From: a bacterium | Lineage (GTDB): Bacteria; Patescibacteriota; Patescibacteriia; UBA9934; GWF2-40-263 | DNA: 64,000 bases | NCBI GenBank assembly: GCA_020057555.1 | Contig: JAGVFR010000026.1 | Location: 22,631 to 86,630, forward strand | Direction of reading: 5' to 3' | In this document: one piece after another, positions 1-64,000 of the stretch | Position numbering within the stretch: position 1 is the stretch's first letter | How the letters are laid out: the number at the start of each line of letters is the position of its first letter | Notes under the pieces: model-generated | Databases searched by the model: none | What the model was told of the DNA's origin: nothing | The model's input: only the letters and a program-made list of their open reading frames with translations | Position numbers and translations under genes: made by a program

Positions 1-963
1 CGAAAAATCGGCTTCAGCTTACCATGTATTCCGCCTTCGTGGAAGAGCAAAGCCGTGATATACTTTGTTGGTATGGTGGATCAGAGTTTTTTGCATGAAG
101 AAGAAAAAGAATTCAAACGTTTTTACAGCCTTTCAGTTTTTTGGGTTGAGAATCAAGTCCTCTTACGAAAAATAGGCTTTGGAATTTTTATTGCGTTTGA
201 TGGCTTTTTGTTGTTGTTTGTTTTTTGGACAATGATCGATTCGTTTGCATTAAGTTACGATAACGAAAACAGGGAAGTGGCTCAAATGGTCGCATACGGT
301 CAACAAGATTTGCGTTCGTACACAATAGCAAATTCCGCAGACCCAATTCTTCAAGAAGATGTTCGAGTGTTTCCAATCGGGAATTCTCGTTATGATTTTT
401 ATTCCCAACTTTCAAATCCTAATCCTGATTGGTGGGTTGAGTTTAAATATCAATTTTTGTTTGACGCAGGAGAGACAACACCTGAAAATGGGTTTTTACT
501 TCCTGGTCAAGAAAAGCCCGTGATTTCTCTCGCCGTTACTTCACAAGTTCCAGTGCAAGTAGCCGAGTTGAAATTAGCAGATATTGTTTGGCATAGAATA
601 AATAAAAAAGTTATTTCTGATTACGCAACTTGGCAAGACGATCGCCTTCGAATAGAAGTTAGCAACGCCACTTTTTCAAAAGAATCTGGAACAACGTTTA
701 CTGTTTTTAATAACACTGCATTTAGCTATTTTGATCCAGTTTTTTACGTGTTACTAAAACGTGGGTCATCAGTTGTCGGTGTGAGTCGCGCAACAGTTGC
801 TTCACTTAAGGCTGGTGAAAATCAGGAGATCTCGCTTTATTGGTTTGGAACACTTCCGTCAGTTGGAGAAGTTGAAGTAATTCCAGACATCCAACTTTTT
901 AATCCAGACGTTTATCAACGAGTTGAAGGAGAGCCGAGTATCGACATCCGCACTCTATTCTAG
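1..963 (+). CDS. hypothetical membrane protein (5' end lies outside window)
   Basis: Frame 1 is open from nt 1 to the stop at 961-963 (no stop before the first ATG at 55); hydrophobic segment near N-terminus; immediately upstream of SEDS gene. Confidence 0.55.
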   Translation, partial: RKIGFSLPCIPPSWKSKAVIYFVGMVDQSFLHEEEKEFKRFYSLSVFWVENQVLLRKIGFGIFIAFDGFLLLFVFWTMIDSFALSYDNENREVAQMVAYGQQDLRSYTIANSADPILQEDVRVFPIGNSRYDFYSQLSNPNPDWWVEFKYQFLFDAGETTPENGFLLPGQEKPVISLAVTSQVPVQVAELKLADIVWHRINKKVISDYATWQDDRLRIEVSNATFSKESGTTFTVFNNTAFSYFDPVFYVLLKRGSSVVGVSRATVASLKAGENQEISLYWFGTLPSVGEVEVIPDIQLFNPDVYQRVEGEPSIDIRTLF

Positions 964-979
964 TTAAGATGGCCAAGTT

Positions 980-2098
980 ATGATGTCTCTTTTTCGGCTC
1001 GCAAACTTGCGCGTTACTAAATTACGAGGCGCTGATTGGTTTATTGTACTTGCGGCGTTTGTTCTTATTTTGTTTGGACTAGCGGCTATTTATTCAGTTG
1101 ATCTTTCGCGTGGAACAGAACTTTTTAACATTAAGAAACAACTTTTAGCCATTGTTATCGCTGGAATTTTTGCTTTTTTTCTCGCAACTTCAAACTATAA
1201 ACTTCTCCGCAATTACAGTTTGATTCTTTACATTTTTGGAATAATGATTCTTGTTGCGGTTTTGTTTTTTGGAACAACCGTTCGTGGAGCGCGAGGTTGG
1301 TTTGTTTTTGATCTTGTTAGTCTTCAACCTGTTGAATACATGAAGTTTGTTTTGATACTCGCTTTGGCTTCATATTTCAGCCAGAGAGCACGCCCACTGT
1401 TTGGAATACGAGAATGTCTAGAAAGCGCTTTGATTTCTTTTCTTCCAATTATTTTGACATTACTTCAACCAGACTTTGGTTCAGCTATTATTTTGGCAGG
1501 TATATGGTTTTGTTTCGCATTGTTTGCTGGAATGCGTTTTAGGTTTATTGTTTCGCTTGCAGGAATTTTTTCAGCTCTGTTTCTATTTTCTTGGGAGTTT
1601 CTTTTTGTCGCATATCAAAAAGCTCGCATTCTAACTTTTTTTGATCCAACATTTGATCCGCTTGGACAGGGATATAATGTGAGTCAGGCAATGATCGCGA
1701 TCGGAGCTGGTGGTTGGCTTGGCCGTGGGCTTGGATTTGGATCACAAAGTCAATTGAAATTTCTTCCTGAAAGTCAGACTGATTTTATTTTCGCAGTTAT
1801 TGCTGAAGAATTGGGTTTTCTTGGAGTGGTGTTGGTGTTAGGAGCGTTTGCTTTGCTTTTTTTGAGATTCGCTTTTATTGTTCGAGCATCAAGAGATAAT
1901 TTTTCCGCATTTTTAGTGATTGGAATTGCGTGTGCTTTTTTTCTTCAAATACTTGTGAACATTGGAATGAACCTCGGTCTTTTTCCAGTGACTGGAATTG
2001 GTTTACCACTTGTGAGCTATGGTGGAAGTTCAGTTGCGTTGTTTTTGGTTTTGCTTGGGGTCATTCAAAGTGTTGTTATTCATGAAAAGAGAAGCTGA
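980..2098 (+). CDS. SEDS-family peptidoglycan glycosyltransferase (FtsW/RodA/SpoVE)
   Basis: Multi-TM protein with C-terminal motif GIGLPLVSYGGSS typical of FtsW/RodA; 372 aa. Confidence 0.85.
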   Translation: MMSLFRLANLRVTKLRGADWFIVLAAFVLILFGLAAIYSVDLSRGTELFNIKKQLLAIVIAGIFAFFLATSNYKLLRNYSLILYIFGIMILVAVLFFGTTVRGARGWFVFDLVSLQPVEYMKFVLILALASYFSQRARPLFGIRECLESALISFLPIILTLLQPDFGSAIILAGIWFCFALFAGMRFRFIVSLAGIFSALFLFSWEFLFVAYQKARILTFFDPTFDPLGQGYNVSQAMIAIGAGGWLGRGLGFGSQSQLKFLPESQTDFIFAVIAEELGFLGVVLVLGAFALLFLRFAFIVRASRDNFSAFLVIGIACAFFLQILVNIGMNLGLFPVTGIGLPLVSYGGSSVALFLVLLGVIQSVVIHEKRS

Positions 2099-2151
2099 AT
2101 AGGCTGAAGAAGCTGGAGAAGTTGAAGGGCGTGTGATAATGTAAAGCAACT

Positions 2152-2511
2152 ATGTCATCAACATCTTCTGAACAATGGAATGAAGGACTTCGTCTTGTTT
2201 CTTTTTGCCCGGTTTGTGAGACACGCTACAAGCCTTTGTCAGCAAAGACTCTTGATGAGGACAGTCAAACACGTTTGCTTCATGTTCAATGCGGTAAGTG
2301 CAGACATTCGGTTTTGGCTTTAGTTCTTGTAAATAAAGTTGGAGCAAGCTCGATTGGTCTTTTAACCGATCTTGTCTATGATGATGTGCTTAAATTCCGA
2401 GTAAATCAACATGTAACAGTGAATGATGTTATTGAAATATACACAGCACTCGAGACCGGAATAAGCGGGCTTGACCTTTTTTGCAAGGCAAGGCATAATG
2501 CGCGCGCATAA
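2152..2511 (+). CDS. hypothetical protein with CxxC...CxxC zinc-ribbon
   Basis: 119-aa ORF; CPVCETRY...CGKCRHS motif. Confidence 0.45.
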   Translation: MSSTSSEQWNEGLRLVSFCPVCETRYKPLSAKTLDEDSQTRLLHVQCGKCRHSVLALVLVNKVGASSIGLLTDLVYDDVLKFRVNQHVTVNDVIEIYTALETGISGLDLFCKARHNARA

Positions 2512-2516
2512 CATTT

Positions 2517-3221
2517 ATGTCAGAACACATCTTACAAGCCCAACATAGAAACCTTGTTGGCAGAAAATCTCGGCAATTGCGCGCAACAGGAGAAATCCCA
2601 GCGGTCGTTTATGGTTCAGGAATTCAACCATCATCGATAACGATAAATCGCAATGCTTTTTTAAAGACTTATAAACAAGCTGGAGAAAGCTCGATAGTTG
2701 AGCTTTCTGTTGGTGAGAATAAACCTCTCCATGTTTTGATACAGGATACTCAAATCGATCCACTGCTCAATGAAGTTACACATGTTGATTTCCGTTCGAT
2801 TGATATGAATAAGGAAATTGAAGCGTCAGTTCAACTTGAAGTGACTGGGGAATCTCCTGCTGTTAAGGCTCTTGGTGGAACACTTGTGCTTTCACGTAAT
2901 TACGTAACTGTTCGTTGTTTACCTGCAAAACTTGTTCGAAGCCTTGCAGTTGATATTTCTCAACTTGCAACATTTGAAGATTCAATTCGTGTTAAGGATC
3001 TAGTTATTCCTGAAGGCATGACAATAACTGACCAACCAACACTTTCCATAGCAGCTGTTGAGGCTCCTCGTTCAGAGGAAGAAATGGCAGCACTTGATAA
3101 GGCAGTTGAAGTTGATATTAGCACCGTTGAGGTAGCCGGAAAGAAAGAGGAAGAAGAAGCTGCAGCAGTTGAGGAAGGTGCTGAAAAACCAGCTGATGAA
3201 AAAGCTCAAGCTAAAGTTTAA
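2517..3221 (+). CDS. rplY: 50S ribosomal protein L25 / general stress protein Ctc
   Basis: N-terminal RNLVGRKSRQLRATGEIPAVVYG motif typical of L25/Ctc; acidic/Lys-rich C-terminal tail. Confidence 0.85.
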   Translation: MSEHILQAQHRNLVGRKSRQLRATGEIPAVVYGSGIQPSSITINRNAFLKTYKQAGESSIVELSVGENKPLHVLIQDTQIDPLLNEVTHVDFRSIDMNKEIEASVQLEVTGESPAVKALGGTLVLSRNYVTVRCLPAKLVRSLAVDISQLATFEDSIRVKDLVIPEGMTITDQPTLSIAAVEAPRSEEEMAALDKAVEVDISTVEVAGKKEEEEAAAVEEGAEKPADEKAQAKV

Positions 3222-4251
3222 TACAAGAACATATTACGCAATCGGGGCAATTGCCATCGCGATTGCGTTTTTGTTTGCGGCTTTGTTACCTGGGTTTTCA
3301 GGAAAAATTCGTCCTTTACTTACGTCTTCAGATGGCAGTTCTGACAAAGCGCCGGTTGGCCGTCATCCATTAACTGGTTTTCCTATTTATGAGCAAATGG
3401 AACTGCCACAGGTTTTTGGAGTCATGATAGATAATCATGTTGATGCTTGGCCACAAGCTGGAATTGATAGGGCATTTCTTGTGGTTGAGGCTCCTGTGGA
3501 AGCTGGAATTTCACGTTTTCTCGCGTTTTATTCAGATGATCAGGATGTGGATAAGATTGGTCCAGTTCGTTCAGCGCGTCCGTATTTTTTGGATTGGAAC
3601 AATGAACTGGATGGTTTATATGTTCATGTTGGAGGATCAGATTCAGTTCTTGATCAAATCTCCTCTGGCGGCACTTTTGATTTGAATCAGTATTGGTTTG
3701 ACTCCTATTTTTGGCGCGCGTTAAATCGTTATGCACCACATAACGTTTACACTTCTACAAAGTTGTTGAAGCGTTATGTTGGTTTTAAAGAACAAGCGGG
3801 AGTTGCGCTTAAACGATTGTATGATATCTGGAAATTTAAAGATGCTGATCTGTCTGGTGATGCAGAACTAAAAAATATTTCTGTTACGTTTGATGCGCCT
3901 TCTTATGTAACACAATGGATTTTTGATTTAGAAACACATCGGTATTTGCGTTCACAAAGCGGTTCTGTTCATTTGGTTGAAGACAAAACACAAATATCAT
4001 CTGACAACATTGTTGTAATTGTTACAGATGTTGAAATTTTGGATTCGGTTGGACGTCGGAGTATTCGAACAACAGGAGAAGGGAAGGTGTTCTTGTTTCG
4101 CGACGGAAAACAGTTTGAGGGGATTTGGAAAAAGGAATCGGAGAGTAACAGGCTTAAGTTTTACGATTCGAACGGTAATGAATTTGAATTGAATGCTGGA
4201 GTAACGTGGATTGAAGTGATTGCTGATGAATCGGATCTGGAAGTTGATTAA
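3196..4251 (+). CDS. DUF3048-domain (YerB-like) membrane-anchored protein
   Basis: Start chosen at ATG 3196 (in frame with ORF 3169, after rplY stop); N-terminal TM helix then DNHVDAWPQAGIDRAFLVVEAPVEAGISRFLAFY block resembling DUF3048. Confidence 0.55.
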   Translation: MKKLKLKFNTRTYYAIGAIAIAIAFLFAALLPGFSGKIRPLLTSSDGSSDKAPVGRHPLTGFPIYEQMELPQVFGVMIDNHVDAWPQAGIDRAFLVVEAPVEAGISRFLAFYSDDQDVDKIGPVRSARPYFLDWNNELDGLYVHVGGSDSVLDQISSGGTFDLNQYWFDSYFWRALNRYAPHNVYTSTKLLKRYVGFKEQAGVALKRLYDIWKFKDADLSGDAELKNISVTFDAPSYVTQWIFDLETHRYLRSQSGSVHLVEDKTQISSDNIVVIVTDVEILDSVGRRSIRTTGEGKVFLFRDGKQFEGIWKKESESNRLKFYDSNGNEFELNAGVTWIEVIADESDLEVD

Positions 4252-5159
4252 AGCTCACTGATTATTACCCGATCAAGACCTTGCAGGTCTTTTTTGATTT
4301 GGGTTTTTGCGCGTGGAAATTGGTGAGATATAAGTTCAACAGCACGAGTGGTTTGTGATGGGTCGATCTCTATGAGTGTGTAAATGTATCTAGGTAAAAT
4401 ATCCCGTTTTTTATTTATTTGCTTAAACAATCGCCAATACGCCTCAAGACCGTCAGGACCTGCTTGTAATGCGTCTTTTGGTTCGTAGCGAACATCTTTT
4501 TGAAGGGCATCCATCTGGTTGTTTGTGAGATATGGGAGATTGGCGCAAATTATTAGGTATTTGAACGGATAAATTGATGAAACTTGTTGTTTTGAAGACG
4601 CACGTATTGATTCGAATAAGTCAACGATTGGCATTAATAGGTCGCCTTCTCTGAAGTCAATAAGTTCTTCTACATTATGTTTGTGAGCGTTTGTTTTTGC
4701 TACTGAAAGTGCGCGAGGGTTTATATCTACAGCCACAACCGGAATTTTTGTTTCAGATGTAAGTGTGATCGCGATTGCTCCTGACCCAGTTCCTATATCA
4801 GTAAACAGTATGTGTTCTGGATCATTAATATTTGTTGATATATCTAATGCTTCTTGAACAAGCGTTTCAGTTGCTGGACGAGGAATAAGAACAAATGAGT
4901 TAACGAAGAAATTTCTATTGTAAAATTCTTTTTCTCCGATTATGTACGCAACAGGTTCAAATGAACAACGACGTTCGATGAGCGACAATAGTCGTTCCTG
5001 TTGATGTGGTTTTAGAATGTCATTTCCATGTGCAAACAGTCGAGCGCGTGATAAATCCAAAATATACGAAAGTATAACTTCCGCATCAAGCATTGACGAC
5101 TCAACGCCAGCTTTTTTGAGCTTGTTGTTTGCCCATTGAAGAGCTTCGAGGATGGACAT
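4248..5159 (-). CDS. prmC: release factor glutamine N5-methyltransferase PrmC/HemK
   Basis: SAM-binding DIGTGSGAIAI and catalytic NLPY (NPPY-class) motifs; near prfA. Confidence 0.9.
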   Translation of the reverse strand: MSILEALQWANNKLKKAGVESSMLDAEVILSYILDLSRARLFAHGNDILKPHQQERLLSLIERRCSFEPVAYIIGEKEFYNRNFFVNSFVLIPRPATETLVQEALDISTNINDPEHILFTDIGTGSGAIAITLTSETKIPVVAVDINPRALSVAKTNAHKHNVEELIDFREGDLLMPIVDLFESIRASSKQQVSSIYPFKYLIICANLPYLTNNQMDALQKDVRYEPKDALQAGPDGLEAYWRLFKQINKKRDILPRYIYTLIEIDPSQTTRAVELISHQFPRAKTQIKKDLQGLDRVIISEL

Positions 5160-6420
5160 AGTAGGGAAGGTCGAAGAGGGCCAAGAAGACCAAAAGGTCC
5201 GAGAAGTTTCAAATGACCGAAAGGTCAGAAAGGTCGAGACAAGTATAGCAGAGTGAAAAATTTATCCATAAAAAGAAAAGCGGCGCCGAACATAGTTCGA
5301 GCGCCGTAAGAAGAGAGAGGAGAGACCGAGTTCGGACTCTCAAGATGACGTGGTTTGCCCAGTGGTAGGGAGTGGGAACGACTCTTTGCGAAACGCTGTT
5401 CAGCATTCAGGATCTCCTTACGGAGCTCACTAAACACTTCACAATATCTCACTTTAAGTCAATTTCCACTCCCGAACCACTCCTTGTCGACATGCAACGC
5501 GCTTTCGTTTGTTGCTTCGTCTAGGGAACTGTTGCTTCCACAACTGGTTTTAAGGTGATGCCCCGAAGAGCTTCTCCAAAAAACTGGTTGTTTTAGCTTG
5601 AGTTTCAGGTTTTCACCTTGACTCCAGACCTTGTAACGGTTGTCGACTTGGCTCTGCAGAGCTATCAACGCCTTTGTCACTGCTCCCTGAAGCTTGCGCT
5701 TTTAGGTAGCGGTTTGGAAGGAGAAGAAAGTCTACAGATGGACTGATCAGTGGTGAGCTTAAGCTCGTGTTTTCACTCAGGTAGAGAGTTTATCCTTTTT
5801 ACAGGACTTATCTCTATTTATTCCTTCTCATTGGTTACCCTTTGAGAACACGATCATCGTTTCACTCAAACACAGAGGTAAACTGTGTCCAAGCTTGACA
5901 ACTTTCATGGACTGATATCCTCGAGGATTAATCGAGGACCACTGGTCTTTGCCGGTTTACACCGAGTCTCAAGTTTTTGAAGCCTGCTATGTGTTTTCGA
6001 TCAGCTATCACAGCTATTTGAACTCGAGTTACCCCAAGCTCACTTCGCTCTGGTGATAAACTAACCTTGCCAGCATTTTGGCTTCGCAACTTGTCCAGCT
6101 TTGTTTACTGATTCGTAGAGCACATTCTCTTGGGAGCCCTTTCGGGTTCTTCAGAAGACGTGTCTACGACACAGTTTCCGCTGGCATGATCCGGTTTTAG
6201 ACCGGCCGGCTTTTTTAAGCCGTTTGCTTGAAGGGTTTGACCAGTTTGCACCGGTACAGCCCTTTTCGCGACCCTCCCGAAGGAGAGTTCAGCCTTCCGA
6301 AGAAGGCCTTGTCTACCAGAGCAACTTACATTGCCTTGGCTGACGGTAATGTTTAATTTACTCTTGAAAGAAACGTGTGTCAAGAGCTGTAAAATCGCTG
6401 GTTTTTGAAAAACTTGTCTA

Positions 6421-6444
6421 TTTATCCACAAAGTTGTGGATAAA
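6421..6444. promoter_or_regulatory. perfect palindromic pair of DnaA-box consensus sequences (TTATCCACA / TGTGGATAA)
   Basis: TTTATCCACAAAGTTGTGGATAAA seen directly; 9/9 match to DnaA box consensus on both arms. Confidence 0.4.
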
Positions 6445-6452
6445 TTTAAAAA

Positions 6453-6525
6453 AGAGCGGTTGTGCTATGTCTCCGTGCCAGCGGACTCCTCGCCGCTGTT
6501 CACTTCGACATAGCACAACCGCTCT
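6453..6525 (-). repeat. conserved-core hairpin element, copy 1 (core on minus strand); terminator position downstream of prfA
   Basis: 19-bp perfect stem AGAGCGGTTGTGCTATGTC/GACATAGCACAACCGCTCT around a core that is the reverse complement of GAACAGCGGCGAGGAGTCCGCTGGCACGGAGACATAG; on the prfA strand it is followed by a T-tract. Confidence 0.7.
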
Positions 6526-6537
6526 AATTAACGATCT

Positions 6538-7605
6538 TTATTGATCTAATTGCTCCGCGATTTCAGCTTCTCTTAATGCGGAAAATAATTCATCGAGGCC
6601 GCCATTCATAAAAGTGGTGATATTGTGAAAGTTTTCATTTATACGATGGTCTGTGATTCGATCTTGCGGAAAATTGTATGTTCGAATCTTTTCTGATCTG
6701 TCTCCGGTTCCGATTTGTCCTTTTCGAGCATCACCACGTTCCTTGTGGGCTTTTTCTTGTTCAAAAGCAAACACACGCGCGCGAATAATCGAAAGAGCAC
6801 GTTCTTTGTTTTGTTTTTGTGAACGTTCTTCTTGGCAAGAAGCCATTATTCCAGTTGGAATGTGTGTGATGCGTATTGCCGAGTAGGTTGTGTTTACACT
6901 CTGTCCGCCATGGCCACCTGCTGTTGTTGCCTCGATGTTTAGATCTTCCGGTTTGATTTGCACATCAATTTCTTCAACTTCAGGCAAGATCGCGACTGTT
7001 ACAGTCGATGTATGCACACGACCTTGTTTTTCCGTTTCTGGCACGCGTTGAACTCTATGAACCCCGCTTTCGTATTTGAGTCGGCTATAAACATTATGGC
7101 CTTTGATTGTCAAAATAATTTCTTTGAATCCTCCGATTTCGTTTCTGTTGGATGAAATGAGTTCTGTTTTCCATGCATGTTGTTCTGCATAAAGCATGTA
7201 CATACGCATCAGTTCTGCGGCAAAAAGCGAGGCCTCGTCTCCTCCAGCGCCGGCTCGAATTTCAACGATTGTATTTTTTTTGTCCAGAGGATCAGATGGA
7301 ATAAGCGAATGCAAGAGTTCTTTTTCAAGTAACGGGAGCTTTGCTTCCAGAGTTTCAATTTCAGTTTGCGCAAGTTCATGCATTTGTTCGTCTGTTGATT
7401 CTTTGAGTGTTTCTTTTGCTCCGTTTAAATCTACCATGACTTTTTCATATCGTTTTGCAACGTCCATGACTTCTTTTAGATCTGAATATTCTTCACTTAC
7501 TTCACGCATTTTTTTTGGATTAGAAAGAACTTCGGGTGAAGATAACTTCAATTCGAGTTCTTGGAATCGGTTTTTTGTTGATTGTAGTTTATCGAGTAAA
7601 GACAT
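6538..7605 (-). CDS. prfA: peptide chain release factor 1
   Basis: GGQ motif (AGGHGGQSVNTT) and RF1 domain layout; 355 aa. Confidence 0.95.
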   Translation of the reverse strand: MSLLDKLQSTKNRFQELELKLSSPEVLSNPKKMREVSEEYSDLKEVMDVAKRYEKVMVDLNGAKETLKESTDEQMHELAQTEIETLEAKLPLLEKELLHSLIPSDPLDKKNTIVEIRAGAGGDEASLFAAELMRMYMLYAEQHAWKTELISSNRNEIGGFKEIILTIKGHNVYSRLKYESGVHRVQRVPETEKQGRVHTSTVTVAILPEVEEIDVQIKPEDLNIEATTAGGHGGQSVNTTYSAIRITHIPTGIMASCQEERSQKQNKERALSIIRARVFAFEQEKAHKERGDARKGQIGTGDRSEKIRTYNFPQDRITDHRINENFHNITTFMNGGLDELFSALREAEIAEQLDQ

Positions 7606-7686
7606 AATTTTTTAAGACAGTGGGCGAGTTTTTTAATCATAACATAAAAGCGCCTTCCACAAAGTGAGAGACGCTTTTTGTTTTTG

Positions 7687-7968
7687 TTAAGCTTCTTTTG
7701 CGCGTTTTGCTGTTTTTTGAGTTGCTCGTTTTTCACGCTTCACTTTCTTTCCAGTAGTTTTTGTTGTTTTTAGCGCTGAACGTGCTTTGTATTTCTCAAC
7801 ACGTCGAGCTGTGTCAATAATCTTTTGTTCTCCAGTGTAGAATGGATGGCAAGCCGCGCACAACTCAACGTCGATCTTTTGCTCTGTTGAGCCGACCTCG
7901 TAAGTGGTTCCGCATGCGCAAGTTATCTTCGCATCATCGTAAAATTCTGGGTGGATGGCTTTTTTCAT
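7687..7968 (-). CDS. rpmE: 50S ribosomal protein L31 with Lys-rich C-terminal extension
   Basis: MKKAIHPEFYDDAKITCACGTTYEVGST...CAACHPFYTG matches L31; internal start at 7968 preferred over the longer ORF to 8016. Confidence 0.85.
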   Translation of the reverse strand: MKKAIHPEFYDDAKITCACGTTYEVGSTEQKIDVELCAACHPFYTGEQKIIDTARRVEKYKARSALKTTKTTGKKVKREKRATQKTAKRAKEA

Positions 7969-8048
7969 AGGTTTTTGACACGCTTTCATACGTGCCATGC
8001 GTGCGAAGATTAACAAGCTGGGTTAACATTGTCAAGAGTTTGAGAAAA

Positions 8049-8084
8049 TAGTAGAAAAGTAGCAAAGTAGTAGAGTAGTAAAGG
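8049..8084 (+). repeat. GA-rich AGTAG-type leader repeat directly upstream of the queA start
   Basis: GTAGAAAAGTAGCAAAGTAGTAGAGTAGTAAAGGG; family also found at 16514, 18168, 27951, 34119. Confidence 0.6.
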
Positions 8085-8089
8085 GAATT

Positions 8090-9181
8090 ATGACACAAAT
8101 TACAGAATTCAATTATCATCTTCCAAGAGAGTTAATCGCACAATGCTCTGTCCAGCCTCGCGACCAATCACGGCTCATGGTTTTGGATAAACAAACAGGG
8201 AAGTTGAACCACAAGAAATTTTTTGAGATTGTTGATGAGTTGAAAACAGGTGATGTACTTGTATTTAATGATACAAAAGTTTTTAGAGCCCGGCTCAAGA
8301 CGCAAAATGGAATTGAGATATTTTTGTTGCGTGCGCGGGAAGACGATATTTGGGAAGTTTTGGCGCGTCCGGGAAAGAAGTTGCAGGTTGGACAAACACT
8401 TTGTATTGAACATGAAACAGAAAAACTTTGTGGAGAAGTGATGTCAAAACAATCAGACGGAACTGTTTTGATAAAATTTGATCGCGTACCAAATGACGTA
8501 ATCGCGTTTGCAAATATATACGGAGAGATTCCTATTCCTCCTTATGTGAAAAATATACCGGAGCGATTGGAAGATTATCAAACGATCTATGCAAAAGAGA
8601 CAGGTTCTGTTGCGGCGCCAACAGCCGGTTTTCACTTCACAGAAGATCTTATGGAAGAATTAAAATCAAAAGGCGTGCAATTCGAATTTGTAACACTTCA
8701 CGTTGGAATTGGAACTTTTCGTCCAATGAAAACAGAAACGATCGAGGAACATGAAATGCACAGCGAGTTTGTTTCTGTCTCAAAAGAGACAGCAGATCGG
8801 ATCAATCAAGCAAAAAAAGATGAGCGACGCGTGATCGCTGTTGGAACGACAACAGTTCGTACACTTGAAGGAGTCGCAAATTATCCCCTGAGCGAAGGTC
8901 AATTAGGCCTTCGACAGGCTCAGGCAATAATTGACCGAAGTCGAATGGGTAATTTTTATCTTCCAGATGGTTTTACAGGCGACGTTAATCTATTTATCAA
9001 ACCAGGCTTTGATTTCAAAATAATTGATGGGCTTATAACGAATTTTCATTTACCAAAATCAACATTACTGGTTTTGGTTTCGGCTTTTGCTGGAAGAGAA
9101 AATGTTTTGCGCGCGTATGAAGAAGCAGTTGCGCAACAGTATCGTTTTTTTTCCTTTGGCGACGCGATGTTTATTGCTTGA
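8090..9181 (+). CDS. queA: S-adenosylmethionine:tRNA ribosyltransferase-isomerase
   Basis: N-terminal FNYHLPRELIAQ and overall QueA layout; carries an in-frame insertion of the 25-nt dispersed repeat at 8908-8932. Confidence 0.9.
   Translation: MTQITEFNYHLPRELIAQCSVQPRDQSRLMVLDKQTGKLNHKKFFEIVDELKTGDVLVFNDTKVFRARLKTQNGIEIFLLRAREDDIWEVLARPGKKLQVGQTLCIEHETEKLCGEVMSKQSDGTVLIKFDRVPNDVIAFANIYGEIPIPPYVKNIPERLEDYQTIYAKETGSVAAPTAGFHFTEDLMEELKSKGVQFEFVTLHVGIGTFRPMKTETIEEHEMHSEFVSVSKETADRINQAKKDERRVIAVGTTTVRTLEGVANYPLSEGQLGLRQAQAIIDRSRMGNFYLPDGFTGDVNLFIKPGFDFKIIDGLITNFHLPKSTLLVLVSAFAGRENVLRAYEEAVAQQYRFFSFGDAMFIA
8908..8932 (+). repeat. dispersed 25-nt repeat CCTTCGACAGGCTCAGGCAATAATT (copy inside queA coding sequence)
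   Basis: Exact 25-mer also at 57313-57337; near-identical copies at 34817-34841 and 20178-20196; flanked here by the 9-bp inverted repeat GGTCAATTA/TAATTGACC. Confidence 0.8.
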
Positions 9182-9938
9182 TCGCGTAGCTGATGCTCAC
9201 GTGTATTGTGACTTTCTCCTGTCCTTCTTCAATCGTTGGTGCTGAGTCAGGAACACTTACCGCCTTTTCCATTGCGTAAAAGCTTACGCCACTTTCTTCT
9301 TTCCATTCAGTGTAACTTATCGGTGATCGTAGCTTGACGCCCAATTGTTCAGCAATTGTTTGAGCGCGTGATTTTGCGTCATCAAGCGCTGCGAGTCGAG
9401 CTTCATCAAGTGCAGTTTGGTCGTTTTCAATGGAAAAATTTGGTCCTGAGATATTTGTTGCGCCATTTTGTCCGATAGTTTCTAGAATCGAAGAAATTTT
9501 TTCAAGATCACGAATTGTTAAATCAATACTTTGACTAACAACCCAGCCAATTGTGTTTCCATACGTTCCTGTTTCAGGATCGTATTTTTTTTCTTCGTAA
9601 GCGTTGTAGTTGCTTGTTTGAATGTCTTTTTCATCAATATTGAGTGATTTTACTTTTTCAATCAGAGCGTTCATTTTTTCTGAATTGTTGTTTTGCGTTA
9701 GATCAAGAGTTTTTGCGCGTGACTCAACAGAGAATGTCACTTTTGCCATGTCCGGTTTTATCTCAGCTCTTCCAACACCTTCAACGCTGATTGTAAATTC
9801 ATAAGGCGTTGGTTTGCCAACCTGCATTGCCTCGCGCAATGTTTGCCAAGTTTTGAAACCAAGGAATAAAGCGAGCATGAGCAAAACTATCAGGCTCAAA
9901 ACATGGAGCCATTTATTTTCATGTATGTTTGTGATCAT
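9171..9938 (-). CDS. SIMPL/DUF541-like secreted or membrane-anchored protein
   Basis: N-terminal TM/signal anchor; length and C-terminal pattern compatible with the SIMPL family; weak assignment. Confidence 0.45.
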   Translation of the reverse strand: MITNIHENKWLHVLSLIVLLMLALFLGFKTWQTLREAMQVGKPTPYEFTISVEGVGRAEIKPDMAKVTFSVESRAKTLDLTQNNNSEKMNALIEKVKSLNIDEKDIQTSNYNAYEEKKYDPETGTYGNTIGWVVSQSIDLTIRDLEKISSILETIGQNGATNISGPNFSIENDQTALDEARLAALDDAKSRAQTIAEQLGVKLRSPISYTEWKEESGVSFYAMEKAVSVPDSAPTIEEGQEKVTIHVSISYAIKQ

Positions 9939-10088
9939 ATGGTGAAATTATATCAAATTCTTGACATATTTTGAACAAACCAATACACTATCGCCATTAT
10001 TAACCAAACAGGTGGAATAAATAGGCATGCCTCCTCCCGCAAACAACGGGCACATATCTATCCACCAGTGCTTAATAAGGAGATATTT

Positions 10089-10811
10089 ATGAACAAACCT
10101 TCCATAATCGACATGCTCAAAGCGGGCATGCACTTTGGTCACAGCACTTCACGTTGGCATCCGAAAATGAAACCGTTCATTTTTAGTGAACGCAGTGGTG
10201 TGCATATTATCAATCTTGAGGAAACACAGAAACTGCTCGATCAAGCGCTTAATCAGATTAAGCAAATTGTTTCCCGTGGTGGAATTCTTCTGTTTGTTGG
10301 AACAAAAACCCAAGCCGCTCCGATTGTTCGAAAATACGCCGAAGCTTGCGGTATGCCGTTTGTAACTGAACGATGGCTTGGCGGGACACTCACTAACTTT
10401 CGACAAATCAAGGAATCAATCAAGCGTTTTAAGATGCTCAAAGATCAACGCGACAAAGGTGAACTTAAAAAGTACACAAAGAAAGAACAACTCATGATTC
10501 AGTGGGAGATTCAAGATATGGAAAAGCGTCTTGGTGGAATTGAATCACTCACAAAAGTTCCTGAAGCATTATTTGTGATTGATATCCGTCATGAGCGTAC
10601 TTCGGTTCGAGAGGCAAATGATACAGGAGCAAGAGTGTTTGCTGTTTGCGATACAAATGTAAATCCAAAAGGCGTTGATTATATCATTCCAGCCAATGAT
10701 GATTCAGTGAAAGGAATTGAACTTTTGTGCAAAGCTGTGAGTGAGGCTGTAAAGGAAGGAAAAGCAACAACTACAGTCATAGCTCCAAAAGCACAACCAA
10801 CTGAAGTTTAA
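10089..10811 (+). CDS. rpsB: 30S ribosomal protein S2
   Basis: MLKAGMHFGHSTSRWHPKM motif; GGAG Shine-Dalgarno upstream of ATG 10089. Confidence 0.9.
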   Translation: MNKPSIIDMLKAGMHFGHSTSRWHPKMKPFIFSERSGVHIINLEETQKLLDQALNQIKQIVSRGGILLFVGTKTQAAPIVRKYAEACGMPFVTERWLGGTLTNFRQIKESIKRFKMLKDQRDKGELKKYTKKEQLMIQWEIQDMEKRLGGIESLTKVPEALFVIDIRHERTSVREANDTGARVFAVCDTNVNPKGVDYIIPANDDSVKGIELLCKAVSEAVKEGKATTTVIAPKAQPTEV

Positions 10812-10823
10812 TTTTTTATACTT

Positions 10824-10866
10824 CTGGGCCCTCTCGGCCCTCTTGGTCCTCTTAGACCTTTTCTTT
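10824..10866. repeat. period-9 pyrimidine-rich tandem repeat abutting the tsf start codon
   Basis: GGCCCTCTC GGCCCTCTT GGTCCTCTT AGACCTTTT CTTTTT then ATG. Confidence 0.6.
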
Positions 10867-10868
10867 TT

Positions 10869-11456
10869 ATGCAAATTGATGCCAAACTTGTTGCTCAACT
10901 TCGCGCGCAAACTGGTGCGGGTATGATGGATGCCAAGACTTCTCTTGAAGAGTCTGGTGGAGATTTAGAAAAAGCCGCGGAAATATTGCGCAAAAAAGGT
11001 GTTGTGAAAGCTGGGAAAAAATCTGATCGTGAAACTCACGAAGGACGTGTTCACGCTTACATTCATTCAAACGGGAAACTCGGCGCGCTTGTGGAAGTTT
11101 TGTGTGAAACGGATTTTGTTGCGCGTAATGAAGTGTTCGTTGATTTTTGCAATGATATTGCAATGCATGTTAGCGCTTGTGATCCATTGTATGTTTCGCG
11201 CGTTGATGTTCCAGTGGAAATGGTTGAAAAAGAAAAACAAATTTATCTTGAAGAAATGACAGGGCAGTCAAAGCCGGCTGATGTGATGGAAAAAATAATT
11301 GAAGGTAAATTGAACAAATGGTTTTCAGAAATTGTTCTTTTGGAACAGCAGTTTATAAAAGATGAGGACAAAACCATTGAAGAGTATTTGAAAGAAAAGA
11401 TTGTTTCGCTTGGGGAGAATATGCAGATAAAGCGGTTTTGCAGGTTAAGTATTTAA
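10869..11456 (+). CDS. tsf: elongation factor Ts (short form)
   Basis: LRAQTGAGMMDAKTSLEESGGDLEKAAEILRKKG UBA-like N-terminus characteristic of EF-Ts. Confidence 0.9.
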   Translation: MQIDAKLVAQLRAQTGAGMMDAKTSLEESGGDLEKAAEILRKKGVVKAGKKSDRETHEGRVHAYIHSNGKLGALVEVLCETDFVARNEVFVDFCNDIAMHVSACDPLYVSRVDVPVEMVEKEKQIYLEEMTGQSKPADVMEKIIEGKLNKWFSEIVLLEQQFIKDEDKTIEEYLKEKIVSLGENMQIKRFCRLSI

Positions 11457-11465
11457 GATATTGAA

Positions 11466-11498
11466 AGCCGGCTGTTGACAAAACAGTCGGCTTTTGTT
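11466..11498 (+). terminator. intrinsic terminator after tsf
   Basis: AGCCGGCTGTT-GACAA-AACAGTCGGCT hairpin followed by a T-run. Confidence 0.65.
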
Positions 11499-11736
11499 AT
11501 TTATAATCGTCGTTTGGCTTGGGTAATGTGCTCAAGCGTGCGGCATGTTCTTTGGTTGCTGGGATGGAAAGACGGCTGTTCATTCAGTTGTTAATCCAAA
11601 AATGACCGGCAATACGGAGGGTCGAAAATGACAAAGTACAGTTTTCCTGCATGGTTCAAGGATTTGCAGGAACGTTAACATTGATAAGACTCCAGGTGAC
11701 AAGATATTCCTTGTGAAGCATTTCAATAGGGAGATC

Positions 11737-11994
11737 ATGTCCGAAGACGTAATAGTCGAGATGGACAAGTTCGGCTATCGTCCAGCAACTCACATCGAAG
11801 CATACGAGTTCCAGAAGAAGAATCCTGATCTTCAGCGTCAGTTTCTGCTCATCGCTCTTGGTTCGTTCGTGGTGATCGACTGCGGCCGGTGCTTCACTGT
11901 GTTGGGCGGTAATTCCGGCAGGCGCGTCTTCGACAGCCTCTGGTTCGACCGCAGGTGGCTTGCCGACTGCCGCTTTCTGTTTGTCCGCAAGTAA
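11737..11994 (+). CDS. hypothetical small protein
   Basis: AGGGAG SD before ATG 11737; ends at a clear terminator; C-terminal third is GC-rich. Confidence 0.35.
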   Translation: MSEDVIVEMDKFGYRPATHIEAYEFQKKNPDLQRQFLLIALGSFVVIDCGRCFTVLGGNSGRRVFDSLWFDRRWLADCRFLFVRK

Positions 11995-12009
11995 GGCTCT
12001 TTGTTCTCT

Positions 12010-12032
12010 GACCCGATCTCGGGTCTTTTTTA
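12010..12032 (+). terminator. intrinsic terminator
   Basis: GACCCGATCTCGGGTC hairpin plus T6. Confidence 0.7.
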
Positions 12033-12103
12033 ATTCCTTGTGTTAAAATGTTATCAATGAAGAACCACGGCTAAAACCGTGGGCTACAATAATTTATTTT
12101 TTT

Positions 12104-13111
12104 ATGCTCCGCATTGCAATCAATGGCTTTGGCCGAATTGGCCGCACAACACTTAAAGTCGGTTGGAAACGAAAAAATGTTGAGTTTGTCGCGATCAATG
12201 ATTTAACAGAACCGAAAATTCTCGCGCATTTACTCAAATACGATTCAGTGTTTCGAGCGTGGACTGTTCCAGTCAAAGCAGGAAAAGATTTTTTGTTGAT
12301 TGATAAGAAAAAAATTCCAGTGTTTACGCAAACTGATCCTGCTAAAATTCCATGGGGTGCTCACAAAGTTGATGTTGTGATTGAATCAACAGGAAGATTT
12401 ACAAAAACAGAAGACGCGAAAAAACATTTGCAAGCCGGCGCAAAGCGAGTTGTCATAAGTGCGCCATCAGATGACGCGCCGACTTTTCTAATGGGCGTGA
12501 ATCACAAAGATTGTCGAAAAGATCAAACAATCATCAACAATGCTTCATGCACAACAAATTCTGTCGGACCAGTTGCCCAGATTTTGGTTGAAGCGTTTGG
12601 TGTGAAAAAAGCAATGCTTTCAACAATTCATTCTGTTACAGCAGAACAAAACATTGTTGACAGTATTCCTCCAAAACTTCATCTTGATTTGCGTAGAGCT
12701 CGAAGCGCGCTTGTTAATCTTGTTCCGACAAGCACTGGCGCGGCAAAAGCAACAACTCAAGCAATACCATCACTTAAAAATAAATTTGATGGAATAGCTA
12801 TTCGCGTTCCAACGATTGATGTTTCGCTTACGGATTTTACTTTTCTTCTTTCAAAACAAACAACCGTTGAGGAAGTGAATCAAGTATTTCGCGATGCGGC
12901 GCGCGATCAACGTTGGAAAAATATCGTCGGAGTTACAGACGAGCCTCTTGTTTCAACTGATTTCATTGGTTCAACATTTGGAACTGTTGTTGATCTTGGA
13001 ATGACACGTTTAGTTGATGGCGATCTTTTGAAAGTTCTCGCGTGGTATGACAATGAGTGGGGATATTCGGAGAGGTTGATGGATATGGTGCAGTATGTTG
13101 GGAAGTTATAA
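12104..13111 (+). CDS. gap: glyceraldehyde-3-phosphate dehydrogenase
   Basis: NGFGRIGR NAD-binding motif and catalytic ASCTTNS motif. Confidence 0.95.
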   Translation: MLRIAINGFGRIGRTTLKVGWKRKNVEFVAINDLTEPKILAHLLKYDSVFRAWTVPVKAGKDFLLIDKKKIPVFTQTDPAKIPWGAHKVDVVIESTGRFTKTEDAKKHLQAGAKRVVISAPSDDAPTFLMGVNHKDCRKDQTIINNASCTTNSVGPVAQILVEAFGVKKAMLSTIHSVTAEQNIVDSIPPKLHLDLRRARSALVNLVPTSTGAAKATTQAIPSLKNKFDGIAIRVPTIDVSLTDFTFLLSKQTTVEEVNQVFRDAARDQRWKNIVGVTDEPLVSTDFIGSTFGTVVDLGMTRLVDGDLLKVLAWYDNEWGYSERLMDMVQYVGKL

Positions 13112-13114
13112 ATT

Positions 13115-13990
13115 ATGGAGCTTGCTTTTGATTTCATAATTTTTTTCTATCTTATTACTGTTGGGATTTTTTTGTTACATGAGAGGCGTCATCGCGTGAT
13201 TTTTGTTTTGTTTATTTTATCTTGGATCACGATTTTTTACGGAAGTTTCATTGAGCCTCGTCTGTTGATCGTTAAGCAAACTTCAGTTGAACTTGTAGAT
13301 TCGCCAACACAAACTATTCGCGCGGTAGTTTTTTCTGATATTCACGTTGGTCCTTTTAAAAAAGCAGATTGGGTTTCACATGTTGTAAAACGCGTGCAAG
13401 AACTTCAACCCGATATCGTTTTTATTTTAGGTGATTTTGTTGTCAAATCAGCGGCTGATGTTCAATATCTTTCACCACTTTCTAAACTTAAAGCGCCATA
13501 CGGAGTTTATGCTGTAACTGGAAATCACGAATATCACGCGAACGCGTCAGACGAGGTGGTCACTGCGCTTGAATCTTATGGAATCGAAGTTATCGAAAAC
13601 GAGACGCTTAATCTCGAGATTGGAGATAAAACATTGCGTTTCGCAGGAGTATCTGATATTTGGTTTGAAGGAGACATCGGAAAAACAATGCAAAGTGTTG
13701 TTGATGAAGATACGACGATTATGTTAGCGCACAATCCAGATGTTGTTTTATATGACGCGACACGTTTGGCTGATCTTGTGCTTGCCGCTCACACACATGG
13801 AGGCCAGATTCGTCTTCCTTGGATTGGTCCAGTGCCATCACTTCCAACAAAACTCGGTCGTGCGTTTGATAAAGGTTGGTTTGAATATAATGATAAACCG
13901 CTTTTTATCACAAGCGGTGTTGGAGAAACAGGAACTCGCGCGCGATTGTTCAACTTGCCAGAGATTGTTGAAATGGAAATTGGGTTTTAA
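13115..13990 (+). CDS. membrane-anchored metallophosphoesterase (calcineurin-like)
   Basis: FSDIHVG...GNHEY...AHTHGG metallophosphatase motifs; N-terminal TM helices. Confidence 0.8.
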   Translation: MELAFDFIIFFYLITVGIFLLHERRHRVIFVLFILSWITIFYGSFIEPRLLIVKQTSVELVDSPTQTIRAVVFSDIHVGPFKKADWVSHVVKRVQELQPDIVFILGDFVVKSAADVQYLSPLSKLKAPYGVYAVTGNHEYHANASDEVVTALESYGIEVIENETLNLEIGDKTLRFAGVSDIWFEGDIGKTMQSVVDEDTTIMLAHNPDVVLYDATRLADLVLAAHTHGGQIRLPWIGPVPSLPTKLGRAFDKGWFEYNDKPLFITSGVGETGTRARLFNLPEIVEMEIGF

Positions 13991-14025
13991 TGAGAATCCG
14001 TTTTTGTGCTACCATAAGGCCAACT

Positions 14026-15222
14026 ATGTCCATTCGGTTGCGCAAAATTCCTCAAGATTTACCGCTTAAAGGTAAGCGTGTACTTATTCGTATTGATGGA
14101 AACGTGCCAATTGAGAAAGGGCGCGCTGTTGATGGTCCACATGGAAGAATCGCTCGCGCCGCAGTTGATATTGATTGGCTTTCTCAACACGGAGCTCGTG
14201 TTGTTGTGCTTACACATCTTGGGCGTCCAAACGGAAGACGAAAGGCAGCTTATTCTGTGGCTCCGATTGCAAAACGATTAGGGAGTTTGCTTGGAACAAA
14301 AATTGCAGTCTCACGTGATCTTTTCGGACCGCGAGCTGAACGAGCAGTTGCAAATTTGAAAGATGGCCAAGTTTTACTTTTGGAAAACATGCGTTTTGAT
14401 CCACGAGAAACAGAAAATGATTCAACTTTTGCAAAATCACTCGCACAGCTTGGCGATCTATATGTAAATGATGCTTTTTCTGTTTCGCATCGAGCACATG
14501 CATCTTTAAGCGCTCTTGCTCACGAGTTACCAGCTTTTGCAGGTCCACTTCTTGCGAATGAAATTAATGTTCTATCTCAACTTGAAAAAAATACAAAACG
14601 TCCTTTTGTTTTGTTGATGGGTGGATTGAAGATTGAAACAAAACTTCCTGTCATTGAACATCTTTCAAGTCAAACGGATTTTGTATTGTTGGGTGGAGCG
14701 CTTGCAACGACTTTTTTTGTTGCGCAAGGAAAATCTGTTGGTCGTTCAGTTTTTGATCAAGAAGGCGTTAAACTTGTTAATGCTTTGCCAAAACAACTTT
14801 TGAAAAAAATTATACTTCCTGAAGATGTTGTTGTTGCTTCCAGTTTCCGCAAAGACGCAAAAACAAAAATTGTTTTAGTCGCTGATATTGGTTCAAAAGA
14901 TCGCATTGTTGATATTGGACCAAAAACGCGTGAGCAATTTATAAAAATAATTTCACAAGCTAAAACGATTGTTTGGAACGGGCCGTTTGGATATTGTGAG
15001 ATTGGAAGTTTTTGCAGTGGAACAAGGACTGTTGCACAAGCAATCGCCAATCGTACTGGAGCCGCGATAACAATTGTCGGAGGAGGAGACACAGGCCCTG
15101 TACTTGAAAAAATGAAACTTTCTGATCAGTTTTCATTACAGTCAACTGGTGGTGGTGCGCTTCTTGAATTTTTGGCTGGCAAGACATTACCTGGTTTAGA
15201 ATACATAAGATCTCGTGATTAA
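14026..15222 (+). CDS. pgk: phosphoglycerate kinase
   Basis: LKGKRVLIRIDGNVP N-terminal motif and PGK layout; ORF is open from 13990, internal ATG 14026 preferred. Confidence 0.9.
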   Translation: MSIRLRKIPQDLPLKGKRVLIRIDGNVPIEKGRAVDGPHGRIARAAVDIDWLSQHGARVVVLTHLGRPNGRRKAAYSVAPIAKRLGSLLGTKIAVSRDLFGPRAERAVANLKDGQVLLLENMRFDPRETENDSTFAKSLAQLGDLYVNDAFSVSHRAHASLSALAHELPAFAGPLLANEINVLSQLEKNTKRPFVLLMGGLKIETKLPVIEHLSSQTDFVLLGGALATTFFVAQGKSVGRSVFDQEGVKLVNALPKQLLKKIILPEDVVVASSFRKDAKTKIVLVADIGSKDRIVDIGPKTREQFIKIISQAKTIVWNGPFGYCEIGSFCSGTRTVAQAIANRTGAAITIVGGGDTGPVLEKMKLSDQFSLQSTGGGALLEFLAGKTLPGLEYIRSRD

Positions 15223-15271
15223 AGTTATTTCATTATGCTTCCGATCGGAAGTGTAGCGAAATATGATTTTT

Positions 15272-16534
15272 ATGAAAAATTCTATTGAATCTATTCACGC
15301 TGACGAGATATTAGATTCACGCGGAAATCCAACTGTTCAAGTTTCGGTTTTGTTAAAAGATGGAACTGTTGGTTTAGCATCTGTGCCAAGCGGTGCTTCA
15401 ACAGGGTCACACGAAGCGCTCGAACTGCGAGACAATGATAAAAAAAGATACAAAGGAAAAGGTGTGTTGAAAGCAGTTCACAATGTCAATACGACGATTG
15501 CAAAAGCTCTGTACGGAATTGATGTTTCAAAACAACGACAGATCGATCAGATCATGATTGATCTTGATGGTACAAAAAACAAAAGTCGTCTTGGTGCAAA
15601 CGCAATTTTAGGTGTGTCGCTCGCGTGCGCTCATGTTGCGGCAAAAGCAAAAAAGATGCCGCTCTATTCGTATCTGCGTTTTGTGTTTGATATTTCACAT
15701 AAAAAATATCGTTTACCGATTCCAACAATGAACGTGCTAAACGGCGGTGCGCATGCAGGATGGATTTTGGATTTTCAGGAATTTATGATTGTTCCGGTTC
15801 AACATTCGTTTAAAGAGCGAATGCGTTGTGGCGCGGAAGTTTTTTATTCACTTGGAGAACTTTTGAAAAAGAAAGGTTTTACTACATTGAAAGGAGATGA
15901 GGGTGGCTACGCGGTGAAGCTGAAAAAAAATGAAGAAGCTTTGAAATTTATAATGAAAGCGATCAAGCAAGCTGGATATCAAGCTGGAAAAAATGTTTTT
16001 CTTGCGATCGATCCGGCAGTTTCAGAACTTTATAATAAAAAAGACAATCGTTATCATCTAAAAGTTGACAATAAGACTTTGACACAAAAGCAAGTGATTG
16101 CTTTGTGGAAGAGTTGGATTAAAAAATATCCGATTATTTCTTTGGAAGATGGATTGGATCAAGATGATTGGAATGGTTGGGTTGAAATGACAAAACAGAT
16201 CGGAAAGAAAGTCGCGCTTGTTGGCGATGATTTTTTTGTGACAGATGTTGAACGATTGCAAAAAGGAATAAAACTTGGCGCAGGAAATGCAATTTTAATC
16301 AAAGTGAATCAGATTGGAACTTTATCTGAAGCAATGGATGCGATTTTGCTTGCCCAACAGTTCGGGTATAAGGTTTCTGTCTCTCATCGTTCTGGAGAAA
16401 CAGAAGACACGACAATCGCTGATTTGGCTGTTGCTGTGAATGCGGATTTTATCAAAACAGGTTCTTTGTCGCGTTCAGAACGGCTTGCGAAATATAATAG
16501 GTTGTTGGAAATAGAGGAGGAAGTAGCAAAGTAG
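15272..16534 (+). CDS. eno: enolase
   Basis: ILDSRGNPTVQV and SGETED motifs. Confidence 0.95.
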   Translation: MKNSIESIHADEILDSRGNPTVQVSVLLKDGTVGLASVPSGASTGSHEALELRDNDKKRYKGKGVLKAVHNVNTTIAKALYGIDVSKQRQIDQIMIDLDGTKNKSRLGANAILGVSLACAHVAAKAKKMPLYSYLRFVFDISHKKYRLPIPTMNVLNGGAHAGWILDFQEFMIVPVQHSFKERMRCGAEVFYSLGELLKKKGFTTLKGDEGGYAVKLKKNEEALKFIMKAIKQAGYQAGKNVFLAIDPAVSELYNKKDNRYHLKVDNKTLTQKQVIALWKSWIKKYPIISLEDGLDQDDWNGWVEMTKQIGKKVALVGDDFFVTDVERLQKGIKLGAGNAILIKVNQIGTLSEAMDAILLAQQFGYKVSVSHRSGETEDTTIADLAVAVNADFIKTGSLSRSERLAKYNRLLEIEEEVAK

Positions 16535-16565
16535 AAAGGGGAAAGGGAGAAAAGGGGTGAGTGGT
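16514..16565 (+). repeat. GA-rich AGTAG / AAGGGGTGAGTGG repeat overlapping eno stop and forming the gpmI SD region
   Basis: AGTAGCAAAGTAGAAAGGGGAAAGGGAGAAAAGGGGTGAGTGG; related to 18168-18215 and reverse-complementary to the CT-rich arms at 18216-18272 and 37141-37189. Confidence 0.6.
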
Positions 16566-16571
16566 AATGAA

Positions 16572-18167
16572 ATGGAAAAGCAAAATATGAATGACAAAAT
16601 CAAAAAACCATACGTGTTAGTTGTCATTGATGGATTTGGAGTTGCTCCGGACAGTGAAGGAAATGCCATAACACGCGCGAACACTCCAAACTTTGATCGT
16701 TATATCCGAACATATCCAACAATGACTTTACGAGCTTCCGGAGAAGAGGTTGGTTTGTCTTGGGGTGAGATGGGAAATTCAGAAGTCGGTCATTTGGCAA
16801 TTGGGGCCGGTCGAGTATATTATCAAATGTTTCCTCGCATCAATCGCGCGATAGCGGACAAGTCTTTTTTTAAAAATGAGGCATTCCTTCATGCCATAGA
16901 TCATGTTAAAAAAAATAATAGTCGTTTGCATTTGATTGGAATGATTAGCGCCGGACGCGTTCATTCAATGGACGAACATTGTTTCGCTCTTCTTGAATTG
17001 GCAAAAAAGAACAGGATTAAAGAAGTATTTGTTCATGCTATTTTGGATGGTCGAGACACAATTTACAATTCAGGCATTGATTTTGTTTCAACACTCGAAA
17101 AGAAAATGAAAAAACTTGGTGTTGGAAAAATCGCATCTCTTTCCGGCCGGTATTACACAATGGATCGAGATAATCGGTGGGAACGAACAAAAAAAGCTTA
17201 TGATGCAATAGTTCGCGGCAAAGGTCCAACAACAAGTGATCCAATTGAAACATTGAAAGAGTCATACACAAAAGAAAAGTACGATGAAGAATTTATCCCT
17301 ACTGTTTTAGTTGACGATGGAAAACCTATTGGAACAGTTCAATCAAACGATGCGATAATTTTTTTCAACTTTCGTCCTGATCGCATGCGTCAAATCACAA
17401 AGTCTTTTGTTCTTCAGGATTTTGACAAGTTTGAACGCTCGAATCTCAATAATCTTTTTGTTACAACAATGGCTGAGTACGAAAAAGATTTACCTGTTGA
17501 GATTGCTTTTCCTCGCATGCAAGTTGAGCATTGTCTTGCGCAGGTAATTTCTGAAAATGGATTGCGGCAATTACATATTGCAGAAACAACAAAGTATGCG
17601 CACGTGACATTTTTCTTGAACGGCACAAAGGAAGAACCGTTTAAGGGCGAAGAGAGAATTATCGTTCCTTCGAAAAATGTTTCTTCGTATGATGAAGAGC
17701 CTGAAATGAGCGCTCGAGCAATCGCGGATAATGTTGTAAAAGAGATGCGAAAAAATGAGTACGATTTTATTGCTTTGAATTTCGCTAATCCGGACATGGT
17801 TGGACATACTGGAAATGTTGAAGCAACAATTAAAGCTGTTGAAGTTGTTGATGAATGTTTGGCAAAAATTGTTGATGAAACTCTCGCGCGTAATGGAGTT
17901 GTTTTTTTAACTGCAGATCATGGAAATGCGGAAGAACGAATCAATCTCCGAACAGGAGATTTGAATAAAGAACACGCAACAAATCCTGTTCCGTTTTGTA
18001 TTATTGGAAAAAAGTTTGAAGGTCAACCGTCAATTGCAGGTGAAGTTCCAGAAGGGGATTTGTCACTTATGTCACCAGTTGGAATGTTGGCGGATGTTGC
18101 GCCAACGATTTTGACTGTGATGGGAATTGAACAGCCAGTTGAAATGAATGGGCAGTCACTTATATAA
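16572..18167 (+). CDS. gpmI: 2,3-bisphosphoglycerate-independent phosphoglycerate mutase
   Basis: VIDGFGVAPDSEGNAI N-terminus and iPGM length; ORF opens with GTG at 16557, ATG 16572 preferred. Confidence 0.9.
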   Translation: MEKQNMNDKIKKPYVLVVIDGFGVAPDSEGNAITRANTPNFDRYIRTYPTMTLRASGEEVGLSWGEMGNSEVGHLAIGAGRVYYQMFPRINRAIADKSFFKNEAFLHAIDHVKKNNSRLHLIGMISAGRVHSMDEHCFALLELAKKNRIKEVFVHAILDGRDTIYNSGIDFVSTLEKKMKKLGVGKIASLSGRYYTMDRDNRWERTKKAYDAIVRGKGPTTSDPIETLKESYTKEKYDEEFIPTVLVDDGKPIGTVQSNDAIIFFNFRPDRMRQITKSFVLQDFDKFERSNLNNLFVTTMAEYEKDLPVEIAFPRMQVEHCLAQVISENGLRQLHIAETTKYAHVTFFLNGTKEEPFKGEERIIVPSKNVSSYDEEPEMSARAIADNVVKEMRKNEYDFIALNFANPDMVGHTGNVEATIKAVEVVDECLAKIVDETLARNGVVFLTADHGNAEERINLRTGDLNKEHATNPVPFCIIGKKFEGQPSIAGEVPEGDLSLMSPVGMLADVAPTILTVMGIEQPVEMNGQSLI

Positions 18168-18272
18168 AAAAGGGGGTGAGGGGGATAGGTGGAAAGTGTG
18201 AAAGGGAAGCACCCTTACCACTCGCCCCTTTTCTCCCTTACTCCCTTTCCAGTTTCCACTCACCTCATTTAA
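18168..18272. repeat. long imperfect inverted repeat (GA-rich arm + CT-rich arm) between gpmI and nth
   Basis: AAGGGGGTGAGGGGGATAGGTGGAAAGTGTGAAAGGGAAG ... CTTACCACTCGCCCCTTTTCTCCCTTACTCCCTTTCCAGTTTCCACTCACCTC; the CT-rich arm abuts the nth ATG. Confidence 0.6.
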
Positions 18273-18275
18273 TTT

Positions 18276-18992
18276 ATGCAATCGTCAATTTCGACAGTTT
18301 TCACTATTCTCTCAAAAGAGTTTCCAAATTCTGGAGCAATGGAAATTGGAAATCCATATCAAAATCTTGTTGCTGTAATATTGTCGGCACGCACGCGAGA
18401 TGAACAAGTTTTAAGATTGTTTCCAAAATTTTTGAATGCGTTTCCAACAATAAACAAACTTGCGAAATCAACTCCAAAGCGAATTGAGGGATATATTCGT
18501 TCGATTGGCATGTATAGACAAAAAGCGAAAAATTTACATAAGATGGCAGTTGAGGTTGAAAAAAGGTTTAACGGGAAGATTCCAAGCACAATGGAGGAAT
18601 TGATTATACTTCCTGGTGTTGGTCGAAAAACGGCTTCGGTTATTCTTGTAACATCATTTTCAAAACCAGCAATCGCTGTTGATACACATGTACATCGAGT
18701 TACAAACCGTCTTGTATGGGTGAAAACAAACACGCCAGAAAAAACTGAAAAGGCATTGTTGAAAATCATTCCAATATCTTCGCAACTGACAGTGAATCGA
18801 GTGTTTGTGAAATTTGGAAGATACATTTGCATCCCGGGGAAACCACGATGTTGGGCATGTCCAATACAAAAATATTGCGAATACAAAAATAAAAATTTAA
18901 TCAAACCAAAAAATTCCGAAATGATTTTGGTTGATATTGAGCGGAGAGAAAATGAACTTGAACTTCTTAGAAAGTCTGCTTGCAAAGTATGA
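18276..18992 (+). CDS. nth: endonuclease III
   Basis: HhH-GPD motif LPGVGRKTA and 4Fe-4S cluster C-x6-C-x2-C-x5-C. Confidence 0.9.
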   Translation: MQSSISTVFTILSKEFPNSGAMEIGNPYQNLVAVILSARTRDEQVLRLFPKFLNAFPTINKLAKSTPKRIEGYIRSIGMYRQKAKNLHKMAVEVEKRFNGKIPSTMEELIILPGVGRKTASVILVTSFSKPAIAVDTHVHRVTNRLVWVKTNTPEKTEKALLKIIPISSQLTVNRVFVKFGRYICIPGKPRCWACPIQKYCEYKNKNLIKPKNSEMILVDIERRENELELLRKSACKV

Positions 18993-19474
18993 ACAAAGAT
19001 GCAAAAATTTCTAGAGCACTGTTTAATACTACGCGCGTTTCTCAATTGAAAACGCAAATGGCAGTTTTTTGCGCATCGTATTTACTTTGGTTAATGGTCG
19101 GAGTTGCTTTTGGGCTTCTATTTCCAAATATTCAACCATTGATTCCAGTCTTGTTATTTCCACTCGGTGTTTCATTGTTGATCTCGGAGTTTGTGCGTCG
19201 CACACGTCCGTTTCACCCTGAAGGATATAAACCACTCATACATCTTCTTATTGAAACGCCGAGTTTTCCATCTTCACATAGTACAGTTGCGTTTGCTCTT
19301 GTTGCGGCATTTCTATACAACCCTGTGGTTTGGCCAATCATGTTGGTGTTTGCGATTTTAGTATCATTAGGTCGAGTCGCTGTTGGAGTTCATTATTTAA
19401 GTGATGTGATCGTTGGAGCGATTTTGGGTTTTGTTCTTGCGTACGCAATGAGCATTGCTATTTCACTATTTTGA
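18980..19474 (+). CDS. PAP2-family phosphatase (undecaprenyl-diphosphatase-like)
   Basis: PSSHS and SLGRVAVGVHYLSDV (SRxxxxxHxxxD) PAP2 motifs. Confidence 0.8.
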   Translation: MQSMNKDAKISRALFNTTRVSQLKTQMAVFCASYLLWLMVGVAFGLLFPNIQPLIPVLLFPLGVSLLISEFVRRTRPFHPEGYKPLIHLLIETPSFPSSHSTVAFALVAAFLYNPVVWPIMLVFAILVSLGRVAVGVHYLSDVIVGAILGFVLAYAMSIAISLF

Positions 19475-19487
19475 CTCTATTGACTTT
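19470..19487 (+). repeat. TTGACTCTATTGACTTTT direct-repeat motif upstream of the nucleotidyltransferase gene
   Basis: Same motif family (TTGACTCCATTGACTTTTTTGACTCCTTTGACT) at 21599-21635. Confidence 0.5.
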
Positions 19488-19495
19488 TGTTATTT

Positions 19496-20566
19496 ATGAA
19501 AGCAATCATTCTTGCAGGAGGAGTTGGCACAAGACTTTGGCCAATGTCTCGCCAGAAAAAACCAAAACAATTTTTTGAAATTGTAAATGATGTTCCTCTA
19601 ATAAAAGAAACTTACAATCGTCTTCTTAGATTGTTGCCGTCTGAAAAAATATTTTTTTCCATTTCTCCTTCGTTTGACAATCTTTTACACGAGATACTTC
19701 CAGAAATTTCAAACGATCATATTTTGATTGAACCTGAAAAACGAGACACCGGTCCTGCAATGGGTTACGTTGCCGCGTTAATGGAACTTTATGATTCTGA
19801 TGAACCGATAGTATTTATCCCATCCGATCATAATATTAAAGATGAAGAAATGTTTTTGCGTACACTTGAGGTAGGAGACATGCTTGTAAGAAAAACAGGA
19901 AAACTTCTTGACATAGCTGTGACTCCGACTTTTCCAAGCACTGTTCTTGGATACACTAGGATTGGTGAATTGTATGACACAATAAACGACGTCAAGGTTT
20001 ATCGTTTCGCTGGTCACACAGAAAAACCTCCATACGAAGTTGCAAAACAATATCTTGAAAAAGGATCATATTTGTGGCATGCAAATTATTACATGTGGAC
20101 ACCGCGCAAGTTTATGGAAGCGTTTGAAACATACGCGCCAGAGATTGGAAAAGTGTTGAGAGAAATTCAACATACAACCCTTCGACAGGCTCAGGGTATA
20201 GATGTTTTCTTCAGATCGCTTCCCAAAATATCTTTTGATTATTCTGTTACAGAAAAAATGGATCCACAAGAAGTTCTAATAATGAAAGGAAATTTTGGTT
20301 GGAGCGATATTGGTGCATGGGATACTTTGTGCGATCATCTTTCAGATAAAGGACAAAATGTTACAAAAGGAAAGTGTTTAATGATAGATACAAAAGGATC
20401 TTTGGTGTATGCGCCTGAAAATAAACTTGTTGCAGTATTAGGCATGGAAGATGTTATCATTGTTGATACTGGTGACGCCTTGCTTGTGTGTCCAAAATCA
20501 CGCGCACAAGAAGTTAAAAAAATTGTAGAAAAACTTCTGGAAAGTGGAGACGATAAACTAATATAA
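19496..20566 (+). CDS. sugar-1-phosphate nucleotidyltransferase (mannose-1-phosphate guanylyltransferase-like)
   Basis: MKAIILAGGVGTRLWPMSR motif; carries an in-frame copy of the dispersed repeat (encodes TLRQAQGI) at 20178-20196. Confidence 0.8.
   Translation: MKAIILAGGVGTRLWPMSRQKKPKQFFEIVNDVPLIKETYNRLLRLLPSEKIFFSISPSFDNLLHEILPEISNDHILIEPEKRDTGPAMGYVAALMELYDSDEPIVFIPSDHNIKDEEMFLRTLEVGDMLVRKTGKLLDIAVTPTFPSTVLGYTRIGELYDTINDVKVYRFAGHTEKPPYEVAKQYLEKGSYLWHANYYMWTPRKFMEAFETYAPEIGKVLREIQHTTLRQAQGIDVFFRSLPKISFDYSVTEKMDPQEVLIMKGNFGWSDIGAWDTLCDHLSDKGQNVTKGKCLMIDTKGSLVYAPENKLVAVLGMEDVIIVDTGDALLVCPKSRAQEVKKIVEKLLESGDDKLI
20178..20196 (+). repeat. dispersed repeat copy (CCCTTCGACAGGCTCAGGG) inside the nucleotidyltransferase CDS
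   Basis: Matches the first 17 nt of the 25-nt repeat core. Confidence 0.7.
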
Positions 20567-20568
20567 TT

Positions 20569-21594
20569 ATGCTTCGAATAATTGGGATAGTTATAGGAAT
20601 CGGAATTTTGGTCGGCATTGTGCTTTCTGGTTCTTATGTTTGGGATTCATACTTTCTATCTCCTGATCGCAACGCAAGTGAAGTGAGGATTGAAATTCCA
20701 GATGGTTCATCTTTAGATTCAATTTCTAAACTTTTGAAAGAGCAAGACGTTATTTCAAGTCGTTTCTTTTTTAAGATTTACAGCAAGTTTACGAACGCCC
20801 AATCTTCACTTCAAGCAGGAGTATTTGTGTTAAAGCCAAAAATGTCGTTTAGAACTATTGTGGCCGCACTCACCAATGCTCAAGCGCAAGAAATTCAAAT
20901 TACGATTCCAGAAGGATTTACACTTCAACAAACAGGCCAAGAGATTGCGAAAAATTTTTTACAAATTTCAGTAGCGGATTGGGATTCAGTTAATGGTTCT
21001 CCAAGTGATTTTACTGAACAGCAAGATATTCTTTCTGGAATTCCATCAGGTCAAGGTCTTGAAGGATATCTTTTTCCAGACACATATCGTTTTCGAAAAG
21101 ATGCTGATGCAAAAACAATTGCCGAAACAATGATCATAACTCTAAAGCGACGGTTGGCTGAAAATAATATCATTGTTCCAGATCATCTGATGATGCAAAA
21201 TGGGATGACATTTCATCAAGTGTTAACGCTAGCTTCGATTGTTGAGCGAGAAGTTAGATCAAAAGAAGACATGGCGCATGTTGCGGGAATTTTTCTAACT
21301 AGACTTAAGATTGGCATGGCACTTCAAGCAGACTCAACAGTAAATTTTGTAACTGGAAAACAAGAAGCCTCTGTTTCAATTACTGACAGTAAAGTTGATT
21401 CACCATATAACACGTACAAGTTTCTCGGCCTTCCGCCAGGACCAATCAGTAATCCTGGTATGAACGCGATTCAGGCAGTGCTCAATCCTGTTGCATCAAA
21501 TGACTTGTATTTTTTAACAACTCCAGCAGGACAGGTTATTTACTCAAAAACGTTTGATGATCATGTTGCAAATAAATATAAATATTTGAAATAA
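20569..21594 (+). CDS. mltG: endolytic murein transglycosylase MltG (YceG-like)
   Basis: N-terminal TM helix then YceG-like domain (ASIVEREV, YFLT motifs). Confidence 0.75.
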   Translation: MLRIIGIVIGIGILVGIVLSGSYVWDSYFLSPDRNASEVRIEIPDGSSLDSISKLLKEQDVISSRFFFKIYSKFTNAQSSLQAGVFVLKPKMSFRTIVAALTNAQAQEIQITIPEGFTLQQTGQEIAKNFLQISVADWDSVNGSPSDFTEQQDILSGIPSGQGLEGYLFPDTYRFRKDADAKTIAETMIITLKRRLAENNIIVPDHLMMQNGMTFHQVLTLASIVEREVRSKEDMAHVAGIFLTRLKIGMALQADSTVNFVTGKQEASVSITDSKVDSPYNTYKFLGLPPGPISNPGMNAIQAVLNPVASNDLYFLTTPAGQVIYSKTFDDHVANKYKYLK

Positions 21595-21598
21595 TAAA

Positions 21599-21635
21599 TT
21601 GACTCCATTGACTTTTTTGACTCCTTTGACTATGG
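21599..21635 (+). repeat. TTGACTCC direct repeats (x3) upstream of the orphan gene at 21675
   Basis: TTGACTCCATTGACTTTTTTGACTCCTTTGACTATGG. Confidence 0.5.
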
Positions 21636-21674
21636 TACTTTTACCGATCAATTTGGGATTCGTGTGAGGGAAAG

Positions 21675-22946
21675 ATGGATTATTTTGAAACAGGAGTTGC
21701 TTGGCCGGATGTGAAATGTCCGGTCATAGCAGAACGGCCGTTAAGAGTCGCAAACGGACGTTCAGATGGACACACAGTGATCTCATCTCTCAAAGTTGTC
21801 GTACTTGTTAATGGTTGTTTGTATGCCGTTCTTGAGGATGGTCATGGATTGCGAGCAGGTGACATACTTTCTCGCAACTTTGATCTAACTCGAAAAAAAG
21901 GATGTGATACAACAGAACCAACTGAGCAAGTTTTCGTTCGTTACAAGAGTATATTTGACGCACGTCGTGGAATAGGGCGCGTTTATGGCCGATATCGGGA
22001 AATCGAAATTCCTGAATTGGCTCGCTGGAAAATGGATACAGATTGGTTGTTTCGAACTTCGTGGACGCTACATCGCGCAACAAAGGAGCAAGAAGAGCAA
22101 TTCGTCTGGCAAGCCGAGCGTTGTATCAAGAAGCACGAGAAAGACACATCCGAAATCAAACTTGACGCGCTCCGTCGGTTATTAAAGATTCAGACAATGA
22201 CGGACTCACTCGGCCGACGAAACACAACTATGATTCCTATGTTGTGCTGTGCTATTGACCGATCACTTGAAGCTCGCACACAGCAAGTTCGCGGAATTGG
22301 AAGACGAATGGATTGGCGTGCAATGGTGCTTGAGCACGTCATTGATCAGATACAAGCCGAATGTCGGGCTATCCGTCGAGCCGCGTTGGACGTTCTTCAA
22401 GCAAATGATATCTTCGGAGAAGCGCGTACGCCAAGAACATTGCGCGGTCGCGCGAATCGAATAAGCGACTACGCGGAATTCCTCAAAATAGTTCAAGTTC
22501 GGACCTTCACACGCGTGTTTGCGCACGTTGTTAGTGAACTCAAAGAGGTCGCTGAACTTTTTCATGACGCGGCTAGTAAGCGTGACAGTGGACATCTTGA
22601 ACGTGCTCGTCTGCTTCTTGGCAAGATATATCGTTCAATGATTTTACTTGAACAGCACTGGCGGCTTGAAGAGGTTTTGGTAGTTGTCAGTTCACACGTT
22701 CACAACGGTGAAGTCCTATCTGCTTATCAGATTCGTCTTTTCACAGACGAACTTGATGAAGTGCATCGCACATTGACCAATCCAGACCCTGTTACTGGAG
22801 TCCACATTGATACGGACTTTGAGACAGATGTGTTGCCAATCGTTGTTGGCAATGTGCTTTCTTGTCTGACTAATCTTCGAGGTGAAGACGACGTATTTCT
22901 TCCGTCGTTGTATGACGACTTGAAGATCGCGTGCAAACCTCTCTGA
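21675..22946 (+). CDS. hypothetical Arg/Ala-rich cytoplasmic protein (orphan)
   Basis: 423-aa ORF with regional GC about 50%; third codon positions stay AT-rich (host-like) while GC1/GC2 are high from composition; no recognisable motif. Confidence 0.5.
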   Translation: MDYFETGVAWPDVKCPVIAERPLRVANGRSDGHTVISSLKVVVLVNGCLYAVLEDGHGLRAGDILSRNFDLTRKKGCDTTEPTEQVFVRYKSIFDARRGIGRVYGRYREIEIPELARWKMDTDWLFRTSWTLHRATKEQEEQFVWQAERCIKKHEKDTSEIKLDALRRLLKIQTMTDSLGRRNTTMIPMLCCAIDRSLEARTQQVRGIGRRMDWRAMVLEHVIDQIQAECRAIRRAALDVLQANDIFGEARTPRTLRGRANRISDYAEFLKIVQVRTFTRVFAHVVSELKEVAELFHDAASKRDSGHLERARLLLGKIYRSMILLEQHWRLEEVLVVVSSHVHNGEVLSAYQIRLFTDELDEVHRTLTNPDPVTGVHIDTDFETDVLPIVVGNVLSCLTNLRGEDDVFLPSLYDDLKIACKPL

Positions 22947-22993
22947 CCCCAAAAACGGGGTCTTTTTTTGATGTGATACAATGGCATTGCTTT

Positions 22994-24994
22994 ATGTCCG
23001 CGCTTATTGATTACGAAAAGGATTTAAATAAACATCAACTCGAGGTTGTACTTCATGGAGATGGGCCTGTTTTGGTTTTGGCAGGCGCTGGTTCTGGAAA
23101 AACTCGCACAATTACATATCGGGTTGCGTATTTACTTGAACAAGGAGTTTTGCCACAACAGATTTTGCTTTTAACTTTTACAAATAAGGCGGCACGCGAG
23201 ATGTTGTCTCGAGTTGCAAAATTGGCTGGGAAAGATTTGAGAGGTTTGTGGGGCGGAACTTTTCACTCGATCGCAAATCGGATGTTACGTTTATATGCGC
23301 ATAAAATTGGTTATACACAGAATTTTACGATTCTTGATCAAGAGGATACTAACTCGTTAATTAAAACGTGTTTGAAAGAAATGAATGTTGATACAAAGGA
23401 ACGACGTTTTCCATCACCCGCAAACATTGCGTCGATTTTAAGCTATGCGCGTAATGCGTCTGTTCCTGTGAGATCTGTTCTAGAAGATCGAAATTCCAAT
23501 TTTTTTTCTCTGTATTCTATTTTTGATCGGCTTGTTGAAGTTTACGCGCAACACAAACGCAATGCAGACGCAATGGATTTTGATGACTTGTTATTAAATC
23601 TCCAGAGACTACTTGTTGAAAACCCTGACATCTGTGAACAATTTTCTAATCAATTCAGATATGTGCTTGTTGATGAATATCAAGACACAAATGTAATTCA
23701 GGCTAATCTTGTGAGATTGTTAAGCGCGACACATAAAAATATTCTTGTTGTTGGAGATGACGCCCAATCAATATATTCTTTTCGCGCAGCATGTATTCGG
23801 AACATTTTGGATTTTTCAAAAATGTATCCCAGCGCGAAAACATTTCGTTTGACAACGAATTATCGTTCAACGCCTGAAATTTTGGATATCGCAAATTGTT
23901 CAATCGGAAATAATTACGATCAATTCAAAAAAGACCTCAAGTCATTTTGTCCATCACTTGAAAAACCTCGAGTTGCTGGGCTTGCAAATGGAACAAAAGA
24001 AGCTCAATACATAACAAAAGAAATTAGTAAGTTGATAAAAGACGGGATACCTTTAAGAGAGATTGCTGTGCTGTTTCGTGCCGCGTTTCACTCCCAGGCG
24101 CTTGAGTTTGAATTAATGAAGCGCTGTATTTCGTATGAGTATAGAGGAGGTCTAAGATTTTTTGCACGCGCTCATGTGAAAGATGTGCTCGCATATTTAC
24201 GTTTGAAAGCAAATCCAAAAGACGAGGCGGCATGGCTGCGTGTTCTTGGGCACCAACCAGGAATTGGGATCGTGACTGCGCAAAAGATAATTTTCAATAT
24301 TCAATCAGTTGGAGATCTTTCGCAGGTTTGTTCAATGGATATTTCACTTCCAAAAAGAGCTTTTTCAGCTTGGTCATCTTTGATTGGTATTTTGCGGAAA
24401 TTGATTTCACAATCACTTCCTTCAGATCTGATTCGTGTTGTTATGGAGGGCGATTATCGTTCTTACATAGAAACAGAATATCCTGATTTCAAAGAACGTT
24501 TAGATGATTTGGAACAGTTTGCATTGTTTGCTGAAGAGTCGTCCGAGTTAACAAAGTTTTTATCTGAATTATCATTGACTGATGAGTATGGAGTTTCAAA
24601 AAATGATTCCGGTAATACGAATCAAGAGCAGATTGTATTATCAACGATTCATCAAGCTAAAGGATTGGAGTGGGATGCCGTATTTGTAATTCATGTTGTT
24701 GATGGAAAATTTCCTAGTCCGCGTTCTATGAATGAGGACGGCGGCATTGAAGAAGAACGTCGTTTGTTTTATGTTGCGACAACGCGCGCGCGAAAAAAAC
24801 TTTATTATACTTATCCGATGACAAGTGGAGGTGAATCGTATTTTATTCAGCAACCATCGTTGTTTTTGCAAGAGTTACCCAAGAAATTGTTTGAGCAAGC
24901 AAACCAAATTCAGACTGAACCAGAAGAGGCGACAATCGTGTATGATGAAATTGGTGAGCGGAAAAGTTTTTTAAGAAGTGTTGATGAATTATGA
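22994..24994 (+). CDS. uvrD: ATP-dependent DNA helicase UvrD/PcrA
   Basis: Walker A GAGSGKTRT, UvrD-helicase motifs (TFTNKAA, DEYQDTN, HQAKGLEWD). Confidence 0.9.
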   Translation: MSALIDYEKDLNKHQLEVVLHGDGPVLVLAGAGSGKTRTITYRVAYLLEQGVLPQQILLLTFTNKAAREMLSRVAKLAGKDLRGLWGGTFHSIANRMLRLYAHKIGYTQNFTILDQEDTNSLIKTCLKEMNVDTKERRFPSPANIASILSYARNASVPVRSVLEDRNSNFFSLYSIFDRLVEVYAQHKRNADAMDFDDLLLNLQRLLVENPDICEQFSNQFRYVLVDEYQDTNVIQANLVRLLSATHKNILVVGDDAQSIYSFRAACIRNILDFSKMYPSAKTFRLTTNYRSTPEILDIANCSIGNNYDQFKKDLKSFCPSLEKPRVAGLANGTKEAQYITKEISKLIKDGIPLREIAVLFRAAFHSQALEFELMKRCISYEYRGGLRFFARAHVKDVLAYLRLKANPKDEAAWLRVLGHQPGIGIVTAQKIIFNIQSVGDLSQVCSMDISLPKRAFSAWSSLIGILRKLISQSLPSDLIRVVMEGDYRSYIETEYPDFKERLDDLEQFALFAEESSELTKFLSELSLTDEYGVSKNDSGNTNQEQIVLSTIHQAKGLEWDAVFVIHVVDGKFPSPRSMNEDGGIEEERRLFYVATTRARKKLYYTYPMTSGGESYFIQQPSLFLQELPKKLFEQANQIQTEPEEATIVYDEIGERKSFLRSVDEL

Positions 24995-25500
24995 AAACAG
25001 GAATTATAATTATTGCACTTGTAATTTTGTTTGTTGTTTCGGTTGTTTGGTTTAGACAGCCAAAAGAAACAGTCGAAAATCGGATAGATTCGATCGCTGA
25101 TGTATTAATACCCGATCCAATTTCTCAAGCTGTTATTAGCGGGGCCATTGATACGGAGTCCAAAACAGGACAACTATTTCTGGTTTCGACATCGGAGGAT
25201 GTTGGACAGGCACTAAGGGGTTTGAAGGATGATCGTTATTTTTTTGAAATAAAATCTCGGCTTCCGGAGATTGATCGTGAGGTATTTTATTATAATGTTT
25301 GGCTTGTACGGCAAATTCCATATGGTTATTTTTCTTTAGGTGAGATGATTACAAATGATGATGGTGATTTTGTTTTGGTTTGGGAGTCACAAGATAACAA
25401 TAATTATTTTGGTTATACAGAAATTGTAATTACGCGTCAGGAGTTTAGTGGGAGTAAAGATCCATCAATTCACATTGTTGAAGGGGAATTCGGAGAATGA
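24991..25500 (+). CDS. hypothetical membrane-anchored protein
   Basis: N-terminal TM helix; 169 aa; 3' end overlaps the dinB 3' end convergently. Confidence 0.45.
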   Translation: MKTGIIIIALVILFVVSVVWFRQPKETVENRIDSIADVLIPDPISQAVISGAIDTESKTGQLFLVSTSEDVGQALRGLKDDRYFFEIKSRLPEIDREVFYYNVWLVRQIPYGYFSLGEMITNDDGDFVLVWESQDNNNYFGYTEIVITRQEFSGSKDPSIHIVEGEFGE

Positions 25501-26687
25501 AATCCGCTTGATCTTTCTTTGAAATGGACATCAATTAATGATGCGCGAGTCCAAGCATTTGACCCGTATCGATTTTGAATTTCATCAAGTGTTTTTTGAA
25601 GTGAATGTACCTTACGTTCTTTTTTGAATAGTGATTGATGCTCATTTCCTCTTGAAAGGGTTGTAGCAGAAATACCTAACAAGCGTACTGGTTTTGATTC
25701 GTCCAACCATTGATCAATCATTTGCCACGCAATTTTAAAAAGCGTTAAGCCATTTGAAGTTGGTTCTGTAAATTTTTGCTGTTGCGTCATTTCATTGAAA
25801 TCTGCATATCGAACAACTACATGTACACATCTTGCGACAAGACATTCTTTTCGAAGACGCCCTGCAACACGGTCAGAAAGTCCGAGCAAACAATATTTCA
25901 TTTCTTTTTTATTATCTGTATTTTCCGAAAGCGTATATGAGTGACCAATTGATTTTGGTTCTTCATATGTATTTATCACTGGAGAATCATCGCGCCCATG
26001 AGCGGCTTCATACAACCAGTATCCGTACGATTTGAATTCATTTACAAGTTTTTCCAATGAAAATTTTCTTAATTGTTCAAATGTGTTTATTCCAAGAGCG
26101 TTGAGTCGGTTTTCTATCTTTGTTCCAATTCCACACAAGTCTTTTAATTTACAAGTATCAAGGAATTTTAATATATTTTGTTGATTGACTGTTGTGATAC
26201 CGTTTGGCTTTACTTGTTCTGAACACAACTTTGCCATTAGTTTATTTGGAGCGATTCCAATTGAACATGTAATTTGTTCCCCGCATGTTTCCTTGATGCG
26301 TTCTCTTATTATTTGCGCAAGAACAATTGCTTCGAGATAATCAGTAGCAGTTTTACTTACATCCAAAAAACATTCATCAATGCTAAATTGTTCAACACAA
26401 TCTGTATATTCATTAAATATAGAATTAAATTGACATGTAATGTAAGAATATTTTTCCGGGTCACCTGGATATAGAATCATTGACGGACAGATACGCTTTG
26501 CTTCCCATGTTGACATTGCTGTTTTTACACCGAGTTTTTTTGCCTCAATCGATGCTGTTGCAATAACTGAACGTTCTTGGTGTTTTCCGGTTATGCCAAT
26601 TGGTTTACCGCGCAAAAACGGGTTAGCTTGTTGTTCGACTGAAGCGAAATACGAATTCATGTCAATGTGAATAATAATTCTGGACAT
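25470..26687 (-). CDS. dinB: DNA polymerase IV (Y-family)
   Basis: IIHIDMNSYFASVE N-terminus and Y-family polymerase layout. Confidence 0.9.
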   Translation of the reverse strand: MSRIIIHIDMNSYFASVEQQANPFLRGKPIGITGKHQERSVIATASIEAKKLGVKTAMSTWEAKRICPSMILYPGDPEKYSYITCQFNSIFNEYTDCVEQFSIDECFLDVSKTATDYLEAIVLAQIIRERIKETCGEQITCSIGIAPNKLMAKLCSEQVKPNGITTVNQQNILKFLDTCKLKDLCGIGTKIENRLNALGINTFEQLRKFSLEKLVNEFKSYGYWLYEAAHGRDDSPVINTYEEPKSIGHSYTLSENTDNKKEMKYCLLGLSDRVAGRLRKECLVARCVHVVVRYADFNEMTQQQKFTEPTSNGLTLFKIAWQMIDQWLDESKPVRLLGISATTLSRGNEHQSLFKKERKVHSLQKTLDEIQNRYGSNAWTRASLIDVHFKERSSGFHSPNSPSTM

Positions 26688-26700
26688 GCGTGTTTAAGTT

Positions 26701-26943
26701 TTAGTTATATAGCTCTACTAAATGCCACTCAAGGTATTCAGGATCGAGTTTTAGTTTGAAGTAATTTGTATTATCAGAAACAGAGAAATAGAAAATTCGT
26801 TTTTGACCTTCTCTTGCAGTATGTACGAGATTTACATTTGAAATATCATAGTCACGTTCATTCCAACGGATTCGTTTTGGTATAACGCGGTTTTGGCAGA
26901 ATGAAGCGATTACATCAATTTGATCGTTTAGAAATTCATGCAT
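26701..26943 (-). CDS. small hypothetical protein co-oriented with and upstream of dinB
   Basis: 80-aa ORF 13 nt upstream of dinB; a candidate LexA box lies in its upstream region. Confidence 0.45.
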   Translation of the reverse strand: MHEFLNDQIDVIASFCQNRVIPKRIRWNERDYDISNVNLVHTAREGQKRIFYFSVSDNTNYFKLKLDPEYLEWHLVELYN

Positions 26944-26986
26944 AGGAGAGAAGTTGGAGAAGTTAGAGAAGCTGGAGAGGCTGAAG
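26944..26986. repeat. period-9 repeat AGAAGTTGG AGAAGTTAG AGAAGCTGG AGAGGCTGA abutting the start of the small ORF (CT-rich in gene sense)
   Basis: Seen directly; same period-9 family as 2101-2131, 5163-5240, 10824-10866. Confidence 0.6.
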
Positions 26987-27062
26987 TACGTGATGTCTTT
27001 AAGTTGAGATATAGTGACGTAATATCTGTTTCAAACGTCTTCGACTTGTTAGAATACGTATT

Positions 27063-27082
27063 GTTCTGACACAGTTCAGAAC
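27063..27082. promoter_or_regulatory. palindrome GTTCTGACACAGTTCAGAAC upstream of the small-ORF/dinB operon (candidate LexA box)
   Basis: 7-bp perfect inverted arms GTTCTGA/TCAGAAC; same GTTC-N12-GAAC architecture as the lexA upstream site. Confidence 0.45.
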
Positions 27083-27246
27083 TTTTCTGTCTCTACGTGT
27101 TGGAAGAAAAGACAGTGTTAGGTTATGGTACCGAAGAGTTGTGGCAGACATAGAGGTATGGTTTTTTATAAATTGATTAGCAATTCTAAAACTGTCACAC
27201 GTGAGGTAATTTTCCTGTTACGTGCCGAAAATGTTTATAGTGATTT

Positions 27247-27861
27247 TTATACTGGTCTAAATTGTCGGATAACTGCGCGAACTACGCCCTGAATAATACA
27301 ATCTTTTACGTATATAGGATTCATTGTGCTGTTTGCAGGTTGAAGACGTATACGCCTTTGCTCTCGATAAAATCGTTTCAATGTTGCATAAGCATTATCA
27401 AGCAAAGCAACAACCACTTCGCCGTTTTTTGGTGATGGATTGCGTTCAATGACAACATAATCACCATCTAGAATTCCGTCTTCAATCATTGAACGTCCTT
27501 TTACACGAAGAACAAATGAATTTGCTCCATCAAGCACGAAAGTTGCTGGCACAGCCATTGTTTCTCGATCTTCAACAGCCTCGATTGGCTCTCCTGCCGT
27601 GATCAAACCAAGCATTGGCAGAAGAACTGAAGGTTCATCCTGTTCCGACGATACAAGTTCGATTGATCTTGCTTCTCCTTCATCACCGACTGTTATTTCT
27701 CCTTTTTCAACAAGAGTTTGAATATGAGTATAAACAGTGGCAGGGGATGAAAGTCCAAAGTGTTCACCGATCTCTCTGTATGATGGTGCGTAACCTCGAT
27801 TTTTTATGTGTGTACGAATGTGGGCGAGAATTTCTGCTTGTTTTTTTGTAAGAGGAGGCAT
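27247..27861 (-). CDS. lexA: LexA repressor
   Basis: wHTH N-terminus and S24 peptidase domain with Ser (GRSM) / Lys catalytic context. Confidence 0.9.
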   Translation of the reverse strand: MPPLTKKQAEILAHIRTHIKNRGYAPSYREIGEHFGLSSPATVYTHIQTLVEKGEITVGDEGEARSIELVSSEQDEPSVLLPMLGLITAGEPIEAVEDRETMAVPATFVLDGANSFVLRVKGRSMIEDGILDGDYVVIERNPSPKNGEVVVALLDNAYATLKRFYREQRRIRLQPANSTMNPIYVKDCIIQGVVRAVIRQFRPV

Positions 27862-27890
27862 ATTTTGAAAGTTTTAGTTGTTCGTCTTAT

Positions 27891-27910
27891 GTTCGTATGA
27901 TATATCGAAC
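27891..27910. promoter_or_regulatory. palindrome GTTCGTATGATATATCGAAC 30 nt upstream of the lexA start (candidate autoregulatory LexA box); CGAAC-N6-CGAAC direct repeat follows
   Basis: GTTCG...CGAAC ends with AT-rich centre; position typical of an autoregulatory operator. Confidence 0.45.
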
Positions 27911-27950
27911 AAAAAACGAACGCAAGAGGCAGATTGTGGATAAGTATGGG

Positions 27951-28066
27951 AGAGTAGATAAGTAGTAGAGTAGCAAAGTAGAAAAGGGAATTGATTGGTG
28001 ATTTTACTGCAAATTTTTCAACCCTCTGCTACTATGCTACTCTTCTACTCTGCTACTTTTTTATCC
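27951..28066. repeat. AGTAG-family inverted repeat pair (GA-rich arm, CT-rich arm) in the lexA/metK divergent intergenic region
   Basis: GATAAGTAGTAGAGTAGCAAAGTAGAAAAGGG ... CTCTGCTACTATGCTACTCTTCTACTCTGCTACTTTTTT; CT arm ends 5 nt before the metK ATG. Confidence 0.6.
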
Positions 28067-28067
28067 T

Positions 28068-29117
28068 ATGTTCAAAACAGTTGAATCAGTAACAATGGGC
28101 CAACCTGACAAAGTCTGCGATCAAATCGCTGAAGCTATTGTTGATGAGTATTTACGTCGTGATACACATGCAAATGTTGATATTCATGTTTTTGGAGCAC
28201 ACGGAATGTTAATGGTCGGTGGCGAGGTAAATTCAAGCGCTGATTTTGATATTGGAGCGCTTGCCAAAAAAGTCTATCAGGAAATTGGTTATCCAGATGA
28301 CATTGAAGTTTTTGTGAATATAGAAACACCATCTGAAGAAATGAAGCATGTTAAAAACGGTGTGCGCGATACAATTGTAATAAACGGATACGCAACAAAT
28401 GAAACACGCGAACGTTTACCAAGAGCTGTTGTTTTCGCACATACGCTAGCGCGAAGACTTGATGATTTGCGCAAAACCGATCCTAAGTTTTCATGGATGA
28501 AACCAGATGGAAAAGTTCAAATTTCAATGCAAGGCGATCGTGTGCAAGCCGTAACAGTTTTAGCCTCGCATCACGTCAGCATTGAAGCGAGAGATGTAAA
28601 AACAGCATTGCTTGAACGTCTTGTCATGCCAGCGATTGGCGAAGACGCTGTGCAGATTTTTATCAATCCTATTGGGGAATTTACTGTTGCAGGATTTCGA
28701 GGTGATTCAGGCGCGAGCGGTAGGAAAATTTGTGTTGATACATACGGCGGTCTTATTCCTCATGGCGACAAGTCGTTTGTTGGAAAAGATCCATTGCGCG
28801 CAGAACGAGCCGGCTCATTCATGGCAAGATATGTTGCTCGTGATCTTGTTGAGCAAGGATTGGCCGCTTCAGTTTTGGTGAACGTTGTTTATACGATCGG
28901 AAAAGCAGAGCCGATTTATATCAACGCAACAGGTGTGTGTGGAAAATCTCAAGGCGGAAAAATTGATTTGACTGATGTTGTAAAACAGAAATTCGATTTT
29001 CGTCCTGAAGCAATTGTTGAACGTTTGCAACTTTGTCAGCCAATATATCAGAGAATGGCAGTGTATGGATATTTTGGTCGAGAAGGTGCACCTTGGGAAT
29101 TAAAAGTGATACAATAG
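28068..29117 (+). CDS. metK: S-adenosylmethionine synthetase (bacterial type)
   Basis: ESVTMGQPDKVCDQIAEAIVDEY N-terminus and GRKICVDTYGG / GKDPLRAERAGSFMARYVA motifs align with bacterial MetK. Confidence 0.9.
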   Translation: MFKTVESVTMGQPDKVCDQIAEAIVDEYLRRDTHANVDIHVFGAHGMLMVGGEVNSSADFDIGALAKKVYQEIGYPDDIEVFVNIETPSEEMKHVKNGVRDTIVINGYATNETRERLPRAVVFAHTLARRLDDLRKTDPKFSWMKPDGKVQISMQGDRVQAVTVLASHHVSIEARDVKTALLERLVMPAIGEDAVQIFINPIGEFTVAGFRGDSGASGRKICVDTYGGLIPHGDKSFVGKDPLRAERAGSFMARYVARDLVEQGLAASVLVNVVYTIGKAEPIYINATGVCGKSQGGKIDLTDVVKQKFDFRPEAIVERLQLCQPIYQRMAVYGYFGREGAPWELKVIQ

Positions 29118-29123
29118 ACAAAT

Positions 29124-29555
29124 ATGCTTCGTGTACTTGTTATCATTCTTGTTTTTGTTGGCGCGTTTTTTGTTTTTGTTTCAAGACAACCAGAGCAAGT
29201 TTTCACAAAATCATCAGACGGAGTTGTTGAGGTGAAAGGTCTTTCACGCAGTGTTCGTTCTGTAACAATAGAGCCAACAAAAGAATTTGGTTCGATTTTA
29301 GAAAAACGCGTGAGTTCTTATTATTTGTTGGTTCCAAATCCAGCCGGAGTTCCGTTTTCTGCTGACGTGAGTATCAAAGTGTTAGAACAATGGAAACAAA
29401 TTCAGCCAGATTTGACTGAACTGGCAATTTATAAATGGAATGAGTTCAATTCAAAGTGGGAAGTTCTTCCAACAGTAATAGACTTATCAAATGAAACTCT
29501 TGAAGTTAGAACTGAATTGCAGGAGCCGACTTGGATAGCTGTTGGTGTGTTATAA
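29124..29555 (+). CDS. hypothetical membrane-anchored protein
   Basis: N-terminal TM helix, 143 aa. Confidence 0.45.
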   Translation: MLRVLVIILVFVGAFFVFVSRQPEQVFTKSSDGVVEVKGLSRSVRSVTIEPTKEFGSILEKRVSSYYLLVPNPAGVPFSADVSIKVLEQWKQIQPDLTELAIYKWNEFNSKWEVLPTVIDLSNETLEVRTELQEPTWIAVGVL

Positions 29556-29584
29556 TAGTTTCAATAATTTTTAAGTTCTTATGT

Positions 29585-30178
29585 ATGCGAAAGTATTTCT
29601 TTGTCATTGCTGGATTATTGATTCTACTTGGCGCCGGATGCGCGTCTAAACCATCTGAAGAAAATTTAAATATAACTTTTGACGAACCTGTGACAGACAC
29701 AAAAACACAAATATGGGAATTTCCCGGCGTGCTTTCTTCAGAAGAAATTTCAAATAAATTAATTCGCATTAAGACCGCAAAGGGCGATATTGTGTTTGAA
29801 TTGTTTGCCGATACCGCGCCAAAGACTGTTTCGAATTTTGTGTATTTAACAAAAGGTGGATATTTCAATGGACTTACATTTCATCGTCGTGAAGAAGGGT
29901 TTGTCATTCAGGGTGGCGACCCAAGTGGAAACGGAACAGGCGGCCCTGGTTATGAATTTGAAGATGAAGTTACTGACTCGTATCAGTACGAACGCGGAAT
30001 TGTTGCAATGGCAAATCGCGGTCCAAACACAAACGGTTCACAGTTTTTTGTAATGTTGGGTGATGTTCCACTTCCAAAAGCTTATTCAATTTTTGGACGC
30101 GTGATCGAAGGAATGGAAGTTGTGGATCAAATCCAAGTTGGAGATGTGATGGAATCAGTCGCGGTTGAAGCAAAATAA
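29585..30178 (+). CDS. cyclophilin-type peptidyl-prolyl cis-trans isomerase, lipoprotein
   Basis: Lipobox LLGAGC at N-terminus; FHRREEGFVIQGGDPSGNGTGG cyclophilin motif. Confidence 0.85.
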   Translation: MRKYFFVIAGLLILLGAGCASKPSEENLNITFDEPVTDTKTQIWEFPGVLSSEEISNKLIRIKTAKGDIVFELFADTAPKTVSNFVYLTKGGYFNGLTFHRREEGFVIQGGDPSGNGTGGPGYEFEDEVTDSYQYERGIVAMANRGPNTNGSQFFVMLGDVPLPKAYSIFGRVIEGMEVVDQIQVGDVMESVAVEAK

Positions 30179-31334
30179 TATGTCAAAGAAACACTGGCTG
30201 ATTATTTTATCGCTCGTGTTTTTGATTGGAATCATTATCATTCTGAAGCCGTCCTTTTGGACGGATGAAGAATCTCGCGGGATCCTTCGTTTAACTCAAG
30301 ATGACAAAGGAGGACAGAGGACGACAGAGAATGAGGTGGTCGCACACATTCCTCTTCCAGACGAAGTTCGTGGATTATATTGGACAGCTTCAACTGCCGG
30401 TTCTGAACGATCTGACGAGTTGCTTTCATATATGAATGATCATGGACTCAATGCAGTTGTGATTGATCTTAAGATGGATAATGGTCAAATTGCGTTTATT
30501 ACAAAAGATGAAGCATTGAGTGTTTATCAACAAACAGAATCAGCGATTGGTGATTTAGATGGTCTTCTCACGAAACTTTATGATAGTGGAATTTATAGGA
30601 TTGCTCGTATTGCTATTATGCGCGACAAAAAGTTTGGAGAAATACATCCTGAATTTGCGATGAAACAATCAAATGGCAATTTTTGGACAGATAAAATTGG
30701 TTCAGTTTGGGTTGATCCTGCCGCCCCAGAAGTCGCGCAATATGCGATTGCGCTTGCGCGTGAAGCTTATGCACGTGGGTTTGATGAAGTTCAATTTGAT
30801 TATGTTCGTTTTGCTTCAGATGGATCAATAAACTCGATCGTCTATCCTGTTTATAGTGGAGAAAAAAGTAAGGTTGAAGTAATGCAGAGTTTTTTCAAAA
30901 CAGTTGGAGAAACAATGCAGAAAGAAAAAATTCCTGTTTCGTTTGACGTTTTTGGTATGACTTTTTGGTCGTTTGATGATTTCAACATTGGCCAGCGACT
31001 TATTGATGTGTTGCCTTATGCTGACTTTGTTTCACCAATGGTTTATCCGTCTCATTATGTTGACGGGTTTGAAGGTTTTGCGAACCCGGCTGAATTTCCG
31101 TATGAGATAGTTAAGCGTTCGCTTAATGAAGGAACGAGAATAATTCACGGTTTTTACGCTGATTCAGATGTTGAACTTCGCGCGCATTGGAGGCCGTGGC
31201 TTCAGGATTTTGATATTGGCGCAGTGTATACATCTGATTTGGTTGAAGCGCAGATAAAAGCGACTCGCGATGCTGGCGCTTCTGGTTGGATACTTTGGAA
31301 CGCTCGCAATGTGTACGAACCCGCGGATTATTAA
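30165..31334 (+). CDS. putative TIM-barrel glycoside-hydrolase-like protein (GHL/DUF4015-like)
   Basis: N-terminal TM; LNAVVIDLK block resembling COG1306-type predicted glycosidases; weak. Confidence 0.45.
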   Translation: MKQNNMSKKHWLIILSLVFLIGIIIILKPSFWTDEESRGILRLTQDDKGGQRTTENEVVAHIPLPDEVRGLYWTASTAGSERSDELLSYMNDHGLNAVVIDLKMDNGQIAFITKDEALSVYQQTESAIGDLDGLLTKLYDSGIYRIARIAIMRDKKFGEIHPEFAMKQSNGNFWTDKIGSVWVDPAAPEVAQYAIALAREAYARGFDEVQFDYVRFASDGSINSIVYPVYSGEKSKVEVMQSFFKTVGETMQKEKIPVSFDVFGMTFWSFDDFNIGQRLIDVLPYADFVSPMVYPSHYVDGFEGFANPAEFPYEIVKRSLNEGTRIIHGFYADSDVELRAHWRPWLQDFDIGAVYTSDLVEAQIKATRDAGASGWILWNARNVYEPADY

Positions 31335-31335
31335 A

Positions 31336-31405
31336 GGAGCGTGGAGCTGTGTCGCAGGGAACAGCGGCGAAGAGTCCGCTGGCCCGGAGACATAGCTCCA
31401 CGCTC
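31336..31405 (+). repeat. conserved-core hairpin element, copy 2; terminator position after the GH-like gene
   Basis: Stem GAGCGTGGAGCTGTGTC/GACATAGCTCCACGCTC around core GCAGGGAACAGCGGCGAAGAGTCCGCTGGCCCGGA; followed by ATTTAATTTATTTTTT. Confidence 0.7.
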
Positions 31406-31423
31406 ATTTAATTTATTTTTTGT

Positions 31424-32359
31424 CTACTCTCCAACCTCTTCCACTTCTTCAGCCTCTTCAGTTTCACCTGCTTCTTCAGCCGCCGCTCTTCGTCGTTTTT
31501 CAAGTTCAATCTTATCTTCCAATTCTTTTTGCATCATTTCTCTTCGTCTTTTAATCAACTCTTTTGCTTCCTCAACTTTTTGCTTAACCATTTCGCGTCG
31601 TCTTTCTTCAAGCTGTTTTAATTCCTCTTCTGCTTTTTCTTCTCCTTGCGCAACACGCTCGCGAAGAGCTTTAGCCGCTTCAATGTGTTCACGGATCTCC
31701 AGCGCATGAGCTTCGATTCTGTCTTTTACGTCTTGAAGATGGTCTCGGATTTCTTCTGGAATTTTTTCATTATTGATTGCGTTTTCAAGTCTTCTGGCTC
31801 GGAGTGCCATTTCTTCTCTTAACTCGAGAATCTCATTTTTTGTTTCGTCTGTTGCTTTTTCTTCCAACCGATCCATAATGCGGCGATGTCGTTCTAATTG
31901 TTTTGCGCGATTTCTCAACAAGCGTTCTGTTTCTTCATTTGGGTTTTCAAGCGCGGCATCTTCTTTGTTTTCAGATTCGTCCATCATGTTATTTGCAATC
32001 TCGAGCATTCGTCTGGCTCGTAGTCGCAATTTTTCTCCATCACTTTTTTCGTACATTTTTTCTGCAATAAGCATTCGTTCTTCCGCGTATTTTATTGCGC
32101 GTTCTGCTTTGAGATTATTATTAAATGTCAAAGCAAGTGCCAAGCGTTCTCGAATGGATCTTATAAAAAGTCCAAACTCTGAAGGAAGTTCAGTCTGTTC
32201 ATCAACAACAATTCCCTCATATTCTGTGTCTTCTGTGGCGATTGATGTATCATTTACACTGGTCGTGTTGCTTATACTATCTGTTTGAGCCAAGGCTGGC
32301 GTTACGAAAAGAAAGAGCGATGTGACTAAAATTGGAAACATGTAATGTTTATTGCGCAT
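31424..32359 (-). CDS. secreted coiled-coil protein, Glu/Arg/Lys-rich
   Basis: Signal peptide then highly charged helical repeats; plus-strand Ser-rich ORFs here are antisense artefacts. Confidence 0.6.
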   Translation of the reverse strand: MRNKHYMFPILVTSLFLFVTPALAQTDSISNTTSVNDTSIATEDTEYEGIVVDEQTELPSEFGLFIRSIRERLALALTFNNNLKAERAIKYAEERMLIAEKMYEKSDGEKLRLRARRMLEIANNMMDESENKEDAALENPNEETERLLRNRAKQLERHRRIMDRLEEKATDETKNEILELREEMALRARRLENAINNEKIPEEIRDHLQDVKDRIEAHALEIREHIEAAKALRERVAQGEEKAEEELKQLEERRREMVKQKVEEAKELIKRRREMMQKELEDKIELEKRRRAAAEEAGETEEAEEVEEVGE

Positions 32360-32378
32360 ATACTATAATAGTATCACT

Positions 32379-33056
32379 ATGTGGAAAATTCCGAAACTCG
32401 TGCTTTTGGATTTTGACGGAGTTGTTGTAAAAGGTTCAAATGAAGCCTATTTTGATTGTTATCATAAAGCGCTTGAGTCTGTTGATGCAAAGCTTGCACC
32501 AGAGATCGAACACGAACGTATTTTGGAAGGATGGGGAAGCGGGCATGTTGAACAGTTGACAATTTTATTACGTGAACGTCAAGAGCTTGTTAATCAAGCT
32601 GGAAAAACTTGGGTTGCGTGTGTTGACGAACCAAAGTTTTGGGAAAATATTGAACTTGTCCCAAATGCGGACAAGGCGATCCATCTGATAGAACAAAAGA
32701 TGAGCGTCGCGATTGTGAGTGGTTCACGAAAAGATCACATCGAAAAATTGTTAAGTCGTTTTGGAATTGATGGCGAGCGGATGATTTTTTCATCATACGA
32801 TGTTGCTGATCCGTCTTTGCGAAAACCAAATCCATACACACTTCGACTTGCGCTTGAACGCTTTAATTGTTCTTCAAGTGAAGCAATTTATGTTGGTGAC
32901 ATGCCAAACGATATTGTGATGGCGCGAGCGGCAGGAATCGAACCAGTTGTTGTGCTTACAGGCGAACTTGATGAAAAGCGCGCGAAAGAATTTGGGGTTT
33001 CGCGGATTGAACAAGATCTGTATTCACTTGCCAAAAAATATGTTAAATCAACTTAA
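32379..33056 (+). CDS. HAD-superfamily hydrolase
   Basis: LLDFDGVVV (DxDG) and YVGDMPNDIVMARAAG motifs. Confidence 0.8.
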   Translation: MWKIPKLVLLDFDGVVVKGSNEAYFDCYHKALESVDAKLAPEIEHERILEGWGSGHVEQLTILLRERQELVNQAGKTWVACVDEPKFWENIELVPNADKAIHLIEQKMSVAIVSGSRKDHIEKLLSRFGIDGERMIFSSYDVADPSLRKPNPYTLRLALERFNCSSSEAIYVGDMPNDIVMARAAGIEPVVVLTGELDEKRAKEFGVSRIEQDLYSLAKKYVKST

Positions 33057-33618
33057 ATATCTCAACAACGTTTCTTGGCAAGAAGTTTTTGATGTTTGGA
33101 AAGAAAATGAAGGCTCTGATCCTGTTTGGCAGACGTTTGCGAAAACCGAAAAAGGTTGGGATACATGGGAACAGTGGCGCGGATATCAATCTTCGATTTT
33201 GGGAGCGGATGAACGAGAGTGGAAATTGTATGAGATACCTGATCCAAACCAAACAGTGCCCAAGTTTTTGATTGGTCCGTTTCCTGGTTGGCAAAAACTT
33301 TTTGAAGAAAAGAACGTGCACACGTTTGAAGATATAGTTCGCGATAAAACAGAATGGGTAAAAGAAAACATTGGAATCAAAACAAGACGCGAGAATTTTC
33401 CACAATCAACGCAATTCATTGGTTTGTATCTTGAAGATAAACAAAAGATTGTTATGTATGAAGGGCATCATCGCTCGGCCGCGATTTCACTGGCTGTTTT
33501 TGAAAACTATCCGATTGTTTTTACATCAAGCCCGACGATTGCTCTTACAACTATTACTGGTGATTCGTCTAAACTTTTAGATCATTTGCTTGCAACAAAA
33601 GCAAACAAACCCGTTTAA
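33040..33618 (+). CDS. hypothetical protein
   Basis: Start at ATG 33040 overlapping the HAD gene 3' end; Trp-rich, no recognisable motif. Confidence 0.45.
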   Translation: MLNQLKYLNNVSWQEVFDVWKENEGSDPVWQTFAKTEKGWDTWEQWRGYQSSILGADEREWKLYEIPDPNQTVPKFLIGPFPGWQKLFEEKNVHTFEDIVRDKTEWVKENIGIKTRRENFPQSTQFIGLYLEDKQKIVMYEGHHRSAAISLAVFENYPIVFTSSPTIALTTITGDSSKLLDHLLATKANKPV

Positions 33619-34118
33619 CTTATTTTTGAAATAGTATAGATCACATCTCCTTGGAGTGTTTTTACAGTAACAGCGTCGCCGACAGTTTTGTTCATAAGTG
33701 CTGATCCGAGTGGTGAAACATTTGAGATTCTTCCGTGTACAGGATTTGCTTCATGCTGACCAACGATTTCGAATGTCTTTTTATTTTTTTCAACTTCAAC
33801 AACAACTGTTGAACCAAGCTGAACTGTTTGTACTTGGCTTTTTTCAATGAGTACAGAGCGTTTGATTTGTTCTTCAAGTTTCATTACACGATTGTGTAAT
33901 CGTCGCATTCGTCCTTTTGCTTCTTGATATTCTGCATTTTCTGAAAAATCTCCAAACTCGGCTGTACGTTTAACATCCTCAATTGCTTGGGGGAGTTGAC
34001 GCGATTTTATATCGGCAAGTTCGTCTTTGATTTTTTGAAGGCCGACCGGTGTTATGTGCAAAGGCCCCTCATCTTGGTGGATTTTTAGTCGTTCTGATTT
34101 TCGAATAGGTAGACGCAT
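33615..34118 (-). CDS. greA: transcription elongation factor GreA
   Basis: GDFSENAEYQEAKGRMRRL motif and GreA C-terminal FKBP-like domain. Confidence 0.9.
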   Translation of the reverse strand: MRLPIRKSERLKIHQDEGPLHITPVGLQKIKDELADIKSRQLPQAIEDVKRTAEFGDFSENAEYQEAKGRMRRLHNRVMKLEEQIKRSVLIEKSQVQTVQLGSTVVVEVEKNKKTFEIVGQHEANPVHGRISNVSPLGSALMNKTVGDAVTVKTLQGDVIYTISKIS

Positions 34119-34165
34119 AGGTGGAGATAGTAGTTAGTAGCAGAGTAGCATAGTAGCGGAAGGTT
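34119..34165. repeat. AGTAG-family repeat abutting the greA start (CT-rich in gene sense)
   Basis: GGTGGAGATAGTAGTTAGTAGCAGAGTAGCATAGTAGCGGAAGG. Confidence 0.6.
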
Positions 34166-34219
34166 GAAAAATTAAACAAAAAACCACCCAGCTTTACGAG
34201 GAGGGTGGCAGATGAGAGA

Positions 34220-34807
34220 TCAAGCAATGCCTGGCAAAGGATCGCGTTTTTCAACTCCAGAGCATGCGACCAGAAGATCCCAGGAAGGACAGTCGCGCGT
34301 TGTGCACCAATCTCGGTCTGATGAAATTCTTTCTCCACATTCTGGACATTGCCAGCATGAGGAAGTCTTTTTAGTGCTTTGCTTTTTTCGAGCGCGAGCA
34401 ACAGTGAGAATGTACAAGTACTCGATCCACCAGAGCGTTAGTTCAAGACTCTCTTGGTGCGCGATTGAGTTTCGCGTTCGAAACACATGTAGACTCTCTT
34501 TTGGTTGCACGACTTTCAGTTCGTGCGGGTCCATTAGATCGAAGAGCGCTCGTGGAATATTGCATTTGCGCAATACTCCAACAAGTGGCGATAAGCGACG
34601 GCGTAGTGGTTGTGGAAGATCTTGCAGAGTGAAGGTAGCACGAATCGTGTGCAGATGTGCCCATGACACATTGACCCGATCAGGAACGATGATCAACCGT
34701 TGTGGAGGTTTTTGGTGGTCCTCCTCAATATCAGGTCCAACGGCTGACTGTTGCGAAGCACCATGAAAAAAGTCTTCCATGTTTCCCTCCGAAGATAAAC
34801 ATATCAT
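34220..34807 (-). CDS. hypothetical protein with C-terminal zinc-ribbon (orphan)
   Basis: Minus ORF (alternative start 34780); CWQCPECG...C..RDC motif; the overlapping plus-strand ORF is Ser/Arg/Cys-rich junk; regional GC about 50%. Confidence 0.45.
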   Translation of the reverse strand: MICLSSEGNMEDFFHGASQQSAVGPDIEEDHQKPPQRLIIVPDRVNVSWAHLHTIRATFTLQDLPQPLRRRLSPLVGVLRKCNIPRALFDLMDPHELKVVQPKESLHVFRTRNSIAHQESLELTLWWIEYLYILTVARARKKQSTKKTSSCWQCPECGERISSDRDWCTTRDCPSWDLLVACSGVEKRDPLPGIA

Positions 34808-34816
34808 TGTAGTTTG

Positions 34817-34841
34817 CCTTCGACAAGCTCAGGCAATAATT
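34817..34841 (+). repeat. dispersed 25-nt repeat copy (CCTTCGACAAGCTCAGGCAATAATT) in the divergent promoter region
   Basis: 1 mismatch to the 8908 copy; flanked by CATTGTAG/CTATAATG inverted repeat. Confidence 0.8.
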
Positions 34842-34854
34842 CTATAATGTCTTC

Positions 34855-36252
34855 ATGCTTTCTCGAATTACTGAAAAAACTTTCTATCAATACATCAAAT
34901 GCCCGAATTGGGTTTACTTTGATGTGCATGCATTTGAAAAACGAGTTCGTGATCCTCTTATGGATCGCTTGATTGATGATGGGCTTCTTGATGAAAAACA
35001 GCGTGAGATCATTTCTGATCGCACTGACATGGTAGAAGTTACATCTGAAGATCCTGATGAAGCGTTTCGACAAACACTTGAGTTTATGCGCGAAGGTCGT
35101 CAAACGATTTTTCACTCTGTACTCATTGATAAAAATTTTGTTGGACATCCTGATGTGCTTGAAAAAGTTGAAGGGCGTTCGAAGCTTGGTGATTTTTATT
35201 ATGTTGCGGTTGATCTTAAACGTTCACGTTTTTTACGCGACGATCATAAATTTCAAGGATGTTTTTATGCTGAACTTCTTGAACGAATTCAAGATGTGAA
35301 GCCTGTTCAAGGTTACATCATCACACCTGACAAAATTGTTTTGCCATATTTGATTAGTGAGTTTGAAGGAGAATTCACTCTTACACTTTCAGAGATTGAA
35401 AAGATTATTGTTGGCACACAGCCAGTTCATTTTGTAACTTCAGGATGTAAACAATCACCATGGTTCAAAGAATGTCGTGGTGAATCCGAAACGTGCGATG
35501 ATTTGTCGTTATTGAATCGAGTTTGGCGTCAAGAAGTTGCTCGTTTGTTAAAAGCAGGAGTCAACACAATATCGGAACTTTCGCTAAAATCTTTGGTTGA
35601 TCTTGAGCGTTTGGCTCCTGATGTTAGTTCATCTCGGCTTGAGATTATGCGCGATCAAGCAATTGCGATAAAGGAGCATCGGCATATTTTTCGTGGAACG
35701 GTTGAACTTCCTGTTGCAAAGATCGAAGTTTTTTTTGATATTGAAAGTGATCCGCTTCGAGATTTTGATTATCTTTTTGGAGTGCTTGTAGTTGAAAATC
35801 GCAGTGAATCGTATCAATCGTTTTTTGCGGTAACTCCAGCGCAAGAAAAAGACGCGTGGGATGAGTTTGTCGCTTTTGTTGAAGGACATTTGGACGCGCC
35901 GATTTATCACTTTGGTCAGTTTGAAGTTGAAGTTGTTAATCGTTTTAGCGCGCGATATGGGATTTCTGCGATTGCGCGAGAAGCGCTTGAACGTAACATG
36001 ATTGATTTGCTTGAAGTGATTCGTCCTGCTGTAATTTTTCCTTTGTCATTTTATTCGCTCAAAGATATTGCCGCTTATTTGGGTTTTGAGTGGCGTGCTT
36101 CTGACGCATCTGGTGCGAATTCTGTTTTGTGGTTTGAAGAATGGTTGAAGAAAAAAAATCAAAAGTTGTTGCAAAAAATTCTTGAGTATAATGAAGATGA
36201 CGTGCGCGCAACTGCTCATGTAAAAAAATGGTTATGTGAAAATGCAATATGA
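34855..36252 (+). CDS. RecB-family (PD-(D/E)XK) nuclease with C-terminal RNase-H-like domain, TM0106-type
   Basis: N-terminal Cys-containing nuclease domain (YQYIKCPNWVYFD); C-terminal EVFFDIESDPL exonuclease-like motif. Confidence 0.6.
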   Translation: MLSRITEKTFYQYIKCPNWVYFDVHAFEKRVRDPLMDRLIDDGLLDEKQREIISDRTDMVEVTSEDPDEAFRQTLEFMREGRQTIFHSVLIDKNFVGHPDVLEKVEGRSKLGDFYYVAVDLKRSRFLRDDHKFQGCFYAELLERIQDVKPVQGYIITPDKIVLPYLISEFEGEFTLTLSEIEKIIVGTQPVHFVTSGCKQSPWFKECRGESETCDDLSLLNRVWRQEVARLLKAGVNTISELSLKSLVDLERLAPDVSSSRLEIMRDQAIAIKEHRHIFRGTVELPVAKIEVFFDIESDPLRDFDYLFGVLVVENRSESYQSFFAVTPAQEKDAWDEFVAFVEGHLDAPIYHFGQFEVEVVNRFSARYGISAIAREALERNMIDLLEVIRPAVIFPLSFYSLKDIAAYLGFEWRASDASGANSVLWFEEWLKKKNQKLLQKILEYNEDDVRATAHVKKWLCENAI

Positions 36253-37139
36253 AAACAAGTTGGTTTCGAAATTGTGCGGAGTTAATTATCTTGATCGCTA
36301 TCATTGCCACGGTTTACACACAACGCGTGGGGATTTCGCAGTGGTTTCGAGAAATGATGGAGCCGTCTGTGCCAGAGGCAGTGGAGTTTGAAAAAATAAC
36401 AGAGGAAAAGGAAGAAGGTAGTCGCGGGCTTCAGCCCGCGCAAGCGCCAGTCATCCCGAGTGCCGTCGATGGATCTGAAGAAAAAATATTGCCTGAACCT
36501 GTTGAAGGCAGTATAGATGATGTAGTTGTCACTTCGACAAGCTCAGTGGATAAAATTTTGCCTGTTGAAATCAATCTCGCTGTTCCTTTTACATCTCAAG
36601 CTCCGCACGCGAATTGGGATTTACCATATAAAGAAACATGCGAAGAAGCATCGCTCTATATGGTTGATGTTTATTATAAAGGAGTAAAAGCGGGGAAGAT
36701 TGCGGCTGATACTGCGGACGAGGAGATTAAAAAAATTATAGAATTTGAAAAAGAAATTTTTGGATATTATGAAGACACAACCGCAGAACAAGTTGGAATT
36801 CTTGCGGAAATGATGTATGGTCACGAAAAAATTGAACTGATCGAAAATCCAACTGTTGAACAAATTAAAAAACATGTTGCTGAAGGACATCCGGTTATTG
36901 TTCCTGCGGCAGGACGAGAACTTGGTAATCCGAATTTCACAGCGCCTGGTCCGATATATCACATGTTAGTGATTCGCGGATACACAAAAGATGGTAAATT
37001 CATCACAAATGATCCGGGCACAAAAAACGGCGAAGCATATGTTTACGATTTTGACACAGTTATGAACGCGATGCATGATTGGAACAATGGTGACGAGATC
37101 ACGGAAGGAAAAAAGGTAGTACTAATTGTTTATCCATAA
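36249..37139 (+). CDS. peptidase C39-like domain protein (YvpB-like), membrane-anchored
   Basis: N-terminal TM; FTSQAPHANWDLPYKETCEEAS Cys-containing block resembling C39-like domains. Confidence 0.45.
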   Translation: MKTSWFRNCAELIILIAIIATVYTQRVGISQWFREMMEPSVPEAVEFEKITEEKEEGSRGLQPAQAPVIPSAVDGSEEKILPEPVEGSIDDVVVTSTSSVDKILPVEINLAVPFTSQAPHANWDLPYKETCEEASLYMVDVYYKGVKAGKIAADTADEEIKKIIEFEKEIFGYYEDTTAEQVGILAEMMYGHEKIELIENPTVEQIKKHVAEGHPVIVPAAGRELGNPNFTAPGPIYHMLVIRGYTKDGKFITNDPGTKNGEAYVYDFDTVMNAMHDWNNGDEITEGKKVVLIVYP

Positions 37140-37140
37140 T

Positions 37141-37189
37141 TCCAATCTTCCTTTCCCTTACCACTCGCCCCTTATCCCCCTTTCTCTAT
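37141..37189 (+). repeat. CT-rich arm (CTTACCACTCGCCCCTT family) abutting the start of the gene at 37190
   Basis: TCCAATCTTCCTTTCCCTTACCACTCGCCCCTTATCCCCCTTTCTCTAT then ATG; shares CTTACCACTCGCCCCTT with 18216-18232. Confidence 0.6.
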
Positions 37190-37663
37190 ATGGACTACAT
37201 TCTTGGTGGATCACTTGGTGCAATTGTCGCTTTCATTTTCGCAATTCCCGCGATCGTTCTTGAGATCAAGCAAAAAGGTGAAGCGACTGATGCTCCGCTA
37301 ATTGTTGATGCGCGAAAAATTTTCGGTCGTCGTCTAAAAAAGCAAGAAGCATTTTTGGTTGGCTTGCTCATCCATATTATTTTTGGATTCTTGTTTGGAT
37401 TGATTTACGTTTTATTTGTTTTGCAAGGATGGCTGTTTGTCACGCACGCGCCATACACATTTTTGTCTTTAATTGTTTATGCGTTATTAAGTTGGATTGT
37501 CGCAGGAGTTGTTATTTATCCCGCGCTTGGTATGGGATTGTTTGCACGTCGTGAAGGAAAACACGTTTGGATTGAAACTCTCACGTCGCATTTGATTCTT
37601 GGAATTTGTTTGTGGCTTCTTGTTCAATATTATCAGCCACAGTTTTTTATTATTCCAATTTAA
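37190..37663 (+). CDS. hypothetical integral membrane protein (4 TM)
   Basis: Hydrophobic helices throughout; 157 aa. Confidence 0.5.
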   Translation: MDYILGGSLGAIVAFIFAIPAIVLEIKQKGEATDAPLIVDARKIFGRRLKKQEAFLVGLLIHIIFGFLFGLIYVLFVLQGWLFVTHAPYTFLSLIVYALLSWIVAGVVIYPALGMGLFARREGKHVWIETLTSHLILGICLWLLVQYYQPQFFIIPI

Positions 37664-37667
37664 ACTA

Positions 37668-37840
37668 GTCGTTGCGAAGCCGAACCATGTCTCCGGGCCA
37701 ACGGACTTTTCGCCGTTTGTGTTGTCCGGTCTGGCTTTCAGACAGACATCGGCCAACCCGTTTCGGAGGTACGAAGCCAAGCAGTTGGCTTCTTTACTCC
37801 TCCTCTACTCCCTTCGACATGGTTCGAGCTTCGCAACGAC
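37668..37840 (-). repeat. conserved-core hairpin element, copy 3 (expanded, core on minus strand) filling the whole intergenic gap before xseA
   Basis: 24-bp stems GTCGTTGCGAAGCCGAACCATGTC / GACATGGTTCGAGCTTCGCAACGAC; core is the reverse complement of CACAAACGGCGAAAAGTCCGTTGGCCCGGAGACATG plus about 85 extra structured nt. Confidence 0.7.
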
Positions 37841-37846
37841 AGAAAT

Positions 37847-39040
37847 GTGAATACTCTCCGCACAATTTCAGTTGCAGAATTTATCAAGCTTGTAAACGAA
37901 ACTCTGCGACTTATTCCGTCGCAGGAGTTTGTTGTTGAAGGTGAAATTTCCGATTTTCGAATTGCGCAAGATAAGTGGATCAGCTTTGATTTGAAAGATG
38001 AAAATGGAGAAGCAGTGCTTAAGTGTTTCATGACAACTTGGCAATTGCGTGTACAGATAGAAGATGGAATGCGTGTGCAAGTCCGTGGAACTCCAAAAGT
38101 TTATGAGCGATACGGGCAGTTCAAAATGAATGTTCAGGAAGTCGAGCCTGTTGGAGAAGGAGCTCTTAAACGCGCGTACGAACTTTTGAAAAAGAAACTT
38201 GAGCAAGAAGGTTTGTTTGATGTTTCGCGCAAACGTTCTTTGCCGCGTTTTCCAAAACGAATCGGTCTTATCACTTCTCGCGATGCGGCCGCGTACGGCG
38301 ACTTTCTTCAAATTCTAAACAACCGTTGGGGAGGCGTTTCAGTTTTTCATTTGAATGTTCATGTTCAAGGCAGGGAAGCAGTATCAGATTTACTCGGAGC
38401 GTTTGAGTATTTCAATGAGTTGTCTGATACAGAGCGTCCCGATGTCTTGGTTCTTACTCGTGGTGGTGGAGGGTTGGAAGATTTACACGCATTTAACGAC
38501 GAGAGTGTTGCGCGCGCAGTATTCGGTTCAAAAATTCCAGTTGTGTGTGGAGTCGGACATGAACGTGACGAATCGCTTTGTGATTTTGTTGCTGATGTTC
38601 GCGCGTCAACTCCATCAAACGCGGCAGAAAGAGTTGTTCCAAACAGAGAAGAAGTTCGTTATGAAATTGAGATGATGTGTCAACATTCTGAAGAGCGTTT
38701 GCTTAACCAGTTGAGTCAGAAATCATTGATTGTTGAACGCGCAACAAATGTGATAGGGCGAATCATTAGTCAACAAAATGAACGGCTGAAGCATTTGCGT
38801 CAGAGATTTTTTGACGTGACTCATGTTTGGGCGCCAGCGCTTTTTGATCAAATAGATGGATTTGAAAAGATTTTGCGACAACTTGATCCAAAACGTGTGC
38901 TTGCTCGCGGCTACGGAATTGTTACGATAAACGGCCAAGTCTTAAAGGATGTTTCATCACTTGAAATCGGAGCTTCTGTTGGAGTACAATTGGCAAAAGG
39001 CTCATTTGAATCTTATGTCACAAAAAAAGAAAACAATTGA
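37847..39040 (+). CDS. xseA: exodeoxyribonuclease VII large subunit
   Basis: OB-fold N-terminus plus ExoVII large-subunit catalytic domain. Confidence 0.9.
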   Translation: MNTLRTISVAEFIKLVNETLRLIPSQEFVVEGEISDFRIAQDKWISFDLKDENGEAVLKCFMTTWQLRVQIEDGMRVQVRGTPKVYERYGQFKMNVQEVEPVGEGALKRAYELLKKKLEQEGLFDVSRKRSLPRFPKRIGLITSRDAAAYGDFLQILNNRWGGVSVFHLNVHVQGREAVSDLLGAFEYFNELSDTERPDVLVLTRGGGGLEDLHAFNDESVARAVFGSKIPVVCGVGHERDESLCDFVADVRASTPSNAAERVVPNREEVRYEIEMMCQHSEERLLNQLSQKSLIVERATNVIGRIISQQNERLKHLRQRFFDVTHVWAPALFDQIDGFEKILRQLDPKRVLARGYGIVTINGQVLKDVSSLEIGASVGVQLAKGSFESYVTKKENN

Positions 39041-39221
39041 TTTTGCGTCATCTTTTGAAGAGTTGGAAAAGATTACACAATGGTTTGATTCTGAAGAGAA
39101 TGTTGATGTTGAAGTTGGTTTGAAAAAGTTTGAGCGCGGGCTTGAACTCGCGAGCGAGCTCAAAAAGAAATTGTCTGAAGTTGAAAATAAAGTCGAAGAG
39201 ATAAAGAAAAAATTTACTTAA
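39015..39221 (+). CDS. xseB: exodeoxyribonuclease VII small subunit
   Basis: MSQKKKTIDFASSFEELEKITQWFDSEE...KKFERGLELASELKKKL matches XseB; overlaps the xseA 3' end by 26 nt. Confidence 0.8.
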   Translation: MSQKKKTIDFASSFEELEKITQWFDSEENVDVEVGLKKFERGLELASELKKKLSEVENKVEEIKKKFT

Positions 39222-39222
39222 T

Positions 39223-39576
39223 ATGTCTTATCTAATTTTTCGCTGGATTATCAATGCGATCGCGCTTTTGCTTGTTGCGTATTTGGTTCCGGGTTTTGTT
39301 GTTGTTAGTTTGTACAACGCGCTGATAGCCGCATTAGTGCTTGGACTTGTGAACGCGCTCATTCGTCCTCTGTTGTTCATCTTGACGCTTCCGATAACGA
39401 TTCTTACACTTGGACTTTTCACTTTTGTCATCAACGCGCTCATGATTTGGTTTGTCTCAACAGTTGTTGATGGATTTGATGTCGCAGGTTTCACTCCGGC
39501 TTTGCTCGCGGCAATTATTTTGTGGGTGATAAGTATGGTGACGAATTGGATGATAGATCAAGCAAAGGAAACGTAA
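39223..39576 (+). CDS. DUF360 / phage-holin-4-like small membrane protein (YvlD-like)
   Basis: 117 aa, 4 TM helices, family-typical layout. Confidence 0.5.
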   Translation: MSYLIFRWIINAIALLLVAYLVPGFVVVSLYNALIAALVLGLVNALIRPLLFILTLPITILTLGLFTFVINALMIWFVSTVVDGFDVAGFTPALLAAIILWVISMVTNWMIDQAKET

Positions 39577-39606
39577 CCGCTCCAAAACTCGCGATCTTTA
39601 GTTTTA

Positions 39607-39667
39607 CGGGCACCCAGGCGTCTCTTCGACGTACGTTTCAGTACGTCTTCAGAGTCGCCAGCCCGTT
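39607..39667 (+). other. compound hairpin element upstream of pyrH
   Basis: ACGGGC...GCCCGT outer stem and GACGTAC-GTTTCA-GTACGTC inner hairpin with flanking imperfect complementary arms. Confidence 0.4.
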
Positions 39668-39687
39668 CAACTAAATCTCATCGAGTT

Positions 39688-40431
39688 TTGAAACGGTTTG
39701 CCAACTATTTTATGCTACACAAAAATTCTCTCGAACCTTCAACGCTCGTCATTTCAGTTGGCGGATCACTTGTTGTTCCAAACGGCGGAATCGACACAGT
39801 GTTTCTCAAAGATTTCAAAAAATTAATTTCCAATCACATCAAAAGTGGTTGGCGTTTTGTAATTGTTGTTGGTGGGGGTGGAACCGCTCGGCAGTATCAA
39901 TCCGCGGCTCGCGCGATTGGAAAGATCACACCGGAAGATATTGATTGGATCGGTATTCATTCAACAAGATTGAACGGCCATCTAATGCGTACAATTTTTC
40001 GAGACATCGCGCATCCTGTTATGATCAAAGACCCAACTCGTCCTTTATCAAAATGGACCGGACCTGTTTTAATAGCGGCCGGATGGAAACCCGGATGGTC
40101 AACCGATTATGTTGCAACGCGTTTGGCAAAACGTTTCAAAGCAAAAGTCGTTGTGAATTTGTCCAACGTTGATTATGTGTATGACAAAGATCCAAACAAA
40201 CATTCTGATGCAACAGCGATTTGTGAAATGAGTTGGAAGGATTTTCGAAAAATAGTCGGCAACAAATGGGATCCCGGAATGAATGTTCCGTTTGATCCAA
40301 TCGCGTCACGCTTAGCGCATCAATCCGGAATTTCTGTGGCGCTTCTTAATGGAAAAAACATCAAAAATTTGAATGACTTTTTGTCTGGCCGAAAGTTTAT
40401 TGGAAGTGTAATCGGCGGTCACAGCGCTTGA
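39688..40431 (+). CDS. pyrH: UMP kinase, archaeal type (amino-acid kinase fold)
   Basis: VGGSLVVP, VVGGGGTARQY and NVDYVYDKDPNKHSDA blocks align with archaeal-type UMPK rather than bacterial PyrH. Confidence 0.75.
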   Translation: MKRFANYFMLHKNSLEPSTLVISVGGSLVVPNGGIDTVFLKDFKKLISNHIKSGWRFVIVVGGGGTARQYQSAARAIGKITPEDIDWIGIHSTRLNGHLMRTIFRDIAHPVMIKDPTRPLSKWTGPVLIAAGWKPGWSTDYVATRLAKRFKAKVVVNLSNVDYVYDKDPNKHSDATAICEMSWKDFRKIVGNKWDPGMNVPFDPIASRLAHQSGISVALLNGKNIKNLNDFLSGRKFIGSVIGGHSA

Positions 40432-40496
40432 CTTTTTGTTGTTAAAATGATGAAATAGGTCGTCCATGCATGAAATGCATAGGAAAGGAGAAAGGG

Positions 40497-41057
40497 ATGA
40501 GGTTTTTCGTTGTAGTTCTGTTCGTTCTCACAGGGTTCGTTCCGATGGCCTATGCGCAAGAGGAATGTCCTGAAAGTCAGATCATTTCTGATAGTGTCGA
40601 AGCCGAGGTCTGCAAGCTCGATCCAAAAGACAGAGCAGTCGTTGACAAGATCAAGGACGTTCTCTCGCGAGCGAACGAGAAGGAACTCGACAGACTTCGA
40701 ACAAAGATCAAGAACGATCCTGCGTGGAAGATCGCGAACGAAACGCAGAGAGCGTTTTGGCAAGAAGTTATCAACATCGCTTTCATCCATCTCTGGCAAG
40801 ACGACTGTCTTACTCTCTATCTCATGCTCGGTTATTACAGTCGCGCGAATCATACGAAGGTGGATGAGGAATGTGCACGGAACATAGAAAGGCTTGTGTC
40901 AACACTTATAGACACGAAGTCGCCGTTTCCTTCTCCGCACGAAGATTGCCGCAAGGATGATCCAGTGGCTGTTGCGCGGTTCGATCAAGCGCTGGCTTAT
41001 TTTTACATAGTGTATCGCGTGAAGTACAAGTGTCATTGCGATACGGAAGGATACTGA
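40497..41057 (+). CDS. hypothetical secreted Cys-containing protein
   Basis: Strong SD AGGAAAGGAGAAAGGG; signal peptide; GC about 50% with GC3 about 60%, clearly above host genes. Confidence 0.5.
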   Translation: MRFFVVVLFVLTGFVPMAYAQEECPESQIISDSVEAEVCKLDPKDRAVVDKIKDVLSRANEKELDRLRTKIKNDPAWKIANETQRAFWQEVINIAFIHLWQDDCLTLYLMLGYYSRANHTKVDEECARNIERLVSTLIDTKSPFPSPHEDCRKDDPVAVARFDQALAYFYIVYRVKYKCHCDTEGY

Positions 41058-41189
41058 CGTGGTTTACATTTTCATTTCTTTGTTCGTCGTGTTCATCGCG
41101 TCAATGGTGATGAAAATGGCAATACTCTGATCATGTCTATGCCTGTTCGCAACTCGCGAGCAGGTTTTTTTGTACCGTTACCTTGACAC

Positions 41190-41428
41190 TTGTTTCCAGA
41201 TTTATTAGTATATCTTCGAACTAGAGATTCGCCGTAGAAAACGGGTTCCGAAAGGATAAATCCCGTCGAGGTGAAAGAAAAACGTTTGGCGTTTTTCGAT
41301 CAACTTGCGGTGTGAATCGCAGGTTCTTTTATTAAAGGTCGAAAAATAAATAGCCATTAGCCGTTAGCCACTAGCCTTTAGGAAGGCAGTTAATCGAGCT
41401 AATAGCTAAAGGCTAACAGCTTTCCCTT
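41190..41428 (+). promoter_or_regulatory. rplJ upstream leader (candidate L10 autoregulatory leader) with terminator/promoter and TAGCC-repeat palindrome
   Basis: Terminator-like CCTGTTCGCAACTCGCGAGCAGG plus T7 at about 41142-41170, then TTGACA...TATATC, then a structured leader; L10-leader identity is from general operon knowledge, not verified. Confidence 0.35.
41348..41420. repeat. TAGCC-repeat inverted pair immediately upstream of rplJ
   Basis: TAGCCATTAGCCGTTAGCCACTAGCC ... GCTAATAGCTAAAGGCTAACAGC; the same family sits upstream of mreB (52088-52155). Confidence 0.65.
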
Positions 41429-41956
41429 ATGCCAAAAACACGTTCACAAAAAGAAACAATAGTCGCGGAGCTTGCAGATAAACTCTCGCGCATCAAATCA
41501 GCAGTTTTTACATCCATTTCAGGATACACAATGGATGATGCAAACGCTTTGCGCTCGAAAGGTCGTGCACAAGGTGTTGAAGCAGTAGTTGCAAAAAAAA
41601 CTTTGCTTGTCAAAGCGCTTGAGAAAAGTAATTTATCAGTTATTGCTGATGAACTTCAAGGAAGCATTTTGACAACAATGGGATATAACGACGAAGTCTC
41701 GGCCGTCAAACTCATCGCTGGTCTTATCAAAGATCGCGAAGGCATCAAGATTATTGGCGGGATTCTAGAAGGACGTTATGTAAACGCTGATGCAATCAAA
41801 CAACTTGCCACTTTGCCAAGCAAAGAAGAGTTGTACGCGAAAGTTGTTGGATCGATCAACGCGCCAATTTCTGGATTCGTCAATGCACTTGCAGGCAATT
41901 TGCGAAATCTCGTTTACGTTTTGAATGCAGTTAAAGATTCAAAACCTAACTCATAA
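41429..41956 (+). CDS. rplJ: 50S ribosomal protein L10
   Basis: L10 family layout, 175 aa, precedes rplL. Confidence 0.9.
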
Positions 41957-41997
41957 TTCATTCAGATGGAACGCTAAAGCGTTCCGCTACAATTACT

Positions 41998-42402
41998 ATG
42001 TCAGATGAAACAACAGTGGTCGAGGTTCCTGCAAAGTTTCAGGATCTCGTTACAAAGATCGAGCAAATGTCCGTTTTAGACCTTGCAGAACTTGTAAAAA
42101 TTCTTGAAAAGAAATTCGGCGTGAGTGCCGCGGCTCCAGCAATGATGATGGCAGGAGGCGCAGGAGCAGGTGCGGCAGTAGTTGAAGAGAAAACATCATT
42201 CGATGTTGAATTCACAGCCGCCGGCGAAAACAAGATCGGTTCGATCAAAGTTGTCCGCGCGATCACAGGCCTTGGACTTAAAGAGGCAAAGGATCTCGTT
42301 GACGGAGCTCCAAAGATGGTGAAGGAAGGAGTCACAAAAGAGCAAGCAGAAGATATGAAGAAACAGCTCGAGGAAGCTGGAGCAAAAGTCACAATCAAGT
42401 AA
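41998..42402 (+). CDS. rplL: 50S ribosomal protein L7/L12
   Basis: Ala/Gly hinge and C-terminal [23 protein letters not shown] domain. Confidence 0.95.
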
Positions 42403-42405
42403 TTC

Positions 42406-42431
42406 AAAAACAGGCGCAAGCCTGTTTTTTC
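42406..42431 (+). terminator. intrinsic terminator after rplL
   Basis: CAGGCGCAAGCCTG hairpin followed by T6. Confidence 0.75.
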
Positions 42432-42730
42432 TTACTCTTTTTTCTAGTTTGTTGTGCAAGTATTTAGATCGTCCGTATCCTCTGTTCTTGATCGTTGTCG
42501 TGAGTCGAAGAGGATAACCAACGTAAGTGGCGGTGGCTTATTTCTCGACGGCGTGGATCGACGTAGATGACCAAACGATTTTACTTTTAGTCTCAATACA
42601 TTCAATAAACTACACAAGAGACAGTTACGGGACATTTTTTCTGCCGTTGGTTCTGTATGAAGGCCAAGAAAAAGGAGTTCCGTCTGTCTCCACTGGAACA
42701 AACGATGGTTGAAGGTGGATAAAAAACAGA

Positions 42731-44881
42731 CTATCTCGCAACATGACTCGGGGCGATGGAGTAAAGTTTTGAGCCGGAGAGAAGATAGATTGTGTATCCC
42801 GATTCATCAACAATTACATCTGTCATGTTTTGGAATGCGTCGGAATGATACTGCACAACAAACGCTCCTGTCTCTTTGTTGAAAACAACCAAACGTTTTG
42901 TGTCCGGTTCAAGTACATACAAATACGCGCTGTCAGTGTCAGTCCAGATGTCGGTTGCGTTTGTGATCGGTGGATCAACAACTCCTGTTTCCCATCCGAC
43001 TTCGCTTCCACTTACAAATCGCGTGATTTTTCCATTTTTCATTAAGACAAAAACCGTTCCATCAATAGTGAATGAACGTGCGTCTTTAAGCGCTGTTGTT
43101 TTTGAAGCAATCCATTTTGCAGGCGCGCCAAATCCATCTCCACTTCTACCATAGCGATAAACTTGTCCGTCAGTTTCTGTTTGCGTCAAAATGTATAGTC
43201 GGTTTGCATACGCAAGCAGATCAATCCATTTTCCTTCTATCTGTTCTAGGCTGATTGGTTTTTGTGCTGACTCATCTTTTATGAATTGAGAAACAACGTT
43301 GTTGTCGGTTAATGAGTAGACCTTATCTTTGTCAGCGCTTGCTGAAAGTGAAACTCGCGCGTTTGTTTCTTGAACACTTGCTGGTTTGAATACTTTTTGT
43401 GTTCGATCAAGTTGGTATACACGACCGTCTGTTGCAAAGACATAAATATCAGAACCGACTTTCACAAATGATTGTCCAAACACTCCATCAGTCACAGATG
43501 CCAGATCTCCGAGCAATGCTGGATTTGGAACGTTCACCAAATGTCGAATATCATCCATTGATTTTTGCATTTCAAGTCTTAGATCTTCTGTCTTTTGAAT
43601 TCGCTCCTCTGTATTTGTCGGAAGTTGATCGATAAGGTTTGCAGCATTCACAAATAAACTTCGAGCTTGATTTTCGTCCTTGTAAATAATTGCTCCTGTT
43701 GCGCGCTCCATTAGATCTGTGATCGCATCGATTTTTTGTTGATAGGCTTGTTCATCTTGTGATCGCGCTCGGCTTGATGAGAAAAGTGAAATGCTTACAA
43801 TCAAAACTACAACAACAGCGGCAATGCCACCTAAAAGATATTTCTTGGATCGATCCATGTGTGTGAACGATCTAACAAGCCTTTGGAAGTTTCCTTGAAA
43901 TTCCAGTCGTCCCTCTTTTGTCATTAAGTGTTGTGTAGTTTTAACGGATTTTCTGGTTGCACGTCGAATCCAACGCCAAATAAGCTTCCAAATCTCCTTT
44001 TCAACAAATTTTTTAGTGCGAACTTTAAGTGTTTCAATTAAGGTATTAAGCTTCGGTGTTTGATCAGCAAGTAATTCTTGTGTTTCATCTTCTTGGTTTT
44101 TGAAATGCTGAACCGAGACATTTGTTTTAAGAGTTGCGTGTTGTTCACCCTTATTTTGAGCTGATATGTCTTGAGCTTTAATGACCACCAACAACAGAGC
44201 GGTTTTAAGTGGAAAATATTGTCGAATTTTTTCCGTGGCTCCAGAAGGCGGAAGTGTTGTGAGAACAGTGTTGAGTTCATCAGCAGCCAAAGCTCTTTGT
44301 AAGTCAACGTTTGAAATTGTAAAAACATCACCCTCGTGCAAGTCACCATCAAGAACAACAGCAAATGCTTTTTCCCAAGTTGGAAATGATTGTTCTGATT
44401 GAATGCTGTGAAACAGATTGAAGACTTGATAGCGCTGTGAAGGTCTGCGGTGAAGAAACAGTGCAGTTAAATCTCCAGTTCCTGACAAAAACATTTGATG
44501 TTCACATGCAATACCAAGCACTGCGTCAAATTGTTCAATTGGAACATTCCATCGCCCGTCTCTAACATTTTGCGCGAGTGTTTCGTTTAGTGCACCAAGA
44601 AATTGTTCAAAGCGATGCTGTGCGTTTGCTTCAGAGCCGAAAGAGTCTGCAAGCCTGTGGATTTGATCTGACAAAAGTTGGGAAAGCATTTCAGCATCCT
44701 GGGTTTGTTTCTGGCATCGAGCAACCAAAAATACCCAACCACTTCTTTCTTGTAGCGGTAAAAGCACGCAAATGCCTTCAATTCGTTCTTCTGGGGATCG
44801 TGGGCAGTATTCAGCTGCCTTAAGGTTTAGAGTCATACTTTTGATGTTTCCATTTGCCCTCCTGTTACCATTTGTGTACAT
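42731..44881 (-). CDS. large single-pass membrane protein: cytoplasmic degenerate PP2C-like domain + TM + extracellular beta-propeller-like domain
   Basis: TM helix YLLGGIAAVVVVLIVSISLF mid-protein; N-terminal region has PP2C-like block order but lacks the metal-binding Asp motifs; C-terminal repeated YxxDGxVY-like strands; true start may be 44836. Confidence 0.55.
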   Translation of the reverse strand: MYTNGNRRANGNIKSMTLNLKAAEYCPRSPEERIEGICVLLPLQERSGWVFLVARCQKQTQDAEMLSQLLSDQIHRLADSFGSEANAQHRFEQFLGALNETLAQNVRDGRWNVPIEQFDAVLGIACEHQMFLSGTGDLTALFLHRRPSQRYQVFNLFHSIQSEQSFPTWEKAFAVVLDGDLHEGDVFTISNVDLQRALAADELNTVLTTLPPSGATEKIRQYFPLKTALLLVVIKAQDISAQNKGEQHATLKTNVSVQHFKNQEDETQELLADQTPKLNTLIETLKVRTKKFVEKEIWKLIWRWIRRATRKSVKTTQHLMTKEGRLEFQGNFQRLVRSFTHMDRSKKYLLGGIAAVVVVLIVSISLFSSSRARSQDEQAYQQKIDAITDLMERATGAIIYKDENQARSLFVNAANLIDQLPTNTEERIQKTEDLRLEMQKSMDDIRHLVNVPNPALLGDLASVTDGVFGQSFVKVGSDIYVFATDGRVYQLDRTQKVFKPASVQETNARVSLSASADKDKVYSLTDNNVVSQFIKDESAQKPISLEQIEGKWIDLLAYANRLYILTQTETDGQVYRYGRSGDGFGAPAKWIASKTTALKDARSFTIDGTVFVLMKNGKITRFVSGSEVGWETGVVDPPITNATDIWTDTDSAYLYVLEPDTKRLVVFNKETGAFVVQYHSDAFQNMTDVIVDESGYTIYLLSGSKLYSIAPSHVAR

Positions 44882-44915
44882 TATACCTGTACAGATTCTT
44901 GACGCAAACGTCAGT

Positions 44916-45524
44916 ATGATGACAAAAGGTTTTCAGCTTGAACAGATGTTTGGTTCAAAGACACGAGCAAGGCTCATGGCTCTTTTTTTACAATATCCAA
45001 AGGAAGCTTTTTTTGTCCGTGAGCTTACGAGAAGAATCGATGCGCAACTAAATTCCGTGCGTCGTGAACTCAAAAATCTCATTGAACTTGGTCTTATTGT
45101 TGAGAAGCAAGCAGAAAATAGAAAGAAAGGGAAGTCTCTTGCGGAAAAGAAAAAGTATTATATTGCGAACTCAAATTTTATTTTATTTGATGATCTTCGA
45201 GGTGTTTTTCAAAAAGTTCAGATTCTCTTGAAACAAAATTTTGTGCAAGAGATGGATGCGAACGGTGAAATTTTATATCTTGCGTTCACAGGGCGATTTG
45301 TTGACGCAAAAGATATTCCAACTGATTTGTTTATTGTTGGATCAATTAAACAAGCGGCTTTAGAAAAATTGATTGCAAAGTTTGAGCATGAATTGTCCTA
45401 TGAGGTGAATTACACTCTAATGCCAAAGGATGAATTTTTGGATCGCAAGCAAATCGCGGATCGTTTTCTTCTTACAATTTTGAATGGAGATAAGATTGTG
45501 ATGATAAACCGACTTTCAGTATGA
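44916..45524 (+). CDS. winged-helix DNA-binding protein (putative transcriptional regulator)
   Basis: Start at ATG 44916 preferred over ORF start 44772; FVRELTRRIDAQLNSVRRELKNLIELGLIV wHTH-like segment. Confidence 0.5.
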   Translation: MMTKGFQLEQMFGSKTRARLMALFLQYPKEAFFVRELTRRIDAQLNSVRRELKNLIELGLIVEKQAENRKKGKSLAEKKKYYIANSNFILFDDLRGVFQKVQILLKQNFVQEMDANGEILYLAFTGRFVDAKDIPTDLFIVGSIKQAALEKLIAKFEHELSYEVNYTLMPKDEFLDRKQIADRFLLTILNGDKIVMINRLSV

Positions 45525-45910
45525 TTGTGTTTATATGCGCTCAAGACCTTGGTTTTTTTTGGCTGGGTTTGATTCAAGACCAATCGTTTATTACATTGGA
45601 AAAAATTGATGGTTCGCCAGAAGATATTCTAAAAGAGCTTGATGACTTTATAATCACTAACAAAATTGACTGCAATAAACTTGACGGAATCTCAATTGTC
45701 AGTGGACCAGGGTCGTTTACAGCCAGCCGTTTGAGTCTGATGATCGCAAATGGGCTTTATTTCACAAAATCAATCCCAATTTTTGTACTGGAAAATCCAT
45801 CCAAACTCGAGCCGGAAGTGCTTATCAAAGAAAATGGCATAGGAAAATTAGCGCTCGGTTATGTTGTTCCAGCTTATGATCGACCTCCGCACATAACAGC
45901 CAAACATTGA
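45521..45910 (+). CDS. truncated TsaB/YeaZ-like protein (inactive Kae1/TsaD paralog)
   Basis: GPGSFTASRLSLMIANGL matches the TsaB GPGSFTGxRIG block; only 129 aa versus about 230 typical. Confidence 0.45.
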   Translation: MIVFICAQDLGFFWLGLIQDQSFITLEKIDGSPEDILKELDDFIITNKIDCNKLDGISIVSGPGSFTASRLSLMIANGLYFTKSIPIFVLENPSKLEPEVLIKENGIGKLALGYVVPAYDRPPHITAKH

Positions 45911-45982
45911 ATAGTTTTGATAAAAATGTTAAGTTTTAATTAAGTTCATCTAACTACTAATCTAATTATTTAATTATTCCTT

Positions 45983-46660
45983 ATGGATTTTACCAATGTT
46001 CTTCAAGGACCAGTCCTTGAAATGTGGGACATTGTTTTGGCTTATTTGCCAAATCTATTGGGTGCAGTCATCGTGTTTTTGATTGGCGTTATCGTGGCTC
46101 TTGTTCTAAGAAGCGTTGTCGAGCAAGTGATCAAGCTTTTGCGCATTGATGATCTTGCGCAGAAACTTGAGATCCGATCGCAGTTTGAGCGTTTCGGAGT
46201 AAGTCTTCACATTGGTCACCTTTTGGGTTGGATTGTGAAGTGGTTCTTCGTTATCGTTGCTTTGATCGCGGCAACAGACATCTTGGGCTGGGAACAGTTG
46301 ACATCCTATCTTCAAGAGATCGTTCTATTTATTCCAAACGTAGTAATTGCTGTTATCATTTTGCTTGCAGGAATTTTGCTTGCTAACTTTGTACAGCGCG
46401 TTGTGAAGTCTGCAGTTGAAGCCGCGAAACTTACGTCAGCAAGTTTTCTATCAGGAGTTGCAAAATGGGCAATCTTGATTTTCAGCTTTATGGCAGCGTT
46501 AGTGCAGTTGGAAATCGCACCAGATTTGATCCGTGTTCTGTTTACAGGTCTTGTATTTATGATTGCACTTGCAGGCGGACTTGCATTTGGTCTTGGTGGA
46601 CGCGAACAAGCAGGGAAACTTCTTGAACGTCTTCGCAAAGATATTTCTTCAGACAGATAA
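45983..46660 (+). CDS. TM-helix-repeat membrane protein (mechanosensitive-channel-associated family-like)
   Basis: Repeated TM helices with internally similar segments. Confidence 0.45.
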   Translation: MDFTNVLQGPVLEMWDIVLAYLPNLLGAVIVFLIGVIVALVLRSVVEQVIKLLRIDDLAQKLEIRSQFERFGVSLHIGHLLGWIVKWFFVIVALIAATDILGWEQLTSYLQEIVLFIPNVVIAVIILLAGILLANFVQRVVKSAVEAAKLTSASFLSGVAKWAILIFSFMAALVQLEIAPDLIRVLFTGLVFMIALAGGLAFGLGGREQAGKLLERLRKDISSDR

Positions 46661-48144
46661 TGGTTACTTATAAGTACGGTAAAATGAGATTTTGGGAAAT
46701 GTTCCCCGGCCTTCTGGTTTGGGGAACTTTTTCACTTGCAATTGTTTTTTCATTTTTTCAACCGCTTTGGGTTATCATCGTAATTATTGTTTTTGATCTT
46801 TTGTGGTTGTTTAGGGTTATATATTTCAACATTTTCATTATTGCCGCATGGGTAAAATATCGTCGCACAAAAAAAATTGATTGGGCTAAACAGTTAGAGA
46901 CGCTTCCGTGCCCAAACGAAACATATCATTTGATTTTTCTTCCAACATATCAGGAAGAATATGACATTATTCATGGTACGCTTCGATCTTTGGGTGAAAA
47001 TACGTACGACAATAAGCGAATGATTATTGTGCTTTGTGGTGAAGAGGCTGATCGTGTTCGGTTTGAAAATGTGAGTGCACAAGCTTTGACAGAGTTTGGT
47101 TCAGTGTTTAAAAAACTCTATACAACAATTCATCCACGCGGTTTATTTGATGAAATTCCTGGTAAAGGTTCAAATTTACATTTTGCTGGAAACGAGATTG
47201 CTAAACGTTTAGCAATAGATTTTTCTGAAATTAAAGACGAGCATATTGTTGTCTCCGCGTTTGACATTGATACGATCGCTCATCCTCAATATTTTTCATT
47301 ACTCACATATCTTTATTGTACTATTGAAAATCCTACACATTCGTCATATCAACCAGTAACGCTTTTTTCAAATAACATTTGGACAGCTTCAGCTCCTGTT
47401 CGAATTGGTGCTTTTGGAACAACGTTTTGGTTGTTTGCAGAATTGGCTCGTCCAGAGCGACTTTGGACTTTCTCGTCTCATTCAATGCCGTGGAAGATGC
47501 TGAAAGATGTTGGATTTTGGCAAAAAGATATTGTTAGTGAAGATTCACGAATTTTTATGCAAGCATTCATGCATTACCACGGCGACTATCGTGTGACACC
47601 AGTTTTTTTACCGGTTTCAATGGATGCGGTTTTTGGAAAAACTTATTTTGAATCATTAAAAGCTCTTTACGTTCAAATGCGGAGATGGGCTTGGGGGATT
47701 GAGCATCTTCCGTATCTCATAGATGGTTTTCGAAATGATCCGCTCATTCCACTTCGCACAAAAATAAAATATGTGTTCAACCATATAGAAGGGATGTTCA
47801 CATGGGCGACAGCACCTCTTATCATGTTTGTTTTGGGATGGCTTCCGCTTTGGCTTGCAAAAGGAGAGTCAAATGCAATTGTCCAAGCGGCTCCGTTTAC
47901 ACTTGAACAGCTTATGCAATCTGCAATGATTGGAGTGCTTGTTTCTGCGGCCCTTGCTTTAACATTGTTGCCACGCCGTCCAGATAGTGTTCATAAACAC
48001 ACATGGATCGTAATGATATTACAGTGGATTCTTCTCCCGATCACTTTTATTTTATTTGGATCAATTCCAGCGATCGACGCACAAACGCGGTTGATGTTGG
48101 GAAAGTATTTAGGGTTTAAGGTTACGAAAAAAGTTCGCGCATAA
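46660..48144 (+). CDS. processive family-2 glycosyltransferase (cellulose/chitin-synthase-like) integral membrane protein
   Basis: QxxRW motif (VQMRRWAWG), DxD-type motif (SAFDIDT), multiple TM helices. Confidence 0.75.
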   Translation: MVTYKYGKMRFWEMFPGLLVWGTFSLAIVFSFFQPLWVIIVIIVFDLLWLFRVIYFNIFIIAAWVKYRRTKKIDWAKQLETLPCPNETYHLIFLPTYQEEYDIIHGTLRSLGENTYDNKRMIIVLCGEEADRVRFENVSAQALTEFGSVFKKLYTTIHPRGLFDEIPGKGSNLHFAGNEIAKRLAIDFSEIKDEHIVVSAFDIDTIAHPQYFSLLTYLYCTIENPTHSSYQPVTLFSNNIWTASAPVRIGAFGTTFWLFAELARPERLWTFSSHSMPWKMLKDVGFWQKDIVSEDSRIFMQAFMHYHGDYRVTPVFLPVSMDAVFGKTYFESLKALYVQMRRWAWGIEHLPYLIDGFRNDPLIPLRTKIKYVFNHIEGMFTWATAPLIMFVLGWLPLWLAKGESNAIVQAAPFTLEQLMQSAMIGVLVSAALALTLLPRRPDSVHKHTWIVMILQWILLPITFILFGSIPAIDAQTRLMLGKYLGFKVTKKVRA

Positions 48145-48233
48145 AATCACTTTCATAGGATGGTTGTTTTCTTGTGGCGTATTGCTTAACATACTCGATA
48201 GCGTGATCTATCCGCACTAACATAGTTAACCGA

Positions 48234-48308
48234 GGATCAGTTTGCATCATGTCGTAAGGAACAACGGCGAAGAGTCCGTTGGCCCGGAGATATGGTGCAA
48301 ACTGATCC
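48234..48308 (+). repeat. conserved-core hairpin element, copy 4
   Basis: Stem GGATCAGTTTGCATCAT / ATGGTGCAAACTGATCC around core GTCGTAAGGAACAACGGCGAAGAGTCCGTTGGCCCGGAGAT. Confidence 0.7.
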
Positions 48309-48314
48309 TAGATT

Positions 48315-49364
48315 ATGTACCCACCTCTTTCAATTCACATAGTTGCATGGAACTCCATGCGTTTTCTGCCTGATTTATTTAAAAGTTTGTCTAATCAGAC
48401 ATACCGAGATTTCAATATTCTTGTAATTGATAATGGTTCAACCGATGGCGTGGAAGCTTACATACGTGAACATTATCCGGAAATTACAATTTTACGCAAT
48501 GCCCGCAATCTAGGTTTTTCAGGTGCACACAATCAGGGAATTCGTTACGCACTCGAACATTGGGAACCGTCTAGCTATAAAGATAATTTTGTTTTGGTTA
48601 CAAATCCGGATTTGATTTTACCACCTAATTTTGTTGAAACGCTCATGCGTGATGTTTCATCTCATCCAACAGTTGGAGCATTTGGTGGAAAATTGCGCCG
48701 CGCGTTTGGTGAGAATCTTACTGACGAAGCGCTTCAGGAAACAATTCAATCTGATCTAATTGATTCAACAGGTTTGCATGCTCACAAAAATAGATCATTT
48801 ACGGATCGTGGAGCAGGTGAAATGGACAAAGGTCAATACGACGAGTCGCGTGATGTGTTTGGAATTTCAGGAGCGCTTGTTTTGTATCGTGCCGCGGCAC
48901 TTGACGATATTCGTTTCGAAGATGAATTTTTTGATGAAGATTTTTTTGCGTACAAAGAAGATGTTGATCTTGCTTGGCGGCTTCAGCGATTTGGATGGGA
49001 TGCACGTTTTGTGTCAGAAGCGGTTGCATTTCATTATCGCGGAATGTACGCGCCTGAAAAAATTGGCATTGTTGCGCGAATCAAAAATCGTCGAAACAAG
49101 TCAAAGCTACGCAGTTATTATTCAAACCGAAATCAATGGTTGCTTCTCGCGAAAGATCTTCCATTTATTGATTTTCTGTTCGCTTGCGTTTGGATAGTTC
49201 CATCGGAAATTGGAAGATTCATTTTTACTTTATTGTTTGAGACGAGGAATACACTAGCTTTCATTGATGCTGTCAAACTTTTTCCGCGTATGTTTAGGAA
49301 ACGTTTATGGATTAAGAAACATCAAAAGCGATCTTCAAAAGAACTTCGTCGATGGTTCAAATAG
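48315..49364 (+). CDS. family-2 glycosyltransferase
   Basis: ILVIDNGSTDG GT2 motif; 349 aa. Confidence 0.8.
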   Translation: MYPPLSIHIVAWNSMRFLPDLFKSLSNQTYRDFNILVIDNGSTDGVEAYIREHYPEITILRNARNLGFSGAHNQGIRYALEHWEPSSYKDNFVLVTNPDLILPPNFVETLMRDVSSHPTVGAFGGKLRRAFGENLTDEALQETIQSDLIDSTGLHAHKNRSFTDRGAGEMDKGQYDESRDVFGISGALVLYRAAALDDIRFEDEFFDEDFFAYKEDVDLAWRLQRFGWDARFVSEAVAFHYRGMYAPEKIGIVARIKNRRNKSKLRSYYSNRNQWLLLAKDLPFIDFLFACVWIVPSEIGRFIFTLLFETRNTLAFIDAVKLFPRMFRKRLWIKKHQKRSSKELRRWFK

Positions 49365-50209
49365 AATATATGAAAAAAGATTTGTCAATTTTGATCGTGC
49401 ATTACAATACTCCTGGACTTTTGCGTCAAACGCTCAAGGGAATTTTTACTTCAAAAATAAATATCAGCTTTGAAGTTATTGTTGTTGATAATAATCCAAA
49501 AATTCGTGTGCGCGACTGGGTGCAAAAAGAATTTCCATTTGTGAATGTTGTGATGAGTGATAAAAACATCGGCTTTGGAAATGGAATGAATTTAGCAATG
49601 CAACATACTAATGCGCGATACTATCTTGTGTTTAATCCTGACATTGCGGTTTTTGATGGAGTGTTTGATTCAATGGTTGCATACATGGACGCGCATCCTG
49701 ATATTGGAATGTTAGGACCAAAACTTTTGAACCCGGATCGTACACTACAATACAGTTGTTACAGATTTATGGGACCGTCGATTATTTTATATAGAAGAAT
49801 TCCGATTTTGCGTTCGCTCGGTTTTGCAAAACGCGCTGACAGTGAATATCAAATGAAGGATTGGGATCATAACCAAGTTCAAGACGTTGATTATCTTCTT
49901 GGCGCGGCAATGCTTGTTAGAAAAGAAGCGGTTGATAAAGTTGGAGGATTTGATCCTGAATATTTTATTTATTTTGAAGATCAAGATTGGTGTCGCAGAT
50001 TTTGGCTTGCTGAATGGCGAGTTGTTTATAATCCAAACATTCAATTTGTGCACTATCATCGTCGCGAAACAGCTGAAGGATCGTTCTTGGAGCAAATTCG
50101 AAATCCACTTACACGCCTTCAAGCAAAAAGTGCGATATACTATTATCAGAAATATAAAGGTTCGATAAATCCAAGACATGCATACTCCGTCAGCAATTCA
50201 TCAAAGTGA
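49352..50209 (+). CDS. family-2 glycosyltransferase
   Basis: LSILIVHYNTP...VVDNNP GT2 N-terminal motifs. Confidence 0.8.
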   Translation: MVQIEYMKKDLSILIVHYNTPGLLRQTLKGIFTSKINISFEVIVVDNNPKIRVRDWVQKEFPFVNVVMSDKNIGFGNGMNLAMQHTNARYYLVFNPDIAVFDGVFDSMVAYMDAHPDIGMLGPKLLNPDRTLQYSCYRFMGPSIILYRRIPILRSLGFAKRADSEYQMKDWDHNQVQDVDYLLGAAMLVRKEAVDKVGGFDPEYFIYFEDQDWCRRFWLAEWRVVYNPNIQFVHYHRRETAEGSFLEQIRNPLTRLQAKSAIYYYQKYKGSINPRHAYSVSNSSK

Positions 50210-52091
50210 ACCTTCGATCATTCACCGTCGCCATCGTCGTCGGCAATTTTTTCGTGCATTCATTGTTGTACTTGTGGTTTTGTTGGCAGGTTGGTTTATT
50301 ATGCTTCTTCTTGTACTGGGTCAAGCCGCGGCGGCAACTCTTGATACTCGCGATGCGATTTCTGATACTGCAAAAAACGTTAAGTCACTTCATTTTTCAG
50401 AAGCACAAAAAAATCTTGCACGAGCGGCTCAATCAATCAAAGAAGCAGAACAAAGTGTATTTTTGCTTGAGCGTGTTTGGTTTCTTCCAGGTCTCAAAGA
50501 TGAGTTTTCAAATTTGAAAGGAACTTTTATTTCAAGCGGGCAATTGGTTGACTCATTATCAAATGTTATTTCGTTAGGACAAGATGTAACTCAATTAGCA
50601 GGACTTGGAAACACATCAGTAACTTTTGATGCCCTTTCTCCATCTACAAAACTTGTTATTCTTGAAAGATTAAGCACAGCATCAAATGACTTTGATCTTC
50701 TATCATCAAGACTTCAAATTACAAAAGAAGAATTGACTTTACTAAAAGACAGTCGTTTTGCTTCTCCATTTCTTGGAGTTCTAAATCCAGTTGTTGATCA
50801 GATGGATCAAGTTGAAGATCAACTTAAAGTTGCGTCTGTTCTGGCGCATTTGTTGCCTGAATTTTCTGGTTTTGGAAAACAAAAAAATCATTTGTTGTTG
50901 TTTTTGAATAATGATGAGCTCCGTCCGGGTGGTGGATTTATTGGAACGTATGGTGTGATGAATGTTTCAAACGGAGAAGTTTTGCAAACAAAAACAGCAG
51001 ATGTTTACGCGCTTGATGATTCGTCTAAAAATTTTGTAACTGCTGTTCCGCCAGTTCCTTTGCAAAAATATAACGCAACTTCAAAATGGTATTTTAGAGA
51101 TTCAAATTGGAGTCCTGATTTTGCTGTTAGCTCAAAAGAATCAATCAAGGCTTTTGAATATGAATCAAACATCAACATTGATTCCGTAATTGGATTTACT
51201 CCAACGTTTGCTTCAGCGCTTTTAGGCGAGCTTGGACCAATTGAAGTTGATGGTCAAACTTTTACATCAAAAAATGTTCCTGATTTGATTGAGTTTCAAG
51301 TTGAGAAAGGTTTTTGGGAAAGCGGTATTCCAGTTGATCAACGAAAGGAAGTATTGGCTGATTTAGTTAAGGAAGTTCAGTCGCGTTTAATAGCTTTGCC
51401 GTTTTCTAAATGGGGCAATATTTTCACAATTGTTGATGAAGAATTGAAATCAAAACAGCTTGCAGTATTCAGCGAAAACGAGCAGGTTCAACAAACGCTT
51501 GTTAATGTTGGTTGGGCTGGAGTTTCCTCATTTTCAACACCAGATGTTCAATGGTTTGTTGATGCGAATCTTGCGAGTTTGAAATCAGATCCAGTTGTAA
51601 ATCGTTCGATTCGATATTCGTTTTTTAGAAATGAAAGTGGTTCATGGATTGGTCGAACATCAGTAACATATGACCATGTTGGACAATTTGATTGGCGAAC
51701 AACCCGCTATCGAAGTTACACACGGCTTTTTGTGCCACTTGGAACAACTTTTATTCGTGCGCAAGGTCTAAATGAAGGTCCGGAAGTTTTTGAAGAACTT
51801 GGAATGAGTGTGTTTGGTGGTTTTGTTTCAGTTGAACCTGGAGAAGAGAAAACGATTACATACGAATATGAACTTTCTGATACAGTTGTAAAAGCAATCG
51901 CGCAACAGACGTACAGCCTAACCGTTTTAAAACAGATGGGCGCTCGTGACTATGCATTGACGCTTGATCTAGATTTTGATAAGAATATCTTGCACGCGGT
52001 TCCAGCAGAGAATCGAAACGAGTGGGGGGATGATCGCTATCGTTTGAATACAAAATTGAGTCAGGATGTTGATATAGCCGTCAGCCTCTAG
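50178..52091 (+). CDS. hypothetical membrane-anchored extracellular protein (possibly DUF4012-like)
   Basis: N-terminal Arg-rich stretch plus TM; 637 aa; sits inside the glycosyltransferase cluster. Confidence 0.55.
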   Translation: MHTPSAIHQSEPSIIHRRHRRRQFFRAFIVVLVVLLAGWFIMLLLVLGQAAAATLDTRDAISDTAKNVKSLHFSEAQKNLARAAQSIKEAEQSVFLLERVWFLPGLKDEFSNLKGTFISSGQLVDSLSNVISLGQDVTQLAGLGNTSVTFDALSPSTKLVILERLSTASNDFDLLSSRLQITKEELTLLKDSRFASPFLGVLNPVVDQMDQVEDQLKVASVLAHLLPEFSGFGKQKNHLLLFLNNDELRPGGGFIGTYGVMNVSNGEVLQTKTADVYALDDSSKNFVTAVPPVPLQKYNATSKWYFRDSNWSPDFAVSSKESIKAFEYESNINIDSVIGFTPTFASALLGELGPIEVDGQTFTSKNVPDLIEFQVEKGFWESGIPVDQRKEVLADLVKEVQSRLIALPFSKWGNIFTIVDEELKSKQLAVFSENEQVQQTLVNVGWAGVSSFSTPDVQWFVDANLASLKSDPVVNRSIRYSFFRNESGSWIGRTSVTYDHVGQFDWRTTRYRSYTRLFVPLGTTFIRAQGLNEGPEVFEELGMSVFGGFVSVEPGEEKTITYEYELSDTVVKAIAQQTYSLTVLKQMGARDYALTLDLDFDKNILHAVPAENRNEWGDDRYRLNTKLSQDVDIAVSL

Positions 52092-52155
52092 CTATTAGCC
52101 GTTAGTATAAATAAGTGAAGCCAAAGCCTAAAGGCTAATGGCTAACAGCTAATGG
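52088..52155. repeat. TAGCC-repeat inverted pair immediately upstream of mreB
   Basis: CTAGCTATTAGCCGTTAG ... CCTAAAGGCTAATGGCTAACAGCTAATGGCC; overlaps the stop of the upstream gene. Confidence 0.65.
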
Positions 52156-52165
52156 CCACGCTCCT

Positions 52166-53170
52166 ATGTTTCAAAAAAAAATTGGAATTGATCTTGGAAC
52201 AACCACTGTCCTCGTTTATGTTCCTAAACGAGGCATTATTATAAATGAGCCATCTGTTGTTGCTGTTTCATATATTGATAAAAAAGTTTTGGCTGTTGGA
52301 AAAGAAGCAAAGGACATGCTTGGACGAACACCAGATACGATTGTCGCGCGACGTCCACTTAAAGATGGAGTGATTGCCGACTATCGAACAACCGAAGCAA
52401 TGCTTCGATATTTTATAAACAAAGCTCTTGGTGGTTTTCGTTTATTTCGTCCAGAAGTTATGGTTGCTGTTCCAGGAGGAATTACTTCAACAGAACGTCG
52501 TGCTGTTATTGACGCGACTCTCGCGGCAGGAGCAAAAGCGGCATACATCATCAAAGAACCGATCGTTGCCGCGATTGGCGCAAACATTCCAATTGGTTCT
52601 CCATCTGGTCATATGATAATTGATATTGGAGGAGGAACTTCGGAAATGGCCGTGATTTCACTTGGAGGAATTGTTGCTTCAGAGTCAGTTCGAATTGGTG
52701 GAGTGAAGTTTGACCTTGCGATTTCGGAATATATTCGCCGAAAGTATGGTCTTGCAATTGGTGAACGAACTTCCGAAGACATCAAGATTCAGATTGGCGC
52801 GGCAATGTATCTTCCTGATAAATTATCAATGGAAGTAAAAGGACGCGACATGATCACAGGACTTCCTAAAATAATTGAAGTTACTTCTGATGATGTTACA
52901 GTTGCTATTCAAAGTGAGCTTGAAGGAATCATCTCGACAGTTAAAGAAGTTTTACACAAAACACCTCCTGAACTTTCAGCTGATGTGATGGACAAAGGGA
53001 TTATGCTTTCTGGCGGATCCGCGCAACTTCGCAGTTTAGACACTCTTATCGCTGAAGCAACCGGTGTTCCAACTTTTGTGGCAGAAGATCCACAGCAATG
53101 TGTTGCCAAAGGAACAGGAATCGCGCTTGAAAATCTTGATGCTTATAAGCGAAGTATTTTTACGAGTTAA
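52166..53170 (+). CDS. mreB: rod-shape-determining protein MreB
   Basis: IGIDLGTTTVLVY actin-fold N-terminus and MreB layout. Confidence 0.95.
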   Translation: MFQKKIGIDLGTTTVLVYVPKRGIIINEPSVVAVSYIDKKVLAVGKEAKDMLGRTPDTIVARRPLKDGVIADYRTTEAMLRYFINKALGGFRLFRPEVMVAVPGGITSTERRAVIDATLAAGAKAAYIIKEPIVAAIGANIPIGSPSGHMIIDIGGGTSEMAVISLGGIVASESVRIGGVKFDLAISEYIRRKYGLAIGERTSEDIKIQIGAAMYLPDKLSMEVKGRDMITGLPKIIEVTSDDVTVAIQSELEGIISTVKEVLHKTPPELSADVMDKGIMLSGGSAQLRSLDTLIAEATGVPTFVAEDPQQCVAKGTGIALENLDAYKRSIFTS

Positions 53171-53174
53171 AATT

Positions 53175-54341
53175 ATGGAAAAGGAGGTTAACTTTTTACA
53201 CGATTCTCATTCAGCAATTTTTGCGATTGATGCTTCTTCGGCTAATAAAGATAAACGAACAGGAGTTGAGAATTACGCGTTTCATTTGATTGAAGCAATG
53301 AAAAAAGAACCGCTCAAGGTGGGAGAGCGTGTTGTTTTATTTTCACCAACTCCTTTGCAAGGAACACTTGCACAAATGCCAAGCAGTTGGGAATCACGTG
53401 TTCTTGGTTGGAAATTGAAGCGCGGATGGATGCAATTGCGTGTGAGCTGGGAATTGCTACGACGTCGGTCGTCAGTTTTTTTTGTACCGGCGCAAGGAAT
53501 TCCAAATTTTTCATTTCGTGTTTTAATTGTCACAACGATTCATGACATTGCTTTTCGTCGTATTGGAAATTTATATAGTTCGTCAGTTCGAAAACGTGTC
53601 GCGTCTGCAACATCACGCGCAATAAAAAAAGCAGAGCATCTTATTAGTGTTTCTCAATTTACAAAAGAAGAATTGAAAACCGTTTACAATGTTTCTGAAA
53701 CAAAAATTACAGTCACTCCACTTTCTGCGGCAACAGAAATATACAAACGTTTAGACGCGAAAGCGATCGAATTGGTTTTACAAAAATACCGTTTGGGTCA
53801 TAATTTTTTCTTGTTTGTCGGACGATTGGAAAAAAAGAAAAGCGTTTCAACAATTATTCGAGCGTTTGAGTTGTTCAAACAGAATCGCGGAATGGGAGAT
53901 CCCTTTGAGCTTGTGCTTGTTGGTGAGCAAGGATTTGGGTATGAGGAAATTAGAACGTGCGTTGAACGTTCACCACAACGAACACTGATTCGCGAAGTCG
54001 GTTATCTTTCTGATCAAGAAGTTTCTGCACTGATGAATGTCTCGACCGCATTATTGTTTCCATCATTATATGAAGGATTTGGAATTCCAAACCTTGAAGC
54101 AATGGCTTGCGGAACAGTTTTGTTAACATCGGATATTCCAGTTCATCACGAAGTCGCAGGCCCTGCCGCGATTTATATTTCACCCAAAGACCCAGAGTTG
54201 TGGGCAAAGCAAATGACTCGACTGGTAGCTGATCCACTGCTCCGCGAACGATTGATTGAAAATGGAAGTATTCGTGTTGCAGAATTTTCTTGGGAGAAAA
54301 CCGCAAAACAGACATGGGAAGTTCTGCGTAGTTTGGTATAA
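53175..54341 (+). CDS. family-1 (GT4-like) glycosyltransferase
   Basis: EGFGIPNLEAMACGTVLLTSD GT1 C-terminal motif; start at ATG 53175 after the mreB stop (ORF opens at 53064). Confidence 0.85.
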   Translation: MEKEVNFLHDSHSAIFAIDASSANKDKRTGVENYAFHLIEAMKKEPLKVGERVVLFSPTPLQGTLAQMPSSWESRVLGWKLKRGWMQLRVSWELLRRRSSVFFVPAQGIPNFSFRVLIVTTIHDIAFRRIGNLYSSSVRKRVASATSRAIKKAEHLISVSQFTKEELKTVYNVSETKITVTPLSAATEIYKRLDAKAIELVLQKYRLGHNFFLFVGRLEKKKSVSTIIRAFELFKQNRGMGDPFELVLVGEQGFGYEEIRTCVERSPQRTLIREVGYLSDQEVSALMNVSTALLFPSLYEGFGIPNLEAMACGTVLLTSDIPVHHEVAGPAAIYISPKDPELWAKQMTRLVADPLLRERLIENGSIRVAEFSWEKTAKQTWEVLRSLV

Positions 54342-54371
54342 TCACTCCATTACTCCATCACTTTTTAATCT

Positions 54372-55148
54372 ATGGACGAATTAATGAACGAACTCAAGCA
54401 TTTAGGTTTATCTGACAAAGAGGCGTCTGTTTATCTTGCATCGCTTGAACTTGGCCCAGCTTCTGTGCAAGACATATCGCACAAAGCAAAAATAAATCGC
54501 GCGACAACATACGTGATGATAGAGGTATTGTCAGGACGTGGACTTCTTTCAACTTTTGTAAAAGGGAAGAAACGTTTTTACGCGCCAGAAAGTCCTGATC
54601 GATTGATTTCCATTTTACGCGTGCAACAGAAAGAACTTGAAGAAAAAGAAAAAGAGTTTGCAAAGTCGCTTCCATTGTTGCTCGCGCTTTATAATGCTGA
54701 AGGAGCAAAGCCGCAGATTCGATATTTGGAAGGGCCAGAAGGATTGCGATCTTTGCGTCAGACTTTTGAAAAATTGAATGGGGAATTTGTTCAGATTCTT
54801 TCGATTGACGATGCGTTGGCAACAAGAGAACTAATGGAAGAAAGTCCGAAACATGTTTCCGCTCTTCGACAAGCAAGCACTTCTTATAGAATTTTGGCAG
54901 TTTTAGATAAGAAGGAACCAAAAGATATTCCGGAGATGGGAACAGGCGAAATTAGAATGGTTCCGTTTTTGGAGTTTCCAATGCACGGTGAGATTACCGT
55001 GCGAGGAAATCATGTGTTTTTGTTTTCATATCGTTCAGCAGTTTTGGCTGTTGTGATTGTAAGTAAAGAGGTCGCTGATGCGGCTCGGGCATTGTTTGAG
55101 CTTGCTTGGAAAGGAGCAAAAGATTTTCAATCAAGAATGGATAAATAA
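54372..55148 (+). CDS. TrmB-family transcriptional regulator
   Basis: N-terminal LGLSDKEASVYLASLELGPASVQDISHKAKINRATTYVMIEVL wHTH typical of TrmB-like regulators. Confidence 0.7.
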   Translation: MDELMNELKHLGLSDKEASVYLASLELGPASVQDISHKAKINRATTYVMIEVLSGRGLLSTFVKGKKRFYAPESPDRLISILRVQQKELEEKEKEFAKSLPLLLALYNAEGAKPQIRYLEGPEGLRSLRQTFEKLNGEFVQILSIDDALATRELMEESPKHVSALRQASTSYRILAVLDKKEPKDIPEMGTGEIRMVPFLEFPMHGEITVRGNHVFLFSYRSAVLAVVIVSKEVADAARALFELAWKGAKDFQSRMDK

Positions 55149-55677
55149 CAAAATAGGACCGAGTGTGGTCCGTTGTTGAGAGAGATAAGATATGAGAGAA
55201 GCGCAACAATGTGCGCGAGAGCTTTTTTATGTGAAGCTAGAAAAGGAGCTACGATCCGAGAGCACAATGCATGTGCGGTTGGAGAAACGCCGGATTGAAC
55301 CGACGCGGGTTGAGTTCGTTTGCGTACGTTTTGAGAACCATTCCTGCTTCCATTTTATTACCTCGGACTTTGCCGGCTTGGCCTGCCGGCCAGGCATCTC
55401 ATCCAAAACTTTTAGGATGAGAATATACTCTAGCAATTTTTGTTGATTTTGTCAAGCCAATTGGACTGACTAAGAAGAATTTGGAGAATTTGTTGATATT
55501 TATTAACATATTTTGTCCTGTGACCATTGACAAGCAAAAGATTATTTGATAGTTTGGTCGGTTCACTCAAGAAGTGGGCAATGAGGAAGAGAGGACATAA
55601 AACCGACCAACTCCCAATGGCCGGTTTTATCTTAGTCGAAACATGGTACATGGGTTCATGTGTGTGATAAACAAAAA

Positions 55678-55708
55678 GACGTCCTGTAAACAGGGCGTCT
55701 TTTTTTTG
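55678..55708 (+). terminator. intrinsic terminator with no upstream CDS (possible sRNA 3' end)
   Basis: GACCGTCCTG-TAAA-CAGGGCGTC hairpin followed by T8; TTGACA at 55527 and the hairpin 55554-55610 lie upstream. Confidence 0.55.
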
Positions 55709-55718
55709 GGAAAGAGCT

Positions 55719-55838
55719 ATAGCCATCACATTATAAAATGGGACTTTAGACGACTTACCTGTGGATGGGATGCGAAGGACAAGCAGACCGCCACAGGAAA
55801 GGATGGATAAATCCTATTTCATAATGTGATGGCTATAC
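55719..55838. repeat. 120-nt element bounded by perfect 17-bp terminal inverted repeats
   Basis: TATAGCCATCACATTAT ... ATAATGTGATGGCTATA; internal CCTGTGG...CCACAGG and GGAT..ATCC sub-hairpins. Confidence 0.6.
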
Positions 55839-56186
55839 AGTCTTGCGACCGCGCGGTCGTTGGACATTACATTATGATTCCGTACTTATAAAGATGAAAA
55901 ACAAGCAGGTTGCCATTTTTAATTTTTTATGGAGTATGGAACCATAATGTAATGTCCACATTCCTCTCACAGGTCTTCATTGCAAGCATGGAGCAATGGA
56001 AAACTGTGATTGGAGGGCGACGTTGGAAAGATATCCTTCGTCGCCCAAGAGTTTGCCTTCTCGGCTGGAGGCTCTGCTTCCTCTTGGCTCACCGTTTTAG
56101 GAAGGTGACTCCTTTTTGTCGCGTGTTTCAGATTGTAGTGGAATGTGTTAACTCACTTTGCCCTCCTAAATGTTTGGTTTTTTTGG

Positions 56187-57197
56187 CTACGAGAGCATGG
56201 CCTGGAGCTTGAGCTCGGCCATACGGATCACGCCAGGAACCGTCCAGTTCTTGATCGCACGGACGTCCGCGGCGGTCAGACCAGAGTTGCGAATTTTGAT
56301 AGCCGCGCGACCGAGTTGACGGTACTCGTCCTTGCTCACGCCCGGGACGATCTTGCCCTGAACGCGGCGTGGCGGACGAACCAGACCTAGACCGCATGCG
56401 AGCAAACTTCCGTCGCGCAGGGTTTCGACGTGCGAGCGAGTTTCGGCGATTCTTGCGTCAACGCGTTCTTCGGCCTCGCGCTGAAGCCGTGCTTCCTCGG
56501 TCGCTCTCTCGTCCGCGAACATATTCTCGATTGCCGCCATTGCCTCGGGCACGGTCTGCGATCCGAGCGGCAGAACGGTCTGTGCGCACTTGGGGCAGAA
56601 CGACTTCTGAAGGAGACCATGAACGGTCACCTCCTCGAGCCTCTTGACCCCGATAGCGCGCATGATTGTGCTGAACACGACCGCGACCCTTGCCTCGTTC
56701 ATCGGAACGAGTCGCAGACACTGTCCGAACTTTCCCTGACAGACCACGTGGTCCACGCCGTCCTTCGCAATGACGAGTCCCGGGGTGAACCTGACCTCGG
56801 GCTCGAGAACGGGCTCGGGCGCTGGAGCGGGTGCGGCGGGAGCCTTCTTGGTCTCGGCCTTGTGGACCTTGACCTTCGCCGGCTTCGGTGTCTCGACCTT
56901 CGGAGCCGGGGACGGGTTGGCCTCGGTCTTGGGCGAGACGATCTCCTTGGCCATGATTTCGACAGCCTCGATCGAGGAGCAATCCCTCCAGTTCTGGCCC
57001 GTGACCTCGATGATGTGCATGGCGCGACCGAGCTCGACGTGGGATGCGAGGAAGTTGATCGAGCCCTCGAAGTGACGCTCAACCACACGGCCGAGCTCTT
57101 CGAGTTCGCCAGGGAGACCGGGGCGGGAGTCGTCCTGCGGGATGATCTGAAGTCCGGGAGCCATCTGCGCGACCATGCGTAACCTCCAAAAAAGCAT
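56187..57197 (-). CDS. hypothetical protein on high-GC island (orphan, Pro/Ala/Lys-rich linker)
   Basis: Minus-frame codon positions sampled at 56761-56820: GC1 75%, GC2 40%, GC3 85%; GC switches to host-like at the stop codon; other overlapping ORFs are GC artefacts. Confidence 0.6.
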   Translation of the reverse strand: MLFWRLRMVAQMAPGLQIIPQDDSRPGLPGELEELGRVVERHFEGSINFLASHVELGRAMHIIEVTGQNWRDCSSIEAVEIMAKEIVSPKTEANPSPAPKVETPKPAKVKVHKAETKKAPAAPAPAPEPVLEPEVRFTPGLVIAKDGVDHVVCQGKFGQCLRLVPMNEARVAVVFSTIMRAIGVKRLEEVTVHGLLQKSFCPKCAQTVLPLGSQTVPEAMAAIENMFADERATEEARLQREAEERVDARIAETRSHVETLRDGSLLACGLGLVRPPRRVQGKIVPGVSKDEYRQLGRAAIKIRNSGLTAADVRAIKNWTVPGVIRMAELKLQAMLS

Positions 57198-57312
57198 GTG
57201 TCCTGGGTCCCGAACCTACACCACGTAGGAACGGATCAATTTATAGAACCTATCGGTCCTACGACCTTAGCAGTTTGGAAATTGTTATACCTTGAGCGAA
57301 GGAAAATTACTG

Positions 57313-57337
57313 CCTTCGACAGGCTCAGGCAATAATT
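57313..57337 (+). repeat. dispersed 25-nt repeat copy between the two high-GC genes
   Basis: Exact match to 8908-8932; flanked by AAATTACTG/CAATAATTT. Confidence 0.8.
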
Positions 57338-57463
57338 TGCCGGAGTCGGAGGGTTAGATTCAATTTCTAAACTATTAAGATCGTTCCGGGTGGCGTGTTC
57401 AGGGAAAGAAATCCCTTTACACACCACCCGGAAGATATAGAGCGGAGAGAGCGGAAAGAACTA

Positions 57464-58003
57464 CTAGCCGTTGGCGACCTTGCGGGCCTTGCCCTTGACG
57501 GTCACGATCGGCGTCTCGACGGCGGCGGGAGCCTCGGCGGGCGTGGAGACCGGAGCCGGTGTCACGGCGACCGCGGCCTTGAGCTCGGCCACAACCTGCG
57601 GGCCGACCTGCTCACCGATCGGGGTCGAGGCGAGAGCAGGCTTGGCGGGTGCGGAAGCGGCGGGCTTGGGCGTGAGCTTCGGCGCGGGCTTCTCGGACTT
57701 GGACTTCGGGAAGTAGGACATCGTGTTGACCATGTCCTTGAAGTCCAGGAGCGGTGCGAGGGCCGAGTTCTGCCCCATGCCGTGCTCGATGTTGTCGATG
57801 GCCTTCGTGAGAAGGGCCTTTCCGACGTCTTCGATGCAGCGCATGGTGTAGTACTCGGTGCCGACGTAGTCGTCGCGCTTCTCCGGGTCGAGGCCGAGCA
57901 CCTCGCACGCCTTCGCGAAGATCTTGTCGCGCAACTCCCTTTCGAAGATGCGTCCGTAGAGCGGGGAGGGATCGGTCGAGGGGGCCTGGAAGCTGGTCTT
58001 CAT
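57464..58003 (-). CDS. hypothetical protein on high-GC island (orphan, Pro/Ala/Lys-rich tail)
   Basis: GC3 20/20 in a sampled 60-nt stretch; N-terminal globular part then KPAPKLTPKPAASAPAKPALAST linker and a Lys-rich C-terminus. Confidence 0.6.
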   Translation of the reverse strand: MKTSFQAPSTDPSPLYGRIFERELRDKIFAKACEVLGLDPEKRDDYVGTEYYTMRCIEDVGKALLTKAIDNIEHGMGQNSALAPLLDFKDMVNTMSYFPKSKSEKPAPKLTPKPAASAPAKPALASTPIGEQVGPQVVAELKAAVAVTPAPVSTPAEAPAAVETPIVTVKGKARKVANG

Positions 58004-58573
58004 TGAAATTCTCCTTTTCGATGGCCTGCCTCCAGCCGAACCTGACCCCTGTGGTCAAATCCGCTTTCAGCTCGATGACGGCAAATGTTGTCACCATTGA
58101 GCTGAATCGGATTTTCCCAGAAATACGGAGGTAAAGTGTGACCCATTGACCTGCCCGAAGGCTGGTGTAGATCGTGAGTCTCTTGCGTATGAATTCAGTC
58201 AGCCTAGGCCGAATGAACACATTTGAGACTCTCTGCCAATGTCGTCTTGTAAGACTCGATTGGACAGCTTTACTCTCTCCTCCGTGTTTCTGGGTCGGTT
58301 TTTAACAAAAAACCGGTTGTCGTATATATCTGATCTTTTTGGCAAGAGTCAGACGTACACAACAACCGGTTCTTTTATTCAAAGAATGGCTATTGACTAC
58401 CTTTATACCGTGGGTAGTGCACGGACTCTCTCCCAAAAGTCCTATTTGTAAGAATCATCTTAACGGTCATACTATATCATATTCTGTCAAAACTGTCAAG
58501 ACCCGTATGTCGGTGAGGTTAGAATTTTAGCTAAAATTAGACAAAAGCTACTGTCAGGATTTTTTAGACTTAT

Positions 58574-58620
58574 CACTCCGTCACTTCTTCACTCCGTCAC
58601 TTCTTCACTCCGTCACTTTG
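58574..58620 (+). repeat. tandem 16-mer CACTCCGTCACTTCTT x3 directly upstream of holB
   Basis: Seen directly; related CACTCCATTACTCCATCACT at 54340-54366 upstream of the TrmB-like gene. Confidence 0.7.
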
Positions 58621-58639
58621 TGTTACACTAAAATCTGTT

Positions 58640-59563
58640 ATGGAACCTTTTTCTAAGACGATCGGCCACAAAACGGCACGACAAGTGTTTTTGCGCATGA
58701 TAGAAAACAACCAGCTTCCGCATGCGATTCTTTTTGTTGGTCCAAAACATGTTGGGAAAACTCATCTTGTCACAGAATTGATCCAGCATCTTTTTCATAC
58801 AATACGTCATCCATCGCTCATTTCCGATGTTAGTCTTTTAGCAAGAGAAGTTGATCCAAAAACAGGCAAGAAAAAATTCGCTATTTCTGTTAAACAAGTT
58901 CGTGCTCTTGTTGAACGTCTTTCAATGACTCCAATGGAAGGAAATTGGAAAATCGCGTTCATTCAAGAAGCTGATCGGCTTTCGATCGGAGCCGCGAATG
59001 CGCTTCTCAAAACACTTGAAGAACCAAAAGGAAACGCTCTTATAATTTTACGCGCGCCAAGTGTTGAATCTGTTTTGCAAACAATCGCGTCTCGTTGTCA
59101 GATTTTTCGACTGTCGCCTGTTGCCAAATCAGAAATTATTCCAGCGCTTCAAAAACGTGGGCTTTCAAAAACAGAAGCAGATGAAATTTCAGAGCGATCT
59201 TTTGGTTGTCCGGGAATTGCGATTCGATATATTCAAGATAGTGAAATGCGCGCGCGCAAAGAAACAGCGATCGCGCAAGTCGAAACTTTAATGAACGCGT
59301 CGCTTCCAGAGCAATTTAGATTAGTTTTTGATCTCATTCCAAAAACAGAAATTGACAAGTCTATTGCACTTTCTCATTTGCTCGATGATTGGTCAGAAGT
59401 GTTGCGCGCGAATTTATTAAAAACAGTCGCTGAAAAGCAAACAGCAACCGTGAATAAAACCGCTCGCGTTCTAAATTGTATTCAAACTGTTCGTAGCGCG
59501 ATTTCTCACAACATAAATCCTCATTTATCTTTAGAACATATTTTTTTATCAACACATGTATGA
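58640..59563 (+). CDS. holB: DNA polymerase III delta' subunit
   Basis: AAA+ Walker A GPKHVGKT and delta-prime layout. Confidence 0.8.
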   Translation: MEPFSKTIGHKTARQVFLRMIENNQLPHAILFVGPKHVGKTHLVTELIQHLFHTIRHPSLISDVSLLAREVDPKTGKKKFAISVKQVRALVERLSMTPMEGNWKIAFIQEADRLSIGAANALLKTLEEPKGNALIILRAPSVESVLQTIASRCQIFRLSPVAKSEIIPALQKRGLSKTEADEISERSFGCPGIAIRYIQDSEMRARKETAIAQVETLMNASLPEQFRLVFDLIPKTEIDKSIALSHLLDDWSEVLRANLLKTVAEKQTATVNKTARVLNCIQTVRSAISHNINPHLSLEHIFLSTHV

Positions 59564-60627
59564 AAAAATCTTTTTACCCAATTCTTTCAGTTGTACTTTT
59601 ACTTATTCTTCTTGGCGCTGGTTGTTCTGGGATTGGCGGAAAAGGAAGTAAAGCTCCAGACGGCGGTGTGTTCAAAACATCAGACGCTGGAAAAACTTGG
59701 GTTACAGCAAACATTGTTCCGACTGCTCAAGGAATTGGAACACTTGCCACAACAAATGTTATTAGCATGGAAGTAGACCCACAAGATAACGGTGTATTTT
59801 TTCTTGGTTCTCGCGAAAGCGGAGTGTTGTACAGTGATGATGCAACAGCTTCATGGAAACTTCCTCGTCAAGCAGTTTTGAAAGAAGGCTCTGTTTACGC
59901 GGTTGAAGTTGATCCATTTGACCGTTGCACTGTTTACATTGCTAAAGGTTCGCGACTTTATAAATCAACGGATTGTTTGCGAACGATTGATGATGAAACT
60001 TATGTTGAAACACGTTCTGGAGTTTCAGTTGTCAGACTTGCGCTTGATTGGTACACACAAGGAACGATTTGGATTGGTTTGAACAATGGTGATGTGCTTA
60101 AAAGCACTGATGCTGGAAAAACTTGGAAATCTGTGTTGAAGCTTGGAAAGGAAGTTTCTCAAATCATCATTAGCAACAAAGACAGTCGACAAATAATTAT
60201 TACGTCGTACGCACTTGGATTTCAACGCACATCAGATGGTGGAGACAACTGGGAAAAAGTCGGTGGCGATGCAATAAAATTGAATGGCGCACAGCAAGTT
60301 TATTCACTTATACAAAATTCGGATGCATCTGTTGTGTTGGCCGCGACAAAGTATGGAATTTTGCGCAGTAAGGATTTTGGTTTGAATTGGGAAGCGCTTA
60401 AACTTCTGACATCGCCAGGACAAGTTGTAATTCGCGCTTTAGGAATTTCACCAAAAGATGCAAACACAATTTATTACGCTGTTAATTCAACATTCTTTCA
60501 TTCAACAGATGGAGGGCAAACATGGCAAACACAAAAATTTCCGAGTTTGCGTGTGCCGCGAACTCTGATAATTGATCCTAAAGATTCTGCGGTGGTATAT
60601 GTGGGAGTCGCGGAGGCAACCGAATAA
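59560..60627 (+). CDS. BNR/Asp-box repeat beta-propeller lipoprotein (Ycf48-like)
   Basis: Lipobox LLGAGCSG; repeated S-x-D-x-G-x-T-W motifs (TSDAGKTW, STDAGKTW, TSDGGDNW, STDGGQTW). Confidence 0.7.
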   Translation: MKKSFYPILSVVLLLILLGAGCSGIGGKGSKAPDGGVFKTSDAGKTWVTANIVPTAQGIGTLATTNVISMEVDPQDNGVFFLGSRESGVLYSDDATASWKLPRQAVLKEGSVYAVEVDPFDRCTVYIAKGSRLYKSTDCLRTIDDETYVETRSGVSVVRLALDWYTQGTIWIGLNNGDVLKSTDAGKTWKSVLKLGKEVSQIIISNKDSRQIIITSYALGFQRTSDGGDNWEKVGGDAIKLNGAQQVYSLIQNSDASVVLAATKYGILRSKDFGLNWEALKLLTSPGQVVIRALGISPKDANTIYYAVNSTFFHSTDGGQTWQTQKFPSLRVPRTLIIDPKDSAVVYVGVAEATE

Positions 60628-60628
60628 T

Positions 60629-61183
60629 ATGCATGCGTATCTAAATTCAAAAAAACCAGAGTTTCAAATCACGATCGAACATTTGCAAAAGGAGCTAGGG
60701 TCTTTGCGCACTGGTCGCGCAACTCCTGCGCTTGTTGAAGATATAAAAGTGAGCGCTTATGGATCGATTATGGAAATTCGCGGTCTCGCCTCACTTAATG
60801 TTCCAGATTCAAAAACAGTTGTGATTGATCCGTGGGACAAAAGCTTAATTCAAAACATTGAAAAAGGAATTCGAGACGCCGGTGTTGGTTTGAGTCCGGT
60901 CGTTGATGGAAATGTTTTGCGCATCATGGTTCCACAAATGACTGAAGAAAATCGAAAGCAAATTGTAAAAATCATGAAAGAAAAACTCGAAGAGTCACGA
61001 ATTCGCACGCGTGGAATTCGCGAGGAAATTCGTGAAGAAATAATGAAGAAGGAAAAAGAAAAAGAATTTTCTGAAGATGAAAAGTTCAAGCTGTTTGATG
61101 AATTGGAAAAGCTAACAAAAGATTATAACGAGCAGGTCACACAAATGGGAGAAAATAAAGAGGAAGAAATAATGACTGTATGA
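60629..61183 (+). CDS. frr: ribosome recycling factor
   Basis: RRF layout with Arg-rich C-terminal helix; start at ATG 60629. Confidence 0.85.
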   Translation: MHAYLNSKKPEFQITIEHLQKELGSLRTGRATPALVEDIKVSAYGSIMEIRGLASLNVPDSKTVVIDPWDKSLIQNIEKGIRDAGVGLSPVVDGNVLRIMVPQMTEENRKQIVKIMKEKLEESRIRTRGIREEIREEIMKKEKEKEFSEDEKFKLFDELEKLTKDYNEQVTQMGENKEEEIMTV

Positions 61184-62505
61184 GCAATAACGTGACAATG
61201 GAAAAATTAACTGCGCTTGCGAAGTCGCGAGGGTTTGTGTATCCGGGTTCGGAAATCTATGGAGGACTTGCGAATTCTTGGGATTATGGTCCGCTTGGAG
61301 TTGAGTTAAAACGAAATATCGTTGAAGCATGGTGGAAAAGATTTGTAACATCGCGCAAAGACATGGTTGGAATTGATGCGGCGATTATCATGAATCCAAA
61401 AGTTTGGGATGCGTCAGGTCACACATCTGAATTCACAGATCCACTTGTTGAGTGCAAAAAATGTCACACGCGTTTTCGTGCTGATCAAATTGATATTGCT
61501 TCAACATGTACGAATTGTGGCGCAAAGGATGAATTTACTCAATCCAAAAATTTTAATCTGATGTTCAAAACATTCTTGGGTTCAACAGAAGACGATTCAT
61601 CTGTTGCGTATTTGCGCGGTGAGCTCGCTCAAGGAATGTTTGTTGATTTTCCACTTGTTGTTCAAACTTCTCGCAAACGTGTTCCATTTGGAATCGCGCA
61701 AATTGGAAAATGTTTTCGAAACGAGATCACGCCTGGAAATTTTATTTTTCGCACGCGCGAATTTAATTTGATGGAGTTTGAATATTTTGTGAATCCATCA
61801 GAATGGGAAAAATGGTTTGAGTATTGGCTTAATGAAATGAAATCATGGCTTTTATTTTTAGGTGTGAAGGAAGATCAATTTGTTCTGACTGAAATTCCAG
61901 ATGGTGAACGCGCGCATTATTCAAAACGAACTGTTGATATCGAATATCATTATCCATTTGGACAAAAAGAATTATACGGAATCGCTTATCGAACAGATTT
62001 TGATTTGAAAAATCACATGGAAAAATCCGGAAAAGACATGCGATATATGGATCCGATGAATAACGAAAAATATATTCCGCATGTGATTGAACCAACATTT
62101 GGAATTGATCGATCAGTGCTTGTCACGCTTTTGTCAGCTTACACCGAAGAGGAAGCTCCGACTGCGGAAGAAGGTGAAACTGATAGCCGAATAGTTTTGA
62201 AACTTCCAAAAGCGCTTGCGCCGTTCAAGATCGCGATTCTTCCTCTTTCCAAAAAACCAGAATTGAATGCTGTTGCGGAGCCGATCGCTGAAAAGTTGCG
62301 TGCAAGATGGTCGGTTGATTATGACGAAACACAGTCGATCGGGAAACGATATCGTCGACAAGATGAAATCGGGACGCCGTATTGTGTGACAGTTGATTTT
62401 GATTCGCTTAACGATCACGCTGTCACGATTCGCGATCGTGATTCAATGAAACAAGTTCGGATAAAAATTGACGAGTTGGAACAGTGGTTTGGAGCGAATT
62501 TATAA
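61180..62505 (+). CDS. glyQS: glycine--tRNA ligase (dimeric alpha2 type)
   Basis: N-terminal KSRGFVYPGSEIYGGLANSWDYGPLG motif of GlyRS. Confidence 0.9.
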   Translation: MSNNVTMEKLTALAKSRGFVYPGSEIYGGLANSWDYGPLGVELKRNIVEAWWKRFVTSRKDMVGIDAAIIMNPKVWDASGHTSEFTDPLVECKKCHTRFRADQIDIASTCTNCGAKDEFTQSKNFNLMFKTFLGSTEDDSSVAYLRGELAQGMFVDFPLVVQTSRKRVPFGIAQIGKCFRNEITPGNFIFRTREFNLMEFEYFVNPSEWEKWFEYWLNEMKSWLLFLGVKEDQFVLTEIPDGERAHYSKRTVDIEYHYPFGQKELYGIAYRTDFDLKNHMEKSGKDMRYMDPMNNEKYIPHVIEPTFGIDRSVLVTLLSAYTEEEAPTAEEGETDSRIVLKLPKALAPFKIAILPLSKKPELNAVAEPIAEKLRARWSVDYDETQSIGKRYRRQDEIGTPYCVTVDFDSLNDHAVTIRDRDSMKQVRIKIDELEQWFGANL

Positions 62506-62508
62506 ATT

Positions 62509-63783
62509 ATGAGATCCATCATTCTTAAAAATGGTTTACGTGTTTTGTTGAACCCGATCAAAGGCACAGACACCGTGACTGCTCTTATTTTTGTTCGCAT
62601 CGGATCGCGTTATGAGCCGCCTTCAATGAATGGTGTTTCGCATTTTGTAGAGCACCTCATGTTCAAAGGAACACAACGTCGTCCGAACACACAAAAAATT
62701 ACACGCGCTCTTGATGCGATTGGCGCAGAGTTCAACGCGTTCACTTCAAAATGCGTTACTGGTTATTACGTAAAATCCGATCGCAAAGCCCTTCCACTTT
62801 CACTTGATATTTTGTCAGACATGCTTTTTAATTCGAAATTTGATGAAAAAGAAATCAATCGTGAGCGAGGAGTTGTGAGTGAGGAGATTAACTTGTATCG
62901 AGAGAATCCAATACATCATGTTGAGGATTTGATTGAGGAGGCGCTTTTTGACGGTCATGTTCTTGGAAGAAATGTTGTTGGAACGCACAAAACAATTACA
63001 GAAATGTCACGTGAAGAAATTTATAAATACTATAAAACAAATTATTCTCCTTCAAACATGATTTTGGTTGTGTCAGGAAATATAGATTCTCACGCGCGAG
63101 CATTGATTGACAAATGTTTTGGGAGAAAAAAGTCAGAGAAAGATCGTCAAGCAAAGTTTGAGCCGTTTGTTGATCGCAAAGATTCAAAATTAGCTCCACA
63201 CGTTAGCTTGCAAAACAAAAAAACAAAACAGATTCAAATTACAATTGGTTTTTCGTCGTATGGAATTGATGATGATCGCAACACTGCATTAAGCTTGCTT
63301 TCGATTGTTCTTGGTGGAAATATGAGTTCGAGATTATTCATTCAAGTTCGCGAACGAAGAGGGTTGGCGTATCGAGTTGGAACAGATATGGAAGCTTATG
63401 AAGATGTTGGGTATTTTATTGTGCGAGCCGGACTTGATCAAAAACGTCTTCCACTTGCAATGAAAACAATCATGAACGAATTGCGTTCAGTCGCACGATT
63501 GGGAATTACAAACGAAGAATTGAAAGATGCAAAAACATTTTTGCACGGGCAAGTCGCGATTCAGATGGAGGATTCATTTCATCAAGCTGAATGGTATGCA
63601 AAACAACAGATGTTTCATCGTCGCATGAAATCTCCACACGCGTTTTTGAAACAGATCGATTCGCAAACAGCTTCGGATATAAAACGTGTTGCAAAAGAAG
63701 TGATAAATTTTTCGAGAATGGGAATTGGTGTTGTAGGTCCGTATAAAAATCGAGAGGATTTTTTGAAACAAGCAGGAATATGA
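62509..63783 (+). CDS. M16-family zinc peptidase (pitrilysin-like)
   Basis: Inverted zinc motif HFVEHLMFKGT (HxxEH). Confidence 0.85.
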   Translation: MRSIILKNGLRVLLNPIKGTDTVTALIFVRIGSRYEPPSMNGVSHFVEHLMFKGTQRRPNTQKITRALDAIGAEFNAFTSKCVTGYYVKSDRKALPLSLDILSDMLFNSKFDEKEINRERGVVSEEINLYRENPIHHVEDLIEEALFDGHVLGRNVVGTHKTITEMSREEIYKYYKTNYSPSNMILVVSGNIDSHARALIDKCFGRKKSEKDRQAKFEPFVDRKDSKLAPHVSLQNKKTKQIQITIGFSSYGIDDDRNTALSLLSIVLGGNMSSRLFIQVRERRGLAYRVGTDMEAYEDVGYFIVRAGLDQKRLPLAMKTIMNELRSVARLGITNEELKDAKTFLHGQVAIQMEDSFHQAEWYAKQQMFHRRMKSPHAFLKQIDSQTASDIKRVAKEVINFSRMGIGVVGPYKNREDFLKQAGI

Positions 63784-64000
63784 AAACCATCATCGCAAAT
63801 TGGAAAATGAATGTTGGAGTTCGAGAAAGTGTTGCGCTCGCGCGCGGCACGCTTTTGGCTTTGCGTGGACGCAGGATATTGCCTGAAGTTGTAATTTGTC
63901 CTCCGTTTATCGCTTTGTCAGAAGTTCACAAAGTTGTCGCGCGAAGCGTTGTTTTTTTAGGTGCGCAAAATTTGTTTTGGGAAGATCATGGAGCATACAC
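63780..64000 (+). CDS. tpiA: triosephosphate isomerase (3' partial, continues past window)
   Basis: MKTIIANWKMN canonical TIM N-terminus; ATG overlaps the M16 stop (ATGA). Confidence 0.8.
   Translation, partial: MKTIIANWKMNVGVRESVALARGTLLALRGRRILPEVVICPPFIALSEVHKVVARSVVFLGAQNLFWEDHGAY

Follow-up and report, generated by a model that had tools for sequence, protein, structure and literature searches.

Evidence for an undescribed large structured RNA gene upstream of prmC in a subclade of Candidatus Uhrbacteria

To our knowledge, very few conserved bacterial non-coding RNAs (ncRNAs) exceed 500 nt in length. Each one described so far, namely RNase P RNA, the group II introns, OLE, HEARO, GOLLD and ROOL, has revealed unexpected biochemistry. 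A stable RNA may also share its transcript with a protein-coding gene, as 6S RNA does with ygfA in E. coli. CPR genomes are about 1 Mb in size and have discarded most non-essential DNA. GOLLD and ROOL, both large and ornate, assemble into multimeric cages made of RNA only, and they and OLE were recently shown to form RNA-only multimers (PMC12286853). The RNA reported here is encoded directly upstream of prmC in a genome of Candidatus Uhrbacteria (CPR). It has a length of about 1,080 nt in that genome and of 0.7-1.16 kb over its family, and appears to belong to a new class of large RNAs in bacteria.

OLE RNA (ornate, large, extremophilic; RF01071) resembles it in being a multi-domain bacterial ncRNA of more than 600 nt with a conserved core, found in a single bacterial lineage, and co-transcribed with protein-coding neighbors on the same strand (a prediction in our case). 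The two show no sequence or structure match, however. OLE occurs in Firmicutes rather than in CPR, and the RNA upstream of prmC lacks nearby partner genes like oapA/B/C, has its own DnaA-box promoter, and varies nearly two-fold in length within its family. GOLLD and ROOL belong to the same size class and likewise carry many GNRA/UUCG-capped helices, with variable peripheral arms around a conserved core, but our RNA gives no Rfam match, has no phage or prophage association, and occupies a fixed chromosomal site. 6S RNA (ssrS) provides the closest likeness in gene arrangement: a stable ncRNA stands at the 5' end of the unit, the downstream gene relies on the RNA promoter or on read-through (in our case probably), and the linkage is conserved without an obvious functional connection. 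In form the two differ, as 6S RNA is a single long hairpin of about 185 nt with a central bubble, while the RNA upstream of prmC is 4-6 times its size, consists of four domains, and does not match the 6S model. Bacterial RNase P RNA shares a conserved core of long-range helices, peripheral helices that are gained and lost by lineage, and a strong promoter of the stable-RNA type. Our RNA nevertheless matches no RNase P model, has no conserved P4 pseudoknot motifs, is 2-3 times longer, and is missing from close relatives.

The window analyzed, a stretch of 64,000 nt (64 kb), includes prfA (6538-7605, minus strand), which encodes RF1 with PCRF and RF-1 domains, and prmC (4248-5159, minus strand), whose product has PrmC_N and methyltransferase domains. 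The interval between them, 5160-6537, has no plausible ORF, is elevated in GC content, and is very rich in hairpins, as a first-pass annotation had observed for 5160-6452. Its longest ORF encodes 108 aa (6105-6431, minus strand), and none of its five longest ORFs has a Pfam match. This 108-aa frame begins 5' of the RNA promoter. There are 14-25 stops per frame, and TAA, TAG and TGA each occur in all six frames, so no ORF would open up under an alternative genetic code; recoding of UGA or UAG is ruled out for the same reason. GC content is 0.475 in the RNA body, whereas the window averages 0.411 (sd 0.039); only 3.7% of 1,080-nt windows reach or exceed the value of the RNA body. The minimum free energy (MFE) z-score relative to shuffled sequences is -10.65 for the minus strand and -5.5 for the plus strand, while three coding controls fall between -1.3 and +0.7. 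The two stem-loops quoted as examples in the first-pass annotation are both present, and both lie within predicted helices of the minus-strand RNA. Compared with a relative matched at 92% in prfA, substitutions by codon phase number 64/68/70 in the RNA versus 20/11/97 in prfA, and 17 of 20 indels have lengths not divisible by 3.

Read along the minus strand, the elements of the interval are a prfA terminator hairpin, a DnaA-box palindrome, an A/T tract, a promoter, the RNA, and an intrinsic terminator. What lies outside the RNA gene (about 5270-6350) is the prfA terminator, a regulatory region, and the prmC leader. The RNA is predicted to form a discrete, intergenic transcription unit of more than 500 nt on the minus strand, with signals of its own. 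Its sigma-70-type promoter (6355-6383, minus strand) consists of a TTGACA -35 hexamer (6383-6378), a 17-nt spacer, and a TAAATT -10 hexamer (6360-6355), and is near-consensus with 10 of 12 matches. An A/T tract, T5CA5CC (6400-6412, minus strand), which sits at what reads as the UP-element position (about -63 to -51), is present also in loci L004, L021, and L017. The RNA gene (5270-6350, minus strand; about 1,080 nt) has a predicted start near 6350-6347 and a predicted 3' end in the U-run at 5280-5270. The intrinsic terminator (5270-5306, minus strand) reads GGCGCUCGAAC-UAU-GUUCGGCGCC, then CUUUUCUUUUU. The homologous locus L002 has kept the promoter hexamers, the TTATCCAC palindrome, and the terminator, with spacer and flanks diverged, and conservation with it collapses just 3' of the terminator. 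A hairpin followed by a T-run lies 3' of the core at seven of ten loci (10 of the 11 were scanned) and at neither L019 nor L020. Most members of the family are predicted to end in a Rho-independent terminator.

The first-pass annotation had also bounded the region by a DnaA-box palindrome and a conserved-core hairpin, and both were recovered. Two perfect TTATCCACA 9-mers, matching the DnaA consensus box, lie near the promoter at 6422-6430 (plus strand) and 6435-6443 (minus strand), and a perfect 19-bp stem is formed by 6453-6471 and 6507-6525. The boxes are arranged head to head as TTATCCACA-N4-TGTGGATAA (6421-6445), at roughly -94 to -73 relative to the start that is predicted. Family-wide, one or two DnaA-box motifs precede the promoter. 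A perfect DnaA-box 8-mer is found 16-60 nt 5' of the -35 hexamer in 11 of 11 loci with the RNA and in none of three junctions without it. The palindrome is a candidate operator of the RNA promoter, and DnaA or some other TTATCCACA-reading protein may modulate transcription from that promoter. Against DnaA control, the distance from box to promoter varies (-16 to -60), more than one usually sees with a fixed operator. A nearby replication origin was considered as the source of the boxes and rejected because GC skew is uniformly positive across the whole window.

The RNA combines a conserved 5' end with four helical domains, in which lineage-specific expansions surround a conserved core. The 5' end, AUUACCGUCA(G) (6341-6350, minus strand; family consensus RYRUUACSNUCAG), is apparently unpaired, and no partner for it is consistent among members. 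Domain 1 (6207-6340, minus strand) contains five local hairpins, of which two are capped by CUUCGG loops, and a conserved AAGGG..CCGGU-GCAA-ACUGG..CCCUU element. Domain 2 (5951-6206, minus strand) is closed by a long-range helix (6206-6188/5968-5951) and has a conserved junction, CCAGC-GGAAAC ... AAACAAAGCUGG, together with a variable arm into which L002 has a 53-nt insertion. Domain 3 (5745-5947, minus strand) is closed by the helix 5947-5938/5754-5745 and shows several compensatory changes in its variable tip. Domain 4 (5357-5743, minus strand) is the most conserved part of the core and carries the CCAAGUCGACAA motif at 5651-5640. Its helix Pb, UCGAC (5646-5642) with GUCGA (5491-5487), closes a multibranch. 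A long irregular stem (5481-5361) pairs AGUGG (5481-5477) with CCACU (5365-5361) and GGGAGUGG (5473-5466) with CCACUCCC (5375-5368). A 3'-tail hairpin follows (5320-5341, minus strand); homologues have a hairpin of unrelated sequence at the same position.

The secondary structure is conserved among homologues and supported by compensatory changes. MFE z-scores of eight homologues range from -3.9 to -12.1, and the architecture of the 3' domain is identical in nine independent MFE folds. For three close members, RNAalifold returns 322 pairs and finds compensatory changes at 24 of these. Applied after MAFFT to divergent members, it picks up no helices beyond Pa and Pb, and the core helices were therefore aligned by anchors and by covariance model. 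Pairing reaches 97.7% of cells in the hand alignment of the core helices, and compensatory changes occur in 8 of its 16 pairs; in the model-based alignment of nine members the figures are 90.4% and 30 of 46, with 33-50% paired in slid controls. Neither result was matched by any of 500 shuffles, but both sets of counts are inflated, since the alignments, one by hand and one by model, were fitted to the structure and contain few sequences. Pair counts by row on the first model alignment do not discriminate, since decoy hairpins, too, can be fitted by a covariance model.

Homologous RNAs of 0.7-1.16 kb occur directly 5' of prmC, and on its strand, in 11 of 11 independent Uhrbacteria loci from about eight lineages. 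prmC is always the next gene 3' of the RNA, even where other genes intervene between prfA and the RNA. Promoter and 5' end are common to all 11, and the loci also share the upstream box, the core junctions, and the long 3' stem with its compensatory changes. With the single RNA from the window as query, nhmmer matches only L002, which shows that the primary sequence changes too quickly for homologues to be traced by sequence alone. Covariance models built from close members detect L016, L019, and L021; after one iteration, the untrained L014, L020, and L017 were found at the expected site with E-values of about 2e-4 to 9e-4 in 175 kb. A metagenome search for the promoter plus ACRTTACCGTCRG gave no matches. 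A second pattern gave 18, of which the real ones were only L031 (on the same contig as L019), L035, and L039. The RNA is known so far from one subclade of Candidatus Uhrbacteria only. Breaks in contigs just after prfA were considered as possible evidence that the RNA is repeated or variable, and this was rejected because such breaks occur also in the RNA-less type and fall within the long perfect hairpin. Adjacent prfA and prmC with no insert, which the first-pass annotation had regarded, together with a lack of conserved structure, as pointing to a decayed pseudogene or an assembly artefact, do exist in some relatives (L005, L043, and L046). The RNA is missing from this junction in relatives of similar distance (L005, L043, and L046-49), so it is dispensable or encoded elsewhere in those genomes; the insert in many other genomes is nevertheless homologous and structurally conserved.

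We are highly confident that the interval contains a genuine, previously undescribed structured ncRNA gene, as the first-pass annotation had suggested. The case is made by the RNA's own predicted promoter and terminator, folding z-scores, a non-coding pattern of change, the 11 homologous loci, and the absence of any Rfam match; the accompanying suggestion of a decayed gene or intron remnant found no support. The RNA is probably abundant. It would be made as a stable molecule whose fold does the work, be it that of a ribozyme, an RNA-only assembly, or an RNA-protein scaffold, and not as an mRNA leader. Its gene appears to have taken the place of the usual prfA-prmC operon junction, in which case prmC would now be expressed mainly through read-through from the RNA promoter, much as in the arrangement of 6S RNA and ygfA, and the levels of RNA and PrmC would be transcriptionally coupled. 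The statement in full, an undescribed structured ncRNA gene acting in trans, possibly controlled by DnaA, and read through into prmC, is one toward which we lean slightly on balance.

The competing explanation that survives best, although we think it unlikely, is that the RNA is a giant cis-acting 5' leader of prmC, which senses, for example, PrmC, RF1, SAM, or ribosome status and sets terminator read-through accordingly. The invariant position directly before prmC on the same strand fits this reading, as does the terminator that separates RNA from prmC in most loci. In L014 the U-run of the terminator adjoins the prmC ATG directly. In L019 the RNA runs without a terminator to within about 25 nt of the ATG, so prmC mRNA must there start at the RNA promoter. 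Most RNA-prmC spacers in the loci scanned show no strong independent prmC promoter. In the window, the prmC leader (5160-5269, minus strand) has no Shine-Dalgarno sequence; it contains a DnaA-box-like TTATCCATA (5262-5270, plus strand), five GACCTTT-like repeats (5163-5235), and a weak promoter-like TGGATA-N15-TATACT that was read by eye and falls under the thresholds of the promoter scans. A leader would be expected just as much to keep a fixed place before prmC and, in some lineages, to leave no space for a promoter of prmC's own. The size of the RNA argues otherwise: we know of no riboswitch or leader that approaches 0.7-1.16 kb, and an RNA with four domains is several times as large as any of them. 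Inspection of the tails of 10 loci found no conserved antiterminator pairing between the 3' core and the terminator, and terminator sequences are unrelated between lineages. The near-consensus promoter with its UP-like tract would sooner be expected for an abundant stable RNA than for an enzyme of low abundance, and the relatives L043 and L046 express prmC without the RNA.

It is improbable that the unit is a selfish or formerly mobile non-coding insertion in the prfA-prmC spacer, ORF-less and intron-like or MITE-like, that was retained because its promoter drives prmC. Such an element would account for patchy presence among close relatives, for strong variation in length, for a GC content unlike that of the flanks, and for an inverted repeat (13/14 nt; 5258-5271/6434-6447) that flanks the unit on both sides. 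The repeat, however, is the DnaA-box motif, seen in the window only and lost in L002. The RNA occurs always at one site and in one orientation, as a single copy in the 64-kb window with none elsewhere in the fetched loci, and on these grounds a MITE- or IS-like element was rejected. Its divergence parallels that of prfA, which implies vertical inheritance. A group II intron was likewise rejected, with no match to Intron_gpII or group-II-D1D4, no ORF with a Pfam match, and a promoter and terminator belonging to the RNA itself; no other intron signature or Rfam intron match was found. Phage and plasmid collections searched by blastn contain no match to the RNA, and neither does IMG/VR, where the lone hit to a core pattern is due to chance and lies inside a 1,024-aa ORF (a putative family-B DNA polymerase by motif reading). 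Strong purifying selection on the core helices, with compensatory changes, argues for function.

Less probable still, in our judgment decidedly so, is a highly diverged version of a known RNA (RNase P RNA, tmRNA, SRP RNA, 6S, OLE, GOLLD, ROOL, or HEARO) that covariance models missed. CPR RNAs are often atypical, and L019 contains GAGGAGUGGUCCGGG, superficially similar to the RNase P CR-I motif GAGGAAAGUCCGGG. That string is not family-wide, and instead of belonging to a P4-type pseudoknot it supplies the 5' strand of a hairpin stem that covariation supports. The first-pass annotation had recognized no RNase P, tmRNA, SRP, or group I/II intron signature, and the model searches agree. Rfam 15 covariance models, which include RNase P, tmRNA, SRP, 6S, group I/II introns, OLE, GOLLD, ROOL, HEARO, raiA, and riboswitches, give no match in the whole 64-kb window at the gathering threshold. 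Relaxing the E-value to 10 over 5000-6700 (1.7 kb) yields only miRNA, CRISPR, and snoRNA noise, and seven homologous loci give nothing within the RNA at E up to 5. ARAGORN predicts neither tRNA nor tmRNA in the window; tmRNA was excluded on that result and on a 5' end of AUUACCGUCAG with no conserved 3' CCA. Absence from close relatives is also unlike an essential RNA. A decayed protein gene or assembly artefact, which would fit the missing ORF and the metagenomic origin of the public contigs, is already effectively refuted by the presence of the unit in independent NCBI, JGI, and Logan assemblies, its lack of third-position bias, its out-of-frame indels, the absence of Pfam matches, and its conserved promoter, terminator, and helices.

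The novelty of the RNA upstream of prmC is at the level of an RNA family, as neither the curated families nor any RNA in the literature searched matches it. Since CPR genomes discard most non-essential DNA, and yet a gene of 0.7-1.16 kb with a near-consensus promoter was kept, the RNA likely has an important role in these uncultured episymbionts. If real, it offers a defined target for cryo-EM, metatranscriptomics, and searches for ribozymes and RNPs, and its DnaA-box promoter and fixed place before prmC are two testable handles on function. A more speculative proposal, which we regard as doubtful, is a new giant ornate RNA class (ribozyme, RNA-only assembly, or RNP scaffold) of the Uhrbacteria subclade, whose DnaA-box operator would tie synthesis to replication status and whose output, because the RNA physically heads the prmC transcript, would be coupled to release-factor methylation. 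If true, an RNA would link the cell cycle to translation termination in a symbiont with a minimal genome.

The hairpin element 3' of prfA (6447-6525, minus strand), likely the prfA terminator, comprises the perfect 19-bp stem, a 35-nt conserved loop, and then T6. Its stem shows compensatory changes in L002. With two further copies elsewhere in the window, it makes up a family of conserved-core hairpins, and the 32-nt core of its loop occurs again at 31359-31390 and 48259-48290.

The window is part of a Candidatus Uhrbacteria (CPR/Patescibacteria) genome; the closest species representative found is MAG JACPHT010000008 (locus L002), whose RF1 is 92% identical. In the window, prfA (encoding RF1; 6538-7605) and prmC (encoding the release-factor methylase; 4248-5159), both on the minus strand, lie 1,378 bp apart. 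The first-pass annotation described the interval between them as ORF-free, GC-elevated and hairpin-rich, bounded by a DnaA-box palindrome and a hairpin, and this is confirmed: the longest ORF is 108 aa, the RNA body has 47.5% GC vs 41.1% for the window (3.7% of equal-sized windows are as high), and both the palindrome (6421-6445) and the hairpin, with a 19-bp stem (6453-6525), were found. TAA, TAG and TGA all occur in every one of the six frames, with 14-25 stops per frame, which excludes a gene read through a recoded stop, and Pfam has no match for the five longest ORFs.

The interval is a structured RNA and not the gene remnant that had been offered as an alternative. Folding of 6348-5270 (minus strand) reaches a minimum free energy of -422 kcal/mol, which lies 10.65 sd below that of dinucleotide shuffles; z is -5.5 for the plus strand of this segment and between -1.3 and +0.7 for three length-matched coding segments. 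Between the window and L002, substitutions in the RNA show no phase preference (64/68/70), the coding neighbors show a third-position excess (prfA 20/11/97, prmC 21/11/102), 17 of 20 indels in the RNA are not multiples of three, and indels of 53, 38 and 19 nt are located at helix tips. Conserved signals likewise argue against decay.

These signals outline a minus-strand transcription unit. Directly after the prfA stop, the long hairpin, whose stem shows compensatory changes between the window and L002, is followed by T6 as the likely prfA terminator. Then come the box pair TTATCCACA-N4-TGTGGATAA (6421-6445), a T5CA5CC tract (about -63 to -51) and a predicted promoter (TTGACA 6383-6378, 17-nt spacer, TAAATT 6360-6355). 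The predicted transcript starts near 6350-6347 with AUUACCGUCAG, carries many helices capped by UUCG and GNRA loops along its body, and has a predicted 3' end, GGCGCUCGAAC-UAU-GUUCGGCGCC plus a U-run, at 5306-5270. In the L002 alignment the promoter hexamers, palindrome, 5' end and terminator are all kept, with identical blocks of up to about 50 nt in the RNA body; the promoter spacer has diverged, and similarity is lost immediately past the RNA terminator.

Neighborhoods of relatives were fetched through RF1 homologs, one genome scan and two metagenome scans. A long non-coding gap lies directly 5' of prmC in the window, L002, L035/L039, L004, L014, L016, L017/18, L019/L031, L020, L021-23 and L042. 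Every RNA locus has the same order of elements: DnaA-box motif, cTTGACA-N16/17-TAAATT-like promoter, start RYRUUACSNUCAG, variable body, CCAAWUCGACAAYCG, GUCGA-N3-GGAGUGG-N-CGGGAG, CUCCCG..CCAYUGG and a tail hairpin, usually followed by a terminator. Length varies from about 0.7 kb (L042, L016, L004) to about 1.16 kb (L002), and the RNA adjoins prmC even where an NTP-transferase gene (L017) or an extra ORF (L020) parts it from prfA. The comparison of homologous regions proposed in the first-pass annotation gave a divided answer, as the insert is present at 11 loci but missing at the junction in three relatives of similar RF1 distance: L043, with a 199-bp prfA-prmC spacer, and L046-49 and L005, with the order prfA, NTP-transferase, prmC, where the RNA would not fit. 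RNA identity is 81% at 92% RF1 identity, and the RNAs are barely alignable at RF1 identities of 76% or less; such parallel divergence suggests vertical inheritance, the RNA having been either lost in some lineages or gained in a single subclade.

Structure is conserved among these homologs. All eight tested fold far below their own shuffles (z -3.9 to -12.1). For three close members, RNAalifold gave 322 pairs in four domains with long-range closing helices, 24 of the pairs showing compensatory double changes. Independent minimum-free-energy folds of nine members share an identical 3'-domain layout, in which a UCGAC/GUCGA helix closes a multibranch and is followed by a long irregular stem composed of AGUGG/CCACU and (C)GGGAG/CUCCC(G). 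Unbiased MAFFT plus RNAalifold on divergent members recovered only the CC/GG and UCGAC/GUCGA helices, and register-sensitive helices therefore need structure-aware alignment. A first covariance model, of the 140-nt 3' stem and trained on the three close members, matched L016 (38 bits), L019 (24.9) and L021 (21.7) and, with filters off, L014, L020, L042 and L017 at the expected places. A second, trained on L002, L035, L016, L019 and L021, matched the untrained L014, L020 and L017 (E about 2e-4 to 9e-4 in 175 kb), and found neither a second copy in the window nor a match in the RNA-less loci. In counts that are inflated, both alignments having been fitted to the structure, standard pairs fill 90.4% of cells and compensatory changes occur in 30 of 46 pairs in the second model's alignment of nine sense rows (shuffles 73.3 +/- 1.5% and 13.8 +/- 2.6, 0/500 as high; slid controls 33-50% paired), while in a hand-made alignment of the three core helices from all 11 members, where artificial ACACAC spacers and N padding join the strands and genuine sequence is confined to the paired columns, the figures are 97.7% of cells paired and 8/16 pairs compensatory (0/500 shuffles as high; slid controls 37-48%). 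Retention of 45/46 pairs on the sense strand and 34/43 on the antisense fits the minus-strand assignment.

A perfect TTATCCAC or GTGGATAA occurs 16-60 nt 5' of the -35 element in 11/11 RNA loci, at -46/-47 in six, and in 0/3 RNA-less junctions; such sites make up 15 of the 22 occurrences in 149 kb. TTATCCACA is the established DnaA-box consensus. DnaA doubles as a transcription factor, and the RNA promoter is a candidate for DnaA regulation. GC skew is positive throughout the window (1-64000), which rules out a replication origin here and would mean that rpmE, prfA, the RNA and prmC are all transcribed opposite to the way replication is inferred to run. Just past the RNA terminator there is a second DnaA-box-like motif (5262-5270, plus strand TTATCCATA; also L016, about 5900-5910). 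The window copy overlaps TGGATA-N15-TATACT, a weak promoter-like site preceding prmC, and forms with the upstream box a 13/14-nt inverted repeat bracketing the RNA unit.

The stretch downstream of the 3' core was scanned in 10 of 11 loci, the L035 sequence being truncated there, and in most of them it contains a GC-rich hairpin and T-run. The T-run of L014 ends 1-2 nt before the prmC ATG, and L019 and L020 have no T-run terminator, the L019 ATG lying about 25 nt past the tail hairpin; judged from this arrangement, prmC mRNA in these three genomes must start at the RNA promoter. Because of these loci, and because most RNA-prmC spacers yielded no strong prmC promoter, the RNA and prmC would form a single transcription unit with an internal leaky terminator. 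6S RNA and ygfA are arranged in the same way, a non-coding RNA gene and a downstream protein gene sharing one unit. This shared unit is also the main argument for reading the RNA as a giant cis leader that regulates prmC, which we consider unlikely given its size, its domain architecture with expandable peripheral arms, its promoter of stable-RNA type, and terminators that are unrelated in sequence, no conserved antiterminator being apparent; no single one of these points is decisive.

The 110 nt between RNA terminator and prmC in the window, like other prmC leaders, are pyrimidine-rich with short repeats: five GACCTTT-like copies in the window (5163-5235, minus), TTGTCACC/TTGTCGCC in L004 (7940-8078) and a CT-rich leader in L042 (5560-5685), all three without a Shine-Dalgarno sequence before the ATG. 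In L002 (8689-8760) the prmC frame that aligns to the window N-terminus reads CTG/ATC, and not ATG, GTG or TTG, at the position of the window's start; a listed start codon first appears 22 codons further on, and the gene could have a non-canonical start or be truncated at its N-terminus.

Rfam 15 gave no match, at gathering or permissive thresholds, to the RNA of the window and seven homologs. ARAGORN found no tmRNA, the 64-kb window holds no tRNA, tmRNA or Rfam family at gathering score, blastn showed no similarity to phage or plasmid records, and no such RNA turned up in our literature search. A single IMG/VR pattern match was a chance match inside a polymerase-like ORF. The RNA resembles the "large ornate" OLE, GOLLD and ROOL in behavior and RNase P RNA in evolution (conserved core, variable periphery), but belongs to none of these families. 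With its extreme folding, non-coding substitution and indel pattern and conserved structure, the undescribed large non-coding RNA first suggested from sequence is very probably a real, new family of structured RNA genes. That it is at once trans-acting, abundant, DnaA-box controlled and co-transcribed with prmC is a reading we favor with some reserve.

The hairpin after prfA belongs to a family with a conserved 32-35-nt apical core, GAACARCGGCGARGAGTCCGYTGGCMCGGAGA (window 6453-6525, minus, 31335-31407, plus, and 48233-48310, plus; L002 7109-7181). Its stems of 18-20 bp are perfectly complementary and unrelated in sequence between copies, and an inner mini-hairpin, CARCGG/CCGYUG, covaries. All copies are oriented like the gene immediately before them, which would place them in a 3' UTR or make them terminators; Rfam has no match for the family, which may represent a repeat or a 3'-end RNA motif not described before. 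A different conserved-loop hairpin, CATCCTG.CAGAC ... CTGTCGAGAGCNCGCAGACAG ... GTCCACCAA, flanks the RNA gene of L017 in two copies (5800-5860, 6990-7064) whose stems differ with complementarity kept. Seven public contigs (L001, L003, L012, L013, L015, L044, L045) stop within or just past the long perfect post-prfA hairpin, with or without the RNA downstream; these breaks therefore seem to reflect how the inverted repeat affects the assembly graph and not a property of the RNA. Elsewhere in the window, a GC island (about 0.60-0.62 in a 0.41 genome) corresponds to a 336-aa ORF (56187-57197, minus) that has no Pfam match and was probably acquired horizontally; it adjoins about 1 kb of poorly coding sequence (55150-56186) with a hairpin of 26-bp arms (55861-55958) and a terminator-like site (about 55676-55708).

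What the first reader, a model, noticed from the sequence alone, without database searches (positions are those of the whole stretch)
6453..6525. Four-copy family of ~70-nt hairpins: conserved ~35-nt core inside copy-specific, fully compensated stems
Copies are at 6453-6525 (core on minus strand), 31336-31405, 37668-37840 (core on minus strand) and 48234-48308.
- Read in core orientation, the cores are ATGTC GAAGTGAACAGCGGCGAGGAGTCCGCTGGCACGGA GACAT, ATGTC GCAGGGAACAGCGGCGAAGAGTCCGCTGGCCCGGA GACAT, and near-identical versions in the other two.
- All cores are flanked by the conserved ATGTC...GACAT.
- The outer 17-24-bp stems are completely different in each copy yet perfectly complementary within each copy.
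- The core contains an inner mini-hairpin that also covaries (CAGCGG/CCGCTG in two copies, AACGG/CCGTT in the other two).
- Two copies sit exactly at terminator positions with a downstream T-tract, after prfA and after the GH-like gene.
- One copy fills the xseA upstream gap and one precedes a GT2 gene.
- The pattern of conserved interior and variable paired flanks is the opposite of a MITE.
- It fits either a structured RNA or protein-binding loop embedded in terminator-like hairpins, or a small element that inserts into loops of pre-existing hairpins.
Basis: seen in the sequence. Interest (0 to 1): 0.75.

Follow-up and report, generated by a model that had tools for sequence, protein, structure and literature searches.

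The report
Dispersed palindromic repeat of Uhrbacteria
The four hairpins are copies of a small selfish palindromic repeat that is scattered through the genomes of one group of ultra-small groundwater bacteria (Uhrbacteria), sits between genes and even in frame inside the tgt gene, and is a new example of a known kind of element rather than a terminator or a new regulatory RNA.

Summary
The four hairpins are real (3 short, 1 long form) and match no Rfam family. They belong to a family of more than 110 copies, found only in Candidatus Uhrbacteria genomes and groundwater metagenomes.

- **Unit:** the whole ~80-nt hairpin is the repeat. It has ~21-nt arms with a family consensus and a 34-35-nt core. 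The stems are not unrelated between copies.
- **Pairing:** 96.5% of cells pair, and 23 of 28 pairs show changes on both sides. G.U outnumbers A.C by 104 to 20, always on the core strand, whatever the direction of neighbouring genes.
- **Context:** polarity relative to genes is random. A T-tract follows only 10 of 97 copies. Copies are present or absent at the same sites in close relatives, and the same site can hold either polarity.
- **Variants:** optional modules of 90 nt and 40 nt occur.
- **Inside a gene:** the element lies in frame in a loop of tgt, in both polarities. That loop is predicted disordered.

No target-site duplication and no transposase were found.

Best reading: a non-autonomous mobile palindromic element like the Rickettsia palindromic elements, ERIC or REP. 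It probably moves as a single-stranded hairpin recognised through its core; this step is inferred. It is a new member of a known kind, of moderate interest.

The parts
6453..6525 (-). Copy 1, short form. On the minus strand the 5' arm is 6507-6525, the 35-nt core is 6472-6506 and the 3' arm is 6453-6471. The stem has 19 perfect pairs. It lies 12 nt after the prfA stop codon, sense to prfA, and is followed by TTTTTT.
31336..31405 (+). Copy 2, short form. The 5' arm is 31336-31353, the core 31354-31388 and the 3' arm 31389-31405. A-U pairing extends the hairpin to 31330-31412. It starts 1 nt after the stop codon of a DUF4015 glycosyl-hydrolase-like gene, between convergent genes. The same site holds the element in the opposite polarity in L016 and L092.
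37668..37840 (-). Copy 3, long form. The 5' arm is 37816-37840. GAAGGGA is 37809-37815. The 90-nt optional two-hairpin module is 37719-37808. The apical hairpin is 37700-37718 and the 3' arm is 37668-37691. It is antisense to both neighbours (a DUF2938 gene and xseA). Its outermost arm bases, GTCGTTGCGA...TCGCAACGAC, match the termini of another palindrome family.
48232..48309 (+). Copy 4, short form. The 5' arm is 48232-48253, the core 48254-48288 and the 3' arm 48289-48309. The stem has two G.U pairs. It lies between two GT2 glycosyltransferase genes and is sense to both. The orthologous site in L106 carries the same element with both the 90-nt and the 40-nt modules. L013 lacks it.
36246..36253 (.). 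Unoccupied site. Two genes overlap here (ATGA). In the relatives L002, L167 and L094 the element sits right after the stop codon of the first gene, together with other small repeats. Further unoccupied sites lie near 4250, 20555 and 55170.

Best explanation
The hairpins are copies of a non-autonomous, selfish, dispersed palindromic element. It is specific to Candidatus Uhrbacteria (CPR/Patescibacteria).

**Anatomy.** The mobile unit is the whole hairpin of about 80 nt. Going inward from the ~21-bp arms it has:
- a 3x3 internal loop (GNA/GGA);
- a 3-bp helix;
- a 3x2 loop (AAC/GG);
- a 5-6-bp helix with a bulged U;
- a GNRA-like apical loop, either C[GARGA]G or C[GAYA]G.

**Behaviour shown here.**
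- Copies are gained and lost at intergenic sites, mostly at gene 3' ends and rarely between divergent genes.
- They occur in either polarity.
- They tolerate optional internal modules.
- They can sit in frame in permissive protein loops such as the one in tgt, as Rickettsia palindromic elements do.

**Inferred.** The element propagates through a single-stranded intermediate of fixed polarity, either ssDNA or RNA. This intermediate must fold as a hairpin. The invariant core is the recognition module for an unidentified enzyme acting in trans. The arms need only pair, so they drift by compensated changes through G.U intermediates.

Any effect on host transcripts, such as termination at copies 1 and 2, is incidental.
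For: **Family and range**
- True copies occur only in Uhrbacteria MAGs and in groundwater metagenome contigs whose flanks match them or the window.
- None were found in viral contigs, phages or plasmids.

**Unit**
- Arm conservation ends 21 nt from the core.
- No arms occur without a core in 765 kb.

**Structure**
- 96.5% of cells pair, 23 of 28 pairs change on both sides, and 0 of 500 shuffles reach this.

**Single-strand polarity**
- Over 79 copies x 19 pairs there are 1362 Watson-Crick pairs, 104 G.U and 20 A.C (binomial p = 7e-15).
- The G.U to A.C ratio is 19:4 in sense copies, 19:1 in antisense copies and 7:0 in copies antisense inside a gene.

**Mobility**
- Sites are filled in some relatives and empty in others.
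- Remnants exist.
- Subfamilies with the same arms occur on many contigs of one sample.
- Opposite polarity occurs at the same site.

**Not a terminator or cis-regulator**
- Polarity is random and only 2 copies lie between divergent genes.
- A T-tract follows 10 of 97 copies.

**Inside a gene**
- The element is in frame in the tgt loop in at least four lineages.
- Among 120 Tgt homologues, 27 loops are empty (15-16 aa), 12 carry the element antisense, 6 carry it sense, 2 carry remnants, and others carry unrelated repeat-derived inserts.
- The long form is also in frame, in L164.
- In the AlphaFold model (mean pLDDT 87) the only segment below 50 is residues 178-199, which is the insert.
- The element has 3.7 stop-free frames out of 6, against 2.4 in shuffles.

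**Known parallels** are summarised in PMC10969869.
Against: - No mobilising enzyme was found. Neither a Y1/RAYT transposase nor any multi-copy transposase-like ORF appears in 676 kb around the copies. This is a weak negative, because the probes were recalled from memory and whole genomes were not searched.
- No target-site duplication of 4 bp or more was found, so transposition is not shown directly.
- Orthologous copies show compensated changes (window copy 2 versus L179), and pairing stays at about 97%. This could instead mean selection in place for a host function.
- Arm similarity does not predict core similarity, and the 90-nt module is almost invariant. Simple inheritance of whole units from master copies does not explain either point. 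Exchange between copies or very strong constraint must be added.
- The window shows no bias relative to the replication strand (n=4). An IS200/IS605-like ssDNA route might be expected to produce such a bias.
Confidence: 0.6

Rival explanations
1. A host-beneficial structured RNA module. Examples would be a docking site for an RNA-binding protein, an mRNA 3' stabiliser, or a bidirectional terminator. It would have spread through the genome and be kept in place by selection.
For: - Covariation is strong and the core is invariant across genomes of 39-60% G+C.
- The apical loop is GNRA-like and the internal loops resemble tandem G.A motifs, both typical of RNA.
- The optional domains always sit at the same two places, as in many RNA families.
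- Orthologues show compensated changes.
- Copies prefer gene 3' ends and avoid divergent promoter regions.
- Copies 1 and 2 have T-tracts.
Against: - The folding strand is antisense to the neighbouring genes in more than half of co-directional sites, and G.U pairs still follow the element.
- There is no conserved upstream promoter-like signal; information content falls to background 21 nt from the core.
- T-tracts follow only 10% of copies.
- Copies are present or absent, and polarity flips, at the same sites.
- The element lies in frame inside tgt in both polarities.
- There is no Rfam match.
Confidence: 0.15
2. Only the 35-nt core, with or without its modules, is the mobile cassette. It inserts into the apex of pre-existing palindromic hairpins, or is exchanged between them, and the stems are older residents.
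For: - Arms differ by about 41% and cores by about 13%, and the two distances are uncorrelated.
- The same arms carry class I or class II cores, and short or long forms.
- Both polarities occur at one site, as expected for insertion into a symmetric target.
- Copy 3 lies within the termini of another palindrome family. Those termini are present at the same site in L002 without the element.
- The tgt gene of L193 has ATGTC-A-GACAT without a core.
Against: - The arms share a family consensus with a defined end.
- No core-less shells were found in 765 kb.
- G.U pairs in the arms follow core polarity 104:20, which random-orientation insertion would not give.
- The L193 state is equally explained by deletion between two CATGTC direct repeats.
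Confidence: 0.12
3. A DNA-level site: a cruciform or a protein-binding palindrome. It would be comparable to the REP/BIME sites bound by IHF or gyrase, or to a replication or segregation signal.
For: - The location is extragenic and independent of polarity.
- The element is multi-copy and regularly scattered, with 4 copies in 64 kb.
- The parallel is with REP/BIME (my own knowledge).
Against: - Recognition of double-stranded DNA would not favour G.U over A.C on one strand.
- The core is not symmetric.
- Copies are dispensable at orthologous sites.
Confidence: 0.08
4. An intervening sequence that is removed from RNA. This would be a small intron-like or processed element whose long stem brings its ends together.
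For: - It lies inside tgt.
- The stem juxtaposes the two junctions.
- Patescibacteria carry many introns (PMC13011429).
Against: - Every tgt copy, including the long form, is in frame and free of stop codons. Splicing would not require this.
- Both polarities occur in tgt.
- Most copies are intergenic.
- There is no ribozyme match in Rfam.
Confidence: 0.03

Closest known systems
Rickettsia palindromic elements (RPE)
   Same: - Small palindromic repeats that fold as hairpins.
- Scattered between genes and also inserted in frame in unrelated housekeeping genes.
- The insert is translated as a tolerated surface peptide.
- No known transposase.
(PMC10969869; here.)
   Different: - RPEs are about 100-150 bp and belong to Rickettsia.
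- Nearly half of the RPEs of three families lie inside genes. Here only tgt is a secure case.
- I had no RPE sequence to compare.
- This element has a 35-nt invariant structured apex and G.U pairs tied to one strand.
ERIC (enterobacterial repetitive intergenic consensus)
   Same: - An imperfect palindrome whose central part is the most conserved.
- Short and long forms that differ by insertions at fixed internal sites.
- Mostly at gene 3' ends, in either orientation.
- RNA hairpins that can alter mRNA decay.
(Partly PMC10969869; partly my own knowledge.)
   Different: - ERIC is 127 bp and enterobacterial.
- There is no sequence relation.
- Here the arms vary far more than the core, and an in-frame intragenic site is used recurrently.
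REP / REPIN elements with RAYT transposases
   Same: - Extragenic hairpins recognised as single strands.
- No target-site duplication.
- Depleted between divergent genes.
- Some copies start with GTAG.
   Different: - REPs are 20-40 nt, and their stems rather than their loops are conserved.
- REPINs are doublets.
- A RAYT gene flanked by REPs defines the system, and none was seen.
- GTAG is not general here.
Classical MITEs (Correia/NEMIS; pneumococcal BOX, RUP, SPRITE)
   Same: - Non-autonomous, multi-copy and under 200 bp, with inverted-repeat ends.
- Elements cluster and insert into one another.
- Correia elements can invert in place.
(PMC10969869.)
   Different: - No target-site duplication of 4 bp or more.
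- No parent IS was found.
- The interior is more conserved than the ends.
Integron attC sites
   Same: Folded single-strand substrates in which structure is conserved, sequence varies, and strand choice is built into the fold.
   Different: - attC sites conserve the outer R''/R' boxes, lie in ordered cassette arrays in one orientation, and need IntI.
- Here the apex is conserved, the copies are scattered, and both orientations occur.

Membership tests
Any Rfam family (terminators, ribozymes, REP-like RNAs) | Match to a curated covariance model | tested here: not met
   - No match at gathering score in the whole window.
- Only weak generic-hairpin matches such as miRNA precursors, far below their gathering scores, around copy 1.
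- No match around copy 3.
Intrinsic terminator | A hairpin followed directly by a U-tract, in the sense of the upstream gene | tested here: not met
   - A run of four or more T within 10 nt downstream occurs in 10 of 97 copies.
- Co-directional sites are 18 sense and 23 antisense.
- The median stem is 21 bp plus a 35-nt structured interior, which is atypical.
- Copies 1 and 2 individually look like terminators.
Classical MITE | Terminal inverted repeats | tested here: met
   The ~21-nt arms are inverted repeats.
Classical MITE | Target-site duplication flanking each copy | tested here: not met
   Flanking direct repeats of 4 bp or more are no more frequent than in shuffled left/right pairings. 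Duplications of 2-3 bp could not be assessed.
Classical MITE | A parent IS with the same ends, or a transposase acting in trans | tested here: inconclusive
   No transposase-like multi-copy ORF family appears in 676 kb around the copies. Whole genomes were not searchable.
REP/REPIN-RAYT | A RAYT (Y1 HUH transposase) gene flanked by the repeats | tested here: inconclusive
   phmmer with IS200 TnpA and E. coli RAYT probes, recalled from memory, found nothing among 1291 ORFs. This is a weak negative.
REP/REPIN-RAYT | A conserved 5' GTAG next to a short imperfect palindrome, with conserved stems | tested here: not met
   The outer arm consensus is A-A/G-G-A/G-G-C..., and only a minority of copies start with GTAG. 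The arms are the least conserved part.
Rickettsia palindromic elements (as a functional class) | A palindromic repeat inserted in frame in housekeeping genes and tolerated as a surface peptide | tested here: met
   - The tgt loop carries the element in frame, in both polarities and in short and long forms.
- The insert is the only low-confidence segment of the Tgt model.
Rickettsia palindromic elements (as a homologous family) | Sequence similarity to RPE-1 to RPE-10 | not tested
   No RPE sequences were available in the tools. The host range (Uhrbacteria against Rickettsia) makes homology unlikely.
Integron attC | Conserved outer R''/R' boxes (RYYYAAC...GTTRRRY), cassette arrays and one orientation | tested here: not met
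   The outer arm consensus differs. Copies are scattered and occur in both polarities.

The most novel reading that the evidence does not exclude
The element may be the substrate of a mobilisation system not yet described. In this reading a hairpin of fixed polarity, ssDNA or RNA, is recognised through its 35-nt GNRA-capped, G.A-rich core and is inserted without target duplication. Interiors (core classes and the 90-nt and 40-nt modules) would be exchanged between copies by a homing-like process. Alternatively, the core strand is a trans-acting or protein-bound structured RNA family peculiar to Uhrbacteria.
Probability: 0.15. Interest if true: 0.75.

Novelty: new member of a known kind. Interest (0 to 1): 0.45.

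Why it matters
- CPR/Patescibacteria genomes are about 1 Mb and are thought to be streamlined. These Uhrbacteria nevertheless carry dozens of copies of a structured selfish repeat. Their intergenic regions are mosaics of several repeat families, and these repeats remodel a housekeeping enzyme (Tgt) in frame.
- The family offers a clean natural experiment on compensatory evolution. There are more than 100 copies, the arms are 41% diverged yet 97% paired, and G.U intermediates occur on one strand only.
- It is also a handle for finding the unknown enzyme that moves such elements.
- For annotation, these hairpins should not be called terminators or riboswitch-like RNAs, and the repeat-derived peptides in Tgt should not be read as domains.

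Tried and rejected
- **Rfam** at gathering and at E-value thresholds gave nothing relevant. There are no tRNA or tmRNA genes in the window.
- **By-eye comparison** with hammerhead, twister, pistol and hairpin ribozymes, K-turn/K-loop, boxB, group II intron domain 5, the SRP RNA and the sarcin-ricin loop gave no convincing fit. Only the GNR(N)A-type apical loop resembles lambda boxB, and that rests on memory.
- **Terminator reading** was rejected on T-tract frequency and polarity.
- **Mutation bias coupled to transcription** as the cause of the G.U excess was rejected, because the excess is the same in sense and antisense copies.
- **Replication-strand bias** was not seen: GC skew is positive throughout the window while the copies are -, +, -, +.
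- **Target-site duplication** was not detected.
- **Associated transposase** was not found.
- **Viral contigs, phage records and plasmid records** gave no match.
- **Literature** on CPR structured RNAs or Uhrbacteria hairpins described nothing like this element.
- **Core-less shells** do not exist in the sampled DNA.
- **The 90-nt and 40-nt modules as independent elements** was rejected, because they are never found away from the core.
- **Other apparent intragenic copies** (upstream of SecA, MurA, PepA, ParA, a subtilisin-like protease and xseA) are open-frame artefacts upstream of the true start codons.

Full report
**1. The observation.**
- In core orientation they read arm - ATGTC - 35-nt core - GACAT - arm.
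- Copy 3 carries an extra 90 nt inside the core.
- The pattern GGCGARGAGTCCG with up to 2 mismatches hits the four copies plus one chance site. About 0.96 matches are expected by chance, and no shuffle reaches 5.
- Each hairpin folds 8.6-10 standard deviations better than shuffles.
- The strand carrying the core as written is always the more stable one. Copies 2 and 4 have G.U pairs that would be A.C mismatches on the other strand.
- Rfam has nothing: there are no gathering-level matches in the window, and only generic-hairpin noise at permissive thresholds.

**2. The family.**
- A scan of one genome per species found true copies only in Candidatus Uhrbacteria MAGs: JACPHT01, JACQXU01, JACRJU01 and three further loci (L092, L094, L098) whose record titles were not shown. 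All other hits were chance matches in high-G+C genomes.
- A metagenome scan added about 80 contigs from a few groundwater samples.
- A covariance model built from 19 copies finds no further copy in the window. It finds 94 strong matches in the fetched loci. At least 16 further distinct long forms exist that the model cannot span.
- The window's flanking genes are 85-92% identical in DNA to these contigs, so the window is from an Uhrbacteria genome.
- Viral contigs, phage records and plasmid records hold nothing similar.

**3. Anatomy.**
- Conservation of the 5' arm runs for 21 nt outward from the core and then drops to background. The unit is therefore the whole hairpin of about 80 nt. Its arm consensus is near AAGAGCGGTTGTGCCATGTC. 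The stems are not unrelated sequences.
- Going inward from the arms there is a 3x3 loop (G-N-A opposite G-G-A). Next comes a 3-bp helix that toggles between GGG/CCC and GUG/CAC.
- Then follow a 3x2 loop (AAC opposite GG) and a 5-bp helix that toggles between AGCGG/CCGCU and AACGG/CCGUU.
- The apical loop comes in two classes. One is C-GARGA-G with a bulged U. The other is C-GAYA-G with a conserved G.A pair in the helix.
- On 94 copies, 96.5% of cells form standard pairs, against 77% in column shuffles and 31-48% in slid controls. 23 of 28 pairs show changes on both sides.
- In the outer stems of 79 indel-free copies there are 1362 Watson-Crick pairs, 104 G.U/U.G, 20 A.C/C.A and 15 other. Neutral transitions would give G.U and A.C equally, so pairing is selected on the core strand only (p = 7e-15).

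**4. Variants.**
- The long form has a 90-nt module of two hairpins in the 5' AAC loop. It occurs with many different arms and with both core classes, and is almost invariant.
- A 40-nt G+C-rich module can sit in the 3' GGA loop. One copy also has a 19-nt palindrome in the inner helix.
- Neither module is found away from the core.
- At the site of window copy 4, the window and L133 have the short form, L106 has the same arms with both modules, and L013 has no element.

**5. Context.**
- Among de-duplicated copies with callable neighbours there are 18 co-directional sense, 23 co-directional antisense, 15 convergent and 2 divergent sites.
- The G.U excess holds in sense (19:4) and antisense (19:1) copies alike. 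Host transcription therefore does not set the folding strand.
- Only 10 of 97 copies are followed by a T-tract.
- GC skew is positive across the whole window while the four copies are -, +, -, +.
- There is no excess of flanking direct repeats of 4 bp or more.

**6. Gain, loss and inversion.**
- At window 36250 two genes overlap (ATGA). L002, L167 and L094 have the element right after the first gene's stop codon, with other repeats beside it. L179 has what may be a remnant of one arm (GGAGCGGTT) followed by other repeats.
- Other unoccupied window sites lie near 4250, 20555 and 55170.
- L069 lacks the copy present at L124:3585.
- The copy 3 site holds the long form in the window and in L167. 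It holds unrelated repeats in L002, L094 and L179.
- After the glycosyl-hydrolase-like gene, the window and L179 carry the core in one polarity and L016 and L092 in the other. The boundaries are the same.

**7. Inside a gene.**
- In L121, L163, L149 and L123/L144/L161 the element lies in frame inside tgt (queuine tRNA-ribosyltransferase). It is antisense and gives the peptide ...SPGHRTVAAVPSD....
- In L164 the long form is in frame at the same place, a 58-aa insert.
- I examined the loop between RWAKRCK and LFGIVQGG in the 120 best Tgt homologues:
  - 27 have the bare loop of 15-16 aa;
  - 12 carry the element antisense;
  - 6 carry it sense (...SEGTTATVRRPGD...);
  - 2 carry remnants;
  - 45 carry other inserts, several of which look derived from other repeats;
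  - 28 were not parsed by my pattern.
- Synonymous positions of the core are conserved between lineages whose flanks are only about 70% identical.
- The arms of these copies carry G.U pairs on the strand antisense to tgt. Their conservation is therefore at the nucleic-acid level and is not imposed by the tgt mRNA.
- An AlphaFold model of the L121 Tgt has mean pLDDT 87 and pTM 0.87. Its only segment below 50 is residues 178-199, the insert, which lies between a long helix and the next barrel strand.
- The element has more stop-free frames (3.7 of 6) than composition-matched shuffles (2.4).
- L193 has the left arm directly followed by A-GACAT. Deletion between two CATGTC repeats would give this.
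- L195 has a sense copy with four U.G pairs on the coding strand.

**8. Interpretation.**
These facts fit a selfish, non-autonomous palindromic element and do not fit a terminator or a cis-regulatory RNA.
- *Shown:* a defined unit, multiple copies, a lineage-restricted range, gain and loss, both polarities at one site, nesting with other repeats, in-frame residence in a permissive protein loop, and pairing selected on one strand independent of host transcription.
- *Inferred:* the constraint on one strand reflects the form in which the element is copied or moved. That form would be a folded single strand, ssDNA or RNA. The invariant core would be what the mobilising factor recognises, and the arms would be free to drift as long as they pair.
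- *Not explained:*
  - no enzyme was found;
  - arm similarity does not predict core similarity;
  - the 90-nt module is nearly invariant.
- The last two points suggest exchange of interiors between copies, or very strong constraint.
- The idea that only the core moves into older hairpins is weakened by two results. There are no core-less shells, and G.U pairs in the arms follow core polarity.

**9. Comparison with known elements.**
- The nearest functional parallels are the Rickettsia palindromic elements, which insert in frame in housekeeping genes. Next is ERIC, with its conserved centre, long and short forms, and either orientation at 3' ends. REP/REPIN elements share single-strand hairpins and the lack of duplication.
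- Pneumococcal BOX, RUP and SPRITE elements and the Correia element show the same clustering, nesting and inversion (PMC10969869).
- Membership of the classical MITEs fails on target duplication. Membership of REP/RAYT fails on the conserved-stem and GTAG rule and lacks a RAYT gene. The attC and terminator definitions are not met.
- I found no description of this element in the literature searches.

**10. Verdict.**
This is a real and well-supported feature. It is a new family of a known kind of bacterial repeat, in a phylum where such elements have been little described. Its evolutionary signature is unusually clean, and it has a striking in-frame hot spot in tgt. Interest is moderate (0.45). 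It would be higher if the mobilising mechanism proves new.

Noticed in passing
window 56000-58400: A stretch of about 2.4 kb has G+C of 0.51, against about 0.40 elsewhere. Its ORFs overlap on both strands and none has a Pfam match. It has no Rfam match at gathering score. It could be a large unannotated structured RNA or a foreign segment.
   Followed up: partly
window 55718-55837 and 55861-55958: Two long A+T-rich inverted repeats lie just upstream of the G+C-rich stretch. Their arms are 29 nt and 26 nt and are 90-92% complementary. They are unrelated in sequence to the hairpin family.
   Followed up: no
window 58305-58377 and 57384-57433: These are two long terminator-like hairpins. The first has arms (AACCGGTTGT...) that faintly resemble the family's arms, but it has a 15-nt loop and no core. 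The covariance model scores it at 21 bits, E=0.012.
   Followed up: partly
L002:4480-4660, L031:3290-3330, L034, L015 (flanks of copies): A second dispersed repeat of the type ...GGGATC(C)...TCGCT(C)AGGATGACA / GTCATCCCGAGC... often lies next to the hairpin element. Intergenic regions of these genomes are mosaics of small repeats.
   Followed up: no
window 37668-37680 / 37828-37840; L121:4053-4136; L164:1292-1374; L110; L160; L002:3070-3225: A third family of palindromic termini, GTCATTGCGA...TCGCAATGAC, encloses different interiors. It encloses our element in several loci and another repeat at the copy 3 site of L002.
   Followed up: partly
L094:2120-2160 and 3455-3575; L179:1700-1800: Short tandem repeats (GGCTAAAGGCTAA... 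and AAAACCCAAAACC...) fill the same variable intergenic sites in some relatives. L094 also has a truncated second copy of the core (GTCTCCGGGCCAGAGGC) next to the full element.
   Followed up: no
Tgt homologues P0028, P0069, P0036, P0056, P0100, P0065, P0071, P0085 (loop between RWAKRCK and LFGIVQGG): The same Tgt loop carries 40-54-aa inserts that look like translations of other repeat families. Examples are ...SPRHCEE...IASVATLPRNDE... and ...PPSLGYGRASHH.... This loop is a general hot spot for in-frame repeat insertion in Uhrbacteria.
   Followed up: partly
L143:8632-8715(-) and 8825-8906(+); L145:465-542 and 557-638; L112:1193-1274 and 1280-1458: Some loci carry two copies within about 100 nt, as inverted or tandem pairs, sometimes with one copy truncated. 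These are clusters like those described for pneumococcal repeats.
   Followed up: no

Follow-up and report, generated by a model that had tools for sequence, protein, structure and literature searches.

A hairpin-forming DNA repeat with an invariant 11-nt centre, probably of the REP/REPIN/MITE kind, inside queA of a CPR bacterium and in at least 11 phyla

Copies of the repeat in the 64-kb window

The 64-kb stretch of DNA analysed here (the window), which belongs to a member of Candidatus Uhrbacteria (CPR), carries the 25-mer CCTTCGACAGGCTCAGGCAATAATT twice on the + strand, once inside queA (8908-8932) and once in an intergenic spacer (57313-57337). This raises the question of what kind of sequence can lie, letter for letter the same, in a conserved enzyme gene and between genes. 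An earlier reading made from the sequence alone (the sequence-only reading) had described a dispersed repeat with these two exact copies, a third with one mismatch (34817-34841, + strand) and a 17-nt core, given there as 20178. All four were confirmed, the core at 20179, and lie well beyond chance: the number of 25-mer copies expected in the window from shuffles was 0, and a 16-nt core searched with up to three mismatches gave eight matches (one at 20180-20195) against 0.23 expected. A further copy with three mismatches, overlooked before, was found on the - strand (36484-36508), its inverted partner arm being detected by the core search at 36532-36547. The tally is five copies in 64 kb; the density is about one per 8-10 kb. 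Two further matches, at 11928 and 60725, are the weakest in the window and look like chance. The copies at 8908 and 57313 have more in common than 25 nt, sharing a unit of ∼65 nt. The features are:

8885..8949, + strand: composite nested hairpin inside queA, identified from sequence, orthologs, an empty site and fold z; the outer unit, CCCCT-GAGCGAAG...GAAGTCGA-ATGGG, is split by the inner hairpin GGTCAATTA-GG-[CCTTCGACAGGCTCAGG]-CAA-TAATTGACC; translation PLSEGQLGLRQAQAIIDRSRMG; a weak outer pairing, ATTAT/TAAT, extends the element to 8880-8953
8908..8932, + strand: the reported 25-mer: a U unit, in which a CCT/AGG stem encloses the 11-nt centre TCGACAGGCTC, together with the tail of the CPR type, CAATAATT
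20178..20196, + strand: solo 19-nt hairpin unit in manC, CCCT-TCGACAGGCTC-AGGG, with no CPR tail
34816..34841, + strand: solo U unit with tail, one mismatch, R=A variant, with ORF 34855-36252 (RNase_H_2/Cas4-like) starting 14 nt downstream
36484..36549, - strand: inverted doublet of U' (36531-36549, ACT-GAGCTTGTCGA-AGT), a 23-nt spacer and U (36484-36508, GCCTTCAACAGGTTCAGGCAATATT, three mismatches), within ORF 36249-37139 (peptidase_C39-like), in its N-terminal linker, and translated there as LPEPVEGS...TSTSSV
57290..57353, + strand: second composite nested hairpin, CCTT-GAGCGAAG-GAAAATTA-CTG-[U]-CAA-TAATTTGC-CGGAGTCGGA-GGG, in the spacer between two minus-strand ORFs of an island with 60% GC; the queA composite has the identical 25-mer

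The composite copies folded better than shuffles (z about -3; -3.2/-3.7 for the queA composite). Each copy had been said to be flanked by inverted repeats using its CAATAATT end; this held at 8908 and 57313, and did not at 34817, which has a weak flanking repeat (fold z = -0.9), or at 20179, which lacks the CAATAATT tail.

Anatomy of the hairpin unit

The 25 nt proved not to be an entity of their own; they are instead the tip of a hairpin unit. The basic unit is a stem of at least 4 bp, whose arms vary in sequence yet stay complementary, around an invariant 11-nt centre that reads TCGACARGCTC on one strand and GAGCYTGTCGA on the other. It measures 19-27 nt (65 nt when nested) and bears a tail on one side only, TTATTG/CAATAA in AT-rich CPR genomes and often CCGTTCG/CGAACGG in GC-rich phyla, where GCGAACGG/ACGAACGG is listed as common. 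Stems and tails vary; the core does not. Covariation was assessed in 91 units, none of them ascertained by the search pattern: 74.5% of the stem cells were paired, compared with 50.3% in shuffles (0/500), and the covariation score was 0.611, compared with 0.212 in shuffles and 0.09-0.27 in slid controls. About 20 different stem types were seen; for example, the stems GGTCAATTA/TAATTGACC and GGAAAATTA/TAATTTGCC of the 8908 and 57313 copies covary with GGCAAGTTAT/ATAACTTGCC at locus L100. Among single units in GTDB genomes, the fourth stem pair was Watson-Crick in 52 of 63. On the GAGC...TCGA strand, the centre could form tandem sheared G.A pairs and a G-C pair, stacked beneath a loop of 5 nt.

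Units occur solo, as inverted tails-out doublets, in tandem, or nested in the loop of a partner unit, and the module order is permuted among loci (U'>U, U>U', nested). Tails-out doublets outnumber tails-in ones 63 to 17, with a median gap of 33-36 nt, and for 57% of the CPR-type copies a partner lies no more than 110 nt away. U+S tandem units are present in L112 (6396-6554). Both composites of the window (8885-8949 and 57290-57353) are nested: in the 12-nt loop variant GAGCGAAGTCGA, two copies of CGAAG flank the U hairpin, an arrangement also seen in L100 and L058. The same loop point is filled by GC-rich mini-hairpins in 30 or more units, and in L246 a 72-nt palindromic element sits, in frame, within the loop of the manC unit. 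The resulting composites of 65-100 nt are palindromic from end to end. Duplications of CGAAG and GAC are confined to nested junctions, with no clean target-site duplication rule.

Copies in genes and across phyla

The queA copy was checked against the PDB QueA structures, 34 orthologs and the corresponding site in locus L241. The composite adds ∼23 aa in frame, in a hypervariable loop that is predicted with low confidence (AF2 pLDDT 53-67 over residues 261-290, with confident elements on either side); the PDB structures have ∼20 residues fewer at this position. The site is empty in queA of P0003/L241, the nearest relative (79-84% identity by two measures), and in queA of P0002/L243 and P0004/L244 it is taken by different members of the same skeleton. 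The queA copy is therefore a genuine in-frame insertion in a conserved enzyme. The stretch spanning the insert reads ...NYPLSEGQLGLRQAQAIIDRSRMGNF....

An in-frame insertion had also been proposed for the second coding copy on the + strand, in manC (mannose-1-phosphate guanylyltransferase), and here the proposal did not stand: there is no net length change with respect to distant orthologs. The unit is restricted to a small clade of closest relatives, which share it at the nucleotide level, and its rate of evolution is close to that of the gene around it; the evidence from manC is weak. The LRQAQA/G reading of the two copies was correct (...GLRQAQAII... in QueA; TLRQAQG, in the context ...TLRQAQGID..., in ManC), and orthologs sharing these residues share the nucleotide repeat as well. 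The QueA and ManC loops have been hit repeatedly, by several different palindrome families.

Translation of the repeat is not specific to one frame. Long open frames contain 28 of 128 copies, and five reading frames are used; copies are found in divergent, convergent and intragenic contexts. The recurrence of peptides of the LRQAQ, PEPVEG and PSTSSG types is explained by six-frame translation of a single DNA motif. The suggestion that LRQAQ-type peptides recur in CPR was borne out, save that the motif is not CPR-specific. The copy number is far from being just the four first listed, since at least 120 contigs from metagenomes contain the CPR 21-mer. The core was found in at least 120 GTDB genome stretches, 57 of them with two or more units within 8 kb, from at least 11 phyla, as well as in predicted viral contigs and, in multiple copies, all unannotated, in plasmid replicons of Sphingobium, Polaromonas, Variovorax and Comamonas. 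Neither E. coli nor cultured phages gave a match to it. A likeness between the GC-type unit with its tail and the 5' end of 16S rRNA (GGCTCAGGACGAACG) was discarded as a probable coincidence (only ∼6% of the tails match); nor does the tail of CPR units follow the CPR 16S sequence of L120.

Spread, rival readings and known systems

The repeat probably belongs to the REP/REPIN/MITE kind, as a miniature non-coding DNA repeat that forms hairpins and spreads at the DNA level, and whose gene copies are filtered. Its orientation is unbiased (21 co-directional intergenic copies are sense and 20 antisense), it uses several frames, and Rfam 15, which includes hammerhead and other small ribozymes, gave no matches at the gathering threshold over the whole 64 kb; this argues for a DNA-level REP/MITE-like repeat, not an RNA gene. 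Among the options that the sequence-only reading had left side by side, a mobile mini-element fits best. Units would spread and rearrange at the DNA level, new copies landing anywhere, and those in genes would persist only if the frame is kept, no stop codon arises and the surface loop is permissive. Such a survival filter would account for the ∼23 extra QueA residues and for the five reading frames used across loci, the encoded peptide itself presumably having no function. Propagation may proceed through extruded single-stranded DNA hairpins, with movement due to a putative trans-acting enzyme or else to template switching or gene conversion between copies. The identical 25-mers in queA and in the GC-island spacer point to recent activity.

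Four other readings were weighed. The hairpins and doublets might be useful to the host, kept as transcript 3'-end stabilisers, terminators, or sites for gyrase or a nucleoid protein, the genic copies being by-products. The ∼75% of copies that are intergenic in roughly 90%-coding genomes, the doublet architecture conserved across phyla and the invariant centre, which suggests recognition by something conserved, all speak in favour of this. However, the copies show no orientation preference relative to genes, 13 of them lie between divergent genes, no T-run was seen 3' of the hairpin in the unit listing, the copies are sparse (about 1 per 10 kb in the window) and copies occur within housekeeping ORFs; E. 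coli does without the element, and there is therefore no universal requirement for it. This reading is unlikely, and a protein recognition site rather more so, in which a protein would bind the 11-nt centre in duplex or hairpin DNA, whether as an uptake signal for the competence machinery on which CPR bacteria depend or as the site of a repair or segregation factor. An invariant core amid changing stems and tails, its occurrence in both orientations and its presence in predicted viral contigs would suit such a site. Against it, DNA uptake sequences (Neisseria DUS, Pasteurellaceae USS) are lineage-specific 9-12-mers occurring about once per kb, ∼10-fold denser than the present core, which spans at least 11 phyla; moreover, a duplex-binding site has no need of stem covariation, and no co-occurring gene family was seen.

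A structured RNA, another option of the sequence-only reading, or a ribozyme would be a three-way junction, or a hammerhead- or k-turn-like motif, acting in the transcript (e.g. by self-excision from queA mRNA). It would be in keeping with the folding of the composites, with the covarying stem and with the expanded form CUGAGCGA-[stem]-GAGUCGAA, which on visual inspection bears a superficial likeness to CUGANGA-[stem II]-GAAA, the core of the hammerhead. It is disfavoured by the random orientation relative to transcription and by wobble pairs that are symmetric between strands: stem mismatches comprise 42 G.T and 31 A.C (p=0.24), a difference that is not significant, and strand-specific RNA folding was rejected. 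In addition, the permuted module orders are incompatible with one fixed fold, the hammerhead A14, 15.1-16.1 pair and stem I placement are unsatisfied, and Rfam searches of the element-rich stretches at E<=1-10 returned only sub-threshold, unrelated matches. This reading is very improbable. When hammerhead, k-turn (box C/D) and tRNA T-loop models were fitted by hand, junction strands and invariant positions did not agree, and the T-loop failed for the commoner R=A variant. Least probable of all, to the point of being negligible, is chance similarity or ancestral coding sequence. The unchanged ManC length and the two weakest window matches are what it would predict; yet shuffles yield no copies, identical 25-mers occupy unrelated contexts, the manC unit is confined at the nucleotide level to its small clade, and the nearest relative's queA site is empty. 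For the five main copies it is already refuted.

For the favoured DNA-level repeat, a mobilising enzyme was sought. Clustering of the genes neighbouring 240 loci revealed housekeeping genes only, with no recurrent transposase and no parent IS. RAYTs were searched for by tblastn with TnpA/RAYT sequences and then with Pfam. No Y1_Tnp gene was found in the 64-kb window; such genes were found near copies in L112, L134 and L142. Those of L112 and L249-L258 (CPR) are flanked by the GTAG REP AGTAGGGTCAGACCCTACT, and that of L134 by GGTTCARGTT...AACYYGAACC; the CPR Y1_Tnp family occupies one conserved context. A RAYT/IS200-like transposase was rejected as the cognate enzyme on present evidence, its own flanking repeats being different. 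DUF559 (Vsr-like) genes recur near copies, 0.3-2 kb away and never adjacent, and were set aside, as were the two GC-island ORFs, which had no Pfam, PHROG or NCBIfam matches.

An 11-nt centre invariant across at least 11 phyla is unusual for a selfish repeat and atypical of REPs and MITEs, which are lineage-specific; a function, or a recognition factor that is itself conserved, may lie behind it. More tentatively, the hairpin may be a single widespread mobile or recognised element with its own putative machinery or a conserved host partner, inserting preferentially in hairpin loops, its own included. If so, it would build nested palindromes, give rise quite generally to in-frame peptide insertions, and be the origin of the LRQAQ/FDKLR/PELVEG/LSLSKG peptides recurrent in metagenome 'hypothetical proteins'. 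For annotation, six-frame translation of one DNA hairpin explains a class of strange, low-complexity insertions, and of spurious 'hypothetical proteins', in CPR genomes and others derived from metagenomes, which aids both annotation and alignment-based phylogenomics. As regards protein evolution, CPR genomes, although streamlined to ∼1 Mb, tolerate selfish palindromes in essential enzymes, particular QueA and ManC surface loops serving as repeated landing pads. For REP-like DNA it is unusual that 11 nt stay invariant on covarying stems and lack a RAYT association, and this suggests that a mobilising enzyme or binding factor has escaped recognition.

Full-text literature searches with the DNA motif and the translated peptides returned only unrelated primers and peptides, and those on CPR with palindromic repeats or REP returned nothing on this hairpin repeat. 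Elhai et al. are said to have described, in 2008, very small mobile repeats of ∼20-30 nt in cyanobacterial genomes; like the present units these reportedly nest in one another and in genes and have no known transposase, although their sequences differ and they are said to be confined to heterocystous cyanobacteria. The RPEs of Rickettsia are fused in frame inside protein-coding genes (Ogata et al. 2000 via PMC3184786). They are thus palindromic repeats lying in frame in conserved protein genes, as the queA copy does, a likeness that is functional only: RPEs are ∼105-146 bp long and restricted to Rickettsia, whereas the present units are shorter and pan-bacterial, and there is no sequence relationship. 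The MITEs of Coxiella (PMC5896051) are palindromic repeats as well. MITEs are 70-300 bp long, with the terminal inverted repeats of a parent IS and a target-site duplication; the composites measure 65-100 nt and are palindromic throughout, with duplications at nested junctions only and no parent IS found near the 240 loci.

The CGTC-tagged REPs form a super-family present in several phyla with no transposase gene association (PMC3733652); they share with the present repeat this missing link, a predominance of head-to-head dimers and intragenic members, but have 8-9 bp stems starting with A-T pairs, loops of 4-5 nt and a CCA tail, none of which the unit matches. REPs in general measure 20-40 bp. 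REP/REPIN loops are short or variable, not an invariant 11 nt, REP families are mostly lineage-specific, and neither the GTAG nor the CGTC tetranucleotide is present in the tail of the unit. A REPtron, i.e. a cognate RAYT flanked by the same repeats, was found neither in the window nor in L112, L134 or L249-L258, where the RAYT-like genes are flanked by other repeats. In both systems, however, a short, imperfect, dispersed palindrome has a conserved unpaired tag on one side only, is mostly intergenic with occasional intragenic copies, and occurs predominantly as inverted doublets with partners a few tens of nt apart; stem covariation and G.T pairs, too, have been reported for REPs (PMC3733652, PMC3116915).

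Copies in the window, insertion into queA and the manC copy

The 25-mer CCTTCGACAGGCTCAGGCAATAATT was present as identical copies at 8908 and 57313 of the 64-kb window, with a 1-mismatch copy at 34817 and a 3-mismatch copy at 36484 on the minus strand; shuffled sequence contained none. With 3 mismatches allowed at most, a 16-nt core matched at 8 places in the window (0.23 expected), including 20180, in manC, and 36532, which partners the 36484 copy in inverted orientation; the weak matches at 11928 and 60725 (60725 being in the RRF gene) appear to reflect chance or decay. These results bear out the dispersed repeat of the sequence-only reading but not its size of 25 nt, since the copies at 8908 and 57313 have ~65 nt in common (TGAGCGAAGG-N9/10-GCCTTCGACAGGCTCAGGCAATAATT-N2-CCGrAGTCGrAgGG). 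Nor is it confined to four copies genome-wide: the window holds a fifth, at 36484, and a 21-mer representing the CPR form was found in at least 120 stretches of metagenome contigs. The host was placed in Candidatus Uhrbacteria (Patescibacteria/CPR) by its QueA homologs, and a 100%-identical QueA is encoded on a 98.5-kb JGI contig.

The two plus-strand coding copies are translated as proposed earlier, LRQAQA in QueA and LRQAQG in ManC, while the minus-strand doublet in the ORF at 36249-37139 yields LPEPVEG...TSTSSV; all three are the same DNA in alternative frames. The in-frame insertion suggested for both enzymes held for queA. Alignment with the T. maritima and B. subtilis QueA structures breaks between residues ~264-273 and 294-296, leaving 20+ residues unmatched, and the queA DNA of L241, a stretch used for comparison, has an empty site. 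The loop is hypervariable across the 34 Uhrbacteria orthologs compared: P0003, the most identical row of the alignment (A1; 84%, 79% by BLASTP), lacks the insert, and others carry palindrome-derived peptides of other kinds, LRQAQG (P0009) and PEPVEG (P0012) among them. In the DNA, two further stretches (L243, L244) have other members of the skeleton CATCCTGAGC...CGAAGGATC at this position. The AlphaFold2 model had a mean pLDDT of 84.7 overall but values of 53-67 over residues 261-290, which lie between the confident elements H253-264 and E294-300; this prediction fits a tolerated peripheral loop.

ManC has only 3 extra residues relative to PDB 2x5s and shows no net length change against distant Uhrbacteria orthologs; insertion is thus strictly demonstrated for queA only. 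The 19-nt manC unit is common, in nucleotides, only to the clade formed by the window and the genes for P0121, P0122 and P0123 (83-87% nt identity to the window's manC), each with 1-2 substitutions in the unit. With the empty queA site, this argues against relatives having the same residues without the nucleotide repeat. In P0123, an additional palindromic element, GC-rich and 72 nt long, sits within the unit's loop; it keeps the reading frame and has GAC at either junction. The ManC loops of other relatives have other palindrome peptides (SFASLRMT, CHSEAEGRRISHEILRFAQDD). Across Uhrbacteria, the QueA (A1 columns 420-475) and ManC loops contain many unrelated palindrome peptides (HPEPFDFAQGKLREGS, PACPPKPWRRRERSEGS, CHSEAEGRRISHEILRFAQDD, SFASLRMT, PPLERGE, FQGGMKGG), so that several repeat families either target these sites or are tolerated there.

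Other features of the window are as follows:

56100-58300, GC island (60% in a ~40% GC genome)
56187-57197, minus strand, GC-island ORF (336 aa)
57464-58003, minus strand, GC-island ORF (179 aa, Ala/Pro-rich tail)
55718-55837, hairpin, 29-nt arms, 62-nt loop
55861-55958, hairpin, 26-nt arms, 46-nt loop
6459-6519, 31341-31401, 37682-37717, 48250-48296, second dispersed repeat family, core TGTCGCAGGGAACAGCGGCGAAGAGTCCGCTGGCCCGGAGACAT
8039-8089, 16522-16567, 27945-28076, 34136-34188, purine-rich direct repeats AGTAG(N)AAGTAG...AAAGGG
18212-18247, 37155-37186, the same purine-rich repeats, complement

Neither GC-island ORF matched Pfam, PHROG or NCBIfam, and an element copy lies in the spacer between them; the island may be a recent horizontal acquisition. 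The two long hairpins directly upstream of it (arms 90-92% complementary, both with ...CATTATAA/TTATAATG...) could mark the island boundary or be another palindromic element. Copies of the second family are 85-94% identical and occur in both orientations, that at 31341-31401 lying inside a 30-nt-arm hairpin (31330-31412) between convergent genes. The purine-rich repeats, which directly precede the starts of several genes, among them queA, are a possible promoter or 5′-UTR motif specific to the lineage.

Architecture and distribution of the unit

Two modules recur in the flanks of the 21-mer copies: U (gCCT-TCGACARGCTC-AGGc-AATAA) and U′ (TTATTc-CCT-GAGCYTGTCGA-AGGg), approximately its reverse complement.

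Arrangement of the 121 evaluable U copies among the matches listed
U solo: 52
U with U′ upstream: 49
U with U′ downstream: 12
U with U′ on both sides: 4
U nested within split U′: 4 (the two long window copies, L100, L058)

The inner stem of the nested form covaries (GGTCAATTA/TAATTGACC, GGAAAATTA/TAATTTGCC, GGCAAGTTAT/ATAACTTGCC). The stretch between TGAGC and TCGAA falls into length classes, indicating that the loop of a unit has repeatedly been expanded or received insertions.

Stretch between TGAGC and TCGAA, by length
3 nt: YTG (169 cases)
4 nt: GAAG and similar
12-14 nt: GA-GCNNNGC-GAG, including GCGAAGC
15-25 nt: GA-[perfect GC-rich hairpin]-GAG
48-50 nt: GAAG-[U hairpin]-CGRAG

The GAGC...TCGA strand can form putative tandem sheared G.A pairs around a G-C pair. 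Conservation beyond the stem is one-sided only (the tail), and in CPR and other phyla alike most inverted doublets are tails-out, with ~35 nt between the units (63 versus 17 tails-in). Short perfect tandem arrays of units or unit parts were seen in stretches L036 (45-nt x3), L112 (6396-6554) and L101 (74-nt U+S unit), L117, L133 and L140, which suggests replication slippage at these hairpins.

Scanning one genome per GTDB species with a 17-nt core gave at least 120 stretches. Among the matches listed, 57 of 120 had at least two cores within 8 kb (chance ~0.008 per locus), and the fourth stem pair was Watson-Crick in 52 of 63 single matches (chance 25%); these are therefore genuine units. Multi-unit loci among the matches listed validate ten phyla (Chloroflexota, Pseudomonadota, Actinomycetota, Nitrospirota, Cyanobacteriota, Planctomycetota, Myxococcota, Bacteroidota, Desulfobacterota and Latescibacterota), at least 11 with Patescibacteria. 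Cultured isolates of Microbacterium, Sphingomonas, Pedobacter and Thalassotalea carry the element, as do Sphingobium megaplasmids at up to 13 places and at least 120 IMG/VR contigs (42 of those listed with at least two units); it was not found in E. coli complete genomes or cultured phage genomes. Stem types vary (CCCT/AGGG, TCCT/AGGA, GGCT/AGCC, TGGT/ACCA, TGCT/AGCA, CACT/AGTG, CATT/AATG and others). In 91 units not ascertained by the search patterns, 74.5% of stem cells were paired versus 50.3% in shuffles (0/500), and the covariation score was 0.611 versus 0.212 (slid controls, 0.09-0.27).

In GC-rich phyla, units with the tail ACGAACGG occur among stretches L121-L240, unit plus tail reading ..GGCTCAGGACGAACGG. 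About 15 nt of this match the 5′ end of 16S rRNA (TGGCTCAGGACGAACGCTGG). Most tails do not fit that end, however, and in CPR the tail does not follow the 16S sequence of the group (L120, minus strand, offset 3136); the likeness is probably a coincidence.

A probable DNA palindrome and its possible mobilisation

Gene context of the 128 unique 21-mer copies among the matches listed
Co-directional, sense: 21
Co-directional, antisense: 20
Divergent: 13
Convergent: 10
Intragenic, sense: 20
Intragenic, antisense: 12
Contig edge or unknown: 32

By a stricter test (open frame of at least 50 codons to each side), 28 of these 128 copies lay within long open frames, using LPELVEG (9), LRQAQAI (7), PSTSSGN (7), FDKLRQ (4) and CLSLSK (1). 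The structured RNA entertained by the sequence-only reading, here a transcript-strand-specific one, is disfavoured by the unbiased orientation, by stem mismatches that are symmetric (G.T 42 versus A.C 31, p=0.24), by the lack of an Rfam match and by the folding of composite copies, which outdid shuffles on either strand (z = -2.7 to -3.7); solo copies folded no better than shuffles. Together with the frames used, these observations point to a DNA palindrome, and in intragenic copies selection would merely filter frame and stop codons.

No recurrent transposase was found among the genes neighbouring element copies, and DUF559 genes near copies were never adjacent. Y1_Tnp (IS200/RAYT-like) genes occur in L112 (two), L134 and L142, and in L134 a U..U′ doublet lies 88 nt downstream. 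A role of RAYTs as the mobiliser is not supported, since Y1_Tnp genes are flanked by different repeats: the CPR family has a single conserved context with the classical GTAG REP AGTAGGGTCAGACCCTACT on its flanks, and the gene in L134 has hairpins of its own, GGTTCARGTT...AACYYGAACC, on both sides. The GTAG-type REP AGTAGGGTCWGACCCTACT also flanks CPR Y1_Tnp genes in L249 (1430-1500, 2214-2245) and L112 (7572-7596). CPR thus have genuine REP-RAYT systems, distinct from the element studied. The latter might be moved by a trans-acting enzyme, or could spread by replication template switching or gene conversion among hairpins. The identity of the GC-island spacer 25-mer with that of queA is one sign of recent activity.

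Relation to described repeat families

The element is a real feature, a REP/MITE-like hairpin repeat whose in-frame insertions are tolerated in housekeeping genes of CPR and whose conserved core is, unexpectedly, pan-bacterial. Among text-searchable papers none was found to print the motif or its peptides, and an earlier description, in a figure or a subscription journal, is possible. The element resembles REP/REPIN sequences in how it works, and its in-frame coding copies resemble the Rickettsia RPEs (PMC3184786, PMC3733652, PMC3116915). Unlike REPs, however, it has neither a GTAG/CGTC tag nor a RAYT association, and it differs from all described families in its invariant 11-nt centre, common to several phyla.
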